A stretch of DNA of 46,085 nucleotides from an uncultured Candidatus Cloacimonadota bacterium (GTDB lineage: Bacteria; Cloacimonadota; Cloacimonadia; Cloacimonadales; TCS61). The stretch spans positions 1 to 46,085 of the forward strand of contig CAZWYK010000001.1 in the NCBI GenBank assembly GCA_964638205.1, written 5' to 3'. The notes under the pieces are model-generated. The model saw only the letters and a program-made list of their open reading frames with translations, was not told where the DNA came from and searched no databases. Position 1 is the first letter of the stretch, and every line of letters begins with the position of its first letter. A program made the position numbers and the translations under genes. Positions 1 to 46,085 of this stretch are shown here, piece by piece.

Positions 1-81
1 TTTGCGAGCGGGATTTATTTTTATAAATTATCCGGAAATGGAAAGACAATTGCGAGCAAAAAGATGTTGTTGTTAAAATAA
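1..81 (+). CDS. 3' end of a secreted protein carrying a T9SS-type (Por) C-terminal sorting tail (partial; start lies outside the window)
   Basis: Frame 1 reads ...FASGIYFYKLSGNGKTIASKKMLLLK* with stop at 79-81. The GIYFYKL...KKMLLLK ending resembles type-A T9SS C-terminal domains. Confidence 0.5.
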   Translation, partial: FASGIYFYKLSGNGKTIASKKMLLLK

Positions 82-108
82 CTTTATTTTCAAGAATGTT
101 ATCAACAT

Positions 109-996
109 TTACCCTAACTTTGAGCGTTTAATAAGGTACTGCAATAAGTTTTCTTCAAATGGAGTATCAGTTGTGATTGGGTTATATTCGATAAAAGATT
201 TGTGGCATTTTGTTTTGAGATAAGTTGTATTTTTTTCTAAAGTTGCGAGGTAATCTTTTTTAATTTGCCACGGATTTACAGTGATTTTTTCACCCGTTTC
301 GCTATCCACAAACTCAGTTTCATTTTTGAAGTCAAAATTCATTTCCTGTTTATCCTGAATGTGAAACAAAATAACTTCGTGCTTTTGATGACGAAAATGT
401 TGTAATCCTTGCAAAATTTTATCAGGGTCATCGAGCATATCTGAAATCAAAATTATTAATCCGCGTTTTTTAATGCGGTCTGCCAGTGAGTGTAAAACTT
501 CCGATGTTTGGGTGGTTTCGGTAGGTTGCAGGTTGTGTAAATTCTTAAAGATAACATTCAAATAAGATTTCATAGAACGCGGTGGCAGGTAGTTTGTGAT
601 TTTATTTGTATAGCTCAGTAATCCCACGGCATCTTGCTGTGAAAGCATTAGATAGGCGAGGGCAGAGGCAAAAGTTTTGGCGTATTCTAATTTGGAAATT
701 TTGTTTGAAATATAACCCATCGAAGCACTGTGGTCAATAATAATGTGTGATTTGAGGTTTGTTTCTTCTTCGTATCTTTTGATGTAATAGCGGTTCGTTT
801 TGGCATAAACCTTCCAGTCTATATTTCGGATTGCATCGCCAGGTATGTATTGACGGTGGTCGGAAAATTCCACGCTGAACCCGTGATACGGTGATTTATG
901 TAAGCCAACGATAAATCCTTCTACGATTAATTTTGCCCGCAGATTAAATTTGTCTATGGTAGCAACAAATTCTTCTGAAAGATAGCTTTTGGACAT
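109..996 (-). CDS. DUF58 domain protein (vWA-like, MoxR-associated family)
   Basis: 295-aa ORF with the DUF58 signature SPYHGFSVEFSDHRQYIPGDAIRNIDWKVYAKTNRYYIKRYEEETN. Confidence 0.85.
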   Translation of the reverse strand: MSKSYLSEEFVATIDKFNLRAKLIVEGFIVGLHKSPYHGFSVEFSDHRQYIPGDAIRNIDWKVYAKTNRYYIKRYEEETNLKSHIIIDHSASMGYISNKISKLEYAKTFASALAYLMLSQQDAVGLLSYTNKITNYLPPRSMKSYLNVIFKNLHNLQPTETTQTSEVLHSLADRIKKRGLIILISDMLDDPDKILQGLQHFRHQKHEVILFHIQDKQEMNFDFKNETEFVDSETGEKITVNPWQIKKDYLATLEKNTTYLKTKCHKSFIEYNPITTDTPFEENLLQYLIKRSKLG

Positions 997-999
997 CGT

Positions 1000-1173
1000 C
1001 TATTTTTCAACTTTGAAAACAATTGCGAGGGGGAATAAAATTACATAAGCCACAATTAATAAAATGGTTGAAAGTGTTTTATCACCAGTTGCCATCACGA
1101 TGTAGCCAGCGATTGTGGTCACAACTGCAATTATTAGCACGAGGTAATTTGTTTTTGTAAATTCAAACTTCAT
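1000..1173 (-). CDS. Small two-TM membrane protein (DUF3098-like), 57 aa, absent from the ORF track
   Basis: Hand translation gives MKFEFTKTNYLVLIIAVVTTIAGYIVMATGDKTLSTILLIVAYVILFPLAIVFKVEK*. Its ATG (1171-1173) overlaps the TGA of the upstream TPR gene (ATGA), and its stop lies 3 nt before the DUF58 start. Confidence 0.45.
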   Translation of the reverse strand: MKFEFTKTNYLVLIIAVVTTIAGYIVMATGDKTLSTILLIVAYVILFPLAIVFKVEK

Positions 1174-2255
1174 TTTTGCTCCTCAAAAGTTATTTTAATC
1201 AATTTTTGTGAAAGTAGCACAAATTTTTCATCATCATTTATTTGGACAGCGAGGTTAAGATACTTCTTGGCATCGTTAAACTTAGTTAATTTTAGAAAGA
1301 TTTCACCCAAATGATAAGCTATTTCAGAGTGTGTAATCTCGTTTTCGAGCACTTTTCGCATTGCTGAGAATGCTTTATCATACTCCTGTTGTTGAAAATA
1401 TAGCCACGCTAAACTGTCCCAAATCATCATATTTTCAGGCTCACTTGCGAGTGCTTTTAAAATCATTTTTTCTGCCTTGGGGTACATTTCAGAAATCTGA
1501 TAATCGGCAATGAAATAACCGAAAGTATTCAAAATAGCTGGATTTTCAGGATACAGCTGTTCAGCTATTTTTAAATTTTTTATTATTTGTCCTATATTGC
1601 CAGTTTTTTCATTGATGTATGCGTCAAAAATAAAAATATCTGGAGCTGGTTCATTGTTTGTGTTAATTTCTCTTTGGATGTATATACTTGCCATTGAATC
1701 ATTTTTGGCATAATAGTAGAAATAGGCAATAATGGTGTTTGTCGTTGGATCTTTTATTTCGCGTGCATCATATGCTTTTTTGGCACTTTCTACATCATTG
1801 TTTATGAGGTAGATATCTCCCAGTCTTTCATAAAACGGTTGATCCTTATCTTCTACTGCTATTCTATCTGCTACTATGAGAGCAGTAGGAATGTCAATTA
1901 AGTTTGTTGCGACCAAAAAAATGATTTTAAGGATAAGTGGTGATGTTATGTCTTGCTTTAAATATTGTTTGCCTAAACTAAGGAGAGTATGTTGAATTTC
2001 TGCGTCGAAATAACTAAGATCAAAAAGAAACGTAATCATCTCTTCCTTGAGATAAACATTGGTAGAATCTGCATCGTTTGCTAATTTTAAAAGTTCAATT
2101 GCTGAAGCGAGATCGTTTTGTTGGACGGCTGTTTCGTATAAAGAAAAATAATTGAGTGCTCGGTAATTCAGTGACTTAATTGTTTGTGGTTTTTGGGTAT
2201 TGTTTTGTGAGCACCCCAAAATTATGCTAATCAACAAGATGGTAAAAATTCGCAT
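1170..2255 (-). CDS. TPR-repeat lipoprotein
   Basis: Signal peptide with lipobox (ILGCS). Repeated TPR-like helices, e.g. AWLYFQQQEYDKAFSAMRKVL and YHLGEIFLKLTKFNDAKKYLNLAV. Confidence 0.6.
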   Translation of the reverse strand: MRIFTILLISIILGCSQNNTQKPQTIKSLNYRALNYFSLYETAVQQNDLASAIELLKLANDADSTNVYLKEEMITFLFDLSYFDAEIQHTLLSLGKQYLKQDITSPLILKIIFLVATNLIDIPTALIVADRIAVEDKDQPFYERLGDIYLINNDVESAKKAYDAREIKDPTTNTIIAYFYYYAKNDSMASIYIQREINTNNEPAPDIFIFDAYINEKTGNIGQIIKNLKIAEQLYPENPAILNTFGYFIADYQISEMYPKAEKMILKALASEPENMMIWDSLAWLYFQQQEYDKAFSAMRKVLENEITHSEIAYHLGEIFLKLTKFNDAKKYLNLAVQINDDEKFVLLSQKLIKITFEEQK

Positions 2256-2258
2256 ACT

Positions 2259-3080
2259 TTAGAAAGTCATATTGTAGAGTAAAGTCAGCGTTCTATCACT
2301 ACCAGAAGCATTGACTTTATTGTTATGTAAAATATCAAAAAATGATATTTTCAAAACAAGGTAATCAGTAAAATGGATATTGAGCGATGAATTCAAATAA
2401 CCATTTCCTTCAATTTCAACTTCTTGATAGTAATTGTTTTCAATTTGCTCTAAAAAAAACTCCTCATTATCGTTCCACGCGAAGTCATATTCGCAAGTTA
2501 AAACCAAAATATTGCCCAAAGTTTTATCTATTCCCAAGAAAACATTTAAATCTTTATCATCACTTTCGAGTGTTTTATTAACTCCTAAGTGGGTACCTAT
2601 ATTTCCCAAAAGCGACCAATTTTTACTCGCGACCAGATAGATGCCTTTAGATTTAATATCGTATCGTTTTATTTTTTGAGTCCCAGAAGTTATATTGCCA
2701 CTTAGTTGTTTTACAGAATCGACTTCAGCAATGTAATTTCCATGCCCTTGGGAATCATAACCAATCGCTATGGCTGGGTATGTGAAAGATTCATCCATTA
2801 AGCGTAATTTCGCATTGAATTCCACCCGCTCGTGCCAAATAGGATTTTTATTGCCAACGATTTGTTCCGCACCGTAGTTTACGCCAAACATAAAACGTGG
2901 GAATAAACCAACTTTTGCACCGATGATTAGTCCGTTATTTTTGTATATTTTTGCTGAAATTTCCGATTCTCCTTTCTGTAGAATCCCAGCAGTTGGAGAG
3001 TCTATTAAGCGACTTAATTCGTAAGAATGTAGCATTAAGCTTATCCCCACAATTACGATAAAAATAAAAAATTTCTTCAT
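2259..3080 (-). CDS. Hypothetical outer-membrane beta-barrel-type protein
   Basis: Start moved to the MKKFFIFIV ATG at 3078-3080, which follows GGGAGGAAAA. Signal peptide, alternating beta-strand pattern and a C-terminal ...LLYNMTF (OMP-like terminal Phe). Confidence 0.45.
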   Translation of the reverse strand: MKKFFIFIVIVGISLMLHSYELSRLIDSPTAGILQKGESEISAKIYKNNGLIIGAKVGLFPRFMFGVNYGAEQIVGNKNPIWHERVEFNAKLRLMDESFTYPAIAIGYDSQGHGNYIAEVDSVKQLSGNITSGTQKIKRYDIKSKGIYLVASKNWSLLGNIGTHLGVNKTLESDDKDLNVFLGIDKTLGNILVLTCEYDFAWNDNEEFFLEQIENNYYQEVEIEGNGYLNSSLNIHFTDYLVLKISFFDILHNNKVNASGSDRTLTLLYNMTF

Positions 3081-3150
3081 TTTTCCTCCCAGAATATTGC
3101 ATTTTAAAAACGTGATTACACTCAATTTTGGCAACTATTTCGTCAAGATT

Positions 3151-4161
3151 TTATTTTAATTTTAATGAATTTGAAATAATTTCTAACTCAATTAATGATT
3201 GCAATTTGTAGCCTTCGGGAAAATAAACTGAGTTATCAATAAGGTATGCGGTTTGGCTTTTTTCGTCGTAAAATGCGAAACTTTGGAATGCTCCCCCGAC
3301 AGCATATTTAAGATTTTGCCATCTGCCAGAAAGTTTCCAACCGCTAAACTTAGCGGTGTTATATTTTTCTAATTTTATCTCTTTTTCTTTGAAAAAATCT
3401 TCATCGTAATATCTCCAGCTAATTTCAGCACGCTTTATTTTTAGCCACTCTCGACCGAATGTTGCTTTGTCAATTTTTTCTGAATAAACACTAAAATAGC
3501 GGTCAGATTTATTTCTTAATCTAGCTAAAAATGAGGTGAAGTTTTTGTCTGATTTATAGCGAATGTAGTTTTTGGGAATTTCGGCTGACCAAGATAAATT
3601 TTTGAAAGAAGATGTCGAATAAAGAGGTGTTTTGTAAATTTGATGTTTGATGCGCTGCTTTAATTTGTTGCTCATCAATTCAAAAATGTTGTTTGCCATG
3701 GTTAAATTTAGCGTGAGTAAGTTTCGCTCGTTATCACCAATCAAAAAAAGGACAAATTGGTCATTTGCCCACAAATTATCTTTTGGATAAATAGCTACAG
3801 AGTTTTGCTTGATTTCGGGTTCAATTTGTTTGCCGAGGTGTTTTTTTACATATTCCGAAATTTGGTTGTTAGATTGCCAATCACAAAAAAATATGAGATT
3901 GTTAAATTTATAGAATTGTTCAATATCTTCGGCGCGTTTTAATTCAAAATAATTTTCGTTTTCAGTTGTAAAATGGAAGCGTTCTAAGCTTTCCCTTAAT
4001 GGTTTTTGGGCATATTTCCAAATGTCATCATCGGCAAAAACATAAACGGTTTGTTTGTGTCCCCAAGACATTGGTTTATGCAGGTCAGTGTGTTTTGATG
4101 CTGATTTTATTTCCTTCGAGCATCCAAAAATAAATAGTAAAATGGGTAAAAGATATTTCAT
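3151..4161 (-). CDS. Lipoprotein, DUF4837-like (tentative)
   Basis: Lipobox FGCS. Length and the VYVFADDDIWKYAQKPLRESL region resemble Bacteroidota-type DUF4837 lipoproteins. Family assignment is from memory only. Confidence 0.4.
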   Translation of the reverse strand: MKYLLPILLFIFGCSKEIKSASKHTDLHKPMSWGHKQTVYVFADDDIWKYAQKPLRESLERFHFTTENENYFELKRAEDIEQFYKFNNLIFFCDWQSNNQISEYVKKHLGKQIEPEIKQNSVAIYPKDNLWANDQFVLFLIGDNERNLLTLNLTMANNIFELMSNKLKQRIKHQIYKTPLYSTSSFKNLSWSAEIPKNYIRYKSDKNFTSFLARLRNKSDRYFSVYSEKIDKATFGREWLKIKRAEISWRYYDEDFFKEKEIKLEKYNTAKFSGWKLSGRWQNLKYAVGGAFQSFAFYDEKSQTAYLIDNSVYFPEGYKLQSLIELEIISNSLKLK

Positions 4162-4712
4162 TTTTGTTTGATGATAAAATAATTCAAACCAGACAAAATA
4201 GTGATTATTGCAACAATCCAGAAGAACGCTTGAATACCAAAATTGATTGAGTTTTCAATATTTTCAGGGAATGAGATATAGTTTTTTGCTGTTGTAAATA
4301 AGAGACAAAAAATAATACCAGTAAGCTGAAGAATTGTTTTCAGTTTACCCCAAATGTTTGCTGCGATAAAAATGTTTTTGTTTGCGTAATAGCTTCGTAA
4401 AATTGTGATGATAATTTCACGAAAAATGATAATAATGACGATACTGATGTGAATATAATCCAACTTTAGTGAAAGGACAAATAGGGCTGAAATTATCAAT
4501 AATTTATCGGCAAGTGGGTCCATTATTTTTCCAAAATTTGAAATTACTTTAAATTTTCGGGCGAGCAAACCATCAAAATAATCGGTAATGCTAGCGATAA
4601 TGAAAACAGCTGCAGCCCAATAAAATTGGTAATTTACAATGATTAACCAAATAAAAACGGGTACGAGTAGAACACGAAAAATAGTTAGAATATTAGGTGC
4701 GTGTTTTTTCAT
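4158..4712 (-). CDS. pgsA: CDP-diacylglycerol--glycerol-3-phosphate 3-phosphatidyltransferase
   Basis: CDP-alcohol phosphatidyltransferase motif DYFDGLLARKFKVISNFGKIMDPLADKLL. Multi-TM protein of 184 aa. Confidence 0.85.
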   Translation of the reverse strand: MKKHAPNILTIFRVLLVPVFIWLIIVNYQFYWAAAVFIIASITDYFDGLLARKFKVISNFGKIMDPLADKLLIISALFVLSLKLDYIHISIVIIIIFREIIITILRSYYANKNIFIAANIWGKLKTILQLTGIIFCLLFTTAKNYISFPENIENSINFGIQAFFWIVAIITILSGLNYFIIKQK

Positions 4713-5488
4713 AATGTTTTCCGTAAAGTAATGCGTGAAATTAAAATAATCAATAAAAGAGTGCCAAACTCAATGCCAAATTTATACATGGCAATTTCAA
4801 ATTTTAAAAGCCCGGAATGATTTACTGCAAAATAGCCACCAAAAATTAGTATAAACGGCACTAATAGTAGCCACAATGAGGTTAGCCAAAATTTTTTTTC
4901 GCGGCTTTTTCGCGAGCCACCAAGAGCGCGTTTTATTTTCCATTTTTCCTGGGAAATAATGGAAAAATGAAATCTTACGAAGATGGCCAAAAAGAAGAAA
5001 GTAGTAATGATAAATGCATTTAGAAGGTAATAGATCTTAGTGAGAAGAGTCAATTTTGTTTGTGTATTCTTCCAAAAATCATGATCGTAAATTAGAATAA
5101 TATCTTCTTGATTTTCAAGAATTATTTTCTCTAGTTTTGCTTTTTGCAGTACTCCAAAATGAGTGATATTAAACTTTATTTTCATTATGTTAGGCAAAGT
5201 TAAATTTGATAAAATTTCTTCAATCCCGACCAATCCATAAGTGTGGCACAAATTTTGTGAAATGGTTGAATCTGCCTGAATAATAGCACTTTTGATAAAG
5301 TTTAGGGTGTCAATTTTGGTTTTTAGAGAAGTAAAAGTATTGTCGTTGCTTGAGATTAAAATCATCGGAATTTTGGATAACTCGGTTTGACAATGTTCTC
5401 GTTGCCAATCGTAGCCGAGATGTGCAAGATTCCAAATAATCAAGATGATTAAAATTATGAATATCTGTAAAAAAACACCTCTTTTCAT
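4709..5488 (-). CDS. Membrane protein with FtsX-like topology (function uncertain)
   Basis: N-terminal TM, roughly 120-aa loop, then three C-terminal TMs. Weak FtsX-like KIKRALGGSRKS segment. 4-nt overlap with pgsA. Confidence 0.35.
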   Translation of the reverse strand: MKRGVFLQIFIILIILIIWNLAHLGYDWQREHCQTELSKIPMILISSNDNTFTSLKTKIDTLNFIKSAIIQADSTISQNLCHTYGLVGIEEILSNLTLPNIMKIKFNITHFGVLQKAKLEKIILENQEDIILIYDHDFWKNTQTKLTLLTKIYYLLNAFIITTFFFLAIFVRFHFSIISQEKWKIKRALGGSRKSREKKFWLTSLWLLLVPFILIFGGYFAVNHSGLLKFEIAMYKFGIEFGTLLLIILISRITLRKTL

Positions 5489-5496
5489 ATCTTCCT

Positions 5497-6087
5497 CTAT
5501 TTTTTTATTGAGACGATTATTGCATTTGAGAGAACTTTTTTTTGAGTAATTTTTAGGTCAATCTTTTTTGTGATTTTTTCTAATTCAAGCAGTCTACTTT
5601 TTGGGTAAAGCAAAAAAGCTGTGCCACTATTTTTAAGATTTCTTTCAATCGAAAAGAGAACATCGTTCATATTGCACAAAATTTCATGACGTGCTAAAGC
5701 TCGTATTTCTGAAGGGCTTACCCTGCCTTCATCTTTTTTAAAATAAGGTGGGTTTGAAATAATGATATCAAATTTTTCTGATTGAAAATGACGTAAATCT
5801 GCTTCTCTAAACTTGATTATTGCATTTGTTATTTGCGCATTTTTCAGGGAGAGTTCCACGAGTTTTGGTTGAATGTCTATTCCATAAATTTTCCAATTTG
5901 GGCGATAGTGTGAAAGCATAATGGAGACAATGCCATTGCCACTTCCGAGTTCTAAAATACGAAGTTTTTCGCGAGGCGTATTTTCCAAAACAAAATCTAC
6001 CAAATTGGCAGAATCTGAGGTGACGGAGTGTCCACCTTGAAATTGGAAGATGGTTTTTCCAAAGGGGAGTTTTACGGCAGCCAGCAT
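5497..6087 (-). CDS. SAM-dependent N6-adenine methyltransferase (TrmN6/YfiC-like tRNA m6A37 methyltransferase)
   Basis: SAM motif ILELGSGNGIVS and catalytic NPPY (IISNPPYF). Confidence 0.65.
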   Translation of the reverse strand: MLAAVKLPFGKTIFQFQGGHSVTSDSANLVDFVLENTPREKLRILELGSGNGIVSIMLSHYRPNWKIYGIDIQPKLVELSLKNAQITNAIIKFREADLRHFQSEKFDIIISNPPYFKKDEGRVSPSEIRALARHEILCNMNDVLFSIERNLKNSGTAFLLYPKSRLLELEKITKKIDLKITQKKVLSNAIIVSIKK

Positions 6088-6090
6088 AAA

Positions 6091-6522
6091 TTATTTTGTG
6101 TGACCAAATCCGCCATCACCACGTCTAGTTTCATCGAGTTGTTTATGAAGTTCAAATTCGATGGTTTCATGCTTAGAAATTACCATTTGGGCGATACGCA
6201 TTGTAGGTTTGATAGTGAAATTAGTTTTGCCAAAATTAAAGAGAATTACTTTAATTTCACCACGATAATCAGCATCAATAGTGCCAGGTGAGTTTAAAAT
6301 TCCAATTTGATTTTTGACGGCCAATCCGCTTCTCGGTCGAATTTGAGCTTCGTAACCAATTGGCAAACTAATCGCTATCCCAGTAGGAACGAGTGTAATA
6401 GAATTTGGTTTTAGTATGATATTTTCGTCATTAGCAGAATATAAATCGTAACCTGCAGCATGTTCCGTCATCTTTTGTGGAACGAGTGCGTTTTTGGTTA
6501 TTTTTTGAATTTTAATTTTCAT
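6091..6522 (-). CDS. dut: dUTP diphosphatase
   Basis: Motifs AAGYDLYS, RPRSGLA, GTIDADYRGE and C-terminal RGDGGFGHT. Confidence 0.92.
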   Translation of the reverse strand: MKIKIQKITKNALVPQKMTEHAAGYDLYSANDENIILKPNSITLVPTGIAISLPIGYEAQIRPRSGLAVKNQIGILNSPGTIDADYRGEIKVILFNFGKTNFTIKPTMRIAQMVISKHETIEFELHKQLDETRRGDGGFGHTK

Positions 6523-6525
6523 ATT

Positions 6526-7416
6526 TTAGAATTTTCTAGTTAAGATAAAATCGCAAAGCATTTTCATCATTTTTGCATTTTCACCGAAAGGTTTGAGTAA
6601 TGTTTTTGCTTCAGTAATCAATTTTTCAGCCATTATTTTCGATTTTTCTAAACCATAAATAGATGGGAAAGTTGCTTTTTTCGATTTTTCATCTTTGCCG
6701 ATACTTTTTCCGACGGTAGTTTTGTTTCCTTCAACGTCAAGAATATCATCAACTATTTGAAATGCAAGCCCAATTTTTTCGCCAAATTTCTCTAAACGTG
6801 CCGTTTCTTCTTTCGAAGCTTTTGCCAAATAACAACCAAATCTAATTGGTAAATTTATCATGCGTGCAGTTTTGTTTTGGTGAATGTAATGCAGTGTTTT
6901 TTTTGTAATATTTTTCCCTTCACTTTCGATGTCTACCATTTGACCGCCGATTAAACCTTTGTTTCCAGACTCTTCTGCTAATTCTTGTATCATTTTGAAT
7001 TTTAAACGGTAATCGATGTCAGCCTTTGCAAGTGCGTTGAAAGCATAAACTAAAAGTGCATCACCCGCAAGAAGTGCGATATCAGAGCCATATTCTACAT
7101 GACACGCTTTTTTACCGCGTCGATAATCGTCGTTATCAATTTCTGGTAAATCGTCATGAACCAAAGTATAGGTGTGTAGCATCTCCAAAACGCCAGCCAC
7201 ATAAAATGTTTTTTCAATATCTTGTTTGAATAATTTGTAGGTTTGCACCATCAAGTATGGTCGAATGCGCTTGCCACCAGCAAAAAGGGTGTGTCGCAAA
7301 GCTTTATGAATTAATTTTGGATATTCATCTTTTCGTGGTAAAAAGCGGTCTATTTCAATATTTATCAGCTCTTTTGTTTCTCTTAAATTTTTTTTTAATA
7401 TTTTTGTCTCACTCAT
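6526..7416 (-). CDS. ispA: Polyprenyl (farnesyl/geranylgeranyl) diphosphate synthase
   Basis: FARM LVHDDLPEIDNDDYRRGK and SARM FQIVDDILD. Start set to the ATG at 7414-7416, preceded by AAGGAAG. The track start at 7446 has no SD. Confidence 0.88.
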   Translation of the reverse strand: MSETKILKKNLRETKELINIEIDRFLPRKDEYPKLIHKALRHTLFAGGKRIRPYLMVQTYKLFKQDIEKTFYVAGVLEMLHTYTLVHDDLPEIDNDDYRRGKKACHVEYGSDIALLAGDALLVYAFNALAKADIDYRLKFKMIQELAEESGNKGLIGGQMVDIESEGKNITKKTLHYIHQNKTARMINLPIRFGCYLAKASKEETARLEKFGEKIGLAFQIVDDILDVEGNKTTVGKSIGKDEKSKKATFPSIYGLEKSKIMAEKLITEAKTLLKPFGENAKMMKMLCDFILTRKF

Positions 7417-7417
7417 T

Positions 7418-7621
7418 TCATGCTTCCTTTTGCTGAAGTTTATCATTCAGGATTTCAATTTTAGTTTCCACTTTTTCTAATTTTTCACTACAATATTTTG
7501 CTAACCGTGAACCTTCCTCGAAAAGTTTCACAATTGCATCCAACTCATCAACACCATTTTCAAGGGTTTTGACTATTTCTTCTAATTTTTGCAGAGATTG
7601 TTCAAAATTTAAATTTTTCAT
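7418..7621 (-). CDS. xseB: Exodeoxyribonuclease VII small subunit
   Basis: 67 aa with FEQSLQKLEEIVKTLENG...LFEEGSRLAKYCSEKL. Classic xseB-ispA adjacency. Confidence 0.85.
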   Translation of the reverse strand: MKNLNFEQSLQKLEEIVKTLENGVDELDAIVKLFEEGSRLAKYCSEKLEKVETKIEILNDKLQQKEA

Positions 7622-7632
7622 AGTTTATCCAT

Positions 7633-8568
7633 TTATTTTGAAAGAACAATATCATCTTCAAGTTTGTTTAAATATTTATAAGGATTTCGATATTTATTGT
7701 ACCGAAGCACTTCGTAGTGTAAATGTGCACCAGTAGACCTGCCCGTGTTTCCCATCTCTGCGATGATTTGCCCTCTTTTGACCTCATCGCCTTTTTTAAC
7801 AAGCACTTTGTGAAGATGAGCATAATTTGTTTGATAGCCAAATTGGTGGTCGAGTGCAACGTATTTTCCAAAAAGTTTTTGACGGCCAGTTTGTTTCACC
7901 ACGCCATCAGCAGTTGCGTAAATTGGTGTTCCTGCTTTGTTGCCAAAATCAAGTCCATTGTGAAAGGATCGTTTTTTTGTGATGGGATGAGTTCGCCAGC
8001 CAAATCCATCTGAAATTCGACCGTAAGTAGGATAAATAGAAGGAGTGTTTAAATAAAGTAGTTTTTTTAAATCAGCCTGTGTGAGCAACTTTTGGTGCGT
8101 TTCGAGGTCAAAATCAGTGCGACTATTTAGCTGAATAATTTTATTGAGGGTGAAATTATAGTTTGTACTTAAGTTTTCATCTAGTGCGTGAAAGGTAGTG
8201 TCTATCACAGGTATTCCACCGCTTCCCATTTGGCGAATTTCTTCATTTATAATGTCAAAATTTTTGTCAGAACGAATTTTATTTTCCCATTTTTCCATTA
8301 ATTGTATTTTTAGCGTAATGGAATCAACTTGAGTGGAAAGATATGCTAATTTATGGCGCAGTTGTTTATTTTCTAAAATTAAATTTTTGGCAGTAGAAAT
8401 TTTATGTTGATTTTTTGTAATGTAAAAAAGAGAACCTAAAAATAGCACAAAAATGGCAATAAACATTGTTAACAAGACGATTCCAAAACTTTGCGGAATG
8501 CTTACATGAACAGGCCTTGCTGATTTTGTAGTCGATAATGCAATGTGCCACCTTTTTGAAACAGCCAT
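7633..8568 (-). CDS. M23 family metallopeptidase (membrane-anchored, coiled-coil N-terminal part)
   Basis: HNGLDF (HxxxD), GTPIYATADGVV and GNTGRSTGAHLHYEV (HxH). Confidence 0.85.
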   Translation of the reverse strand: MAVSKRWHIALSTTKSARPVHVSIPQSFGIVLLTMFIAIFVLFLGSLFYITKNQHKISTAKNLILENKQLRHKLAYLSTQVDSITLKIQLMEKWENKIRSDKNFDIINEEIRQMGSGGIPVIDTTFHALDENLSTNYNFTLNKIIQLNSRTDFDLETHQKLLTQADLKKLLYLNTPSIYPTYGRISDGFGWRTHPITKKRSFHNGLDFGNKAGTPIYATADGVVKQTGRQKLFGKYVALDHQFGYQTNYAHLHKVLVKKGDEVKRGQIIAEMGNTGRSTGAHLHYEVLRYNKYRNPYKYLNKLEDDIVLSK

Positions 8569-8715
8569 ACTCCCCCACTAAAAATTTATTTCTTTCCAAA
8601 TGGAAATAAGTGAGTTTTGTGTCAAGAAATTTAATTCTAGATAAAATAAAAACTTGACTTAAAATCCTGATACTTGATTCCCATCTTCGAAAGAAATAAC
8701 TTAAAAGAGGTAAAA

Positions 8716-9606
8716 ATGATTCGTAATTTTAATGAGCTTTTAAAAAAAGCAAAAAAGATGAAAAATAAAACTGTCGTCATTACGGCAGCACAAACAACAT
8801 CTGCTTTAGATGCTGCAGTTTTGGCAAAAACCGAAAATATCGCCAATAGTTTATTGGTGGGCGATAAAGTTTTTATCGAAAATTATTTGAGTAAAAATGT
8901 GCCCGAAATCAAGGACGATTTTGAGATTATTGATACTGGCAACGATTTGGAGATAGCTGCCCAAAAATCTGTGAAAGCAGTCAGAGATGGCAGGGCAGAT
9001 ATTATTTTAAAAGGAAAATGTTCAACAGCAACACTATTGAAGGCAGTTTTAGATAAAGAAATCGGTTTGCGAAGCGACGAGAAATTAAGTGATGTGCTCA
9101 TTTATGAACATCCCCAAAAACTGATTTTAATGAGTGATGGAGGAATAAATTTATATCCCAATGTGGAAGATAAAATTTCGATTATAAAAAATGCTGTAAA
9201 AGTTGCTCATTCACTAGAAATTCCAAACCCAAAAGTTGCACTTTTGGCTGCGGTAGAAGTGGTAAATCCAAAAATGCCAGCAACCATGGATGCTCAAATT
9301 ATTACAGAAAAATTAGCAGAGTTTCCAAATTGTGTTGTTTTTGGTCCGCTGGCTTTCGATGTTGCAATTGATGAAGAATCCGCAAAAGTTAAAAATATAA
9401 AATCTGAAGTTGCTGGAAATGCAGATGTATTAGTGGTTCCCAATATCGAATCTGGGAATATTTTTGGGAAATCATTAACTTATTATTGCAAATATCGTGT
9501 TGCACATGTGGTTATGGGTGCCAAAGTTCCTATCTTGATTGCATCTCGTGCAGATACCGCCGAAACGAAATTTCTATCAATGGTGCTTGGTGTGGTGAGT
9601 GCTTAA
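8716..9606 (+). CDS. ptb: Phosphate butyryltransferase / phosphate acyltransferase
   Basis: PTA/PTB family over the full length (VVITAAQTTSALDAAV..., GNADVLVVPNIESGNIFGKSL). Start set to the ATG at 8716 after AAAGAGG. Confidence 0.8.
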   Translation: MIRNFNELLKKAKKMKNKTVVITAAQTTSALDAAVLAKTENIANSLLVGDKVFIENYLSKNVPEIKDDFEIIDTGNDLEIAAQKSVKAVRDGRADIILKGKCSTATLLKAVLDKEIGLRSDEKLSDVLIYEHPQKLILMSDGGINLYPNVEDKISIIKNAVKVAHSLEIPNPKVALLAAVEVVNPKMPATMDAQIITEKLAEFPNCVVFGPLAFDVAIDEESAKVKNIKSEVAGNADVLVVPNIESGNIFGKSLTYYCKYRVAHVVMGAKVPILIASRADTAETKFLSMVLGVVSA

Positions 9607-10055
9607 ATGTAAAATAACATCACAATGATGTAGAAAAAAATTCGGAAAGAGAAAACGATTAAGACGAATTTACCAAAAGTTATTTTGAAAATTCCGGCGG
9701 CAATTGTAATTGGATCACCAAGAAATGGTGTCCACGCTAAATATAAACTGTAAGTTCCATATCTTTTAACATATCGAATGGCTTTTTCACCGTTTTTTGA
9801 TTGTTGTAATTTAGGGAGGAGTGGATTACCAATGATTCTACCTAAATAATAATTAAAAACACAACCTAGACAATTGCCAGTTGAAGATGAAATTACTGCA
9901 GAAATTGGTTCCATTCCAGCTGACAATGCTACAAATAAAATGGCTACAGAGCTTGCGGGAAAAATAGTAGCACAAATAAATGAACTAATTAAAAGTGCAA
10001 CGAAACCATAATTGATAATGAATTCCGACATCCAAAGAGTAATTTCAGGAATCAT
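9603..10055 (-). CDS. YqaA/DedA-family small membrane protein
   Basis: 150 aa with 4 TMs. The WTPFLGDPITIAAG segment is typical of VTT/DedA-like proteins. Confidence 0.6.
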   Translation of the reverse strand: MIPEITLWMSEFIINYGFVALLISSFICATIFPASSVAILFVALSAGMEPISAVISSSTGNCLGCVFNYYLGRIIGNPLLPKLQQSKNGEKAIRYVKRYGTYSLYLAWTPFLGDPITIAAGIFKITFGKFVLIVFSFRIFFYIIVMLFYI

Positions 10056-10864
10056 ATTATTTGTTCTTTTTTTATCTCGTGTTCTGTTGATTTTAGCATA
10101 ATTATTTCAATGTTAAAGTTTTCTAATATTTGAGCTAAATTAGTCAAAACAGGATTTTCTGTATAGAAATGTCCAGCGTCAATCAGGGGAATTGGGCTAT
10201 CTAAAATTGTGTGGTAGGTAAAATCTGAGGAGACGAAGACATCTGCTTTCCCAATGATTTTTGGAATTAAATTTGAACCGCTTCCTCCGCAAACAGCTAC
10301 TTTTTTTATTAATTTATCTTTGTTTTTATTACCAAGCCACAATTTGACAAACGGACATTCAAGTTTTGTTTTAACAAATTTTGCAAAGTCATTAAGTTTT
10401 TGCGGAGTTTTTAATTCACCAATTAATCCTAACCCAAGATTTTCATCATCTCGTTGGAAGTATTTGGTAATTTCAGTGGTTATCCCAGTTTCCTGTAAGA
10501 TTATTTTTGGGTTTTGTAAGCCGATTTTTTTGGCGAGAGCATCATTAACACCATTCTGGATAACATCGAGATTTGTGTGTGCACAATAGACCGAAATGTT
10601 GTTTTTTATTAGCTTCAAATAAAGTGGGTTTGTGATTTTTTTTATTGGTCTAAATATAAAGGGATGGTGTGAAATTATCAGATTTATTTTTTCTTTAATT
10701 GCTTTATTGATAGCATTTTCAGTAACATCAAGTGTGAGCAATATTTTTTGTACTTTTGTTTCGGCATCACCGATTTGGAAACCAACATTATCCCATTTGA
10801 AAGCCAATTTTGGATTGGCAAAATCGTTTAAAAACGTAACGATATCTTTTACTTTTATAGTCAT
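10052..10864 (-). CDS. Nif3-like dinuclear metal center protein
   Basis: Motifs ISHHPFIFRP, YCAHTNLD and IDAGHFYTE. Confidence 0.85.
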   Translation of the reverse strand: MTIKVKDIVTFLNDFANPKLAFKWDNVGFQIGDAETKVQKILLTLDVTENAINKAIKEKINLIISHHPFIFRPIKKITNPLYLKLIKNNISVYCAHTNLDVIQNGVNDALAKKIGLQNPKIILQETGITTEITKYFQRDDENLGLGLIGELKTPQKLNDFAKFVKTKLECPFVKLWLGNKNKDKLIKKVAVCGGSGSNLIPKIIGKADVFVSSDFTYHTILDSPIPLIDAGHFYTENPVLTNLAQILENFNIEIIMLKSTEHEIKKEQII

Positions 10865-11457
10865 ATTTTCTCCGTTATCTCTGCGTAGGAAAATCCCCTT
10901 CGGTAGAGGTAGTTAAGGATTTTTTCGCGTCTTGTTTTATCTGGAAATCTGGCGTATTTTTGTTTTGCTTTTTCGATATTTTGTTGGATAATTTCAGCTT
11001 GTTTTTGCAAAGTCAATTTTTCTGCTAAAATTTGATTTATAATGTTTTCAGGGATTTTTTTTTGGAATAATTTTTGTGAAATTTCACGCTTACTTTTACC
11101 TTTTCGTAATAATTCATCAATGTACATTTCGGTAAATCTTTCATCATCGAGGTATTTGAGAAAAGTCCCTTTTTTGATAAATCTTGATTGGATATCTTTT
11201 CGTAAAAAAAGTTTAGTCGAAAGAAAAATTTTGCATTCACCGCTTGATCTTTCCCGATACGATAAAAAATCTAAAAATTTGCTCCACGCCAATTTCTTAA
11301 TTTCAGTAAGTAATTTTTCACTAATTTCAATAGAAATTTCATCGTGAAAATTCCCTAAAATAGTTTGGAGGATTTTGTTAGACAAAATCCCCCAATTTTC
11401 ATTATCGCAAGAAATTATCAAGATAGTTTTACTCTTTTGCCGAGTTGTTATCTTCAT
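10861..11457 (-). CDS. recX: Recombination regulator RecX
   Basis: Lies immediately downstream of recA and overlaps it. Repeated helical RecX-like modules ([11 protein letters not shown]..., [13 protein letters not shown]). Confidence 0.75.
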
Positions 11458-12472
11458 TTTTATCAGCTTTAATTAATCCCAAAATTTCTTTAACTTGTAT
11501 CTCTACTTTGTTCAAAATATCTTCATTTTCAGTTAAAAATATTTTTACTTTTTCGGAACCTTGTCCGATTTTTGTGTCGTTGTAAGAGAACCAAGAACCG
11601 CTTTTTTTGATGATATTGTTTTCGACAGCAATGTCAATTAAAATGTCAAAATGGGAAATTCCAATTCCAAAGACAATGGGGAATTCAACAATTTTGAAAG
11701 GTGGTGCAAATTTATTTTTGACAATTTTAACTTTAGTTTTGTTACCAACAATTTCAGTTGTGGAACCAACCAATTTGATTGAGCCGATTCGACGTACCTC
11801 CATTCTGAGTGAAGAATAGAATTTTAGAGCTACACCGCCAGTTGTAGTTTCGGGGCTTACATACGCTGGTACGCCAATTTTCATACGAGTTTGATTAATG
11901 AAAATGACGGCAGTGTTTGTTTTGCTGATAATTCCAGTGAGTTTTCGTAAAGCTTGCGACATTAAACGGGCTTGTAATCCAACGTGTGTATCACCCATGT
12001 TGCCATCAATTTCGGCACGTGGAACGAGAGCCGCAACGGAATCTAGAACGATTAAGTCAATAGCATTACTACGAACAAGAGTTTCAACAATTTCTAAGGC
12101 TTGTTCACCGCCATCTGGTTGAGAGAGTAATAAATTTTCTGTATCAACGCCAATTTTTTCAGCATAAACTGGATCGAGAGCGTGTTCCACATCAATGAAT
12201 GCAACCACTCCTCCTTGTTTTTGTGCTTCTGCCACGCAATGTAACGATAGGGTGGTCTTTCCTGATGCTTCCGGTCCATAAATTTCAGTTACCCTACCTT
12301 TTGGAATACCACCAATTCCGAGAGCTGCATCCAAGTTAATAGCACCAGTTGGGATTGCCTCTACTTTGATTTTTGGCTTATCTCCCATTCGCATAATTGT
12401 GCCAATTCCAAATTGTTTATCAAGTTGATTTAACGCCGTTTTTAATGCTGAATCCTTGTTTTTAGTAACCAT
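11429..12472 (-). CDS. recA: Recombinase RecA
   Basis: Walker [20 protein letters not shown] and the L2 loop region. Full-length similarity to RecA. Confidence 0.97.
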
Positions 12473-12593
12473 ACTAACTCCTTTTTAATATAAAATTTAA
12501 CAAAATTTAAATATAAAAATTTAATTTATGCAGTTAAGATTTGTGAGACGAGTTTTTTGGCAATATTTTTTTATAATTTTATGGAAATTTTTA

Positions 12594-13076
12594 TTATCTT
12601 TTGTAACCAATTTTGCGTAAAAAGTTTTTTCTTGCAGTAATATCGGTGTCTAACTCGATTCCTTTGGGTGAGTCACCATCGATTATACCTAAAACACCTT
12701 TACCTTGTTCCGATTTTGCCACAATAACTTGCACGGGATTTGCGGTTGCACAATAGATGTTTGCTACTTCGCGACAATTTTTTATTGCAGGTAAAACATT
12801 AATCGGGAAAGCATTTCGCAAAATAATTAGGAAAGTGTGTCCCGCACCAATGCGTCGCTGATTTTCGACAGCAATTTCCATTAATTTTGTGTCAGTTCCT
12901 TCTTTACGTACCAAACATGGTCCCGATGCTTCATTAAATGCAAGTCCAAATTTAATATCGGGAACAGAATTCACCAAAATTTCGTACAAATCTTCAACTG
13001 TTTTGATAAAATGTGACATTCCAAAAATGATGTTACAGTCTTCGGGGATTTCCATTTTTTCAACAATAATTTCCAT
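12594..13076 (-). CDS. Adenosine-specific kinase family protein (PF04008-like)
   Basis: 160 aa with SHFIKTVEDLYEILVNSVPDIKFGLAFNEASGPCLVR and CATANPVQVIVA, as I remember for this family. Confidence 0.7.
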   Translation of the reverse strand: MEIIVEKMEIPEDCNIIFGMSHFIKTVEDLYEILVNSVPDIKFGLAFNEASGPCLVRKEGTDTKLMEIAVENQRRIGAGHTFLIILRNAFPINVLPAIKNCREVANIYCATANPVQVIVAKSEQGKGVLGIIDGDSPKGIELDTDITARKNFLRKIGYKR

Positions 13077-13131
13077 ACTAATACTCCATTTTAAGTTGTA
13101 AATTGGTTCACGGTTAATTTTCTGAAATTAT

Positions 13132-13162
13132 AAAAAAAAGACCGAATGTTCGGTCTTTTTTT
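13132..13162. terminator. Bidirectional rho-independent terminator downstream of rpmB
   Basis: A8 run, then stem gaccga (13140-13145), loop atgt, stem tcggtc (13150-13155), then T7 run. Confidence 0.6.
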
Positions 13163-13165
13163 AAA

Positions 13166-13357
13166 TTAAACTACTTTTTTTACTTTATTTGCTTTCAGGC
13201 AAGAACTACAAATTTTAATCTTCTTAACTTTACCTTCAATCTCGGCTCTCATACTATGAAGATTTGGATAAAATTTTCTTTTTGTAGCATTCATTGCGTG
13301 ACTTCTATGATTGCCAACTTGAGCACCTTTTCCACATACATCACAAACTTTAGACAT
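13166..13357 (-). CDS. rpmB: 50S ribosomal protein L28
   Basis: [46 protein letters not shown] lies upstream. Confidence 0.93.
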
Positions 13358-13515
13358 CTCTACACCTTCCTCTTATTTCACTACTTTCAAATAGTGTTAT
13401 CCACAAAAAAAAAAGATGTTTATATGGCAAGTACTTTTTATTTGAAGAAATTAATTTACAAAAATATTGCAGATATTTTTTGTCTCAGTTGTCAAAATAA
13501 GAAAAGGTAAAATTG

Positions 13516-14007
13516 ATGAAAAAAAGTAAATTCAAAGCCATACTTAAAGCTGAAAATAAAAAAGTATTCAACTATCTGTTGAAAATTTTGCGACACCGTG
13601 AAGACGCAGAAGATGTTCTACAGGAGACCTTCATCGCTTTTTATCATAAGATGGAAAATGTTGACGCAAAATCATATCGCTCTTATCTGTTTACCACAGC
13701 ATATCACAAGGGTTTAAATGTAATAAAAGTACGGAAAAAGAGAGAAAAGACAGCAGAGTTAGATTATGTGGCAGAAGAAATAATAGAAGATAATTCATCA
13801 AAAAATGTGATGATAAAGAAATGTTTGCAACAACTTTCGCCGACAGAAGCGTTTATTATTGAATTGCAATTTTACCAAAAAATGAATTATAAAGAAATTG
13901 CAAAAATGCTAGAGTGTAATGTTTCTGCTGTAGATAGCCGTTTAGTAAGAGCAAAAAAAAAATTAAAAAAAAATATTTTGCAGTATAAAAAGGAAAATGA
14001 TGTCTAA
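13516..14007 (+). CDS. ECF-type sigma-70 family RNA polymerase sigma factor
   Basis: Region 2 is EDAEDVLQETFIAFY. Region 4 HTH is MNYKEIAKMLECNVSAVDSRLVRAKKKL. ATG at 13516 (the track start at 13513 is TTG). Confidence 0.85.
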   Translation: MKKSKFKAILKAENKKVFNYLLKILRHREDAEDVLQETFIAFYHKMENVDAKSYRSYLFTTAYHKGLNVIKVRKKREKTAELDYVAEEIIEDNSSKNVMIKKCLQQLSPTEAFIIELQFYQKMNYKEIAKMLECNVSAVDSRLVRAKKKLKKNILQYKKENDV

Positions 14008-14022
14008 AAAAGCGAGGGAAAA

Positions 14023-14319
14023 ATGAAAGAATTTGAGAAAAAAACAGTGGAATTTGTAGATGAGTTTTTGGCTGAATACAAAAACGAAGAGGTTTTTGAA
14101 TTTCTTAATCAGCGTATTTTGGCAGAACTGAAAGAAGAGACAGGAATCAGTACGAGTTACAAACCATTCCGTAATTTTTTTGATTTTGCTATTGCGGCAT
14201 CAATTATTTTTTCTTTTATTTTCGGTATCTTTTTAAGTAACCTGACCTTAACTCAAAATAAAGACAATATTCAAATTGGGGAAGAGAGTCTTTATAGCTA
14301 TTTTGCGGAGGAGAAATAA
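14023..14319 (+). CDS. Single-pass membrane protein, putative anti-sigma factor
   Basis: Position directly after the ECF sigma gene. One TM (FAIAASIIFSFIFGIFL). No zinc-finger anti-sigma motif is visible. Confidence 0.4.
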   Translation: MKEFEKKTVEFVDEFLAEYKNEEVFEFLNQRILAELKEETGISTSYKPFRNFFDFAIAASIIFSFIFGIFLSNLTLTQNKDNIQIGEESLYSYFAEEK

Positions 14320-14714
14320 TGTCTAAAAAAGCACTATTTATATTACTAATAATATCGTTATCTTTTAATATTGCCGTTCTTTTTTCTATTGCAAGATTCC
14401 ATTTTGTTGCATCAAAAATGAATTGTGGCACGATGGAAGGGTGTGATCCCGTTCATCAAACAGTGTTGGAAAAAGTGCATCCGCTTAGAAAAGAATTTCA
14501 TGAAAACAGGAAAAATTTTATGCAAATGGTAATCAATCCAGAAATTTCTGACGAAGAACTTTTTCATAAATTAGATACAATGCTAAATAGCCAAATCGAA
14601 ATGGAACGTGAACTCGGTAAAAATATCATCGAGATGAGAAAAAAAATGTCATCAAGTGCATTACGAAAATTTCTAAAAATGAGAAAAAACAGAGAAATGA
14701 GGATGAAAAAATGA
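14319..14714 (+). CDS. Membrane-anchored Spy/CpxP-like periplasmic protein (tentative)
   Basis: N-terminal TM followed by a helical, charged region (LRKEFHENRKNFMQMV...EMRKKMSSSALRKFLKM), as in periplasmic heavy-metal-sensor or Spy family proteins. TAATG overlap with the upstream gene. Confidence 0.4.
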   Translation: MSKKALFILLIISLSFNIAVLFSIARFHFVASKMNCGTMEGCDPVHQTVLEKVHPLRKEFHENRKNFMQMVINPEISDEELFHKLDTMLNSQIEMERELGKNIIEMRKKMSSSALRKFLKMRKNREMRMKK

Positions 14715-15007
14715 GCAAACTATATTTTGTGCTGATGCTGTTAGTTATGATGTTAGGGAGTAGTTGTGCGACGCGAACTATTTATATTCAGCAAGCTCCA
14801 CCGGTAAAAAGGACAGAAATAAAAACCAAAAAACCTAGGTATGATGCGATTTGGATTTCAGGGCACTGGAAATGGAGTAAACGCAAACAAAAATATGTGT
14901 GGAGGACAGGTCGATGGGAACGAAAAAAGAAAAATTATGTTTGGAAAGAAGGGCATTGGAAGAAAAATATTGGTGGCTGGGTGTGGATTTCTGGGCACTG
15001 GAAATAA
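14711..15007 (+). CDS. YXWGXW/WxxGxW-repeat lipoprotein
   Basis: Lipobox LGSSC. Repeats are WISGHWKW, YVWRTGRWER, YVWKEGHWKK and WVWISGHWK. ATGA overlap with the upstream gene. Confidence 0.6.
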   Translation: MSKLYFVLMLLVMMLGSSCATRTIYIQQAPPVKRTEIKTKKPRYDAIWISGHWKWSKRKQKYVWRTGRWERKKKNYVWKEGHWKKNIGGWVWISGHWK

Positions 15008-15032
15008 GTTTCAATAAAACAAAAGGGAGGAA

Positions 15033-15575
15033 ATGATGAAAAAAATCATTTTAACAGTAGTAGTAGCAATGTTGTCAATTGCAGTGCTTTCGGCTTTTGG
15101 TGCCGATTGTGGGAAAGGTAAAATGGGTGGCTTCCAACACGGACAAATGGAAGGCTGTCATAAAGGTGTAGTTGGGCATCCACGCATGCAAAAAGGTGGA
15201 AGTTTTGGAATGATGGATTGCGAAGAGGGTGAAGGAATGATGCAGATGATGGCGGAAGTTTTGGAACTTACTGATGAGCAAGTCGTGCAAGGCAAAAAAC
15301 TTCAGGCTGAAGTTGAAAAAAGTAACATTCAAATTCATGCTGACATCAAAATTTTGCAAATCGAAAAACGGGATGCGATTATGAATCACAACTTCAAACA
15401 GGTTAAAGAAATTAATGCTAATATTATGGCGAAAAAACTTGAAGTGATGAATAGTCGTGTTAATGTACGTATGGAAATGTGGAAAAACTTAACATCGGCA
15501 CAAAAATCAAAAGCAAAAGATTTTATGAAAAATCATAAACCCGGTTTTGGCGGAAAAGGGCACCACAAAAAATAG
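15033..15575 (+). CDS. Spy/CpxP/ZraP-like periplasmic protein with Met/His/Cys/Gly-rich N-terminal region
   Basis: Signal peptide, an LTxxQ-like LELTDEQVVQGKKLQ motif, a second helical half ending NLTSAQKSKAKDFM, and GGGAGG upstream. The second ATG at 15036 is an equally possible start. Confidence 0.5.
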   Translation: MMKKIILTVVVAMLSIAVLSAFGADCGKGKMGGFQHGQMEGCHKGVVGHPRMQKGGSFGMMDCEEGEGMMQMMAEVLELTDEQVVQGKKLQAEVEKSNIQIHADIKILQIEKRDAIMNHNFKQVKEINANIMAKKLEVMNSRVNVRMEMWKNLTSAQKSKAKDFMKNHKPGFGGKGHHKK

Positions 15576-15592
15576 GTAATTAGTTAAATTAG

Positions 15593-15619
15593 AAAAGCCC
15601 CGAATTTTCGGGGCTTTTT
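15593..15619. terminator. Bidirectional rho-independent terminator between the ECF operon and the MerR gene
   Basis: aaaa-GCCCCGAA-tt-TTCGGGGC-ttttt (stem 15597-15614). Confidence 0.7.
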
Positions 15620-15620
15620 G

Positions 15621-15959
15621 TTATTTCAGTAACTTTTTAATCTCTTTTAGTTCAGCTAAAATCTTTTTTTTAATTTTAGATTTATCAATGCTAAAATCAA
15701 GTTCTATCTGATTCTCTTTTTTGTTTTTTAATTTCTTGCGAGCACCGTTAATGGTATATTTTTGTTCGTGCAATAAATATTGAATTTTTTTTATCAGTTC
15801 AATATCATCTTGTGTGTAGCGACGATTTCTGCCATCATTTTTTCGGGGATGCAATTGCGAAAATTCACTTTCCCAAAATCGCAAAGTGTGTGCCTTTAAG
15901 TTGAGTAAATTACACACTTCACCGATAGTATAATAATATTTTTTTTTCATTTTCTCCAC
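15621..15959 (-). CDS. MerR family transcriptional regulator
   Basis: HTH YYTIGEVCNLLNLKAHTLRFWESEF and RNRRYTQDDIELIKKIQYLL. Confidence 0.8.
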   Translation of the reverse strand: MEKMKKKYYYTIGEVCNLLNLKAHTLRFWESEFSQLHPRKNDGRNRRYTQDDIELIKKIQYLLHEQKYTINGARKKLKNKKENQIELDFSIDKSKIKKKILAELKEIKKLLK

Positions 15960-17395
15960 CTAAAAATTACAAGATAAAATCCTATAATCAGACAGAGGAA
16001 CGGAAATAAAAGCGGAAATTTTGTAAAGAAAGTTTTGCCATCGTGAATGAATAGATTTTTGGAAAGAGTAGTAATGTCATACAATTTACTTTTTTGCAAA
16101 ATTTCACCTTTTGGCGAAATCACTAATGAAAATCCAGTGTTGGCGGCACGATAAATTTGTGTTCTTGTTTCTACCGCTCGGATTTTTGTCATCATGGCGT
16201 GTTGGAAAGTGCCAACTGATTTTTTGAACCACGCATCATTAGTAAGGTTAACGATAAAATCAGCATTGCTTTGGGCGATTTTATTTGTCAAAGAAGGCAT
16301 CGCAATTTCGAAGCAAATGAGTGGTGCAAATTTATATTTTTCTAATTCATAAAACTCTATGTTGTCACCGTATTCAAAATTTGCTTGCCCGAATTGTACT
16401 TTCCATAAAACTGGAAATGTTTTTAAGAATGGAGTCCTTTCTCCGAATGGCACTAAAATATTTTTATGGTAAATTTTGGAAAAATTCCCTTTTTGGTCAA
16501 TTTTAGTGGCAGCATTATAAAATTTATAGCGATTTGGAAAGGGTGGTTGAGCTATTTTGTAATCAGGAAATCCAGTAAAAATTTGGACACTATTTTTTTT
16601 TGCAATGTTAGTTGTGAAATTTTTCAGTTTTCGATCTCTTCGCAAATATCCAGGCAATGCCGATTCTGGCCAAATTAACATACTTGGGTTTGTTCTCATT
16701 GCTTTTTTAGAAAGTGTTTGCAGTCGTGAAAAGATGGAATCTTCAAAGTTTTTTTCCCACTTTAAATCTTGTTTTATGCTTGGTTGAATGATGGCGATAT
16801 TGGTGTCTGTCTTTGTTAAATTAATCAAATTAAATTGCAAGATTCCGCTCAAAATCCAAACTGAAAAAATAATAATTCCCAAAAATCTAAAATGGCGTTT
16901 TTTCCAATTAAAAATAAAAATATTGGTTAAAATTGTGCCAATAGAAAGGATGTAAATTCCGCCAAATTCTGCGACTTGAATGAGTGGATTGTATTCGGCG
17001 AGAGCATAGCCAACGTTGAACCACGGAAAGCGAAATTCACCAAAATTCTGAATAAATTCAAACGAAACCCAAAAAGTCAATAAAACCCAAAATTTCAAAA
17101 AACCTGAAGTTTGCCAAAATTTATTTATCAGTAGAAAAAGAATAACAAAATAAGCACCAAAAAGCAGAAAAAGTCCATAATATCCGACGGTAGCGAGTGC
17201 GATCCAGTGTAGTGCGACTGCCGTATAAATAGAACTAAAAACAAGAGCAGAGATGATGGTTTTTCGTTTTGATAGATTTTCGTTGAACATTGAAAAAAGT
17301 GGTAGAAACGCAAAAAATATCAAAAAACCAAAATGCGGAAATCTGCTGAAAGAAAACAGAAAGGCTGCCAAAAATGATTTCCAATAATTTTTCAT
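15947..17395 (-). CDS. lnt: Apolipoprotein N-acyltransferase
   Basis: Multi-TM N-terminal half plus a CN-hydrolase domain (IWPESALPG, PLICFEIA, LTNDAWF). Confidence 0.85.
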   Translation of the reverse strand: MKNYWKSFLAAFLFSFSRFPHFGFLIFFAFLPLFSMFNENLSKRKTIISALVFSSIYTAVALHWIALATVGYYGLFLLFGAYFVILFLLINKFWQTSGFLKFWVLLTFWVSFEFIQNFGEFRFPWFNVGYALAEYNPLIQVAEFGGIYILSIGTILTNIFIFNWKKRHFRFLGIIIFSVWILSGILQFNLINLTKTDTNIAIIQPSIKQDLKWEKNFEDSIFSRLQTLSKKAMRTNPSMLIWPESALPGYLRRDRKLKNFTTNIAKKNSVQIFTGFPDYKIAQPPFPNRYKFYNAATKIDQKGNFSKIYHKNILVPFGERTPFLKTFPVLWKVQFGQANFEYGDNIEFYELEKYKFAPLICFEIAMPSLTNKIAQSNADFIVNLTNDAWFKKSVGTFQHAMMTKIRAVETRTQIYRAANTGFSLVISPKGEILQKSKLYDITTLSKNLFIHDGKTFFTKFPLLFPFLCLIIGFYLVIFRWRK

Positions 17396-18195
17396 TTTTC
17401 TAACCTTGAAATAATTTTTGCGACCACGATTTCATGCTGGTTTGCCAAAACACAAAACGTATTTTTTATTTGAAAAAAGTGCCAAATTTTAGGTGAAATT
17501 AAAAACTTTTTTTCAATTGCTAAATTTTTGATAAAATATTTTCTTAACCCCAATTTGTGGTATCCAAAATATTCAGTTTGTCCAGCTGTTTTTGAAATGA
17601 ATTGCCCCATTTTATTGAAACAAATTGTTTTATTTAAATTTTCATCAAAAAGAGCAATAAAATGTTTTGATACCGTAAGTTGCGTTACATCATTTAGGTA
17701 GAATTTTCCAAACGAGAAACTGTTTTTGATATCTATAAAATTGAAAATTGAAATCTCTTTTGTGTCATCATCAAAAATGAAAAAATTACCATTTTTAGAA
17801 AAATCAAATTTGGTTGGATTACTAAAATTTTCGAGTGAAAATGCGACGATAAATTTTCCATTTAAGTCAAATTTCTTTATTGTTTTTTGAACATTATCAA
17901 GTGCAAAAAAACTATCATCAAGCCCTAAACAAATGTCAGAAAGATTACTGAAATTATTTTGTCCAAACCCAAATCCACCGAGTGTGTTTTGTTTTTTCCC
18001 ATTTTGAAAAATGTGGATATTGTTATCTTCTTTTGCCAAAATAATCTGCCGATAGGGGGAGTAAATACATTTTTCTGCTGTGAAATCACATTTGATAGTT
18101 TCGATAATTTGGAAATTATCTAGAATATGATTATCCGAAAAATTAGTGTAGCTACACGCCGAAATAGTTAGAAATAATAGTAATAAAATTTTCAT
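17392..18195 (-). CDS. Hypothetical lipoprotein
   Basis: Lipobox (TISACS). Beta-rich repeats. No family recognised. 4-nt overlap with lnt. Confidence 0.5.
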   Translation of the reverse strand: MKILLLLFLTISACSYTNFSDNHILDNFQIIETIKCDFTAEKCIYSPYRQIILAKEDNNIHIFQNGKKQNTLGGFGFGQNNFSNLSDICLGLDDSFFALDNVQKTIKKFDLNGKFIVAFSLENFSNPTKFDFSKNGNFFIFDDDTKEISIFNFIDIKNSFSFGKFYLNDVTQLTVSKHFIALFDENLNKTICFNKMGQFISKTAGQTEYFGYHKLGLRKYFIKNLAIEKKFLISPKIWHFFQIKNTFCVLANQHEIVVAKIISRLEK

Positions 18196-18198
18196 AAT

Positions 18199-19920
18199 CT
18201 ATTCCTGTTTTGGTCTTAAATCTTTTAATTTTCCCTGAATAGTAACACGATTTTGCCAAATATTATATTCGAGCGAATAGGCAATGTCTACGTGCATTCC
18301 TTTTTCCAAAAACGGCAGATAATTACCTAAATTAAAGCCGATTAAATCAAGGAAACAACCATCTTTCACGACACGTAATTTCAGGTGATTTTGTCCGACA
18401 TTGTAGGGAGTTCCTGCAATTTGAGCACCTAATGTGTAAAAAGTTGGGCGCATATTAGCCGGTCCAAAGGGTGCAAACTTATTTAGCCATTCCATCAAGT
18501 TTTCATTAATCTCGTATATCTCTAATTTTGTGTCGATTTGAAGTGCTGGCGTTAGTTGTTCTGCAATAATATTTTCTCGCACAAAATTGCTCAATTTATT
18601 TTCAATGAGATCAATATACTCAACAAGAACCGAAAGTCCAGCGGCGTATTTGTGACCACCAAATGTTTCCAAGTATTCTTCGACAGATGAGAGGGCATCA
18701 AAAAGGTTAAATTCTGGAATGCTTCTACCAGATCCACTCCCCACTCCGTCTTTGAATGAAATCATAATGGTGGGGCGATAGTATTTTTCGGCAATTTTAG
18801 ATGCAACAATTCCAATTACACCAGGATGCCAGCCACTCGAAGAGACCACGATAATTGCTGTTTCATCGATGTTTTTGTATTTTTTTTCGATAATATCGCA
18901 GGCTTCTTCGAAAGTTTTTTTGTCGATTTGTTGTCGCAAAGAATTTTCGCGTTCGATGATTTGTGAAAGTTCTTCACTTTGTGCTTTATCATTTGAAATC
19001 ATCAATTCTACCGCACGCATTGCACTGCCCATCCTGCCAGCAGCATTTATTCGTGGTGCAACCCCAAAAACAATATCGCTAGAATTTAACGTTTTTTGGT
19101 AAAGCCCGGCTATTTTTATCAAGGTGGTAATTCCAATATTTTGTTTTTCCGCTAAACGCTCTAACCCAATTTTGGCAAAAATTCTATTTTCATCGGTCAA
19201 TGGAACGATATCCGCAATCGTGCCAAGTGCGACTAAGTCTACATATTTAGCTATCATTTTGTCAGAATCGATTTTTAATTTTTGATAAATAGCAGTAAGC
19301 AATTTATATGCAACGCCCACTCCTGCCAAATATTCATACGGATATTTGCAGTCAGTCATTTTTGGGTTTATGATGGCGTAAGCGTTGGGTAATGCCTCTT
19401 TTGGGTTATGGTGGTCGGTTACGATGATGTCGATACCGGCAGCGTTTAGTTGGTCTATTTCGTCAAAAGCAGTAATTCCGCAATCGACACTAATAATCAG
19501 ATCAAGATTTTGTTCAATCAAATAATTAACGCCATTCATTGAAAATCCGTAACCATCTAACATGCGATTTGGAATGTAGAAATCTACATTGGCATCAATT
19601 TTAGAAAGTCCCAAATACAATAGTGAAGTCGAAGTAGTGCCATCCACATCATAGTCGCCATAAATCATGATTTTTTCTTTATTTTGAATTGCCTTAATGA
19701 TACGATTTACTGCTTTTTCCATATCCGTAAAGATAAAAGGATCGTGAACATTTTCTAAACTTGGATTGAAAAATTTCTTAATTTCCTCCGTGTTAACAAT
19801 CTTTTTTCGAACGAGGATTTCAGCTATCATCTCAGGACATTTTATCTCTGCTACAATTTGCGTTTGCAACTGCAATTGTTCATCAGATAAAGCATCTGCC
19901 ATTTTCCATCTTTTCTGCAT
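18199..19920 (-). CDS. recJ: Single-stranded-DNA-specific exonuclease RecJ
   Basis: DHH motifs IMIYGDYDVDGTTS, DCGI, IIVTDHH and the DHHA1 region GGHKYAAG. Confidence 0.93.
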   Translation of the reverse strand: MQKRWKMADALSDEQLQLQTQIVAEIKCPEMIAEILVRKKIVNTEEIKKFFNPSLENVHDPFIFTDMEKAVNRIIKAIQNKEKIMIYGDYDVDGTTSTSLLYLGLSKIDANVDFYIPNRMLDGYGFSMNGVNYLIEQNLDLIISVDCGITAFDEIDQLNAAGIDIIVTDHHNPKEALPNAYAIINPKMTDCKYPYEYLAGVGVAYKLLTAIYQKLKIDSDKMIAKYVDLVALGTIADIVPLTDENRIFAKIGLERLAEKQNIGITTLIKIAGLYQKTLNSSDIVFGVAPRINAAGRMGSAMRAVELMISNDKAQSEELSQIIERENSLRQQIDKKTFEEACDIIEKKYKNIDETAIIVVSSSGWHPGVIGIVASKIAEKYYRPTIMISFKDGVGSGSGRSIPEFNLFDALSSVEEYLETFGGHKYAAGLSVLVEYIDLIENKLSNFVRENIIAEQLTPALQIDTKLEIYEINENLMEWLNKFAPFGPANMRPTFYTLGAQIAGTPYNVGQNHLKLRVVKDGCFLDLIGFNLGNYLPFLEKGMHVDIAYSLEYNIWQNRVTIQGKLKDLRPKQE

Positions 19921-19943
19921 ATTTTTCTCACTATAAATTTTGT

Positions 19944-20326
19944 GTCAAAGAAGATATTAAGCCGGATTCTGTGAATTGCCTAAAAAGCAAAACAATGTCT
20001 ATCTCTCTAAATTGGGCATTACTGCGTTCAAAAGAACCCTAAAAAAGACCAATTTTAGCTGCCTACCCGAAAGCAATAGAGTCGGACCAACTCGTGCTTT
20101 CCTATTTGGCATTGCACCGGATAAGGCTTTCCGAGCATTACGATTCACATCGTAACCTGGTGGTCTCTTACACCACCTTTTCACCTTTACCTCAAAGAGG
20201 AAGTCTGTTTCTGTGGAGCTATCTTTCCGTCGCCGAAACTTTCCATTAAAAAGTATCCTGTCCTATGGTGTCCGGACTTTCCTTCCAACTCAAAAAGAGC
20301 TGGGCAGACATTTTATCTTCTTTGAC
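19944..20326 (-). ncRNA. rnpB: RNase P RNA, bacterial type A
   Basis: The minus strand carries GGAAGGAAAGUCCGGACACCAUAGGACAGG, GGUAAAGGUGAAAAGGUGGUGUAAGAGACCACC, GCAAUGCCAAAUAGG, GGGUAGGCAGCU and ACAGAAUCCGGCUUA, in the same order as E. coli M1 RNA. P1 is formed by 5' GUCAAAGAAGAUA (20314-20326) and 3' UAUCUUCUUUGAC (19944-19956). The region is a GC-rich island in AT-rich DNA. Confidence 0.93.
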
Positions 20327-20331
20327 AACTA

Positions 20332-21042
20332 TTATTCAAAATTTTTGTGTGTGATGATTCGTCCGCAATTTTCGCAGAAGAGGAGCTTGTTTCCTTCTTT
20401 AATTTCTAAAATAACCTGAGGGCGAAGTTTGTATCCACAACCACTACACACATTATTTTCATTGAAAACAACGGCTCTTCGATTTTTATTTTTCAATAAA
20501 ACAGCATATCTTTTCACAACTTGAATTGGGATTTTTTTTGCCATTTCATTGCGAGCATTACGCAATTTTTCAATTTCAAGATTAACATCTTCAATCTCTT
20601 TTTTTAGACTTTTTTCATTCAAACGCAAATCATCATCTGCAAGGTGCAGTTTTTTTTCTGCTTTTGCAAGTTGATTTTGTAAATCTGCTTCCGCTTCCAT
20701 GAGTTCCATAATATCATCATCAATTCCTGAGTTTTTGTTTTCTAGGTGAGTGATTTCACTGTTCAAAGCTTTATATTCTCTATTTGTTTTGATGTCAAGA
20801 AGTTGATCTTTATATTTGTTCATTTTACTCTTGTTGTTTTGAATGTCAACATCTTTCAATTTTTGATTACTTTTACATTCTGTAATTTTTTCTTTAGTTT
20901 CAGCAACCAATTCAGTCGCTTTTTTCTGATTATCTATCATTGAATTCAGTTTTTTGGGAAGTTCTTCGACGAGTTTATTTTTTTCGCCGATAACATCATC
21001 AATTTCTTGCATTTCAACTAAAGTTCTTAAATTTTCTTTCAT
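20332..21042 (-). CDS. COG1579-type coiled-coil protein with C4 zinc ribbon
   Basis: Long coiled coil followed by CSGCGYKL...FCENCGRII. Confidence 0.8.
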   Translation of the reverse strand: MKENLRTLVEMQEIDDVIGEKNKLVEELPKKLNSMIDNQKKATELVAETKEKITECKSNQKLKDVDIQNNKSKMNKYKDQLLDIKTNREYKALNSEITHLENKNSGIDDDIMELMEAEADLQNQLAKAEKKLHLADDDLRLNEKSLKKEIEDVNLEIEKLRNARNEMAKKIPIQVVKRYAVLLKNKNRRAVVFNENNVCSGCGYKLRPQVILEIKEGNKLLFCENCGRIITHKNFE

Positions 21043-21060
21043 CTAAAATTCTCCTTAAAA

Positions 21061-21092
21061 ATAAAAAAGCATTCACCAAATTTGGTAAATGC
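21061..21092 (-). terminator. Rho-independent terminator-like hairpin downstream of selU and just upstream of the zinc-ribbon gene
   Basis: The minus strand reads GCAUUUACCAAA/UUUGGUGAAUGC (12-bp stem with one mismatch, 21069-21092) followed by UUUUUUAUUUUU. Confidence 0.5.
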
Positions 21093-21195
21093 TTTTAGAA
21101 AAACTAATTTTTCTCTCTATCTTTTTCAATAATTTCACAATATTCATTTTAACCTCGTTAAAGACATTATTTTTTTATTGATAATTTTGTCAACT

Positions 21196-22230
21196 TCATA
21201 ATTCATTGTCGTGTTTATTTGCAAAATTGATTACAGTCTCAGCTATTTGCTTATTGCTTTTGGTTGATATTTTAAGTGGGAAAACTGTGTTTAGATCACG
21301 TTTCGAAAGCCCAAATTGATAAGTCTTGTCATAGTAATTTAAAATAATATCAATCGCTGTGAAAAAATCATTTTGTTCAATCGCACTAATTACTAATTTT
21401 GTATTTAATCCTCCCAGTTTACCTGAAATTTTAGTAACAGCATCTATCAAAAAACTGTGTTCAAAATTAGTATAGTTTTTAATTAAATTGTCAGTTCGCC
21501 GTTTCTTAGAAATCCTCAACTGGATCACATTTTTACTTCTCATTTGTTGGAAAATAGTGTCTGGGATTTTTAGACGACCAATCATTTTGCTCTCATCTTC
21601 TACCCAAATTCTTTTTTTTAAATCGAGTTGTTGGAAAGCGTGAAATAGTTTGTTTTCAAACTGTTGAATTGTTTTTTGCTTAATTTCACCAATCGCACCA
21701 AAAGCAGACCCTTTATGGTCTGCTAATTTTTCTAAATCGATAATTTGCTCACCTTGTTTTGCTAATTCGTATAGTATTTTTGTTTTGTCACTTCCAGTTT
21801 TTCCACCCAAAATAATAAAGGGGAATTTTTGTTCGAAAAATTGCGAAATGTGTTTGCGAAAAGATTTGTAACCACCATCTAATTTGAAAATGTTTTTGCC
21901 GACAGATTGGAATAGGTGTGTCATGCCGTCACTACGAAAGCCACCACGCCAACAGTAGACAGCAATATTTTTAGAATTAATTTTCGCTATTTGATTGAGA
22001 AAAAAATCAGTTTTTTGAGCAACAATTTCGAGAGCAGTAGCAAGCGCTGTATCACGACTTTCCTGTTTGTATTTTGTTCCGATAATCTTGTGCTCTGCGT
22101 CTGAAAAAATGGGCATATTTATCGCTCCAAAAATATGCCCATTTTCAAATTCAGAAGGACTGCGAACATCGATAATTGGCGTGTTTACGCTCAATTTCAG
22201 GAAATTGTCAACCTGCGTAGTTTTAATCAA
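21196..22230 (-). CDS. selU: tRNA 2-selenouridine synthase
   Basis: N-terminal rhodanese domain with the active-site motif YCWRGGFRS, followed by a P-loop domain (GGKTGSDKT). Confidence 0.85.
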   Translation of the reverse strand: MIKTTQVDNFLKLSVNTPIIDVRSPSEFENGHIFGAINMPIFSDAEHKIIGTKYKQESRDTALATALEIVAQKTDFFLNQIAKINSKNIAVYCWRGGFRSDGMTHLFQSVGKNIFKLDGGYKSFRKHISQFFEQKFPFIILGGKTGSDKTKILYELAKQGEQIIDLEKLADHKGSAFGAIGEIKQKTIQQFENKLFHAFQQLDLKKRIWVEDESKMIGRLKIPDTIFQQMRSKNVIQLRISKKRRTDNLIKNYTNFEHSFLIDAVTKISGKLGGLNTKLVISAIEQNDFFTAIDIILNYYDKTYQFGLSKRDLNTVFPLKISTKSNKQIAETVINFANKHDNEL

Positions 22231-23944
22231 TTTTTGCTAATTCTTCTTCAACAAATTTTACTAATTTACATACATATTTTGATGAAAAATCAAACTTAAT
22301 GCCAGCGGCTTCGTAAAGTTTATCGACAGGCACTTTATAGCCGAGTTCCAAAAAATTTTCGTAATTCGCCAAAGTTTCTTCTTTTCCAATTTTTTTGTAA
22401 TTTTTGTAAATCGAAAGGGCGCCGAGTTGTGAAATTCCATATTCGATGTAGTAAAATGGAATTTCAAAAATATGTAGTTGAAACAGCCAAATGTTTTTTT
22501 CATATTCAGTAAAATTCGACCAATCTACGTCAGTGCTAAATCGTTTGAGTAACTTTATAAAATAGTCATCGCGTTCCGCAACAGTATGTTTTGGATTCAA
22601 ATAAATCCAATGTTGGAAATTATCCACAATCATACACCATGGCAAGAAGCTGAGAGCTCCTTCCAGTTGGTCTCGCTTTGCTTTTTTGAAATCATTCTCA
22701 TCACGATAATATTTGTTCCAATAATCCATTGAGATAAATTCCATTCCCATCGAAGCAAGCTCAGCAACTTCACTAGGTGTGTCTTGGTACCAGCCCAAAT
22801 TAATATTTTTTGTCGCAAAAGTGTGCATCGCGTGCCCAGCTTCGTGAAGTAGCGTAACTACATCAGCGTGCAAACCGACTGCATTCATGAAGATGAATGG
22901 CGCACCTGTTTCCAGGAGCGGATAGTTATAACCACCAGGGGCTTTTCCTTTTCTGTTTTCCAAATCTAGTAGGTCGGAAGCTTTCATTCTACCTAGATTT
23001 TCACCGAATTTTGGTTTAATTTCGTGTAGGATTTCAATTCCCTTGTTGAGGAATTCATCAATAGTTTTGAATGGTTTTAATATTTTTCCGTCCAGGTCGA
23101 TCGAAGTATCCCATGGTTTTACTGAATCTAAATTTAAAACTTTTTTACGTTTTTCGGTTAGTTTTTTCAAAAAGGGAATTACGTCTTTTTCGACTGCATC
23201 GTGAAACTTCATCACATCGCTGGGAGTATAAGAAAACCGACCCATCGATTGGTGTATATAGTCACGATAATTATCAAAACCAGCGTTTTTTGCCTGTTGA
23301 ATTCGAAGTTCTTTCATCTCATCAAAGAGGGTGTTAAATTCAACTTTTTTTTCTGCCATTTTCCCCATTTTCAGTTTCCAAACTTCTTCTCGAACAGCCC
23401 TATCTCTATCTTTCATAAGCGGTGCCAACTGCGAAAGTGTCTTCTCTTCACCTTTGTAAATAACTGTTAATTTTGAAAAAAGTGCGCCGTATTTATTGGC
23501 CAATTCTCGTTCTTTTACTTGAAGTGGAATGTTTTCTTCACGGTAAAGCTCGATAGAGTTTGCAATGATTTTATTCAGATGAGCATATTTTTTTGAATCA
23601 AGTTTTTGGCGAAATGTGCTGTCGTAAAATTTTTTATCAAACTTGAAATAGTAGGGTTGGCATTTCGCAACTATATTTTTATAAAAATCGTTATACTGAG
23701 TTGCGTACTTTTCTTCGTTAGCAAAACGCGTCATTTTGATGTAGCGCTGCGCACTTTCTTCACCAGTAATGTTGCTTAACTCACTTACTTTTTCCAAAAA
23801 CAAAATCAAATCATCGACCGAATTGATGAGTTCTGAGTCCAATTTTTTAAGTTCTTTTTCGACATTTTCCCAGTTAGTAATATCTAGATTTTCACTAAAA
23901 AATTTGCGAGGTAATTTAATTATCTTTTTGTAGATTTTGTCCAT
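22223..23944 (-). CDS. pepF: M3 family oligoendopeptidase (PepF-like)
   Basis: Zinc motif HEAGHAMH with a downstream E (EVAELASMGME). 573 aa. Confidence 0.85.
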   Translation of the reverse strand: MDKIYKKIIKLPRKFFSENLDITNWENVEKELKKLDSELINSVDDLILFLEKVSELSNITGEESAQRYIKMTRFANEEKYATQYNDFYKNIVAKCQPYYFKFDKKFYDSTFRQKLDSKKYAHLNKIIANSIELYREENIPLQVKERELANKYGALFSKLTVIYKGEEKTLSQLAPLMKDRDRAVREEVWKLKMGKMAEKKVEFNTLFDEMKELRIQQAKNAGFDNYRDYIHQSMGRFSYTPSDVMKFHDAVEKDVIPFLKKLTEKRKKVLNLDSVKPWDTSIDLDGKILKPFKTIDEFLNKGIEILHEIKPKFGENLGRMKASDLLDLENRKGKAPGGYNYPLLETGAPFIFMNAVGLHADVVTLLHEAGHAMHTFATKNINLGWYQDTPSEVAELASMGMEFISMDYWNKYYRDENDFKKAKRDQLEGALSFLPWCMIVDNFQHWIYLNPKHTVAERDDYFIKLLKRFSTDVDWSNFTEYEKNIWLFQLHIFEIPFYYIEYGISQLGALSIYKNYKKIGKEETLANYENFLELGYKVPVDKLYEAAGIKFDFSSKYVCKLVKFVEEELAKID

Positions 23945-24105
23945 TTTAATCTCCTTTTTATTTTGACAAACCCAGATTGTGATACACTGATTTTTGGCAA
24001 GTATTTTATTCAGTTTAACCCTTTATTAGAAAAAAGTTAACATTTAACTTGTCAAAAAAAGGTGGTTTTATCTATTTCACAATTATTAAGTTTTTGGAGT
24101 AAAAG

Positions 24106-24948
24106 ATGAATTTTCAGGATATAATTTTAACACTACAACACTTTTGGGCTAAAAATGGGTGCAATATTTTGCAACCTTACGACGAAAATATGGGAGCTGG
24201 CACTTTCCACCCGTCTACATTTTTTGGGGCTTTAGGAGAGAAATCAAGTTCAGTAGCTTATGCTCAACCTTGTCGTCGACCGAAAGACGGTAGGTACGGT
24301 GAAAACCCGAACAGGTTGCAACATTATTATCAATTTCAGGTCATCATTAAGCCATCGCCGGATGACATTCAAAACTTGTATTTGAAGAGTTTACAGGCGA
24401 TTGGTGTTGAAACGTCAAAGCACGATATTCGTTTTGTGGAAGACGACTGGGAATCTCCCACTCTCGGCGCGTGGGGTCTTGGTTGGGAAGTGTGGTTAGA
24501 CGGTATGGAAATCTCCCAATTTACTTATTTTCAACAGGTTGGTGGTGTGGCAGTTTCACCGGTTAGCGTGGAGCTTACTTACGGTTTAGAGCGATTAGCA
24601 ATGTACATTCAAGATGTAGATGACTTCAAAGATTTGCAATGGAGTGATCACACAAAATACGGTGAAATTTTTCTGCAAAATGAGATTGAATTTTCGGAAT
24701 TTAATTTCAAAAAAGCAAATGTAAGGTCACTATTTTCTGCTTTTGAAGATTATGAAAAACAGACAAAAATGCTTCTCCAAAATAAGTTGATTTTTCCAGC
24801 TTATGATTATTTATTAAAATGTTCTCATGCTTTTAATTTACTTGATGCACGCGGTGTTATTAGTGTGACAGAACGAGCGGCTTACATTGGTAGAATCCGA
24901 GCGATGGCAAAAGATTGCGCACTCTCTTATCTTGAAAAAATCAAATAA
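24106..24948 (+). CDS. glyQ: Glycine--tRNA ligase alpha subunit
   Basis: [26 protein letters not shown]..., [23 protein letters not shown] and [12 protein letters not shown]. Confidence 0.95.
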
Positions 24949-26700
24949 ATGAAAGAAATTTTTGCAAGTGCGTTACCATACATAAAACGTAATCTACACA
25001 AAATATTTTTGGCGATTTTGCTTCTCATTATCGTCGATTTTATGCAGATTATTATTCCTAAAATAATCCAAAAGACAATCGATGGAATTGGGACTAATGG
25101 CTTCGTCAAAACTGACCTTTTGAAAGCAGGCGCGGTTATTCTGTTAATCACTATTTTTATGACGATAATCCGCTATTTTTGGCGAATTTTGCTCATTGGA
25201 ACGGCGTGGATTATCGACCGAAATGTGCGACAAGATTATTATAATCATCTACTTACTTTGTCTTCAAATTTTTTCAATAAAATCAAAACGGGCGATTTGA
25301 TGGCGTACGCTACGAATGATATGAATGCAGTGCGAATGCTGATTGGTTTTGGGTTTGTGATTGGCGTTGACATTGTTGTTTTGGCTATTGCATCGTTGAT
25401 TTTTATGGTGAAAATCAATCTGCAACTTACCCTTCTTGCCGTTTTGCCAATGCCACTTTTGACAATCATTATCATTGTTTTTGGCAGAAAAATTCACCGT
25501 CGATTTGGTGAAGTGCAAAAAACATTTTCCGCACTTTCCGGTCAGGTTCAAGAGAGCATTTCCGGTATCCGCGTAGTGAAAGCATTTGCACAAGAAGATG
25601 CAGAATTAGACAAAATTTCTAATTCGGCTTATGATTATGTGAAGCAAAATTTGAGATTGGTCAAAATTGACGGAATGTTTCATCCTTCAATCAGCTTAAT
25701 TATCGGTTTAAGTATGATAATGGTGATGGTTTTTGGCGGTGAAGCCACTCTTTTAGGTAAAATTACAATGGGAGAATTTATCGCATTTTTTCAGTATCTG
25801 GGAATGTTCATTTGGCCAATGATTGCGATTGGCTGGGTGGTTAATTTATATCAGCGCGGAACTGCTTCGTTAAAGCGATTGAACACTATTTTTAATGAAG
25901 TTCCTGAAATTATCGACGAAAAAACCGCTGATAATTCAATTAAAAAAATAAATGGAGAAATCAGTTTCCAAAATTTGAATTTTAGCTATCAAAAAGGCTC
26001 TGCTCAAATTTTTCAAAATGTATCTTTCAAAATAAATAAAGGGGAAACTTTGGCAATTATTGGCAGAACGGGTTGCGGAAAATCGACGCTTATTGACCTA
26101 CTTTCACGCATATATAATCCCCCAAAAGATACAATTTTTATTGATGATAACGAAATTTACAACATTCCATTAAAAATTTTGCGCGACAGTATCGTCATGA
26201 TTCCACAAGAAATCTTCCTATTTTCAGATACAATTACTGGCAACATAAATTTAGGGAAACCGAATGCATCTAAAGAAGAAATTATCTCAGCAAGTAAAAA
26301 TGCCCAAGTTCACCAAGATATTTTGGGTTTTAGAAATGGCTACGATACACTCGTTGGCGAACGTGGTGTAACGCTTTCTGGTGGGCAAAAACAGCGAATT
26401 GCAATTGCACGTGCGCTTTTGACGAATCCACAAATTCTTATTTTAGACGATTCACTTTCTGCTGTTGATACAAAAACAGAAAAAAATATTTTGGATCACC
26501 TTATAGAAATGAGAAAAGATAAAACGACCATTATCATTGCACACCGAATTTCATCGTTACAACACGCAGATAAAATTCTTGTTTTAGATAAAAAGCAAAT
26601 TATCGAAGAGGGGACTCACATAGAATTACTGAAACTTGGTGGACTTTACAAAGATTTATATGATAAACAACAGCTAGAAGAGAAGTTAAAGGATAAGTAA
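24949..26700 (+). CDS. ABC exporter, fused permease/ATPase (type I, MdlA/MsbA-like), subunit 1
   Basis: Six TMs plus an NBD: Walker A GRTGCGKST, signature LSGGQKQR, Walker B ILILDDSLSAVD. The ATG directly abuts the glyQ TAA. Confidence 0.9.
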   Translation: MKEIFASALPYIKRNLHKIFLAILLLIIVDFMQIIIPKIIQKTIDGIGTNGFVKTDLLKAGAVILLITIFMTIIRYFWRILLIGTAWIIDRNVRQDYYNHLLTLSSNFFNKIKTGDLMAYATNDMNAVRMLIGFGFVIGVDIVVLAIASLIFMVKINLQLTLLAVLPMPLLTIIIIVFGRKIHRRFGEVQKTFSALSGQVQESISGIRVVKAFAQEDAELDKISNSAYDYVKQNLRLVKIDGMFHPSISLIIGLSMIMVMVFGGEATLLGKITMGEFIAFFQYLGMFIWPMIAIGWVVNLYQRGTASLKRLNTIFNEVPEIIDEKTADNSIKKINGEISFQNLNFSYQKGSAQIFQNVSFKINKGETLAIIGRTGCGKSTLIDLLSRIYNPPKDTIFIDDNEIYNIPLKILRDSIVMIPQEIFLFSDTITGNINLGKPNASKEEIISASKNAQVHQDILGFRNGYDTLVGERGVTLSGGQKQRIAIARALLTNPQILILDDSLSAVDTKTEKNILDHLIEMRKDKTTIIIAHRISSLQHADKILVLDKKQIIEEGTHIELLKLGGLYKDLYDKQQLEEKLKDK

Positions 26701-28800
26701 ATGAGGGGAAATATTCACAGTTCAATCGAAGATAATATCAAGACAACATATGATAAAGTGTTGATAAAAAAACTGCTGAAATATTTGAAACCATACATGT
26801 TATATGTCATGGTTTCGTTTGTAATGCTTCTATTTATCGCGGCTACAGAGTTGGCGATGCCGGCAATTACCAAAATTGCAGTAGATGATTACATTACTGC
26901 AAACAACTCCCTCATTGAATTTGATGATGTGAAATCGCAATTATTATTTATCGAAAAATACAAAAAGATAAAATTTGAAAAATTTGAAAATCACTTAGTT
27001 TTTCCACACAAAAAGATAAATGTAATTTCGAAAATAGATTTAGATTTGCTGAAAAATAATGATAAATTGCATACAAAAATGGTTATTTTGGAGAACAATT
27101 CTGAAGCGTTAAACTTACTTCCAAATGTGATTATTTTGAATAAAAATAACATTGCTTTTTCTTCCCAAAAATTGGTAGAATTAAAGAAAAATGGAACATT
27201 ATCTGGTACTCAACTCAAAAAAATACAAAGTCGTAATATTCACAAAATTAGGCTTTTGGGGTTAATTGTTTTGGGAATTGTTTTAGCTCAATTTGTTTTC
27301 TATTTTTTGCAAATTTACACGATAAATTTTGCATCGCAACATGCGATGTATGATTTACGCAAAGATCTTTTTGCACATATTTCCAAAATGCCACTTTCTT
27401 TTTTCGATAAAAACCCGGTCGGCAGATTAGTCACACGCATCACAAATGATGTTCGTACTCTCGATGAAATGTTTAGCAACGGTCTAATTCAGCTCATTCA
27501 AGAATTTGTAGTTTTGGGCGGAATTATTGTAATGATGTTAATTTTGGATTGGAAATTAGCGTTGGTTACTTTTTCCACTTTGCCAATTGTGATAATGTTA
27601 TTCACTGTTTTTATGAAAAGAAGTCGCAAAATTTATCGTGAAGTTAGAAAAAAAGTTGCCAAAATAAATGCCGCTCTTTCGGAAGATATTTCTGGTGTGA
27701 AAATTATCCAGCTCTTCAATCAGTTTAATCGTAAGGTGAGCCAATTTGCGGAGATAAATCGAGAATATTACGAAAAATCATTATCGCAATTACGGCTATT
27801 TGCTTTTTTTCGTCCATTGATAAATTCATTGCGAAGAGTCGCCTTGGCACTTCTTTTGTGGTTTGGTGGCGGACAAATTTTTGATAATGTAATAACGCTC
27901 GGTGTTTTTATCGCCTTTATGAGTTATCTTGATCGATTTTTCGAGCCTATAAACAGATTGAGTGAGAAATTCAATATTTTGCAATCTGCAATGTCTGGCG
28001 TTGAACGAATTTTTGATTTATTTGATAAAAAACCAGAAAATTTTCAAATTCAAGAAAATGAAAATAAAATTTTGAAAGGCGAAATCGAATTCAAAAATGT
28101 GTGGCTGACTTATAATGAAAATGAATATGTTCTGCGAGATATTTCGTTTAAAATTCAGGCAGGTGAAAAAGTGGCATTAGTTGGTCATACCGGTTCGGGA
28201 AAAACTTCAATAATCAGTTTAATAGCGGGACTATATAAGTTCCAGAAAGGAAAAATCTTAATAGATGGTGCGGAAATTAGTGAATATTCATTACGCGGTT
28301 TACGCAACAACATTGGCATCGTTCAGCAAGATGTTTTTCTTTTTTCGGGCAACATTAAACAGAATATTGTTTTAAATAATACAGAAGTTTGTGCAGAAAA
28401 ATTGCAGCAAATTGCGGAATATGTAAATGTTCATCAATTTATTGATAGTTTGCCACAAAAATTTGAAGAACCCGTGATGGAGCGCGGTTCTACCTTTTCG
28501 GTTGGACAACGTCAGCTGATTGCTTTTGCGCGAGTTTTGGCATATAATCCAGCTATTTTTGTTTTAGATGAAGCTACTTCAAATATCGATACCGAAACAG
28601 AAATCCTCATTCAAGATGCGTTACAAAAATTAATGGAAAATAGAACTTCAATTGTGATTGCGCACCGTCTTTCTACCATTCAACATGTCGATAGAATCAT
28701 TGTTCTACACAAAGGCAACATTGTGGAAGTTGGTAATCATCAAGAGTTATTGCAAAAAAATGGAATTTACCATGATCTTTATAAGTTGCAATATACTTAA
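26701..28800 (+). CDS. ABC exporter, fused permease/ATPase, subunit 2, with an enlarged first extracytoplasmic loop
   Basis: Walker A GHTGSGKTS, signature FSVGQRQL, Walker B IFVLDEATSNID. The ATG directly abuts the upstream TAA. Confidence 0.9.
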   Translation: MRGNIHSSIEDNIKTTYDKVLIKKLLKYLKPYMLYVMVSFVMLLFIAATELAMPAITKIAVDDYITANNSLIEFDDVKSQLLFIEKYKKIKFEKFENHLVFPHKKINVISKIDLDLLKNNDKLHTKMVILENNSEALNLLPNVIILNKNNIAFSSQKLVELKKNGTLSGTQLKKIQSRNIHKIRLLGLIVLGIVLAQFVFYFLQIYTINFASQHAMYDLRKDLFAHISKMPLSFFDKNPVGRLVTRITNDVRTLDEMFSNGLIQLIQEFVVLGGIIVMMLILDWKLALVTFSTLPIVIMLFTVFMKRSRKIYREVRKKVAKINAALSEDISGVKIIQLFNQFNRKVSQFAEINREYYEKSLSQLRLFAFFRPLINSLRRVALALLLWFGGGQIFDNVITLGVFIAFMSYLDRFFEPINRLSEKFNILQSAMSGVERIFDLFDKKPENFQIQENENKILKGEIEFKNVWLTYNENEYVLRDISFKIQAGEKVALVGHTGSGKTSIISLIAGLYKFQKGKILIDGAEISEYSLRGLRNNIGIVQQDVFLFSGNIKQNIVLNNTEVCAEKLQQIAEYVNVHQFIDSLPQKFEEPVMERGSTFSVGQRQLIAFARVLAYNPAIFVLDEATSNIDTETEILIQDALQKLMENRTSIVIAHRLSTIQHVDRIIVLHKGNIVEVGNHQELLQKNGIYHDLYKLQYT

Positions 28801-28867
28801 TTTATGCAGATGTTTTGTCTAATTCATCAAATTAAAATGATGAAAACAAAGTTAAGTAGAGGTAAAT

Positions 28868-31828
28868 ATGGACATAAAACAATTAAATTATTATTACAAC
28901 AAATTCAAATTTGGTGAAGATAATTTTCATAATTTAATGAAGAGTAGGGTGCGAGAAGTTCTTTTGATTTCAACCTTCTATGACGCTTTTATCTTTGAAC
29001 AAGATGGTCGTTTTTCAGAACAAATTTTTGGTGAATACCGCCAGTTAAACCTTAGTACTGCACCGCGAATTACCAGTGTGCCAACTGGTAAAGAGGCGTT
29101 AAGTAAGTTGAAGAAAAAACAATATGATCTCGTTATTACAATGATGCGGATTGGTGATGTTTCTCCTTTTGAGCTAAGTAAAAAAATTAAAGAAAAATAT
29201 TCAGACATCCCCATTTTATTGCTTTTGAATGTAGAGTCAGACATTATGCTAATTAATCAAAATAAGGATAAAATGAGATTCATCGATGATGTTTTTCTTT
29301 GGAAAGGTGACAGTAAGCTTTTTCTGGCGATGATAAAATGTGTCGAGGATAAACGAAATCTGGAATATGACACTAAACATGGACTCGTTCGTGTGATTTT
29401 ATTGATCGAAGATTCTGTCCGTTATTATTCTCGTTTTTTACCATTATTATATGAAGAAATTCTTAAGCAAACCCAAAGGTTAATTTCGGAAGAGCTAAAC
29501 GATATTAATAAACGATTACGAATGCGAGTGCGCCCAAAAGTTATTTTGGTTCATAATTATGATGAAGCGGAAGAAATTCTTAACAATTATCGTGAATACA
29601 TAATTTCCATTATCTCTGATGTTAAGTATATTCGCAAAGGCGAAATTGACAGCCAAGCGGGCATTAAATTATTAAACAAAATTAAAAATGAAAAATTTGA
29701 TATTCCCGTGCTTTTGCAATCATCAGATTTAGAAAATAAGTTAAAAGCTGAAAAGTTGAACATAGCTTTTTTACATAAAAATTCTACGGCATTATTGAAA
29801 GATTTGCGTAAATTTATCTTGGATAATTTAGGCTTTGGAGATTTTATTATTAGAAATCAAGTCGGAGAAGAGATTAACCGTGCTACTTCCCTTCTAGAAT
29901 TTGAAAAAATGTTACCAAATATTTCTACTGACTCTCTTTTGTATCATGGCAAAAAAAATCATTTCTCTGCTTGGCTTATTGCTCATGGTGAGATTCAGGT
30001 TGCAAAAAAAATCAAACCAATAAAAAATGAAGATTTTTCAACATCAAAAGCGATGCGACGCTATCTTATTAAAATTTTTAAAGATGTTAGAATTCAGAAA
30101 AATCAAGGAAAAGTAACTGATTTTTCTGAAAAAAATATTGATTCTAATGGTCAAATTGTAAAATTAAGTGAAGGTTCGCTTGGCGGAAAAGGACGCGGAT
30201 TAGCTTTTCTCAACGCTCTTTTTGCTACGATGGAAATGGAAAAACAATTTCCAAGTGTTGATATTGAAATTCCAAGCACAGCCATTATTGGGACTAATGA
30301 ATTCGATTTGTTTGTGGAAAAAAATAATATTTATAACTTCATTGAAAATAGGACAGACAAAGAGATCAATGACTATTTTATAAAATGTAAATTCTCCGAT
30401 AGCTTAATGGAAAAGCTGAGGATTTTTTTGAAATACAACACAAAACCAATTGCAATCCGCTCTTCTGGACTTTTAGAAGATTCACAATCTCAACCTTTTG
30501 CGGGCATTTATGAGACCTATATGCTACCAAACAATCATCCAGACGAAACTGAAAGGTTAAATCAAATAGCGGAAACAATAAAATTAGTTTATGCTTCTGT
30601 GTTTTTATCTACAGCACGAAATTATATTGAAAGCGTTAATTCTAACATCGAAGAAGAAAAAATGGCTGTCATCTTGCAGGAAGTAACTGGAACTCAACAA
30701 GAAAATATGTATTATCCGCATATTTCTGGGGTTGCACAATCATATAATTACTATCCTACCTCTAATTTGGAAAATAAAGATGGCATTGCGATGATTGCTT
30801 TTGGACTTGGAAAAACAGTTGTAGAAGGTGAAAAGAAATTCATTTTTTGTCCACATTATCCAAAAATTGAAATCATCTCCACAAATGAAGTTATTCGTAG
30901 TACGCAAAAGGAATTTTACGCAATCAATATGGAGTATGCTGAAACAGAAGATTTGCGAAAAGGTAAAAGTACACTACAAAAAAATACAATTAAAGCAGTA
31001 AAACATCATAAAAACTTTAATCATTTAACTTCAGTTTGGGATTATGAAAACAATACTTTAACACAAGATCCTAACCGCAAAGGTCCAATTGTCGTAAATT
31101 TTGCCAACATCATTAAATACAACCATTTTCCACTTGCAGAAATCATTACACATATTTTAGAAATTGGCGAGATCGCATTTGGTGTGCCAGTTGAAATTGA
31201 ATTTGCAGTCAATATTGACAAGGGAAAAGATAGTATAAACTCTATTTTTTCACTTCTTCAAATACGTCCACTTACCGTAAATATAGAATCAATTTCGATT
31301 GATAAAAATAATTTGGATAAATCGAAATTACTACTTTACACTGAGAAGGGAATGGGGAACGGAGCAATAGATGATATTTATGATGTCATTTATTTTAATA
31401 ATGAAACTTTTGATAACATGAAAACGGAAGAGATGGCAATCGAACTTGATGAATTGAATCGAAAAATGATTGCGCAAAATAGACAATACATTTTGATTGG
31501 TGTGGGGCGTTTTGGCACGCGAGATAAATTTTTAGGTATCCCCGTTCGTTGGGACCAAATTTCCAACGCAAAAGCAATCGTAGAAATTGGTTTGGAAAAT
31601 TTTAATGTTGATGCTTCGCAAGGCACTCATTTTTTTCATAATTTAATGTCCATGAATGTTGGCTATTTTGCAATTCCGTATAATTCTGAAAACGATAACT
31701 TAGATATTGATTGGTTAAATTCCCAGAAAAACATTATCGAAGCAACATATTTTAAACAGATTAGGGTCAAAAATCCAATGAAGATTAAAATGGATGGAAA
31801 GCGCGGTATATCTGTGATTTATAAATAA
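28868..31828 (+). CDS. Degenerate receiver + receiver + PEP/pyruvate-binding (PPDK_N, ATP-grasp-type) domain protein
   Basis: PPDK_N motifs GGKGRGLAFLN and IAIRSSGLLEDSQSQPFAGIYETY. The second receiver has IEDS, IISDVKY, LLQSS and FLHK. The first receiver-like module lacks the acceptor Asp (DLVITMMRIGD). Confidence 0.7.
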   Translation: MDIKQLNYYYNKFKFGEDNFHNLMKSRVREVLLISTFYDAFIFEQDGRFSEQIFGEYRQLNLSTAPRITSVPTGKEALSKLKKKQYDLVITMMRIGDVSPFELSKKIKEKYSDIPILLLLNVESDIMLINQNKDKMRFIDDVFLWKGDSKLFLAMIKCVEDKRNLEYDTKHGLVRVILLIEDSVRYYSRFLPLLYEEILKQTQRLISEELNDINKRLRMRVRPKVILVHNYDEAEEILNNYREYIISIISDVKYIRKGEIDSQAGIKLLNKIKNEKFDIPVLLQSSDLENKLKAEKLNIAFLHKNSTALLKDLRKFILDNLGFGDFIIRNQVGEEINRATSLLEFEKMLPNISTDSLLYHGKKNHFSAWLIAHGEIQVAKKIKPIKNEDFSTSKAMRRYLIKIFKDVRIQKNQGKVTDFSEKNIDSNGQIVKLSEGSLGGKGRGLAFLNALFATMEMEKQFPSVDIEIPSTAIIGTNEFDLFVEKNNIYNFIENRTDKEINDYFIKCKFSDSLMEKLRIFLKYNTKPIAIRSSGLLEDSQSQPFAGIYETYMLPNNHPDETERLNQIAETIKLVYASVFLSTARNYIESVNSNIEEEKMAVILQEVTGTQQENMYYPHISGVAQSYNYYPTSNLENKDGIAMIAFGLGKTVVEGEKKFIFCPHYPKIEIISTNEVIRSTQKEFYAINMEYAETEDLRKGKSTLQKNTIKAVKHHKNFNHLTSVWDYENNTLTQDPNRKGPIVVNFANIIKYNHFPLAEIITHILEIGEIAFGVPVEIEFAVNIDKGKDSINSIFSLLQIRPLTVNIESISIDKNNLDKSKLLLYTEKGMGNGAIDDIYDVIYFNNETFDNMKTEEMAIELDELNRKMIAQNRQYILIGVGRFGTRDKFLGIPVRWDQISNAKAIVEIGLENFNVDASQGTHFFHNLMSMNVGYFAIPYNSENDNLDIDWLNSQKNIIEATYFKQIRVKNPMKIKMDGKRGISVIYK

Positions 31829-31870
31829 TTATTATTTATTTTTCGCAAAACTTGACAGCAAGAACACTGA

Positions 31871-33244
<1,374 letters not shown>

Positions 33245-33274
33245 TCTATAGATACGCATATATAAATACAAAAA

Positions 33275-33302
33275 GCACTTCTCAATCTGAGGGGTGCTTT
33301 TT
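33275..33302 (+). terminator. Rho-independent terminator of gdhA
   Basis: Stem gcacttctca (33275-33284), loop atc, stem tgaggggtgc (33288-33297; 10 bp including two G-U pairs), then ttttt. Confidence 0.7.
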
Positions 33303-33507
33303 GTATAAATTGTAAACAAAATTCACAATTATATATTTATATTGCCATTATGATTATTTTTTCATATTCAAATAAATAAATATTTTATTTGCAGTATTCT
33401 ATGAACTTTATTGTCATAAAATATGAAATAAGTTGAAGTTTGGAACAGAAATTGCATTCTAAAACAAAAAGCAGTAAAAAAATAATATTGATAAAATAGG
33501 AGAAAAT

Positions 33508-33750
33508 ATGAATGTAGAAAAACTAACAAGACTGGCTATTAGCGATAATGGTTTTATCTTCGATCCGATTACGGGACACAGTTTTACCACAAATGAGATT
33601 GGCATAGAAATCATTAATCTGCTCAAAGAAAACAAAGAAAACAAAGATATCATCGATGAGCTTAACGAAATTTACAGTGTTAATGAAAATGAACTTGATG
33701 TTGATTTAATGGATTTTATTCACAATCTTAAAAATTTCAGTTTGGTATAA
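33508..33750 (+). CDS. PqqD-family (RRE-like) small protein
   Basis: 80 aa. FTTNEIGIEIINLL matches the PqqD LNxxgxxIWxLL pattern, and IIDELNEIYSVNENELDVDLMDFIHNLKNFSLV matches the PqqD C-terminal helices. SD AGGAG lies 6 nt upstream. Confidence 0.6.
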   Translation: MNVEKLTRLAISDNGFIFDPITGHSFTTNEIGIEIINLLKENKENKDIIDELNEIYSVNENELDVDLMDFIHNLKNFSLV

Positions 33751-33753
33751 ATT

Positions 33754-34809
33754 ATGAAAATTACAGTAGCAATTAGTGGAATCAATGCAATTGATAATCC
33801 AGGACCAGGAACTGGCATTGCCAAATCTCTCAAAGAAAGTGGACTTGATGTTCGTACCATCGGTTTAGCTTATGATGCCCTGGAACCTGGTATTTATATG
33901 GATGAGGTCATCGATAAATCTTACATTATGCCGTATCCTTCGGGAGAACGCGAATCATTCATAAAAAGAATTCGCTACATTCATTCGATCGAAAAACTTG
34001 ATGTGATAATTTCAGCGTTAGATGCCGAACTTCCAATTTATATGGATATTGAAAAAGATCTTGCTGAAATGGGAATTAAGATGCTCATTCCGAGTAAAGA
34101 AATGTTCAAGCTTCGCAATAAAATAGAACTGAAAAAATTGGCAGAAGAAATAGGTGTGAAAAGTCCCGCATATATAGCTTGTGCATCATATCCAGATTTA
34201 CTCGCGGCGATTAATATCGTGGGTTATCCGTGTATGGTTAAAGGTCCGTTTTATGAAGCATTTAAGGCACATAACCTTGCTGAAGCTGAATTACATTTTT
34301 CTAAAATAGCTAACAAATGGGGTTATCCAATTATTGTGCAAAAATTTATTTACGGTGAAGAATTTGATGTGATCGGTTGTGGTGCTGGAAATGGAAAAGA
34401 TTTGGGCGTTTTTGCTATTCGCAAAATGACGACTACTTCGCTCGGAAAAGTTTGGAATGCGGTAAGCATTCACAACGATGATTTAATTGAAGCGACCAAA
34501 AGAATGATTGCAAAATTACAATGGCGAGGCGGTCTCGAATTTGAAGCATTAATAGAAAACGGAACTGGCGATATTTATCTTTTGGAAATAAACCCGCGTT
34601 TCCCAGCGTGGATTTACATGGCATCTGGCTGTGGAATTAACTTGCCAGAACGAATGGTGAAATCTCTTTTGAATTTAGATTATGAAAATCATTCTGACTA
34701 TAAAAGTGGGAAAATGATGATTCGTTACACTGCCGAATTGGTAAAAGACATTAGTGATTTTGAAAAAATAACGACCAATGGTGAATTGGAAAATAGGAGT
34801 AAAAAATGA
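33754..34809 (+). CDS. ATP-grasp domain ligase (carboxylate-amine/peptide ligase type)
   Basis: VGYPCMVKGPFYEA, PIIVQKFIYGEEFDV and YLLEINPRFPAWIY, with typical ATP-grasp order and spacing. Confidence 0.8.
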   Translation: MKITVAISGINAIDNPGPGTGIAKSLKESGLDVRTIGLAYDALEPGIYMDEVIDKSYIMPYPSGERESFIKRIRYIHSIEKLDVIISALDAELPIYMDIEKDLAEMGIKMLIPSKEMFKLRNKIELKKLAEEIGVKSPAYIACASYPDLLAAINIVGYPCMVKGPFYEAFKAHNLAEAELHFSKIANKWGYPIIVQKFIYGEEFDVIGCGAGNGKDLGVFAIRKMTTTSLGKVWNAVSIHNDDLIEATKRMIAKLQWRGGLEFEALIENGTGDIYLLEINPRFPAWIYMASGCGINLPERMVKSLLNLDYENHSDYKSGKMMIRYTAELVKDISDFEKITTNGELENRSKK

Positions 34810-36137
34810 GTAAAAAAGAGTATATAAAACCATTTATAAAAAAACAAACTGCTGGAAATATGAATAAATTCGGTTCATTTTATCAGAAAAACTACCGTGA
34901 TGAAATTGCTGGTGCAAAGATAGATGCAATCGTAGAAAAATGTGGTTCACCTGTTTTTGTTATTGATGAAAAAGCCATTCGTGAAAAATACCGTGAAGTT
35001 TATCGCAATTTTAGTAGTCGCTACCCAAAAGTGCAATTTTCATGGTCGTATAAAACAAATTATCTCGATGCAATCTGTGCTGTTTATCATCAAGAGGGCT
35101 CAATTGCAGAAGTAGTTTCTGAATTTGAATATCAGAAAGCACGCCGTCTCGGCGTGCCAGGAAATAAAATTATTTTTAATGGTCCCTTCAAACCAGAAGA
35201 AGCACTAAAAGTTGCATTCGAAGAAGGTGCAATCGTAAATTTAGATAACTTTGATGAAATTTTCAAAGCAGAAAAAGTTGCAAAAGAGATGGGGCAAATT
35301 GTTGATGTTGGTATCCGCCTAAATATGGATACAGGCGTTTATCCACAATGGTCGCGCTTTGGTTTTAATTATGAAAATCGTAATGCTTACGATGCCGCAA
35401 AACGCATCCACAAAAGTGAATGGCTCAATCTTACGGGACTTCATTCTCACATTGGTACTTTTATGCTGGAACCAAAAGCTTACGCTGCCCAAGTGAAAGT
35501 TATGATTGACTTTATGCGTATAATTGAACGTGAATTCGACATGACAATTGATTCGCTTGATTTTGGTGGTGGTTTTCCATCTCGCAATAAACTGAAAGGA
35601 ACATATTTGCCACCAGAAGTATCGGTTCCATCACTTTCAGATTTTATTGCGGCAATTTCAGCAGACGAATATCCTACCGTTTATATGGAAACTGGGCGTG
35701 GACTCATCGACGAAGCAGGTTATCTCGTAACTACGGTTGATGCGATAAAACGACTTCCGAGTGGAATAAAAAGTTACATTATCGATGCTGGCGTGAATTA
35801 TTTATACACTTCAACTTGGTATAATTATAAAGTTGAGGTTGACCGCCCGATTGAAGGTTCTTACGAAAATTGTATCGTTTACGGTCCACTTTGTATGAAT
35901 ATTGATGTGGTTTTGGAAAATGCTTCATTACCGCCACTTTCACGCGGAACTCGCTTGATTCTTTCGCCAATGGCGGCGTATAATGTAACGCAATGGATGC
36001 AATTTATTCGCTACCGCCCAGCCGTAGCTATGATTATGGATAATGGCGAAATCGAAATTATTCGTCGTGCCGAAAATTTGGAAGATGTGATTGGTCCAGA
36101 AAGATTACCAGAAAAATTGAAAAAATTTGAGCTGTAG
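34806..36137 (+). CDS. Fold-III PLP-dependent decarboxylase (Orn/DAP/Arg decarboxylase family)
   Basis: PLP-Lys context FSWSYKTNY, then HSHIGT, DFGGGFP, ETGRGL and YGPLCMNID. ATGA overlap with the ATP-grasp gene. Confidence 0.85.
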   Translation: MSKKEYIKPFIKKQTAGNMNKFGSFYQKNYRDEIAGAKIDAIVEKCGSPVFVIDEKAIREKYREVYRNFSSRYPKVQFSWSYKTNYLDAICAVYHQEGSIAEVVSEFEYQKARRLGVPGNKIIFNGPFKPEEALKVAFEEGAIVNLDNFDEIFKAEKVAKEMGQIVDVGIRLNMDTGVYPQWSRFGFNYENRNAYDAAKRIHKSEWLNLTGLHSHIGTFMLEPKAYAAQVKVMIDFMRIIEREFDMTIDSLDFGGGFPSRNKLKGTYLPPEVSVPSLSDFIAAISADEYPTVYMETGRGLIDEAGYLVTTVDAIKRLPSGIKSYIIDAGVNYLYTSTWYNYKVEVDRPIEGSYENCIVYGPLCMNIDVVLENASLPPLSRGTRLILSPMAAYNVTQWMQFIRYRPAVAMIMDNGEIEIIRRAENLEDVIGPERLPEKLKKFEL

Positions 36138-36155
36138 TAGAATAAGGAGTAATTT

Positions 36156-38225
36156 TTGAAGAAACATTTTTTGCATTTTACGGATAATTTATTACACAGT
36201 TATTCGACCTTACTTTTTATGAAAAGTCGCAAAGTAGGAGCCCTGCTCCTACTTTGCACTTTATTCAACATAAATATAGCTGTTTTGGGGGTTATTGCTT
36301 GGTCAACAACTTTTGCTTTTGCTCGCTTTATTGGCATCAAAAAAGAAGATGTTGTTCATACTGTTTACACCTACAATTCACTATTAGTTGGTTTTGCTAT
36401 TGGCTATCTATTCAAGATAACAGCGCTTTCTATTTTTCTAACAGTTGGTGCGTCAATTTTGACGGTGTTGCTTAGTTATACCTTATTTACGCTATTCAGT
36501 TATTATTTGCGACTTCCTGTTTTGAATATTCCGTTTACGATAGTTAGTTCTATTATTTATCTTGCTGCGGTAAAGTACAGTGCTCTTTTTGTAGGTGCTT
36601 CTTACTCAAAAGATGTGTTAAATATCACTAATTTACCACCCATTTTACACGGATTTTTCAGTAGTGTGGGCGTGTTACTTTTCTCACCATATGACATTAT
36701 TGGAATTGTCGTAATTATTGCAATTTTACTTTACTCTCGTATCACTTTTTTGCTTTCCATATTCTCCTATTTTATTGGAATCTCTATTCTTGCACTTTTG
36801 AAAGGTAGCTATAATCAAGCAATTTTAGATATTTCCTCTTTTAATTTTATTTTGATTGGAATTGCACTCGGTGGAATTTTTCTGATTCCATCAAAAAGAA
36901 GCTACACACTGGCTCTAATTGGTGTAATAATTTCAGTTTTTATTCTTGATGCGGTTTCGGTATTTTGGTCAACTTTTGGTATTCCGATTTTCACTTTACC
37001 TTTCAATTTAGTAGTGTTACTTTTTGTTTATGTCTTGCGTAATGTTGGTTATCCAAAAATAAATAATTACATCAAAGAATCACCCGAAGAGTCACTTTCT
37101 AGTTATTTAAATTTTTCGCGTAGATTCGATTATCTCACGCCACAGCCGTTTCTTCCTTTTTCTGGTGAATGGACAGTTTATCAAGAATTTGACGGTAAGT
37201 GGACGCATCAAGGTCACTGGAAATATGCTTATGATTTTGTCATTACCAATCATGACGGTAAAACTTTTTCAGAAAAAGGAAATAAATTAGCAGATTATTA
37301 TTGCTACGAAAAACCAATTTTATCACCCATAAATGGGACGATTATCGAAGCTTCTGACACACTACGCGATAACGCAATTGGCGTAGTTGACCGCAAAAAT
37401 AATTGGGGAAATTACATCATTATCTACTCCGAGTTTGGTTATTATGTGGAAATTTCACATCTTCAAACTAAATCGTTAAAAGTAAAAGTAGGTGATTATG
37501 TAAAACACGGTGCTGTTTTAGCAAATTGTGGAAATTCGGGTTATTCGCCACAACCACACCTTCATATTCAAATTCAATATTTAGCAAAGCTTGGCTCGGA
37601 AACTTATCCATTTTTCTTTAGCAATGTGAAACGAAATGATGAACTTATAAAAGGTAATTTGAAAAGAGAGATGAAAATTAAGCCTGTTTCATTCTCTCGT
37701 AAACACAATAAAATATTGCAATTTATTCTCGATGATTCTTTTATTTACGAAGTTCAAAAAAATGGTGAAGTTATTGATGAGGTGGAATTTACAATTCAAA
37801 TGCTTGCCGATGGTTCGTATTATTTCAATCAAATAAATACAGATGATAAATTGTTTTTTGGAATAGAAAACAATAAATTTGTTTTTTACAGCTATACCGG
37901 GAAACAAGACGGTTTCCTAAAATATTTATTTTATGGATTGCCAAAAATGCCAATTGCTAAAAGTAAAAAATTATTATGGAAAGAAGAATTACCAGATGAA
38001 CTTTTTTCATCTAAAAAAGGTTGGATTATGATGGTAATTAAATCATTTAAACACAACTTGGGCAGTGTTATGGGAAATTACCAAATGGAAAATGATTACA
38101 CAATTAGTGGAGAAATTCCAGCAATGAAGATAAAAACAAAAATAGTCTTGGATAAAAATAAAGGGTTTAGGAAAATTGTTGTGACAAAAGATAACATCGA
38201 ATGGAGATTAAGTTTAAAAAAATGA
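36156..38225 (+). CDS. Urea-transporter-like (UT) membrane domain fused to an M23 peptidase domain and a ~190-aa C-terminal domain of unknown type
   Basis: About 10 TMs with a UT-like VYTYNSLLVGFAIGYLF segment. M23 part: WTHQGHWKYAYDF, NWGNYIIIYSEFGYYVEISHL, NCGNSGYSPQPHLHIQ. TTG start 6 nt after AAGGAG. Confidence 0.75.
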   Translation: MKKHFLHFTDNLLHSYSTLLFMKSRKVGALLLLCTLFNINIAVLGVIAWSTTFAFARFIGIKKEDVVHTVYTYNSLLVGFAIGYLFKITALSIFLTVGASILTVLLSYTLFTLFSYYLRLPVLNIPFTIVSSIIYLAAVKYSALFVGASYSKDVLNITNLPPILHGFFSSVGVLLFSPYDIIGIVVIIAILLYSRITFLLSIFSYFIGISILALLKGSYNQAILDISSFNFILIGIALGGIFLIPSKRSYTLALIGVIISVFILDAVSVFWSTFGIPIFTLPFNLVVLLFVYVLRNVGYPKINNYIKESPEESLSSYLNFSRRFDYLTPQPFLPFSGEWTVYQEFDGKWTHQGHWKYAYDFVITNHDGKTFSEKGNKLADYYCYEKPILSPINGTIIEASDTLRDNAIGVVDRKNNWGNYIIIYSEFGYYVEISHLQTKSLKVKVGDYVKHGAVLANCGNSGYSPQPHLHIQIQYLAKLGSETYPFFFSNVKRNDELIKGNLKREMKIKPVSFSRKHNKILQFILDDSFIYEVQKNGEVIDEVEFTIQMLADGSYYFNQINTDDKLFFGIENNKFVFYSYTGKQDGFLKYLFYGLPKMPIAKSKKLLWKEELPDELFSSKKGWIMMVIKSFKHNLGSVMGNYQMENDYTISGEIPAMKIKTKIVLDKNKGFRKIVVTKDNIEWRLSLKK

Positions 38226-39337
38226 AAAATTCACTCATTATTGGTTTAATCTTATTTGTATCATTTATTAATGCAGAATTATCTTTTTCTACCGATTTGT
38301 TGTATTTTAAATACAACGAAAATGGGCATTTTAAAGACGGTGATTATGAAAATAGTTCAACAAAATATTCAAACAAAAAACATACTTTTATATTTTCTCT
38401 CACAAATCAGCGTACAAACACAAAACCACACACACAAACTATTTCACAAGATTATGATGTGACTATTCAAGAAATTTGGACAGATTCAGTTTATTATAGT
38501 AATCCTGATACAATTTATGTGAATGAATTTTGCGATACAACTTATAAATTTACTGAAATGATTTCAGACACACTAAATTATGCGGAAATGGCCGTTATTC
38601 AAAAGGAGATATTATTTGGCTGGCAATATCAATTTTCAAAAAATAAAACTGCTGAAATTGAAGCAAAATACATGTTTTTCAAAGAGAGTAACATTGAGTC
38701 TGCTTACTCTATAAGTGCTAATTATGGCTATAGTTTTGGGAAATTATCATCTCAATCAACTGTTTGTGCAACGCAAATAAACTCTTACTATTTTGAAAAT
38801 AATTGGATTTTTAATCCAAATAATAAGGTGGAAATTGAACAAACAACAACTTATAATGACACAATTTATCAATTTGAACCAGATAGTTTAATCACCACAA
38901 TTGTAAAAAATATAAGTTGCGAATATCCTGTTTATGAATCCCAAGAATTTGAAGATAATTTCCAAACGATTCAATTTTCGCAAGATTTCACTTACATCAA
39001 TAATCGATTGCTGATAAATGCCAATATCCATATTTCCAGAACACTTAATTCAGCGGTGTATGATAGCACTCATCGTTATTTTATAAATGGTAATATCGCT
39101 TGGTATTTTGATTATTTTGGTATTTATGGTGGTGGATCTACGGGAGATTCATTTATGCAAAATAATTCCAAAATCCTCAATGCTTCAGCTGATATTACGG
39201 ATTTGAATTTGAGTTTTGGCATGATTATTTATCCACTTTATCGAAATTGGAGTATTGCTTACGAAACGAAATTCATTGAACATCAAAACAATTATTCGAT
39301 AACTTCGCACTTATTGAATATCTATATAAAATTTTAA
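38222..39337 (+). CDS. Secreted beta-rich protein, probable outer-membrane beta-barrel
   Basis: Start set to the ATG at 38222 (ATGA overlap with the upstream stop). Signal peptide MKNSLIIGLILFVSFINA. Aromatic/Asn-rich strands. C-terminal ...LLNIYIKF. Confidence 0.45.
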   Translation: MKNSLIIGLILFVSFINAELSFSTDLLYFKYNENGHFKDGDYENSSTKYSNKKHTFIFSLTNQRTNTKPHTQTISQDYDVTIQEIWTDSVYYSNPDTIYVNEFCDTTYKFTEMISDTLNYAEMAVIQKEILFGWQYQFSKNKTAEIEAKYMFFKESNIESAYSISANYGYSFGKLSSQSTVCATQINSYYFENNWIFNPNNKVEIEQTTTYNDTIYQFEPDSLITTIVKNISCEYPVYESQEFEDNFQTIQFSQDFTYINNRLLINANIHISRTLNSAVYDSTHRYFINGNIAWYFDYFGIYGGGSTGDSFMQNNSKILNASADITDLNLSFGMIIYPLYRNWSIAYETKFIEHQNNYSITSHLLNIYIKF

Positions 39338-39352
39338 AATAAAGGAGAAAAA

Positions 39353-39979
39353 ATGAAGAAAATAATGATAATTGCGATGATTTTTATCACTCTTGGAGTT
39401 ATGGCAAAAGAGATGGAATATGCTGAAATTCGCGAAGCATATACAAAATCATACGAATATGAAGCTTTGGAAAAATATGGAGATGCAATAAAATCACTCA
39501 ACCAAGTTCAAAAAAAATATTCAGATGAATACACGATTAATTACCGTTTAGGTTGGTTGTACTATCTAAAAGGTAAATTTTCAAATGCGTTAGAATATTT
39601 GGAAAAAGCTCTTGTAGGTAATCCATACTCTGTTGAAGCTTTGAATACGAAAAATTTAGTGCATATTGCTCAAAAAGAGTGGCAAAAGTCAGAAGAGTTG
39701 TCTGCCAAAATTATTGAAATAGATTACTATAATGTGAGTGCAAATTATTGGTATTCATATTCTTTGAAGATGCAGAAAAAACATAATTTGGCGATTAAAA
39801 TTGACCGGAAAATGTTAACTATTTTTCCAACATCTATTCTGTTTTTACAAGAATTAGCCGAAAACTTAAATTTGAATGACGAATCAGAAGAAAGTTATTC
39901 AATTTTTAGCGGTTTATTAATTCTTGATCCGACAAATCAAAGTGCTATCGAATTTTTTGATAACTCAAAAAAAGATTAG
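39353..39979 (+). CDS. Secreted TPR-repeat protein
   Basis: Signal peptide, then TPR units such as YRLGWLYYLKGKFSNALEYLEKAL and YWYSYSLKMQKKHNLAIKIDRKML. SD AAGGAG. Confidence 0.65.
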   Translation: MKKIMIIAMIFITLGVMAKEMEYAEIREAYTKSYEYEALEKYGDAIKSLNQVQKKYSDEYTINYRLGWLYYLKGKFSNALEYLEKALVGNPYSVEALNTKNLVHIAQKEWQKSEELSAKIIEIDYYNVSANYWYSYSLKMQKKHNLAIKIDRKMLTIFPTSILFLQELAENLNLNDESEESYSIFSGLLILDPTNQSAIEFFDNSKKD

Positions 39980-41010
39980 TTATTCAGTATTTTCAGCATC
40001 CAAAAAGTAGATAGATTCTCGATAGTATCTTCACCGATTTTCATTCGAGAAGCATTGATGAAATATGAATTTCGTTTTTCTTGCAAGTATTCTTCTGGAA
40101 AAATATAGGTTCCTTTTTTTGTTTTGAATTTTTCCAAATGGGCAATACCATTTTTGTACCATTTACTTTTTCTTGTTGGCTCAAATGGGCTCATCAAACT
40201 TAATCGAAAAAGCAACTCATTTATTTGTGGTGATTTTTCATCTATTTCACTAAAACATGGCAACCAAACATTCCAACCAACCACAAAAAATCTTTTTGGA
40301 AATGATACCATCACGCCGTAACCATCTGGGAAATTTTGGTATTTTTTATTTAGAATATAATTAATAATCGTATCAATTTTTTCTTTGAATTCACCATAAT
40401 ACGCAGCAAACGCAAATAGATCATAAATCCACGGTAGGGCGAAGTCATCATTTTCATACAAAAGTGGATCAATTATTTTGTGGTTTTCAAATGCGGGTGG
40501 AAAATCTTTAAAAAGAACTTTGTCGATAAAGACATTATAATTTTTCTTTTTTGCAAAACTATAGAGTAAATCGAGACGATTCAAAACAAAATCTCGCACA
40601 TTTTTTTCATCTGTAAAGCCGGCTTTTGCTAAGAGTGAAGATACAATTGTTTGTAAAAAATAGTCATTATGTGGAAGTTCAGACTCTTCTTCCGCAATTT
40701 CTTGCAACCAGTTTATGTGTTTGGCTACATTTTTATCAAAATTACTTACACCTTTTTTGATGCCTAACTGAAGTAGTTTTCCCAAAGAATTTTCGAGACT
40801 TTTATCATATCCACCGTGAATATTATCATAGCGACGGCGAGTTTTTAAGCATTTCATCCAGTATTTTGCGTCTTTATGCTGCAGTAGTTCATAGCGTAAC
40901 ATACCAATATCATAATCCACTTCCTCGTTTGCCAATTCTGTGGCAATGCGATAACGAATTATTGGATTTGCATTTTCAAAAAGATAATCGATTGTCTGAT
41001 TTTTTTTCAA
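39976..41010 (-). CDS. Hypothetical cytoplasmic protein, helical, no family recognised
   Basis: 344-aa ORF with a TTG start after GGGGGA. Convergent with the TPR gene and overlapping its stop by 4 nt. Confidence 0.5.
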   Translation of the reverse strand: MKKNQTIDYLFENANPIIRYRIATELANEEVDYDIGMLRYELLQHKDAKYWMKCLKTRRRYDNIHGGYDKSLENSLGKLLQLGIKKGVSNFDKNVAKHINWLQEIAEEESELPHNDYFLQTIVSSLLAKAGFTDEKNVRDFVLNRLDLLYSFAKKKNYNVFIDKVLFKDFPPAFENHKIIDPLLYENDDFALPWIYDLFAFAAYYGEFKEKIDTIINYILNKKYQNFPDGYGVMVSFPKRFFVVGWNVWLPCFSEIDEKSPQINELLFRLSLMSPFEPTRKSKWYKNGIAHLEKFKTKKGTYIFPEEYLQEKRNSYFINASRMKIGEDTIENLSTFWMLKILNN

Positions 41011-41081
41011 AGTTCCCCCGAAATTTAATTATAAAACGATTTTAATAAGGTTCTCTTTAGTGTCAAATGAATTTTTGAATG

Positions 41082-41480
41082 TTACGACTTGTTCTCAATA
41101 TTTTTGATTATTTTTTCTTGCATAGCAACCATTTTTTTTAGCTGTTGTACATAATCTTCATAAATTTTTTTGATGTCTTTATAGAGTTCTTTGTTCTCAT
41201 TTTCAGTAGTTTTTGAAGATAGAGTTTTTCGGGGGATAATGTTTTTTTCTATTTTTTTTTCGACGCTCAAAAACATTTCGCCAGTGCCAGATAAAAACCA
41301 ATTCATGTTTATTTTGTGTATTTCACAAATTTTATGAAGAAAATCTGCGGTTGGCAGGCGTAACCCCTTTTCATAACGGCTGATAGCAGCTTGAGTAGTG
41401 GCGATTGAATCTGCGAAATCTTTCTGATTCAAGTCTAATTTTGCCCTTATTTTTTTTAACCTACTTGCTAACCGCTCCAT
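41082..41480 (-). CDS. XRE-family helix-turn-helix transcriptional regulator with coiled-coil C-terminus
   Basis: HTH LNQKDFADSIATTQAAISRYEKGLRLPTADFL. Start set to the ATG at 41478-41480 after GAGGAA. The track start at 41507 is a TTG. Confidence 0.8.
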   Translation of the reverse strand: MERLASRLKKIRAKLDLNQKDFADSIATTQAAISRYEKGLRLPTADFLHKICEIHKINMNWFLSGTGEMFLSVEKKIEKNIIPRKTLSSKTTENENKELYKDIKKIYEDYVQQLKKMVAMQEKIIKNIENKS

Positions 41481-41500
41481 CGATTCCTCACACTTAAAAT

Positions 41501-41580
41501 ATGTCAATCTGGAATATTTACCTTGACAAATATACCGAATGGAATTTCTATTGACTCGACATTTTTGTCAATAAAAATTT
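41501..41580. promoter_or_regulatory. Divergent control region with four TTGAC half-sites (putative XRE operators and promoters)
   Basis: GTCAA at 41503-41507, TTGAC at 41523-41527, TTGAC at 41551-41555 and GTCAA at 41567-41571. The last two form ATTGAC-N11-GTCAAT. TTGACT at 41551 plus a 16-nt spacer and AAAAAT is a possible promoter for the small gene. Confidence 0.35.
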
Positions 41581-41602
41581 ATTTTAATTAATGGAGGTTA
41601 AA

Positions 41603-41863
41603 ATGAAAAAAGTTACAATGATTGTTTTGTTAGTTGTGTTTATGGTTTCGGCTCTTTCGGTTTGGAGCATTGTGAAAAAAGGTGACGGTCAATTAATTAC
41701 AAAAGTTGAATGTAGAGCATCAGGTGATTTTCAACCAAAGCCATTAAATGATAATTTTGTTGCACCAATTTTACCAAAAAAATCTGAAACACTTTTGTGT
41801 GTAGCTGGAGATTTTAAGCCACGCCCAATCAAAAGAAAGAAAAACGATATTACTGGAAGTTAA
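41603..41863 (+). CDS. Small secreted or membrane-anchored protein with a duplicated Cys-x-Ala-(Ser)-Gly-Asp-Phe-x-Pro-x-Pro motif
   Basis: ATG at 41603 lies 5 nt after GGAGG. Hydrophobic N-terminus MKKVTMIVLLVVFMVSALSVWS. Repeats CRASGDFQPKPL and CVAGDFKPRPI. Confidence 0.5.
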   Translation: MKKVTMIVLLVVFMVSALSVWSIVKKGDGQLITKVECRASGDFQPKPLNDNFVAPILPKKSETLLCVAGDFKPRPIKRKKNDITGS

Positions 41864-41947
41864 TTTAATTAAAGTTTAAGATTTTTCTTGCCAAAAAAAT
41901 CTATCATCGAAATTAAGAGATGACTTTGAAATTTCGAAAAATGGGGA

Positions 41948-42607
41948 GTGGTTTTGGTTTCGGTGATAGGTTTTTTAGAGCTTTATAGTTCCTATGCCCT
42001 TAGAATATTATGTTTTATTGGGTGGTTGATAATTGCGAAAAGATACTCTAAGTCTGTGCTGGATAGGCAGGTGAGTATTTACTTTATGTTGTATGTTGGT
42101 ATTTATATCATCTGGAGCACCTTGATGATATTTACTGATTATTCATATGTAGTGTATCTCGTATTTTGGGTGTTAATTAGTGTATTCAAATTCTATTTTT
42201 TTGTAACCACCTTATCTGAAATTTTTAAATGGGAGAAGTTTCTTACTCTTTTGTCTACTTTTTTTCTATTAATACCAACAATCGTTGCATCAATACTATC
42301 ATATTTCCAAGAAAGTTACTATTCGCTTAATACAATGGATTTTTACAATAAAATATTTTTTTTGTTTGTATCAATAATAATATTGCATAAAATTCTTAAA
42401 AATGTGTTTTTCATTCATAATCTCAAATCATTTTTTATTTTTTCTGGGTTTGTGCTTTATTTCAGCTTACACATTGTCGGGCGAGTTTTATTAATGTATG
42501 GTCAAGATTGGCAATTCAACAAAACTGCAAATTTGATAAGTTTATTTTTTTGGTTAGGGAGTACCTTTTTTATATGGAATATCAACAAATCCAAACATTT
42601 GTTCTAA
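41948..42607 (+). CDS. Seven-TM membrane protein (possible sensor module)
   Basis: About seven hydrophobic helices. GTG start is uncertain. Overlaps the next gene by 34 nt. Confidence 0.5.
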   Translation: MVLVSVIGFLELYSSYALRILCFIGWLIIAKRYSKSVLDRQVSIYFMLYVGIYIIWSTLMIFTDYSYVVYLVFWVLISVFKFYFFVTTLSEIFKWEKFLTLLSTFFLLIPTIVASILSYFQESYYSLNTMDFYNKIFFLFVSIIILHKILKNVFFIHNLKSFFIFSGFVLYFSLHIVGRVLLMYGQDWQFNKTANLISLFFWLGSTFFIWNINKSKHLF

Positions 42608-43755
42608 TCTCATCAATCGTATTGGTATCGTTTGTTTTCATCACGGTTTATTTGATTGTGAAATTAAAATTGAATGACATTCTTTTGAAAAAATCGGAAG
42701 AAAAATTACGCAAATTTAACGATAGTTTGCAGACAATTGTGAATGAAAAAACGGTAGAGTTAAGAAAATCTGAAAAACGATTTAAATCGCTCTACGAGCT
42801 AAATGAAGAGATTTTGGATAATTCACCAGCAGGGATCATCAAATACGATAAAAACCACAAAGTCGAATTTGTTAATTTAGAGATTAAAAATATCTTTAAA
42901 TTTTCGGATTCAGAATTTTTAGAATTAATCAAATCTGATATTGAAAAAGTCCATAAATTCAAAGAAATTGGTTTACAACATTATTTCAAAATATTATCCG
43001 AAGGTAAAAGAATTGTTTACGAATCAAATTTTATTTTAGCAAACGAGGAAAAAAGATTTGTGGAAATAAAAGGCTCGTCGCTCTCAGAAGATGGCGATTT
43101 TGCCGGAGCAGTCATCCTAATAAATGACATTACCGAAAGTGTTTTGGCTGAACAAAAATTGCAACAAAGTTACGCAATGTTGCGAAAAGCAACTGGAGAT
43201 ATTATTCAAGCGATGGCTTCCACTTCTGAAATGCGCGATCCATACACAGCGGGACATCAACAGCGAGTGGCAAATTTGGCGATGGCAATTGCCAAAAAGA
43301 TGAATGTCTCAGATGATCAATTTGAAGGGATAAAATTTGCTGGGATTATTCATGACGTTGGAAAAGTCTCAGTTCCTACCGACATTCTTACTCGACCTGG
43401 AAAAATCACTGAGATGGAATTTGCCGTCATTAAAAATCACAGCCAGGCTGGTTATGATATTTTGAAAAAGATAGAGTTTCCGTGGCCAATTGCTGAAATT
43501 GTCTATCAACATCATGAACGATTAGATGGACTTGGTTATCCGCGTGGCTTGAAAGGTAATGATATTAGGCTTGAAGCAAAAATTTTATCTACCGCAGATG
43601 TAGTGGAAGCAATGACTTCACACCGACCTTATCGTGAGGCTTTGGGAATCGATGTTGCATTAGCTGAAATTGAAAAATTCAAGGGAGAGCGATACGACGT
43701 TGAGGTGGTAAATGTGTGTAAATCTATCTTTGAAAGTGGAGAATTCGTTTTTTAA
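42574..43755 (+). CDS. Membrane-anchored PAS + HD-GYP domain protein (putative c-di-GMP phosphodiesterase)
   Basis: TM helix, coiled coil, PAS-like ILDNSPAGIIKYDKNHKVEFVN, HD motif GIIHDVGK and HHERLDGLGYPRGL. Start chosen at MEYQQIQ (AGGGAG upstream). Confidence 0.85.
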   Translation: MEYQQIQTFVLISSIVLVSFVFITVYLIVKLKLNDILLKKSEEKLRKFNDSLQTIVNEKTVELRKSEKRFKSLYELNEEILDNSPAGIIKYDKNHKVEFVNLEIKNIFKFSDSEFLELIKSDIEKVHKFKEIGLQHYFKILSEGKRIVYESNFILANEEKRFVEIKGSSLSEDGDFAGAVILINDITESVLAEQKLQQSYAMLRKATGDIIQAMASTSEMRDPYTAGHQQRVANLAMAIAKKMNVSDDQFEGIKFAGIIHDVGKVSVPTDILTRPGKITEMEFAVIKNHSQAGYDILKKIEFPWPIAEIVYQHHERLDGLGYPRGLKGNDIRLEAKILSTADVVEAMTSHRPYREALGIDVALAEIEKFKGERYDVEVVNVCKSIFESGEFVF

Positions 43756-43765
43756 TGGCTAAATT

Positions 43766-45793
43766 TTGAAACACTTCATAATTTTATTTTTATTATTTTT
43801 AAACAACATTTCTGCTATTGAGGTATCATTCTCAAAGCAGAAAACTCTTGAAAATAAAATTTCTGATTTTGCACGAGTTGTGCCGGCAGATTCTGAAAAG
43901 TGTCAACTACAAACAGATGTTTGGCTGTGGAATGATGGCAAAAATATTTGCTTCAACTTTGAATGTGAAATTGACGAAAAATTCAAAGTTGGAAAATTTG
44001 CCGAAAATGATAATCTGATAGAAGCAGACTATATTCGTGTTCAGTTAATTACAGATAAAAACGACAGTTATTCCTATTGTTACTATTTTTTTCCGCTCGA
44101 AAACAAGTATGATGCCATTCGAGATGCTAATTTTTTTATGGATGAAAATTGGAACAGTTCGTACCTTTATCAAAGTGAAATTAATGCTAAAAACTGGTTG
44201 GTTTTTGCAAAAATACCGTTCCAAGATTTACGATTTGATGGTGTTGCACCGCACAATTGGAAAATGATTATTACGCGCTATTTTTCCGAAACGAAAGAAC
44301 ATTATTCGCACCCATTTGTATTGGTAAAAATGGGTGGTGATTATTTTAAAAAAGCGACAAAAATTACGATTAATAACGAAATTAAACACGAGAAGAATAT
44401 CAAAATTAAGCCACATTCAATTATTTCGCGTGATTTAGAAGAAAATAATTATGCGTATGGAATAGGGGTTGACGCATTATATAAACCATCAAATTCGATG
44501 AGTTTAAAATTGAGTATTAAACCAGATTTTACCGATGTGCCACTTGATGATGAAACAGATGAACACAATTCGATAAATGCTCCATCTCTTGCAGAAAACA
44601 GGTTTTTTTTTACGGAAGATGTTGATGTATATGGTATTTCGAAGGAACTTTTTTACTCGCGTAATATTGTGCAGCCGCTATTTGCATTCAAAATTACGAA
44701 TAGTAACGATAACTATAATTTTGGACTTCTTTCCAGTAAAGATGATAATGATAAAAATGCTGATGTTTACAATATTTTAGCGTTCAGTCCAAAATGGAAT
44801 AACTCTTCTGTGCAGCTATCATATTTGAACAGAATGAATGAAGATTATCTGAGCCATGTTTTTCATATTAATCCGAGTTGGCAAATTAGTGCTTATAAAT
44901 CCCTTTGGTTTGAAATGAATATTTCGCATAATTACCATGCTGAAAATTGGATTTCAAAGCAATTTTTGAATAAGGGTTATTTTTGGAAGCTAGGATATAG
45001 TGTTGTATTTGATGATTTTTTTGTAAGGTTAAAAATGCAAAAAACTAGTAAAGATTTTGACCCCAAAATGGGATATGTGAATTTAACTGATTTTAGCCAA
45101 TTCAATGTAACGATTTGGAAAGAAACAGAATTTGAAAATAAGGTTTTCAATAAAGTGGAAAGTTCATATTTTGGAAATGTTGAATTGGAAAATGAAACAG
45201 ATAAATTGTTAAATCAATACCAAAGTTTTGGTATTGATTTTTCTACAAACTTTGACATTGGTGTTTCAGCAAATATTTCGCGAGGAAGAGAATTTTACGC
45301 AGAAAATTATTTTAATCAAAATATGCATTCATTTGGGTTTAAACAAACCTCCTTCGGTTTTTTGCAAGTGCATATGACATTTACAAATGGTGAAAGATTG
45401 CTGTATGATTTGATGGAAACATACCAATTTAAGACATTTCAATTGGGAGTTTTTGGAGATGTAAGCAAATTTGCATCATATTCAATTTTAGCAGACAAAA
45501 CAAGATATTTGAATTTGATTAAAAGTGAAAACACTGATGATGAATATTGGGTTGGAAATTTAGATGTTTTTTTAAATGTTTCGAATAATTTGTCCCTCAA
45601 GAATGGTATTCGATATGATGATTTTGAATATTCTGGAACAATAAAACACTTTGGATTTTTCAGTAATTTCCACTATCAAATGAAAAATAATATCGATATT
45701 TATTTGGGTTACAAAACATCCGCTAACGAAAGGGAAAATTGCAATATTACTGACTATCAAACGTTTTTTTTGAAGATTGGAGTTCAATTTTAA
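43766..45793 (+). CDS. CBM9-like / DUF5916-like outer-membrane protein
   Basis: TTG start and signal peptide. The N-terminal domain resembles carbohydrate-binding family 9 (ADYIRVQLITDKNDSYSYCYYFF, WLVFAKIPFQDLRF). Long beta-rich C-terminal part ending FFLKIGVQF. Confidence 0.55.
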   Translation: MKHFIILFLLFLNNISAIEVSFSKQKTLENKISDFARVVPADSEKCQLQTDVWLWNDGKNICFNFECEIDEKFKVGKFAENDNLIEADYIRVQLITDKNDSYSYCYYFFPLENKYDAIRDANFFMDENWNSSYLYQSEINAKNWLVFAKIPFQDLRFDGVAPHNWKMIITRYFSETKEHYSHPFVLVKMGGDYFKKATKITINNEIKHEKNIKIKPHSIISRDLEENNYAYGIGVDALYKPSNSMSLKLSIKPDFTDVPLDDETDEHNSINAPSLAENRFFFTEDVDVYGISKELFYSRNIVQPLFAFKITNSNDNYNFGLLSSKDDNDKNADVYNILAFSPKWNNSSVQLSYLNRMNEDYLSHVFHINPSWQISAYKSLWFEMNISHNYHAENWISKQFLNKGYFWKLGYSVVFDDFFVRLKMQKTSKDFDPKMGYVNLTDFSQFNVTIWKETEFENKVFNKVESSYFGNVELENETDKLLNQYQSFGIDFSTNFDIGVSANISRGREFYAENYFNQNMHSFGFKQTSFGFLQVHMTFTNGERLLYDLMETYQFKTFQLGVFGDVSKFASYSILADKTRYLNLIKSENTDDEYWVGNLDVFLNVSNNLSLKNGIRYDDFEYSGTIKHFGFFSNFHYQMKNNIDIYLGYKTSANERENCNITDYQTFFLKIGVQF

Positions 45794-45873
45794 GCTTACA
45801 ATTAGTTTTCAATTGACAATCGGTTCTCAATTAGAAAAAAGACACAAAAGAATTAAGTAGAGGAGTGAGGCTG

Positions 45874-46085
45874 ATGAAGAATCAAAAAATAATTAATGGT
45901 ATTATCGCCAAGTACGATGGTAAGAAGGGCGCCTTGATTCCATTGTTACAGGAAATTCAAGAAATAGACCGTTATCTTTCGAAAGATGCAATGAGATATG
46001 TCTCCGAAAAAACTGATGTGAAATTAGCGCAAATTTATGGTGTCGCAACCTTCTACACGATGTTTAGGCTCAAGCCACAGGGTAA
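45874..46085 (+). CDS. NuoE/HndA-family thioredoxin-like [2Fe-2S] subunit (5' partial; runs off the window)
   Basis: MKNQKIINGIIAKYDGKKGALIPLLQEIQEIDRYLSKDAMRYVSEKTDVKLAQIYGVATFYTMFRLKPQG matches the NuoE N-terminal region. SD GGAGTGAGG. Confidence 0.8.
   Translation, partial: MKNQKIINGIIAKYDGKKGALIPLLQEIQEIDRYLSKDAMRYVSEKTDVKLAQIYGVATFYTMFRLKPQG

What the first reader, a model, noticed from the sequence alone, without database searches (positions are those of the whole stretch)
33303..39979. Six-gene operon combining a PqqD-like protein, an ATP-grasp ligase, a PLP decarboxylase, a UT-channel::M23-peptidase fusion, an OMP-like protein and a TPR protein: candidate undescribed biosynthesis/export system
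Seen: six same-strand ORFs have junctions of +3, -4 (ATGA), +18 (AAGGAG-6nt-TTG), -4 (ATGA) and +15 nt. The block is bounded upstream by the gdhA terminator plus a 205-bp AT-rich gap, and downstream by a convergent gene, so it looks like one transcription unit. The catalytic motifs appear intact: ATP-grasp YLLEINPRFPAW; decarboxylase SYKTNY/HSHIGT/GGGFP/ETGRGL/PLCMNID; M23 SHL and HLH. Established: PqqD-like domains act as peptide-recognition elements in RiPP pathways. ATP-grasp enzymes form amide or ester bonds via acyl-phosphates. Fold-III decarboxylases act on basic or dicarboxylic amino acids. UT proteins are channels for small amides. Inference: the gene set could ligate an amino acid onto a peptide, protein or small acceptor, decarboxylate it, cleave with the M23 domain, and move a small product through the UT-like channel and an outer-membrane component. 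I do not recognise this gene combination as a characterised pathway.
Basis: partly seen in the sequence, partly recalled or inferred. Interest (0 to 1): 0.85.

Follow-up and report, generated by a model that had tools for sequence, protein, structure and literature searches.

The report
Conserved ligase–decarboxylase–urea-channel/peptidase envelope cassette
The six genes are real and form one copy of an uncharacterised cassette found in hundreds of double-membraned bacterial species, pairing an amide-forming ligase and a decarboxylase with a urea-channel-like pore fused to a zinc peptidase; its product is unknown.

Summary
Six tightly packed same-strand genes (33508-39979) encode:
- a PqqD-like protein;
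- an ATP-grasp ligase;
- a FigC-like PLP decarboxylase;
- a urea-transporter (UT)-fold protein fused to an M23 peptidase and a new C-terminal domain;
- a signal-peptide, outer-membrane-like protein;
- a periplasmic TPR protein.

The set is not a one-off. The UT-M23 fusion occurs in at least 572 species genomes from about 18-20 phylum-level lineages. The PqqD/ATP-grasp/decarboxylase trio lies next to it in 47 of 57 informative loci. Searching from the ATP-grasp recovers the same partners.

A second version, in Shewanella and others, keeps UT-M23, gene 5 and TPR. It replaces the enzymes with an unrelated lysine-decarboxylase-like enzyme, a larger ATP-grasp and a C45 acyltransferase/hydrolase. 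So "decarboxylate plus ATP-dependent ligation" is the conserved chemistry.

I found no precursor peptide gene, riboswitch, curated family or paper that explains the cassette.

Best reading (about 0.4): a cytoplasmic ligate-then-decarboxylate module makes an amine-ended amide. A probably cytoplasm-facing M23 domain processes it, and it passes through the UT-like pore to TPR/outer-membrane partners. Product, direction and topology are inferred.

The parts
33270..33303 (+). Terminator-like bulged hairpin plus T-run after gdhA; upstream boundary of the unit
   Evidence: AAAAAGCAC...GTGCTTTTT read directly. The consensus scan did not call it.
33304..33507 (+). 204-nt AT-rich (18% GC) leader/promoter region with AGGAG at 33498-33502, 5 nt before the ATG
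   Evidence: Promoter-like hexamers at 33310-33337 and 33322-33351 are no more frequent than in shuffled sequence. No ORF of 20 aa or more on the + strand. No Rfam match.
33508..33750 (+). 80-aa PqqD-like (RRE-fold) protein
   Evidence: PF05402 37.6 bits vs cut-off 23.4. Conserved LAxNxxGFxFDPxTGxSFxxNxTG...DxxDF core in 54 orthologues, with no conserved Lys, Cys or C-terminal acid. Always discrete, about 78 aa, never fused.
33754..34809 (+). 351-aa ATP-grasp ligase of the carbamoyl-phosphate-synthase (CPS)/biotin-carboxylase-like branch
   Evidence: ATPgrasp_Ter 38.2 and ATP-grasp_3 25 bits. CPS-like PRK12767 about 80 bits, below cut-off. AF2 model pLDDT 86.4. Foldseek: 2pn1 TM 0.81, then biotin carboxylase, CPS, PurK and PurD. 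Invariant S8-G21 loop and E278/N280.
34726..34806 (+). Conserved, predicted-disordered C-terminal tail of the ATP-grasp (…DxxxF-x-x-I-x-T-x-G-E-x)
   Evidence: pLDDT 33-60. E344 invariant. GE lies near the end in 64 of 74 independent metagenome homologues, and 33 of these have exactly one residue after it.
34806..36137 (+). 443-aa alanine-racemase-fold (fold III) PLP decarboxylase, FigC/FslC-like; PLP lysine in SYKTNY
   Evidence: PF02784 100.2 and PF00278 47.7 bits. FslC 206.7 and LysA 195.2 bits, both below cut-off. PDB: 7kh2 N-citrylornithine decarboxylase 183.6 bits, LysA 127, BtrK 98. Cys loop is CMNID, like FigC CMQHD and unlike diaminopimelate decarboxylase CE(S/T)xD.
36156..37046 (+). 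Urea-transporter-fold membrane domain (residues 1-297) of the 689-aa fusion protein
   Evidence: PF03253 189.9 bits. AF2 model pLDDT 89.6. Foldseek: Desulfovibrio vulgaris urea transporter (dvUT) TM 0.80-0.83. Both NIPFT/TLPFN signatures and the aromatic-Asn pore pairs (Y73N74, F229N230) are kept, but dvUT GQ..FQ/GE..FQ positions are changed.
36229..36257 (+). Strong 13-bp hairpin inside the 5' part of the UT-M23 coding sequence (role unknown)
   Evidence: -26.2 kcal/mol, z = -8.3. No comparable hairpin stands out in the other loci; the strongest ones there all come from GC-rich genomes.
37161..37583 (+). M23 zinc-peptidase domain (residues about 336-476) with all metal and catalytic positions kept
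   Evidence: PF01551 50.1 bits. H351, D360, H435, H468 and H470 invariant in 20 homologues. Foldseek: LytM, DipM and lysostaphin.
37584..38222 (+). About 210-aa beta-rich C-terminal domain with no family or solved relative
   Evidence: No Pfam or NCBIfam hit. Confidently modelled. Almost always found behind a UT domain: 541 clusters at E<=1e-30, mostly about 690 aa.
38222..39337 (+). Gene 5: 371-aa (378 aa if started at 38201) signal-peptide protein ending in Phe; outer-membrane beta-barrel-like, divergent member of a cassette-specific family
   Evidence: No family. hhalign to the common about-290-aa gene-5 family: 94.5% probability, E 8e-8. Family present in 68 of 83 loci. 41 of 57 members end in F. 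Only sporadic weak porin hits. No PDB relative.
39353..39979 (+). 208-aa periplasmic TPR protein (cleavable signal peptide, no lipobox)
   Evidence: TPR_16 36.5 bits and others. Orthologues in 71 loci; nearly all cleanly called N-termini carry a signal peptide followed by a YxxSYxYEK motif.

Best explanation
The operon is one copy of a widespread two-module cassette.

Module 1 is cytoplasmic. The ATP-grasp enzyme uses ATP to join a carboxylate to an amino acid through that amino acid's side chain. The most likely case is the side-chain amine of a lysine/ornithine-type residue. The FigC-like PLP decarboxylase then removes the free alpha-carboxyl group of the tethered residue. The result is an amine-terminated amide (an N-acyl-diamine-type product). 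The PqqD-like protein acts as an adaptor that binds an extended peptide. Its ligand could be the conserved disordered C-terminal tail of the ATP-grasp enzyme or an unlinked peptide.

Module 2 is in the envelope. A urea-channel-fold pore carries a probably cytoplasm-facing M23 zinc peptidase and a new beta-rich domain on its C-terminal side. These trim or release the product at the mouth of the pore. The pore conducts the small amide across the inner membrane. The periplasmic TPR protein and the beta-barrel-like gene-5 protein receive it.

Shown: gene structure, domain identities and folds, intact catalytic residues, tight co-conservation, and the existence of a swapped enzyme module.
Inferred: substrates, order of steps, direction of transport, membrane topology, and the role of each envelope protein.
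For: 1. One transcription unit is likely. Junctions are +3, -4, +18, -4 (or -25) and +15 nt in the window. Median gaps across phyla are 7, -4 and 6 nt.
2. Co-conservation is strong. The UT-M23 fusion is in at least 572 GTDB species genomes. The trio is adjacent in 44 of 57 loci with enough flank by strict criteria, and in 47 after inspecting L020, L053 and L076. Searching from the ATP-grasp in metagenomes, the decarboxylase is adjacent in 42 of 47 loci, UT-M23 is next in 34 of 40, and PqqD is upstream in 67 of 74.
3. There are two modules. Magnetomorum carries the trio and UT-M23 at separate loci. In Shewanella and two other lineages, UT-M23, a gene-5 homologue and TPR are kept. The enzymes are replaced by a fold-I LdcC-like decarboxylase (PF01276 246 bits; LdcC 219 bits), a 510-aa biotin-carboxylase-like ATP-grasp (NF005096, 528 bits) and a C45 acyltransferase/hydrolase, with no PqqD.
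4. The decarboxylase is closest to N-citrylornithine decarboxylase (184 bits), ahead of LysA (127) and BtrK (98). It has the FigC-type Cys loop. That clade acts on amino acids tethered through their side chain (PMC7857480).
5. The M23 catalytic residues are invariant.
6. A cytoplasmic M23 is favoured by three observations. Some homologues have K/R-rich N-terminal extensions of about 50 aa without a signal peptide. UT-B termini are intracellular (PMC12998343). The nearest M23 relatives are membrane-anchored proteins of haloarchaea and Thermus with a basic linker before the domain.
7. The UT fold and signature motifs are retained.
8. TPR and gene 5 carry signal peptides.
Against: - No product, phenotype or biochemical datum exists.
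- A PqqD/RRE protein normally implies a peptide substrate. No conserved small ORF lies in or near the cassette.
- The ATP-grasp's closest folds are bicarbonate-activating enzymes (biotin carboxylase, CPS, PurK), so the acyl donor may not be an organic acid.
- FigC's citrate-binding Arg aligns with Gln here, so the acyl group is unknown.
- Small hydrophilic molecules do not usually need a dedicated outer-membrane protein and a TPR partner.
- The K/R bias of the UT loops is not decisive for topology. Almost all known M23 enzymes work outside the cytoplasm.
- Several dvUT pore-lining polar positions are changed, so channel function and selectivity are unverified.
- Orphan UT-M23 genes exist.
Confidence: 0.4

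Rival explanations
1. A peptide-based (RiPP-like or carrier-tethered) pathway. The PqqD-like protein binds a recognition sequence. The ATP-grasp attaches an amino acid to a Glu or C-terminal carboxylate of a peptide. That peptide is either encoded elsewhere or is the enzyme's own conserved ...F-x-x-I...G-E-x tail, as in borosin self-modifying enzymes or the LysW ...EDWGE carrier. The decarboxylase acts on the tethered residue. The M23 domain cuts at the Gly-Glu region to release a small modified fragment, which leaves through the pore.
For: - PqqD fold with a conserved peptide-binding-type core.
- The RRE plus protease plus ATP-dependent amide-former trio matches RiPP logic.
- The ATP-grasp tail is conserved and disordered. 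E344 is invariant and the protein usually ends 1-2 residues later.
- F-x-x-I resembles the W/Y/L-xx-P/L/I motif reported for many RREs (PMC12710340).
- LysW uses the gamma-carboxyl of the C-terminal Glu of its EDWGE motif as the attachment site (PMC10433800).
- BtrK, a relative of the decarboxylase, acts on a carrier-protein-tethered amino acid.
- The tail and PqqD are both absent from the Shewanella-type version.
Against: - No precursor gene is conserved next to the cassette.
- Consuming an enzyme tail would be single-turnover.
- Residues after GE vary in number from 0 to 20 or more.
- The ATP-grasp is not close to the LysX/RimK type (rimK_fam only 20 bits); the graspetide type was not compared.
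- The PqqD-tail interaction was not modelled.
- The Shewanella-type version works without PqqD or the tail.
Confidence: 0.2
2. A cell-envelope modification or tethering system. A diamine, or a decarboxylated amino acid, is installed on peptidoglycan precursors or another envelope polymer. The M23 domain is a periplasmic peptidoglycan endopeptidase anchored by the UT fold. The TPR and outer-membrane proteins link the modified wall to the outer membrane.
For: - M23 enzymes are classically peptidoglycan hydrolases, and the best named hits are MepM, Pgp3 and ShyC types.
- TPR and gene 5 are exported.
- By taxon name, the cassette is confined to double-membraned lineages.
- Peptidoglycan-bound cadaverine or putrescine made with a fold-III lysine decarboxylase is known in Selenomonas and Veillonella (my own knowledge, not checked here).
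- The Shewanella-type decarboxylase is lysine-decarboxylase-like.
Against: - UT-family topology and the basic N-terminal extensions place the M23 domain in the cytoplasm.
- The same M23 subfamily occurs in haloarchaea, which lack murein.
- No Mur-type, flippase or transpeptidase gene is in the cassette.
- No Negativicutes appear among the 80 best loci.
- This reading leaves the conserved UT pore motifs without a role.
Confidence: 0.15
3. A secreted linear, side-chain-free polyamide (or polyurea). The ATP-grasp and decarboxylase work in repeated cycles: add an amino acid through its side chain, then decarboxylate to regenerate a terminal amine, as in the first BtrJ/BtrK cycles. Alternatively, bicarbonate activation joins diamines. 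The chain threads through the amide-binding UT slot. The Gly-Gly-type M23 domain trims it. A TPR plus beta-barrel pair exports it, as in synthase-dependent polymer systems (AlgK/AlgE, PgaA, BcsC).
For: - The TPR plus outer-membrane barrel pairing resembles exopolymer export (my own knowledge).
- The ATP-grasp fold is nearest the bicarbonate-activating enzymes, and the Shewanella-type enzyme is biotin-carboxylase-like.
- M23 grooves favour residues without side chains (established for lysostaphin and LytM).
- The UT filter binds planar amide or urea groups, and its aromatic-Asn pairs are kept.
- BtrK is a relative of the decarboxylase.
Against: Entirely analogical. No polymerase-like processivity element is known. 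The UT pore has never been shown to pass a chain. The gene-5 barrel (about 270 mature residues) is smaller than known polymer porins. No such polymer has been reported.
Confidence: 0.08
4. An uptake or nitrogen-handling system. The outer-membrane protein, TPR protein and UT pore import urea or a small amide, and the cytoplasmic enzymes assimilate or detoxify it. The M23 domain is regulatory.
For: UT proteins are passive channels that work in both directions. The window has a glutamate dehydrogenase gene immediately upstream.
Against: - gdhA adjacency is not conserved outside close relatives.
- No urease, urea carboxylase or amidase accompanies the cassette.
- ATP-dependent ligation followed by decarboxylation is biosynthetic logic.
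- The M23 catalytic residues are invariant, so the domain is not degenerate.
Confidence: 0.05

Closest known systems
Butirosin side-chain genes btrI-btrJ-btrK (small carrier protein, ATP-grasp ligase, PLP decarboxylase)
   Same: A small protein, an ATP-grasp and an alanine-racemase-fold decarboxylase that acts on a tethered amino acid. BtrK is a detectable relative of the decarboxylase (98 bits; clade described in PMC7857480). The three-gene layout is from my own knowledge.
   Different: BtrI is a phosphopantetheinyl carrier, whereas the small protein here is PqqD-fold with no conserved attachment residue. None of the other btr enzymes is present. The envelope module has no btr counterpart.
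Rhizoferrin pathway FslA/FigA + FslC/FigC of Francisella (ligate ornithine, then decarboxylate)
   Same: FigC is the closest solved relative of the decarboxylase (7kh2, 183.6 bits) with the same CMxxD loop. Both use a ligate-then-decarboxylate order.
   Different: The ligase there is a siderophore synthetase of the NRPS-independent type, not an ATP-grasp. The exporter there is an MFS pump. FigC's citrate-binding Arg aligns with Gln here. The FslC model score of 206.7 is far below its cut-off of 500.
RiPP pathways with a discrete PqqD-type recognition element (PQQ, lasso peptides) and peptidase-containing exporters
   Same: A PF05402 protein next to an ATP-dependent amide-forming enzyme and a protease. 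The protease is fused to a membrane conduit, as in peptidase-containing ABC exporters.
   Different: No precursor peptide gene is present. All specific PqqD models are below cut-off. The conduit is a passive urea-channel fold, not an ABC transporter. The protease is M23, not C39 or a transglutaminase-like type.
LysW/LysX amino-group carrier system
   Same: An ATP-grasp ligase works with a short acidic ...GE C-terminus, and a metallohydrolase releases the product. The LysW EDWGE motif and Glu54 attachment are described in PMC10433800. The ATP-grasp here ends in ...GE-x.
   Different: The GE tail is on the ligase itself, not on a zinc-finger carrier. The ligase is not close to the RimK/LysX type (20 bits). 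No kinase, reductase or aminotransferase steps are present.
Urea transporters (dvUT, Yut, mammalian UT-A/UT-B)
   Same: The same fold (TM 0.75-0.83). Both LPxxTxPF-type signatures and the aromatic-Asn pore pairs are kept.
   Different: The protein is fused to M23 and a new domain. It scores 100.9 against a cut-off of 274.6 for the Yut urea-transporter model. Polar pore-entrance positions are changed. It is never found next to urease genes in the loci examined. The fusion architecture has been noted in the literature, without a function (PMC12998343).
HPr-rel-A system PqqD family chaperone (TIGR04353)
   Same: NCBI gives orthologues of the 80-aa protein in other genomes this name.
   Different: The window protein scores 21.3 against a cut-off of 35. 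No kinase-type family was recorded on any cassette gene in the loci with Pfam annotations. The name looks like an over-transfer.

Membership tests
PqqD / RiPP-recognition-element fold (PF05402) | Profile match above the curated cut-off | tested here: met
   37.6 bits vs 23.4, residues 17-77.
PQQ-biosynthesis PqqD (TIGR03859) | Equivalog score plus pqqA/B/C/E neighbours | tested here: not met
   18.9 bits vs cut-off 46. No pqq genes are in the operon.
HPr-rel-A system PqqD (TIGR04353) | Equivalog score plus an adjacent HprK-related kinase | tested here: not met
   21.3 bits vs cut-off 35. None of the six genes is kinase-like. Orthologues elsewhere do receive this name.
RiPP biosynthetic gene cluster | A precursor peptide gene in or next to the cluster | tested here: not met
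   No + strand ORF of 20 aa or more in the leader region. No small ORF is conserved across loci beyond close relatives. Intergenic gaps are a few nucleotides. An unlinked or enzyme-fused precursor is not excluded.
RiPP biosynthetic gene cluster | The RRE protein binds a leader or recognition peptide | not testable with these tools
   Needs complex modelling or binding assays. Only a candidate F-x-x-I motif in the ATP-grasp tail was seen.
ATP-grasp superfamily | ATP-grasp fold with Mg/ATP-binding E-x-N motif | tested here: met
   PF15632 38.2 and PF02655 25 bits. E278 and N280 invariant. Foldseek TM 0.81 to 2pn1 and 0.6-0.7 to biotin carboxylase, PurK and CPS.
RimK/LysX-type protein-modifying ATP-grasp ligases | Membership of the RimK/LysX sequence family | tested here: not met
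   rimK_fam 20.1 bits vs 143.4. The best hits are CPS-like PRK12767 models, all below their cut-offs. The graspetide ligase type was not compared.
Alanine-racemase-fold (fold III) PLP decarboxylases | Both domains present, with PLP lysine, Gly loop, EPGR-type Arg and catalytic Cys | tested here: met
   PF02784 100.2 and PF00278 47.7 bits. K83 in SYKTNY, GGGFP, ETGR and C363 are present.
Diaminopimelate decarboxylase LysA (TIGR01048) | Equivalog score and the CE(S/T)xD substrate loop | tested here: not met
   195.2 bits vs 297.9. The loop is CMNID.
N-citrylornithine decarboxylase FslC/FigC (NF041039) | Model score, citrate-binding Arg387, and a partner NIS synthetase | tested here: not met
   206.7 bits vs 500. 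The Arg aligns with Gln. No NIS synthetase is in the operon.
Urea transporter family (PF03253) | Full-length profile match and UT fold | tested here: met
   189.9 bits covering positions 3-290 of 292. TM 0.80-0.83 to dvUT.
Urea transporter family (PF03253) | Conducts urea | not testable with these tools
   Signature motifs are kept but polar entrance residues differ. The Yut equivalog scores 100.9 vs 274.6.
Peptidase family M23 | Profile match plus the H...D, H and HxH zinc/catalytic residues | tested here: met
   50.1 bits vs 28.7. H351, D360, H435, H468 and H470 invariant. The H-to-D spacing is longer than the canonical HxxxD.
Peptidoglycan M23 endopeptidases (MepM, ShyA/C, Pgp3 type) | Extracytoplasmic location and murein substrate | tested here: inconclusive
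   All named models are far below cut-off. Topology inference favours the cytoplasm, but the K/R bias is indecisive.
Outer-membrane beta-barrel proteins | Signal peptide, C-terminal aromatic residue and a beta-barrel fold | tested here: inconclusive
   Signal peptide present and 41 of 57 members end in F. Only single-member weak hits to OmpG-like and OMP_b-brl. No PDB relative.
TPR proteins | TPR repeat profiles | tested here: met
   TPR_16 36.5, TPR_14 33.2 and TPR_2 32.6 bits.
Known anti-phage defence systems (PADLOC) | Any component model match | tested here: not met
   No hits for any of the six proteins.

The most novel reading that the evidence does not exclude
The cassette is a previously unrecognised kind of envelope system of double-membraned bacteria. 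In it, a urea-channel fold has been recruited as the inner-membrane conduit for a product assembled on, or cut from, a peptide tail. That tail would be the ATP-grasp's own LysW-like ...GE end, presented by the PqqD-like protein. The product would be made by ligate-and-decarboxylate chemistry and released by a cytoplasmic M23 peptidase. It would be either a small amide or a threaded, side-chain-free polyamide or polyurea chain, handed on to a TPR/beta-barrel pair.
Probability: 0.2. Interest if true: 0.9.

Novelty: new variant of a known kind. Interest (0 to 1): 0.72.

Why it matters
A six-gene set kept together in hundreds of species from Aquificota to Verrucomicrobiota, including small chemolithoautotroph genomes, probably serves a general physiological role that nobody has described. 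It would give the first function to a large class of bacterial 'urea transporters' that are not linked to urease. It would also give the first function to a branch of M23 peptidases that probably works inside the cell, and it would add a new pairing of a PqqD-type adaptor with an ATP-grasp ligase. The existence of two interchangeable enzyme modules narrows the chemistry to decarboxylation plus ATP-dependent ligation. Cultured hosts carry the cassette (Persephonella, Thermovibrio, Thermodesulfatator, Shewanella surugensis), so the question is directly testable. It also flags current annotations as probably misleading: 'urea transporter', 'carbamoyl-phosphate synthase large subunit', 'diaminopimelate decarboxylase' and 'HPr-rel-A system PqqD'.

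Tried and rejected
- Precursor peptide. I clustered all 10-100-aa ORFs within 1.5 kb of the cassette ends in all loci. Only overlapping-frame artefacts among close relatives clustered. Intra-operon gaps hold nothing conserved; one holds a GIY-YIG-like insertion.
- Carrier-protein idea for the PqqD-like protein (LysW- or ACP-like). Rejected, because no conserved Lys, Cys, Ser or C-terminal acid is present.
- Riboswitch or leader RNA. Rfam at gathering thresholds on the window and four loci found only RNase P RNA and a tRNA.
- Known defence system. No PADLOC hits.
- Curated system names. NCBIfam gave only below-cut-off generic hits.
- Literature. Combinations of PqqD, ATP-grasp, urea transporter, M23, decarboxylase and Thermovibrio locus tags gave nothing on this cassette. 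One paper notes the UT-M23 architecture without a function.
- Gene 5. No family or PDB relative.
- Topology from K/R counts of the UT loops. Indecisive.
- Conservation of the hairpin inside the UT gene. Not supported.
- DNA of the closest relative. Unavailable; only its gene order was returned.
- Domain fusions among PqqD or ATP-grasp homologues that might show who binds whom. None found.
- Plasmid collection. No cassette, only M23-domain relatives.

Full report
**What is in the window.**
Six same-strand ORFs occupy 33508-39979. Upstream lies the stop codon of a glutamate dehydrogenase gene. Its orthologue in an 87%-identical relative carries the ELFV dehydrogenase domains. A bulged hairpin with a T-run follows at 33270-33303, then a 204-nt gap of 18% GC. 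Downstream, a convergent 344-aa ORF overlaps the last stop codon by 4 nt.

There are two small corrections. Gene 5 may start at 38201 rather than 38222. The TTG start at 36156 is supported by conserved residues that the public gene call (ATG 36219) cuts off.

**Identity of the six products.**
- Pfam supports every assignment above its curated cut-off: PqqD 37.6 bits, ATP-grasp 38.2 and 25, the two fold-III decarboxylase domains 100.2 and 47.7, UT 189.9, M23 50.1, and several TPR models. Gene 5 has no family.
- NCBIfam offers no system-specific name, and all specific models are below cut-off.
- The AlphaFold model of the 689-aa protein is confident (pLDDT 89.6). It superposes on the Desulfovibrio urea transporter (TM 0.80-0.83) and on LytM-type M23 domains. 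Residues 477-689 form a beta-rich domain with no detectable relative.
- In 20 homologues at 42-66% identity, the M23 residues H351, D360, H435, H468 and H470 are invariant.
- The UT signatures NIPFT and TLPFN and the aromatic-Asn pairs that align with dvUT F80 and its counterpart in the second repeat are kept. The dvUT GQ..FQ and GE..FQ positions are replaced.
- The ATP-grasp model (pLDDT 86.4) is closest to an uncharacterised CPS-like protein (2pn1). The next-closest folds are biotin carboxylase, carbamoyl-phosphate synthetase, PurK and PurD.
- The decarboxylase is closest to the N-citrylornithine decarboxylase FigC/FslC (7kh2, 183.6 bits). That is well ahead of diaminopimelate decarboxylases (127) and BtrK (98). 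Its catalytic-Cys loop reads CMNID, like FigC (CMQHD) and unlike diaminopimelate decarboxylases (CE(S/T)xD). FigC's citrate-binding arginine aligns with glutamine.
- The FigC paper places FigC, SbnH, AcsE, MccE and BtrK in a clade with diaminopimelate and D-ornithine decarboxylases. Apart from those two, its members act on amino acids attached through their side chain to a larger group, and the clade as a whole is described as unrelated to polyamine synthesis (PMC7857480).

**How widespread and how linked.**
- The UT-M23 fusion has more than 800 close homologues in the protein collection.
- These span about 18-20 phylum-level lineages: Cloacimonadota, Delongbacteria, Fibrobacterota, Calditrichota, Ignavibacteria, Rhodothermales, Aquificota, Thermodesulfobacteriota, Desulfobacterota, Campylobacterota, Gammaproteobacteria, Verrucomicrobiota, Planctomycetota, Gemmatimonadota, Spirochaetota, Nitrospinota and others. 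By name, all are double-membraned.
- The M23 plus C-terminal domain region alone retrieves 541 clusters at 50% identity with E<=1e-30. Nearly all are proteins of about 690 aa with the match starting near residue 300, so this pair of domains is essentially tied to a UT domain.
- Among 57 loci with at least 4 kb upstream, the strict script counts 44 with PqqD, ATP-grasp and decarboxylase immediately upstream in that order. L053 and L076 also have them, and L020 carries the trio just downstream, which makes 47.
- Median intergenic distances are 7, -4 and 6 nt.
- The TPR gene is present in 71 loci.
- Gene 5 belongs to a cassette-specific family of about 290 aa found in 58 loci. The window's version and nine others form a divergent branch (hhalign probability 94.5%, E 8e-8).
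- The reverse test starts from the ATP-grasp in metagenome contigs. It finds the decarboxylase adjacent in 42 of 47 loci, UT-M23 next in 34 of 40, and PqqD upstream in 67 of 74.
- The same six genes in the same order occur in Persephonella sp. IF05-L8 and in an unrelated MAG.

**Two modules and a swapped enzyme set.**
In Magnetomorum the trio and the UT-M23 gene sit at different loci. Orphan UT-M23 genes also exist.

Four Shewanella genomes and two other lineages carry a second version. Its parts are:
- UT-M23;
- a TPR protein;
- an 865-912-aa fold-I Orn/Lys/Arg decarboxylase (PF01276 246 bits; best named match LdcC, 219 bits);
- a 510-aa ATP-grasp (NF005096 'biotin carboxylase', 528 bits);
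- a C45 autoproteolytic acyltransferase/hydrolase;
- a gene-5 homologue (E about 1e-7);
- a second TPR protein.

It has no PqqD. Two non-homologous decarboxylases, each paired with an ATP-grasp and the same envelope genes, point to decarboxylation plus ATP-dependent ligation as the chemistry the envelope module serves. The fold-I enzyme's affinities suggest a basic amino acid.

**The PqqD-like protein and the missing peptide.**
The 54 orthologues share a strongly conserved core typical of PqqD/RRE proteins. They have no conserved Lys, Cys or C-terminal acid, so a LysW- or ACP-like carrier role is unlikely. The protein is always discrete and about 78 aa. NCBI names many orthologues 'HPr-rel-A system PqqD family peptide chaperone'. 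The window protein misses that model's cut-off (21.3 vs 35), and no HprK-related kinase is in the cassette.

No conserved small ORF accompanies the cassette.

One unexplained feature may be relevant. The ATP-grasp has a conserved C-terminal tail...DxxxF-x-x-I-x-T-x-G-E-x, that is predicted to be disordered. E344 is invariant in the 20-sequence alignment. In an independent metagenome set, GE lies near the end in 64 of 74 tails, and 33 of these have exactly one residue after it. Three comparisons bear on this:
- F-x-x-I resembles the W/Y/L-xx-P/L/I motif reported for many RREs (PMC12710340).
- A ...GE end recalls the EDWGE attachment motif of the LysW carrier (PMC10433800).
- Both the tail and PqqD are missing from the Shewanella-type version.

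These are leads, not tests.

**Topology.**
UT-B has intracellular N- and C-termini (PMC12998343). Two homologues have K/R-rich N-terminal extensions of about 50 aa without a signal peptide. The nearest M23 relatives outside the family are membrane-anchored proteins of about 310 aa from haloarchaea, Thermus and Thermomicrobium. They share the LPFxGxWTV...YAYDFVITD motif and have a basic linker before the domain. Together these favour a cytoplasm-facing M23 domain, at roughly 70%. The loop K/R counts are not decisive. Both the TPR and gene-5 proteins have signal peptides.

**Interpretation.**
The best-supported reading is a biosynthesis-and-passage system.
- The ATP-grasp tethers an amino acid through its side chain.
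- The FigC-like enzyme removes the alpha-carboxyl group. In the alternative version, decarboxylation comes first.
- The M23 and C-terminal domains process the product at the cytoplasmic mouth of a UT-like pore.
- TPR and gene-5 proteins act on the far side of the inner membrane.

I put this at about 0.4. Rivals are:
- a peptide- or tail-tethered, RiPP-like pathway (0.2);
- envelope or peptidoglycan modification with a periplasmic M23 (0.15);
- a secreted side-chain-free polyamide or polyurea (0.08);
- uptake or assimilation (0.05).

The identity of the acyl donor is open. The ATP-grasp's nearest folds activate bicarbonate.

**Comparison with what is known.**
The cassette resembles BtrI/J/K, FigA/FigC, RRE-dependent RiPP pathways, the LysW/LysX carrier system and urea channels in separate respects. 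It fails a defining test for each of these as a family:
- no precursor gene;
- no NIS synthetase;
- no phosphopantetheinyl or zinc-finger carrier;
- specific models below cut-off.

No paper or curated model describes it. The UT-M23 architecture alone has been noted, without a function. I therefore rate it a new variant of a known kind: a ligate-then-decarboxylate biosynthetic operon with a dedicated conduit. There is a real chance (about 0.2) that it is a new kind of envelope system.

Noticed in passing
window 36229-36257 (+), inside the UT-M23 gene: A perfect 13-bp inverted repeat (GCAAAGTAGGAGC-CCT-GCTCCTACTTTGC) lies 73 nt into the coding sequence. It folds at -26.2 kcal/mol (z = -8.3). It sits just after the enzyme module and right after the ATG that the public gene call used as the start. 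No comparable hairpin stands out in other loci; the strongest ones there all come from GC-rich genomes.
   Followed up: partly
window 34726-34806 (ATP-grasp residues 325-351): A conserved but predicted-disordered C-terminal tail ends in ...T-x-G-E-x. It is absent from the Shewanella-type ATP-grasp, which also lacks a PqqD partner.
   Followed up: partly
L037 9962-19682 (Shewanella surugensis); also L057, L072, L073, L071, L081: An alternative cassette: UT-M23, TPR, an LdcC-like fold-I decarboxylase (865-912 aa, with a 290-aa N-terminal extension), a 510-aa biotin-carboxylase-like ATP-grasp, a C45 acyltransferase/hydrolase, a gene-5 homologue and a second TPR protein.
   Followed up: partly
L165 5686-6612 (Haladaptatus megaplasmid); L166 5689-6648 (Thermus thermophilus plasmid): The nearest M23 relatives outside the family are membrane-anchored proteins of about 310 aa in haloarchaea (which lack murein), Thermus and Thermomicrobium. 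They share the LPFxGxWTV...YAYDFVITD motif. Their contexts are unrelated (nitrile hydratase; CRISPR type III).
   Followed up: partly
orthologues of window 33508-33750 in other genomes (P0241-P0360): NCBI annotation calls many of them 'HPr-rel-A system PqqD family peptide chaperone', although the cassette has no HprK-related kinase. This is probably an over-transfer from a low-cut-off model.
   Followed up: partly
window 36156 vs 36219: The public gene call for the identical protein (P0001, 668 aa) starts at the internal ATG and loses 21 conserved N-terminal residues. The TTG start with AAGGAG fits the family alignment.
   Followed up: yes
window 19943-20323 (-): Bacterial class A RNase P RNA, 238 bits, full length.
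   Followed up: no
window 28868-31828 (+): A 986-aa protein that combines a response-regulator receiver domain with a pyruvate-phosphate-dikinase/PEP-synthase-type ATP-binding domain (PPDK_N 131 bits; weak PigC-like hits). It is syntenic with gdhA and the cassette in the 87%-identical relative.
   Followed up: no
window 39976-41010 (-) and 41082-41507 (-): A convergent 344-aa ORF with no family overlaps the TPR stop by 4 nt. The next ORF's counterpart in the close relative carries HTH (XRE-type) domains. Both are kept in that relative.
   Followed up: no
L022 5145-5432 (Ignavibacteria MAG): A GIY-YIG-like small ORF is inserted in a 694-nt gap between the decarboxylase and UT-M23 genes. This is the only large interruption of the operon seen.
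   Followed up: no
L002 and L164 (Candidatus Magnetomorum): The enzyme trio and the UT-M23 gene sit at separate loci. There, UT-M23 follows a NeuD/PglB-type sugar acetyltransferase and two proteins of unknown family.
   Followed up: partly
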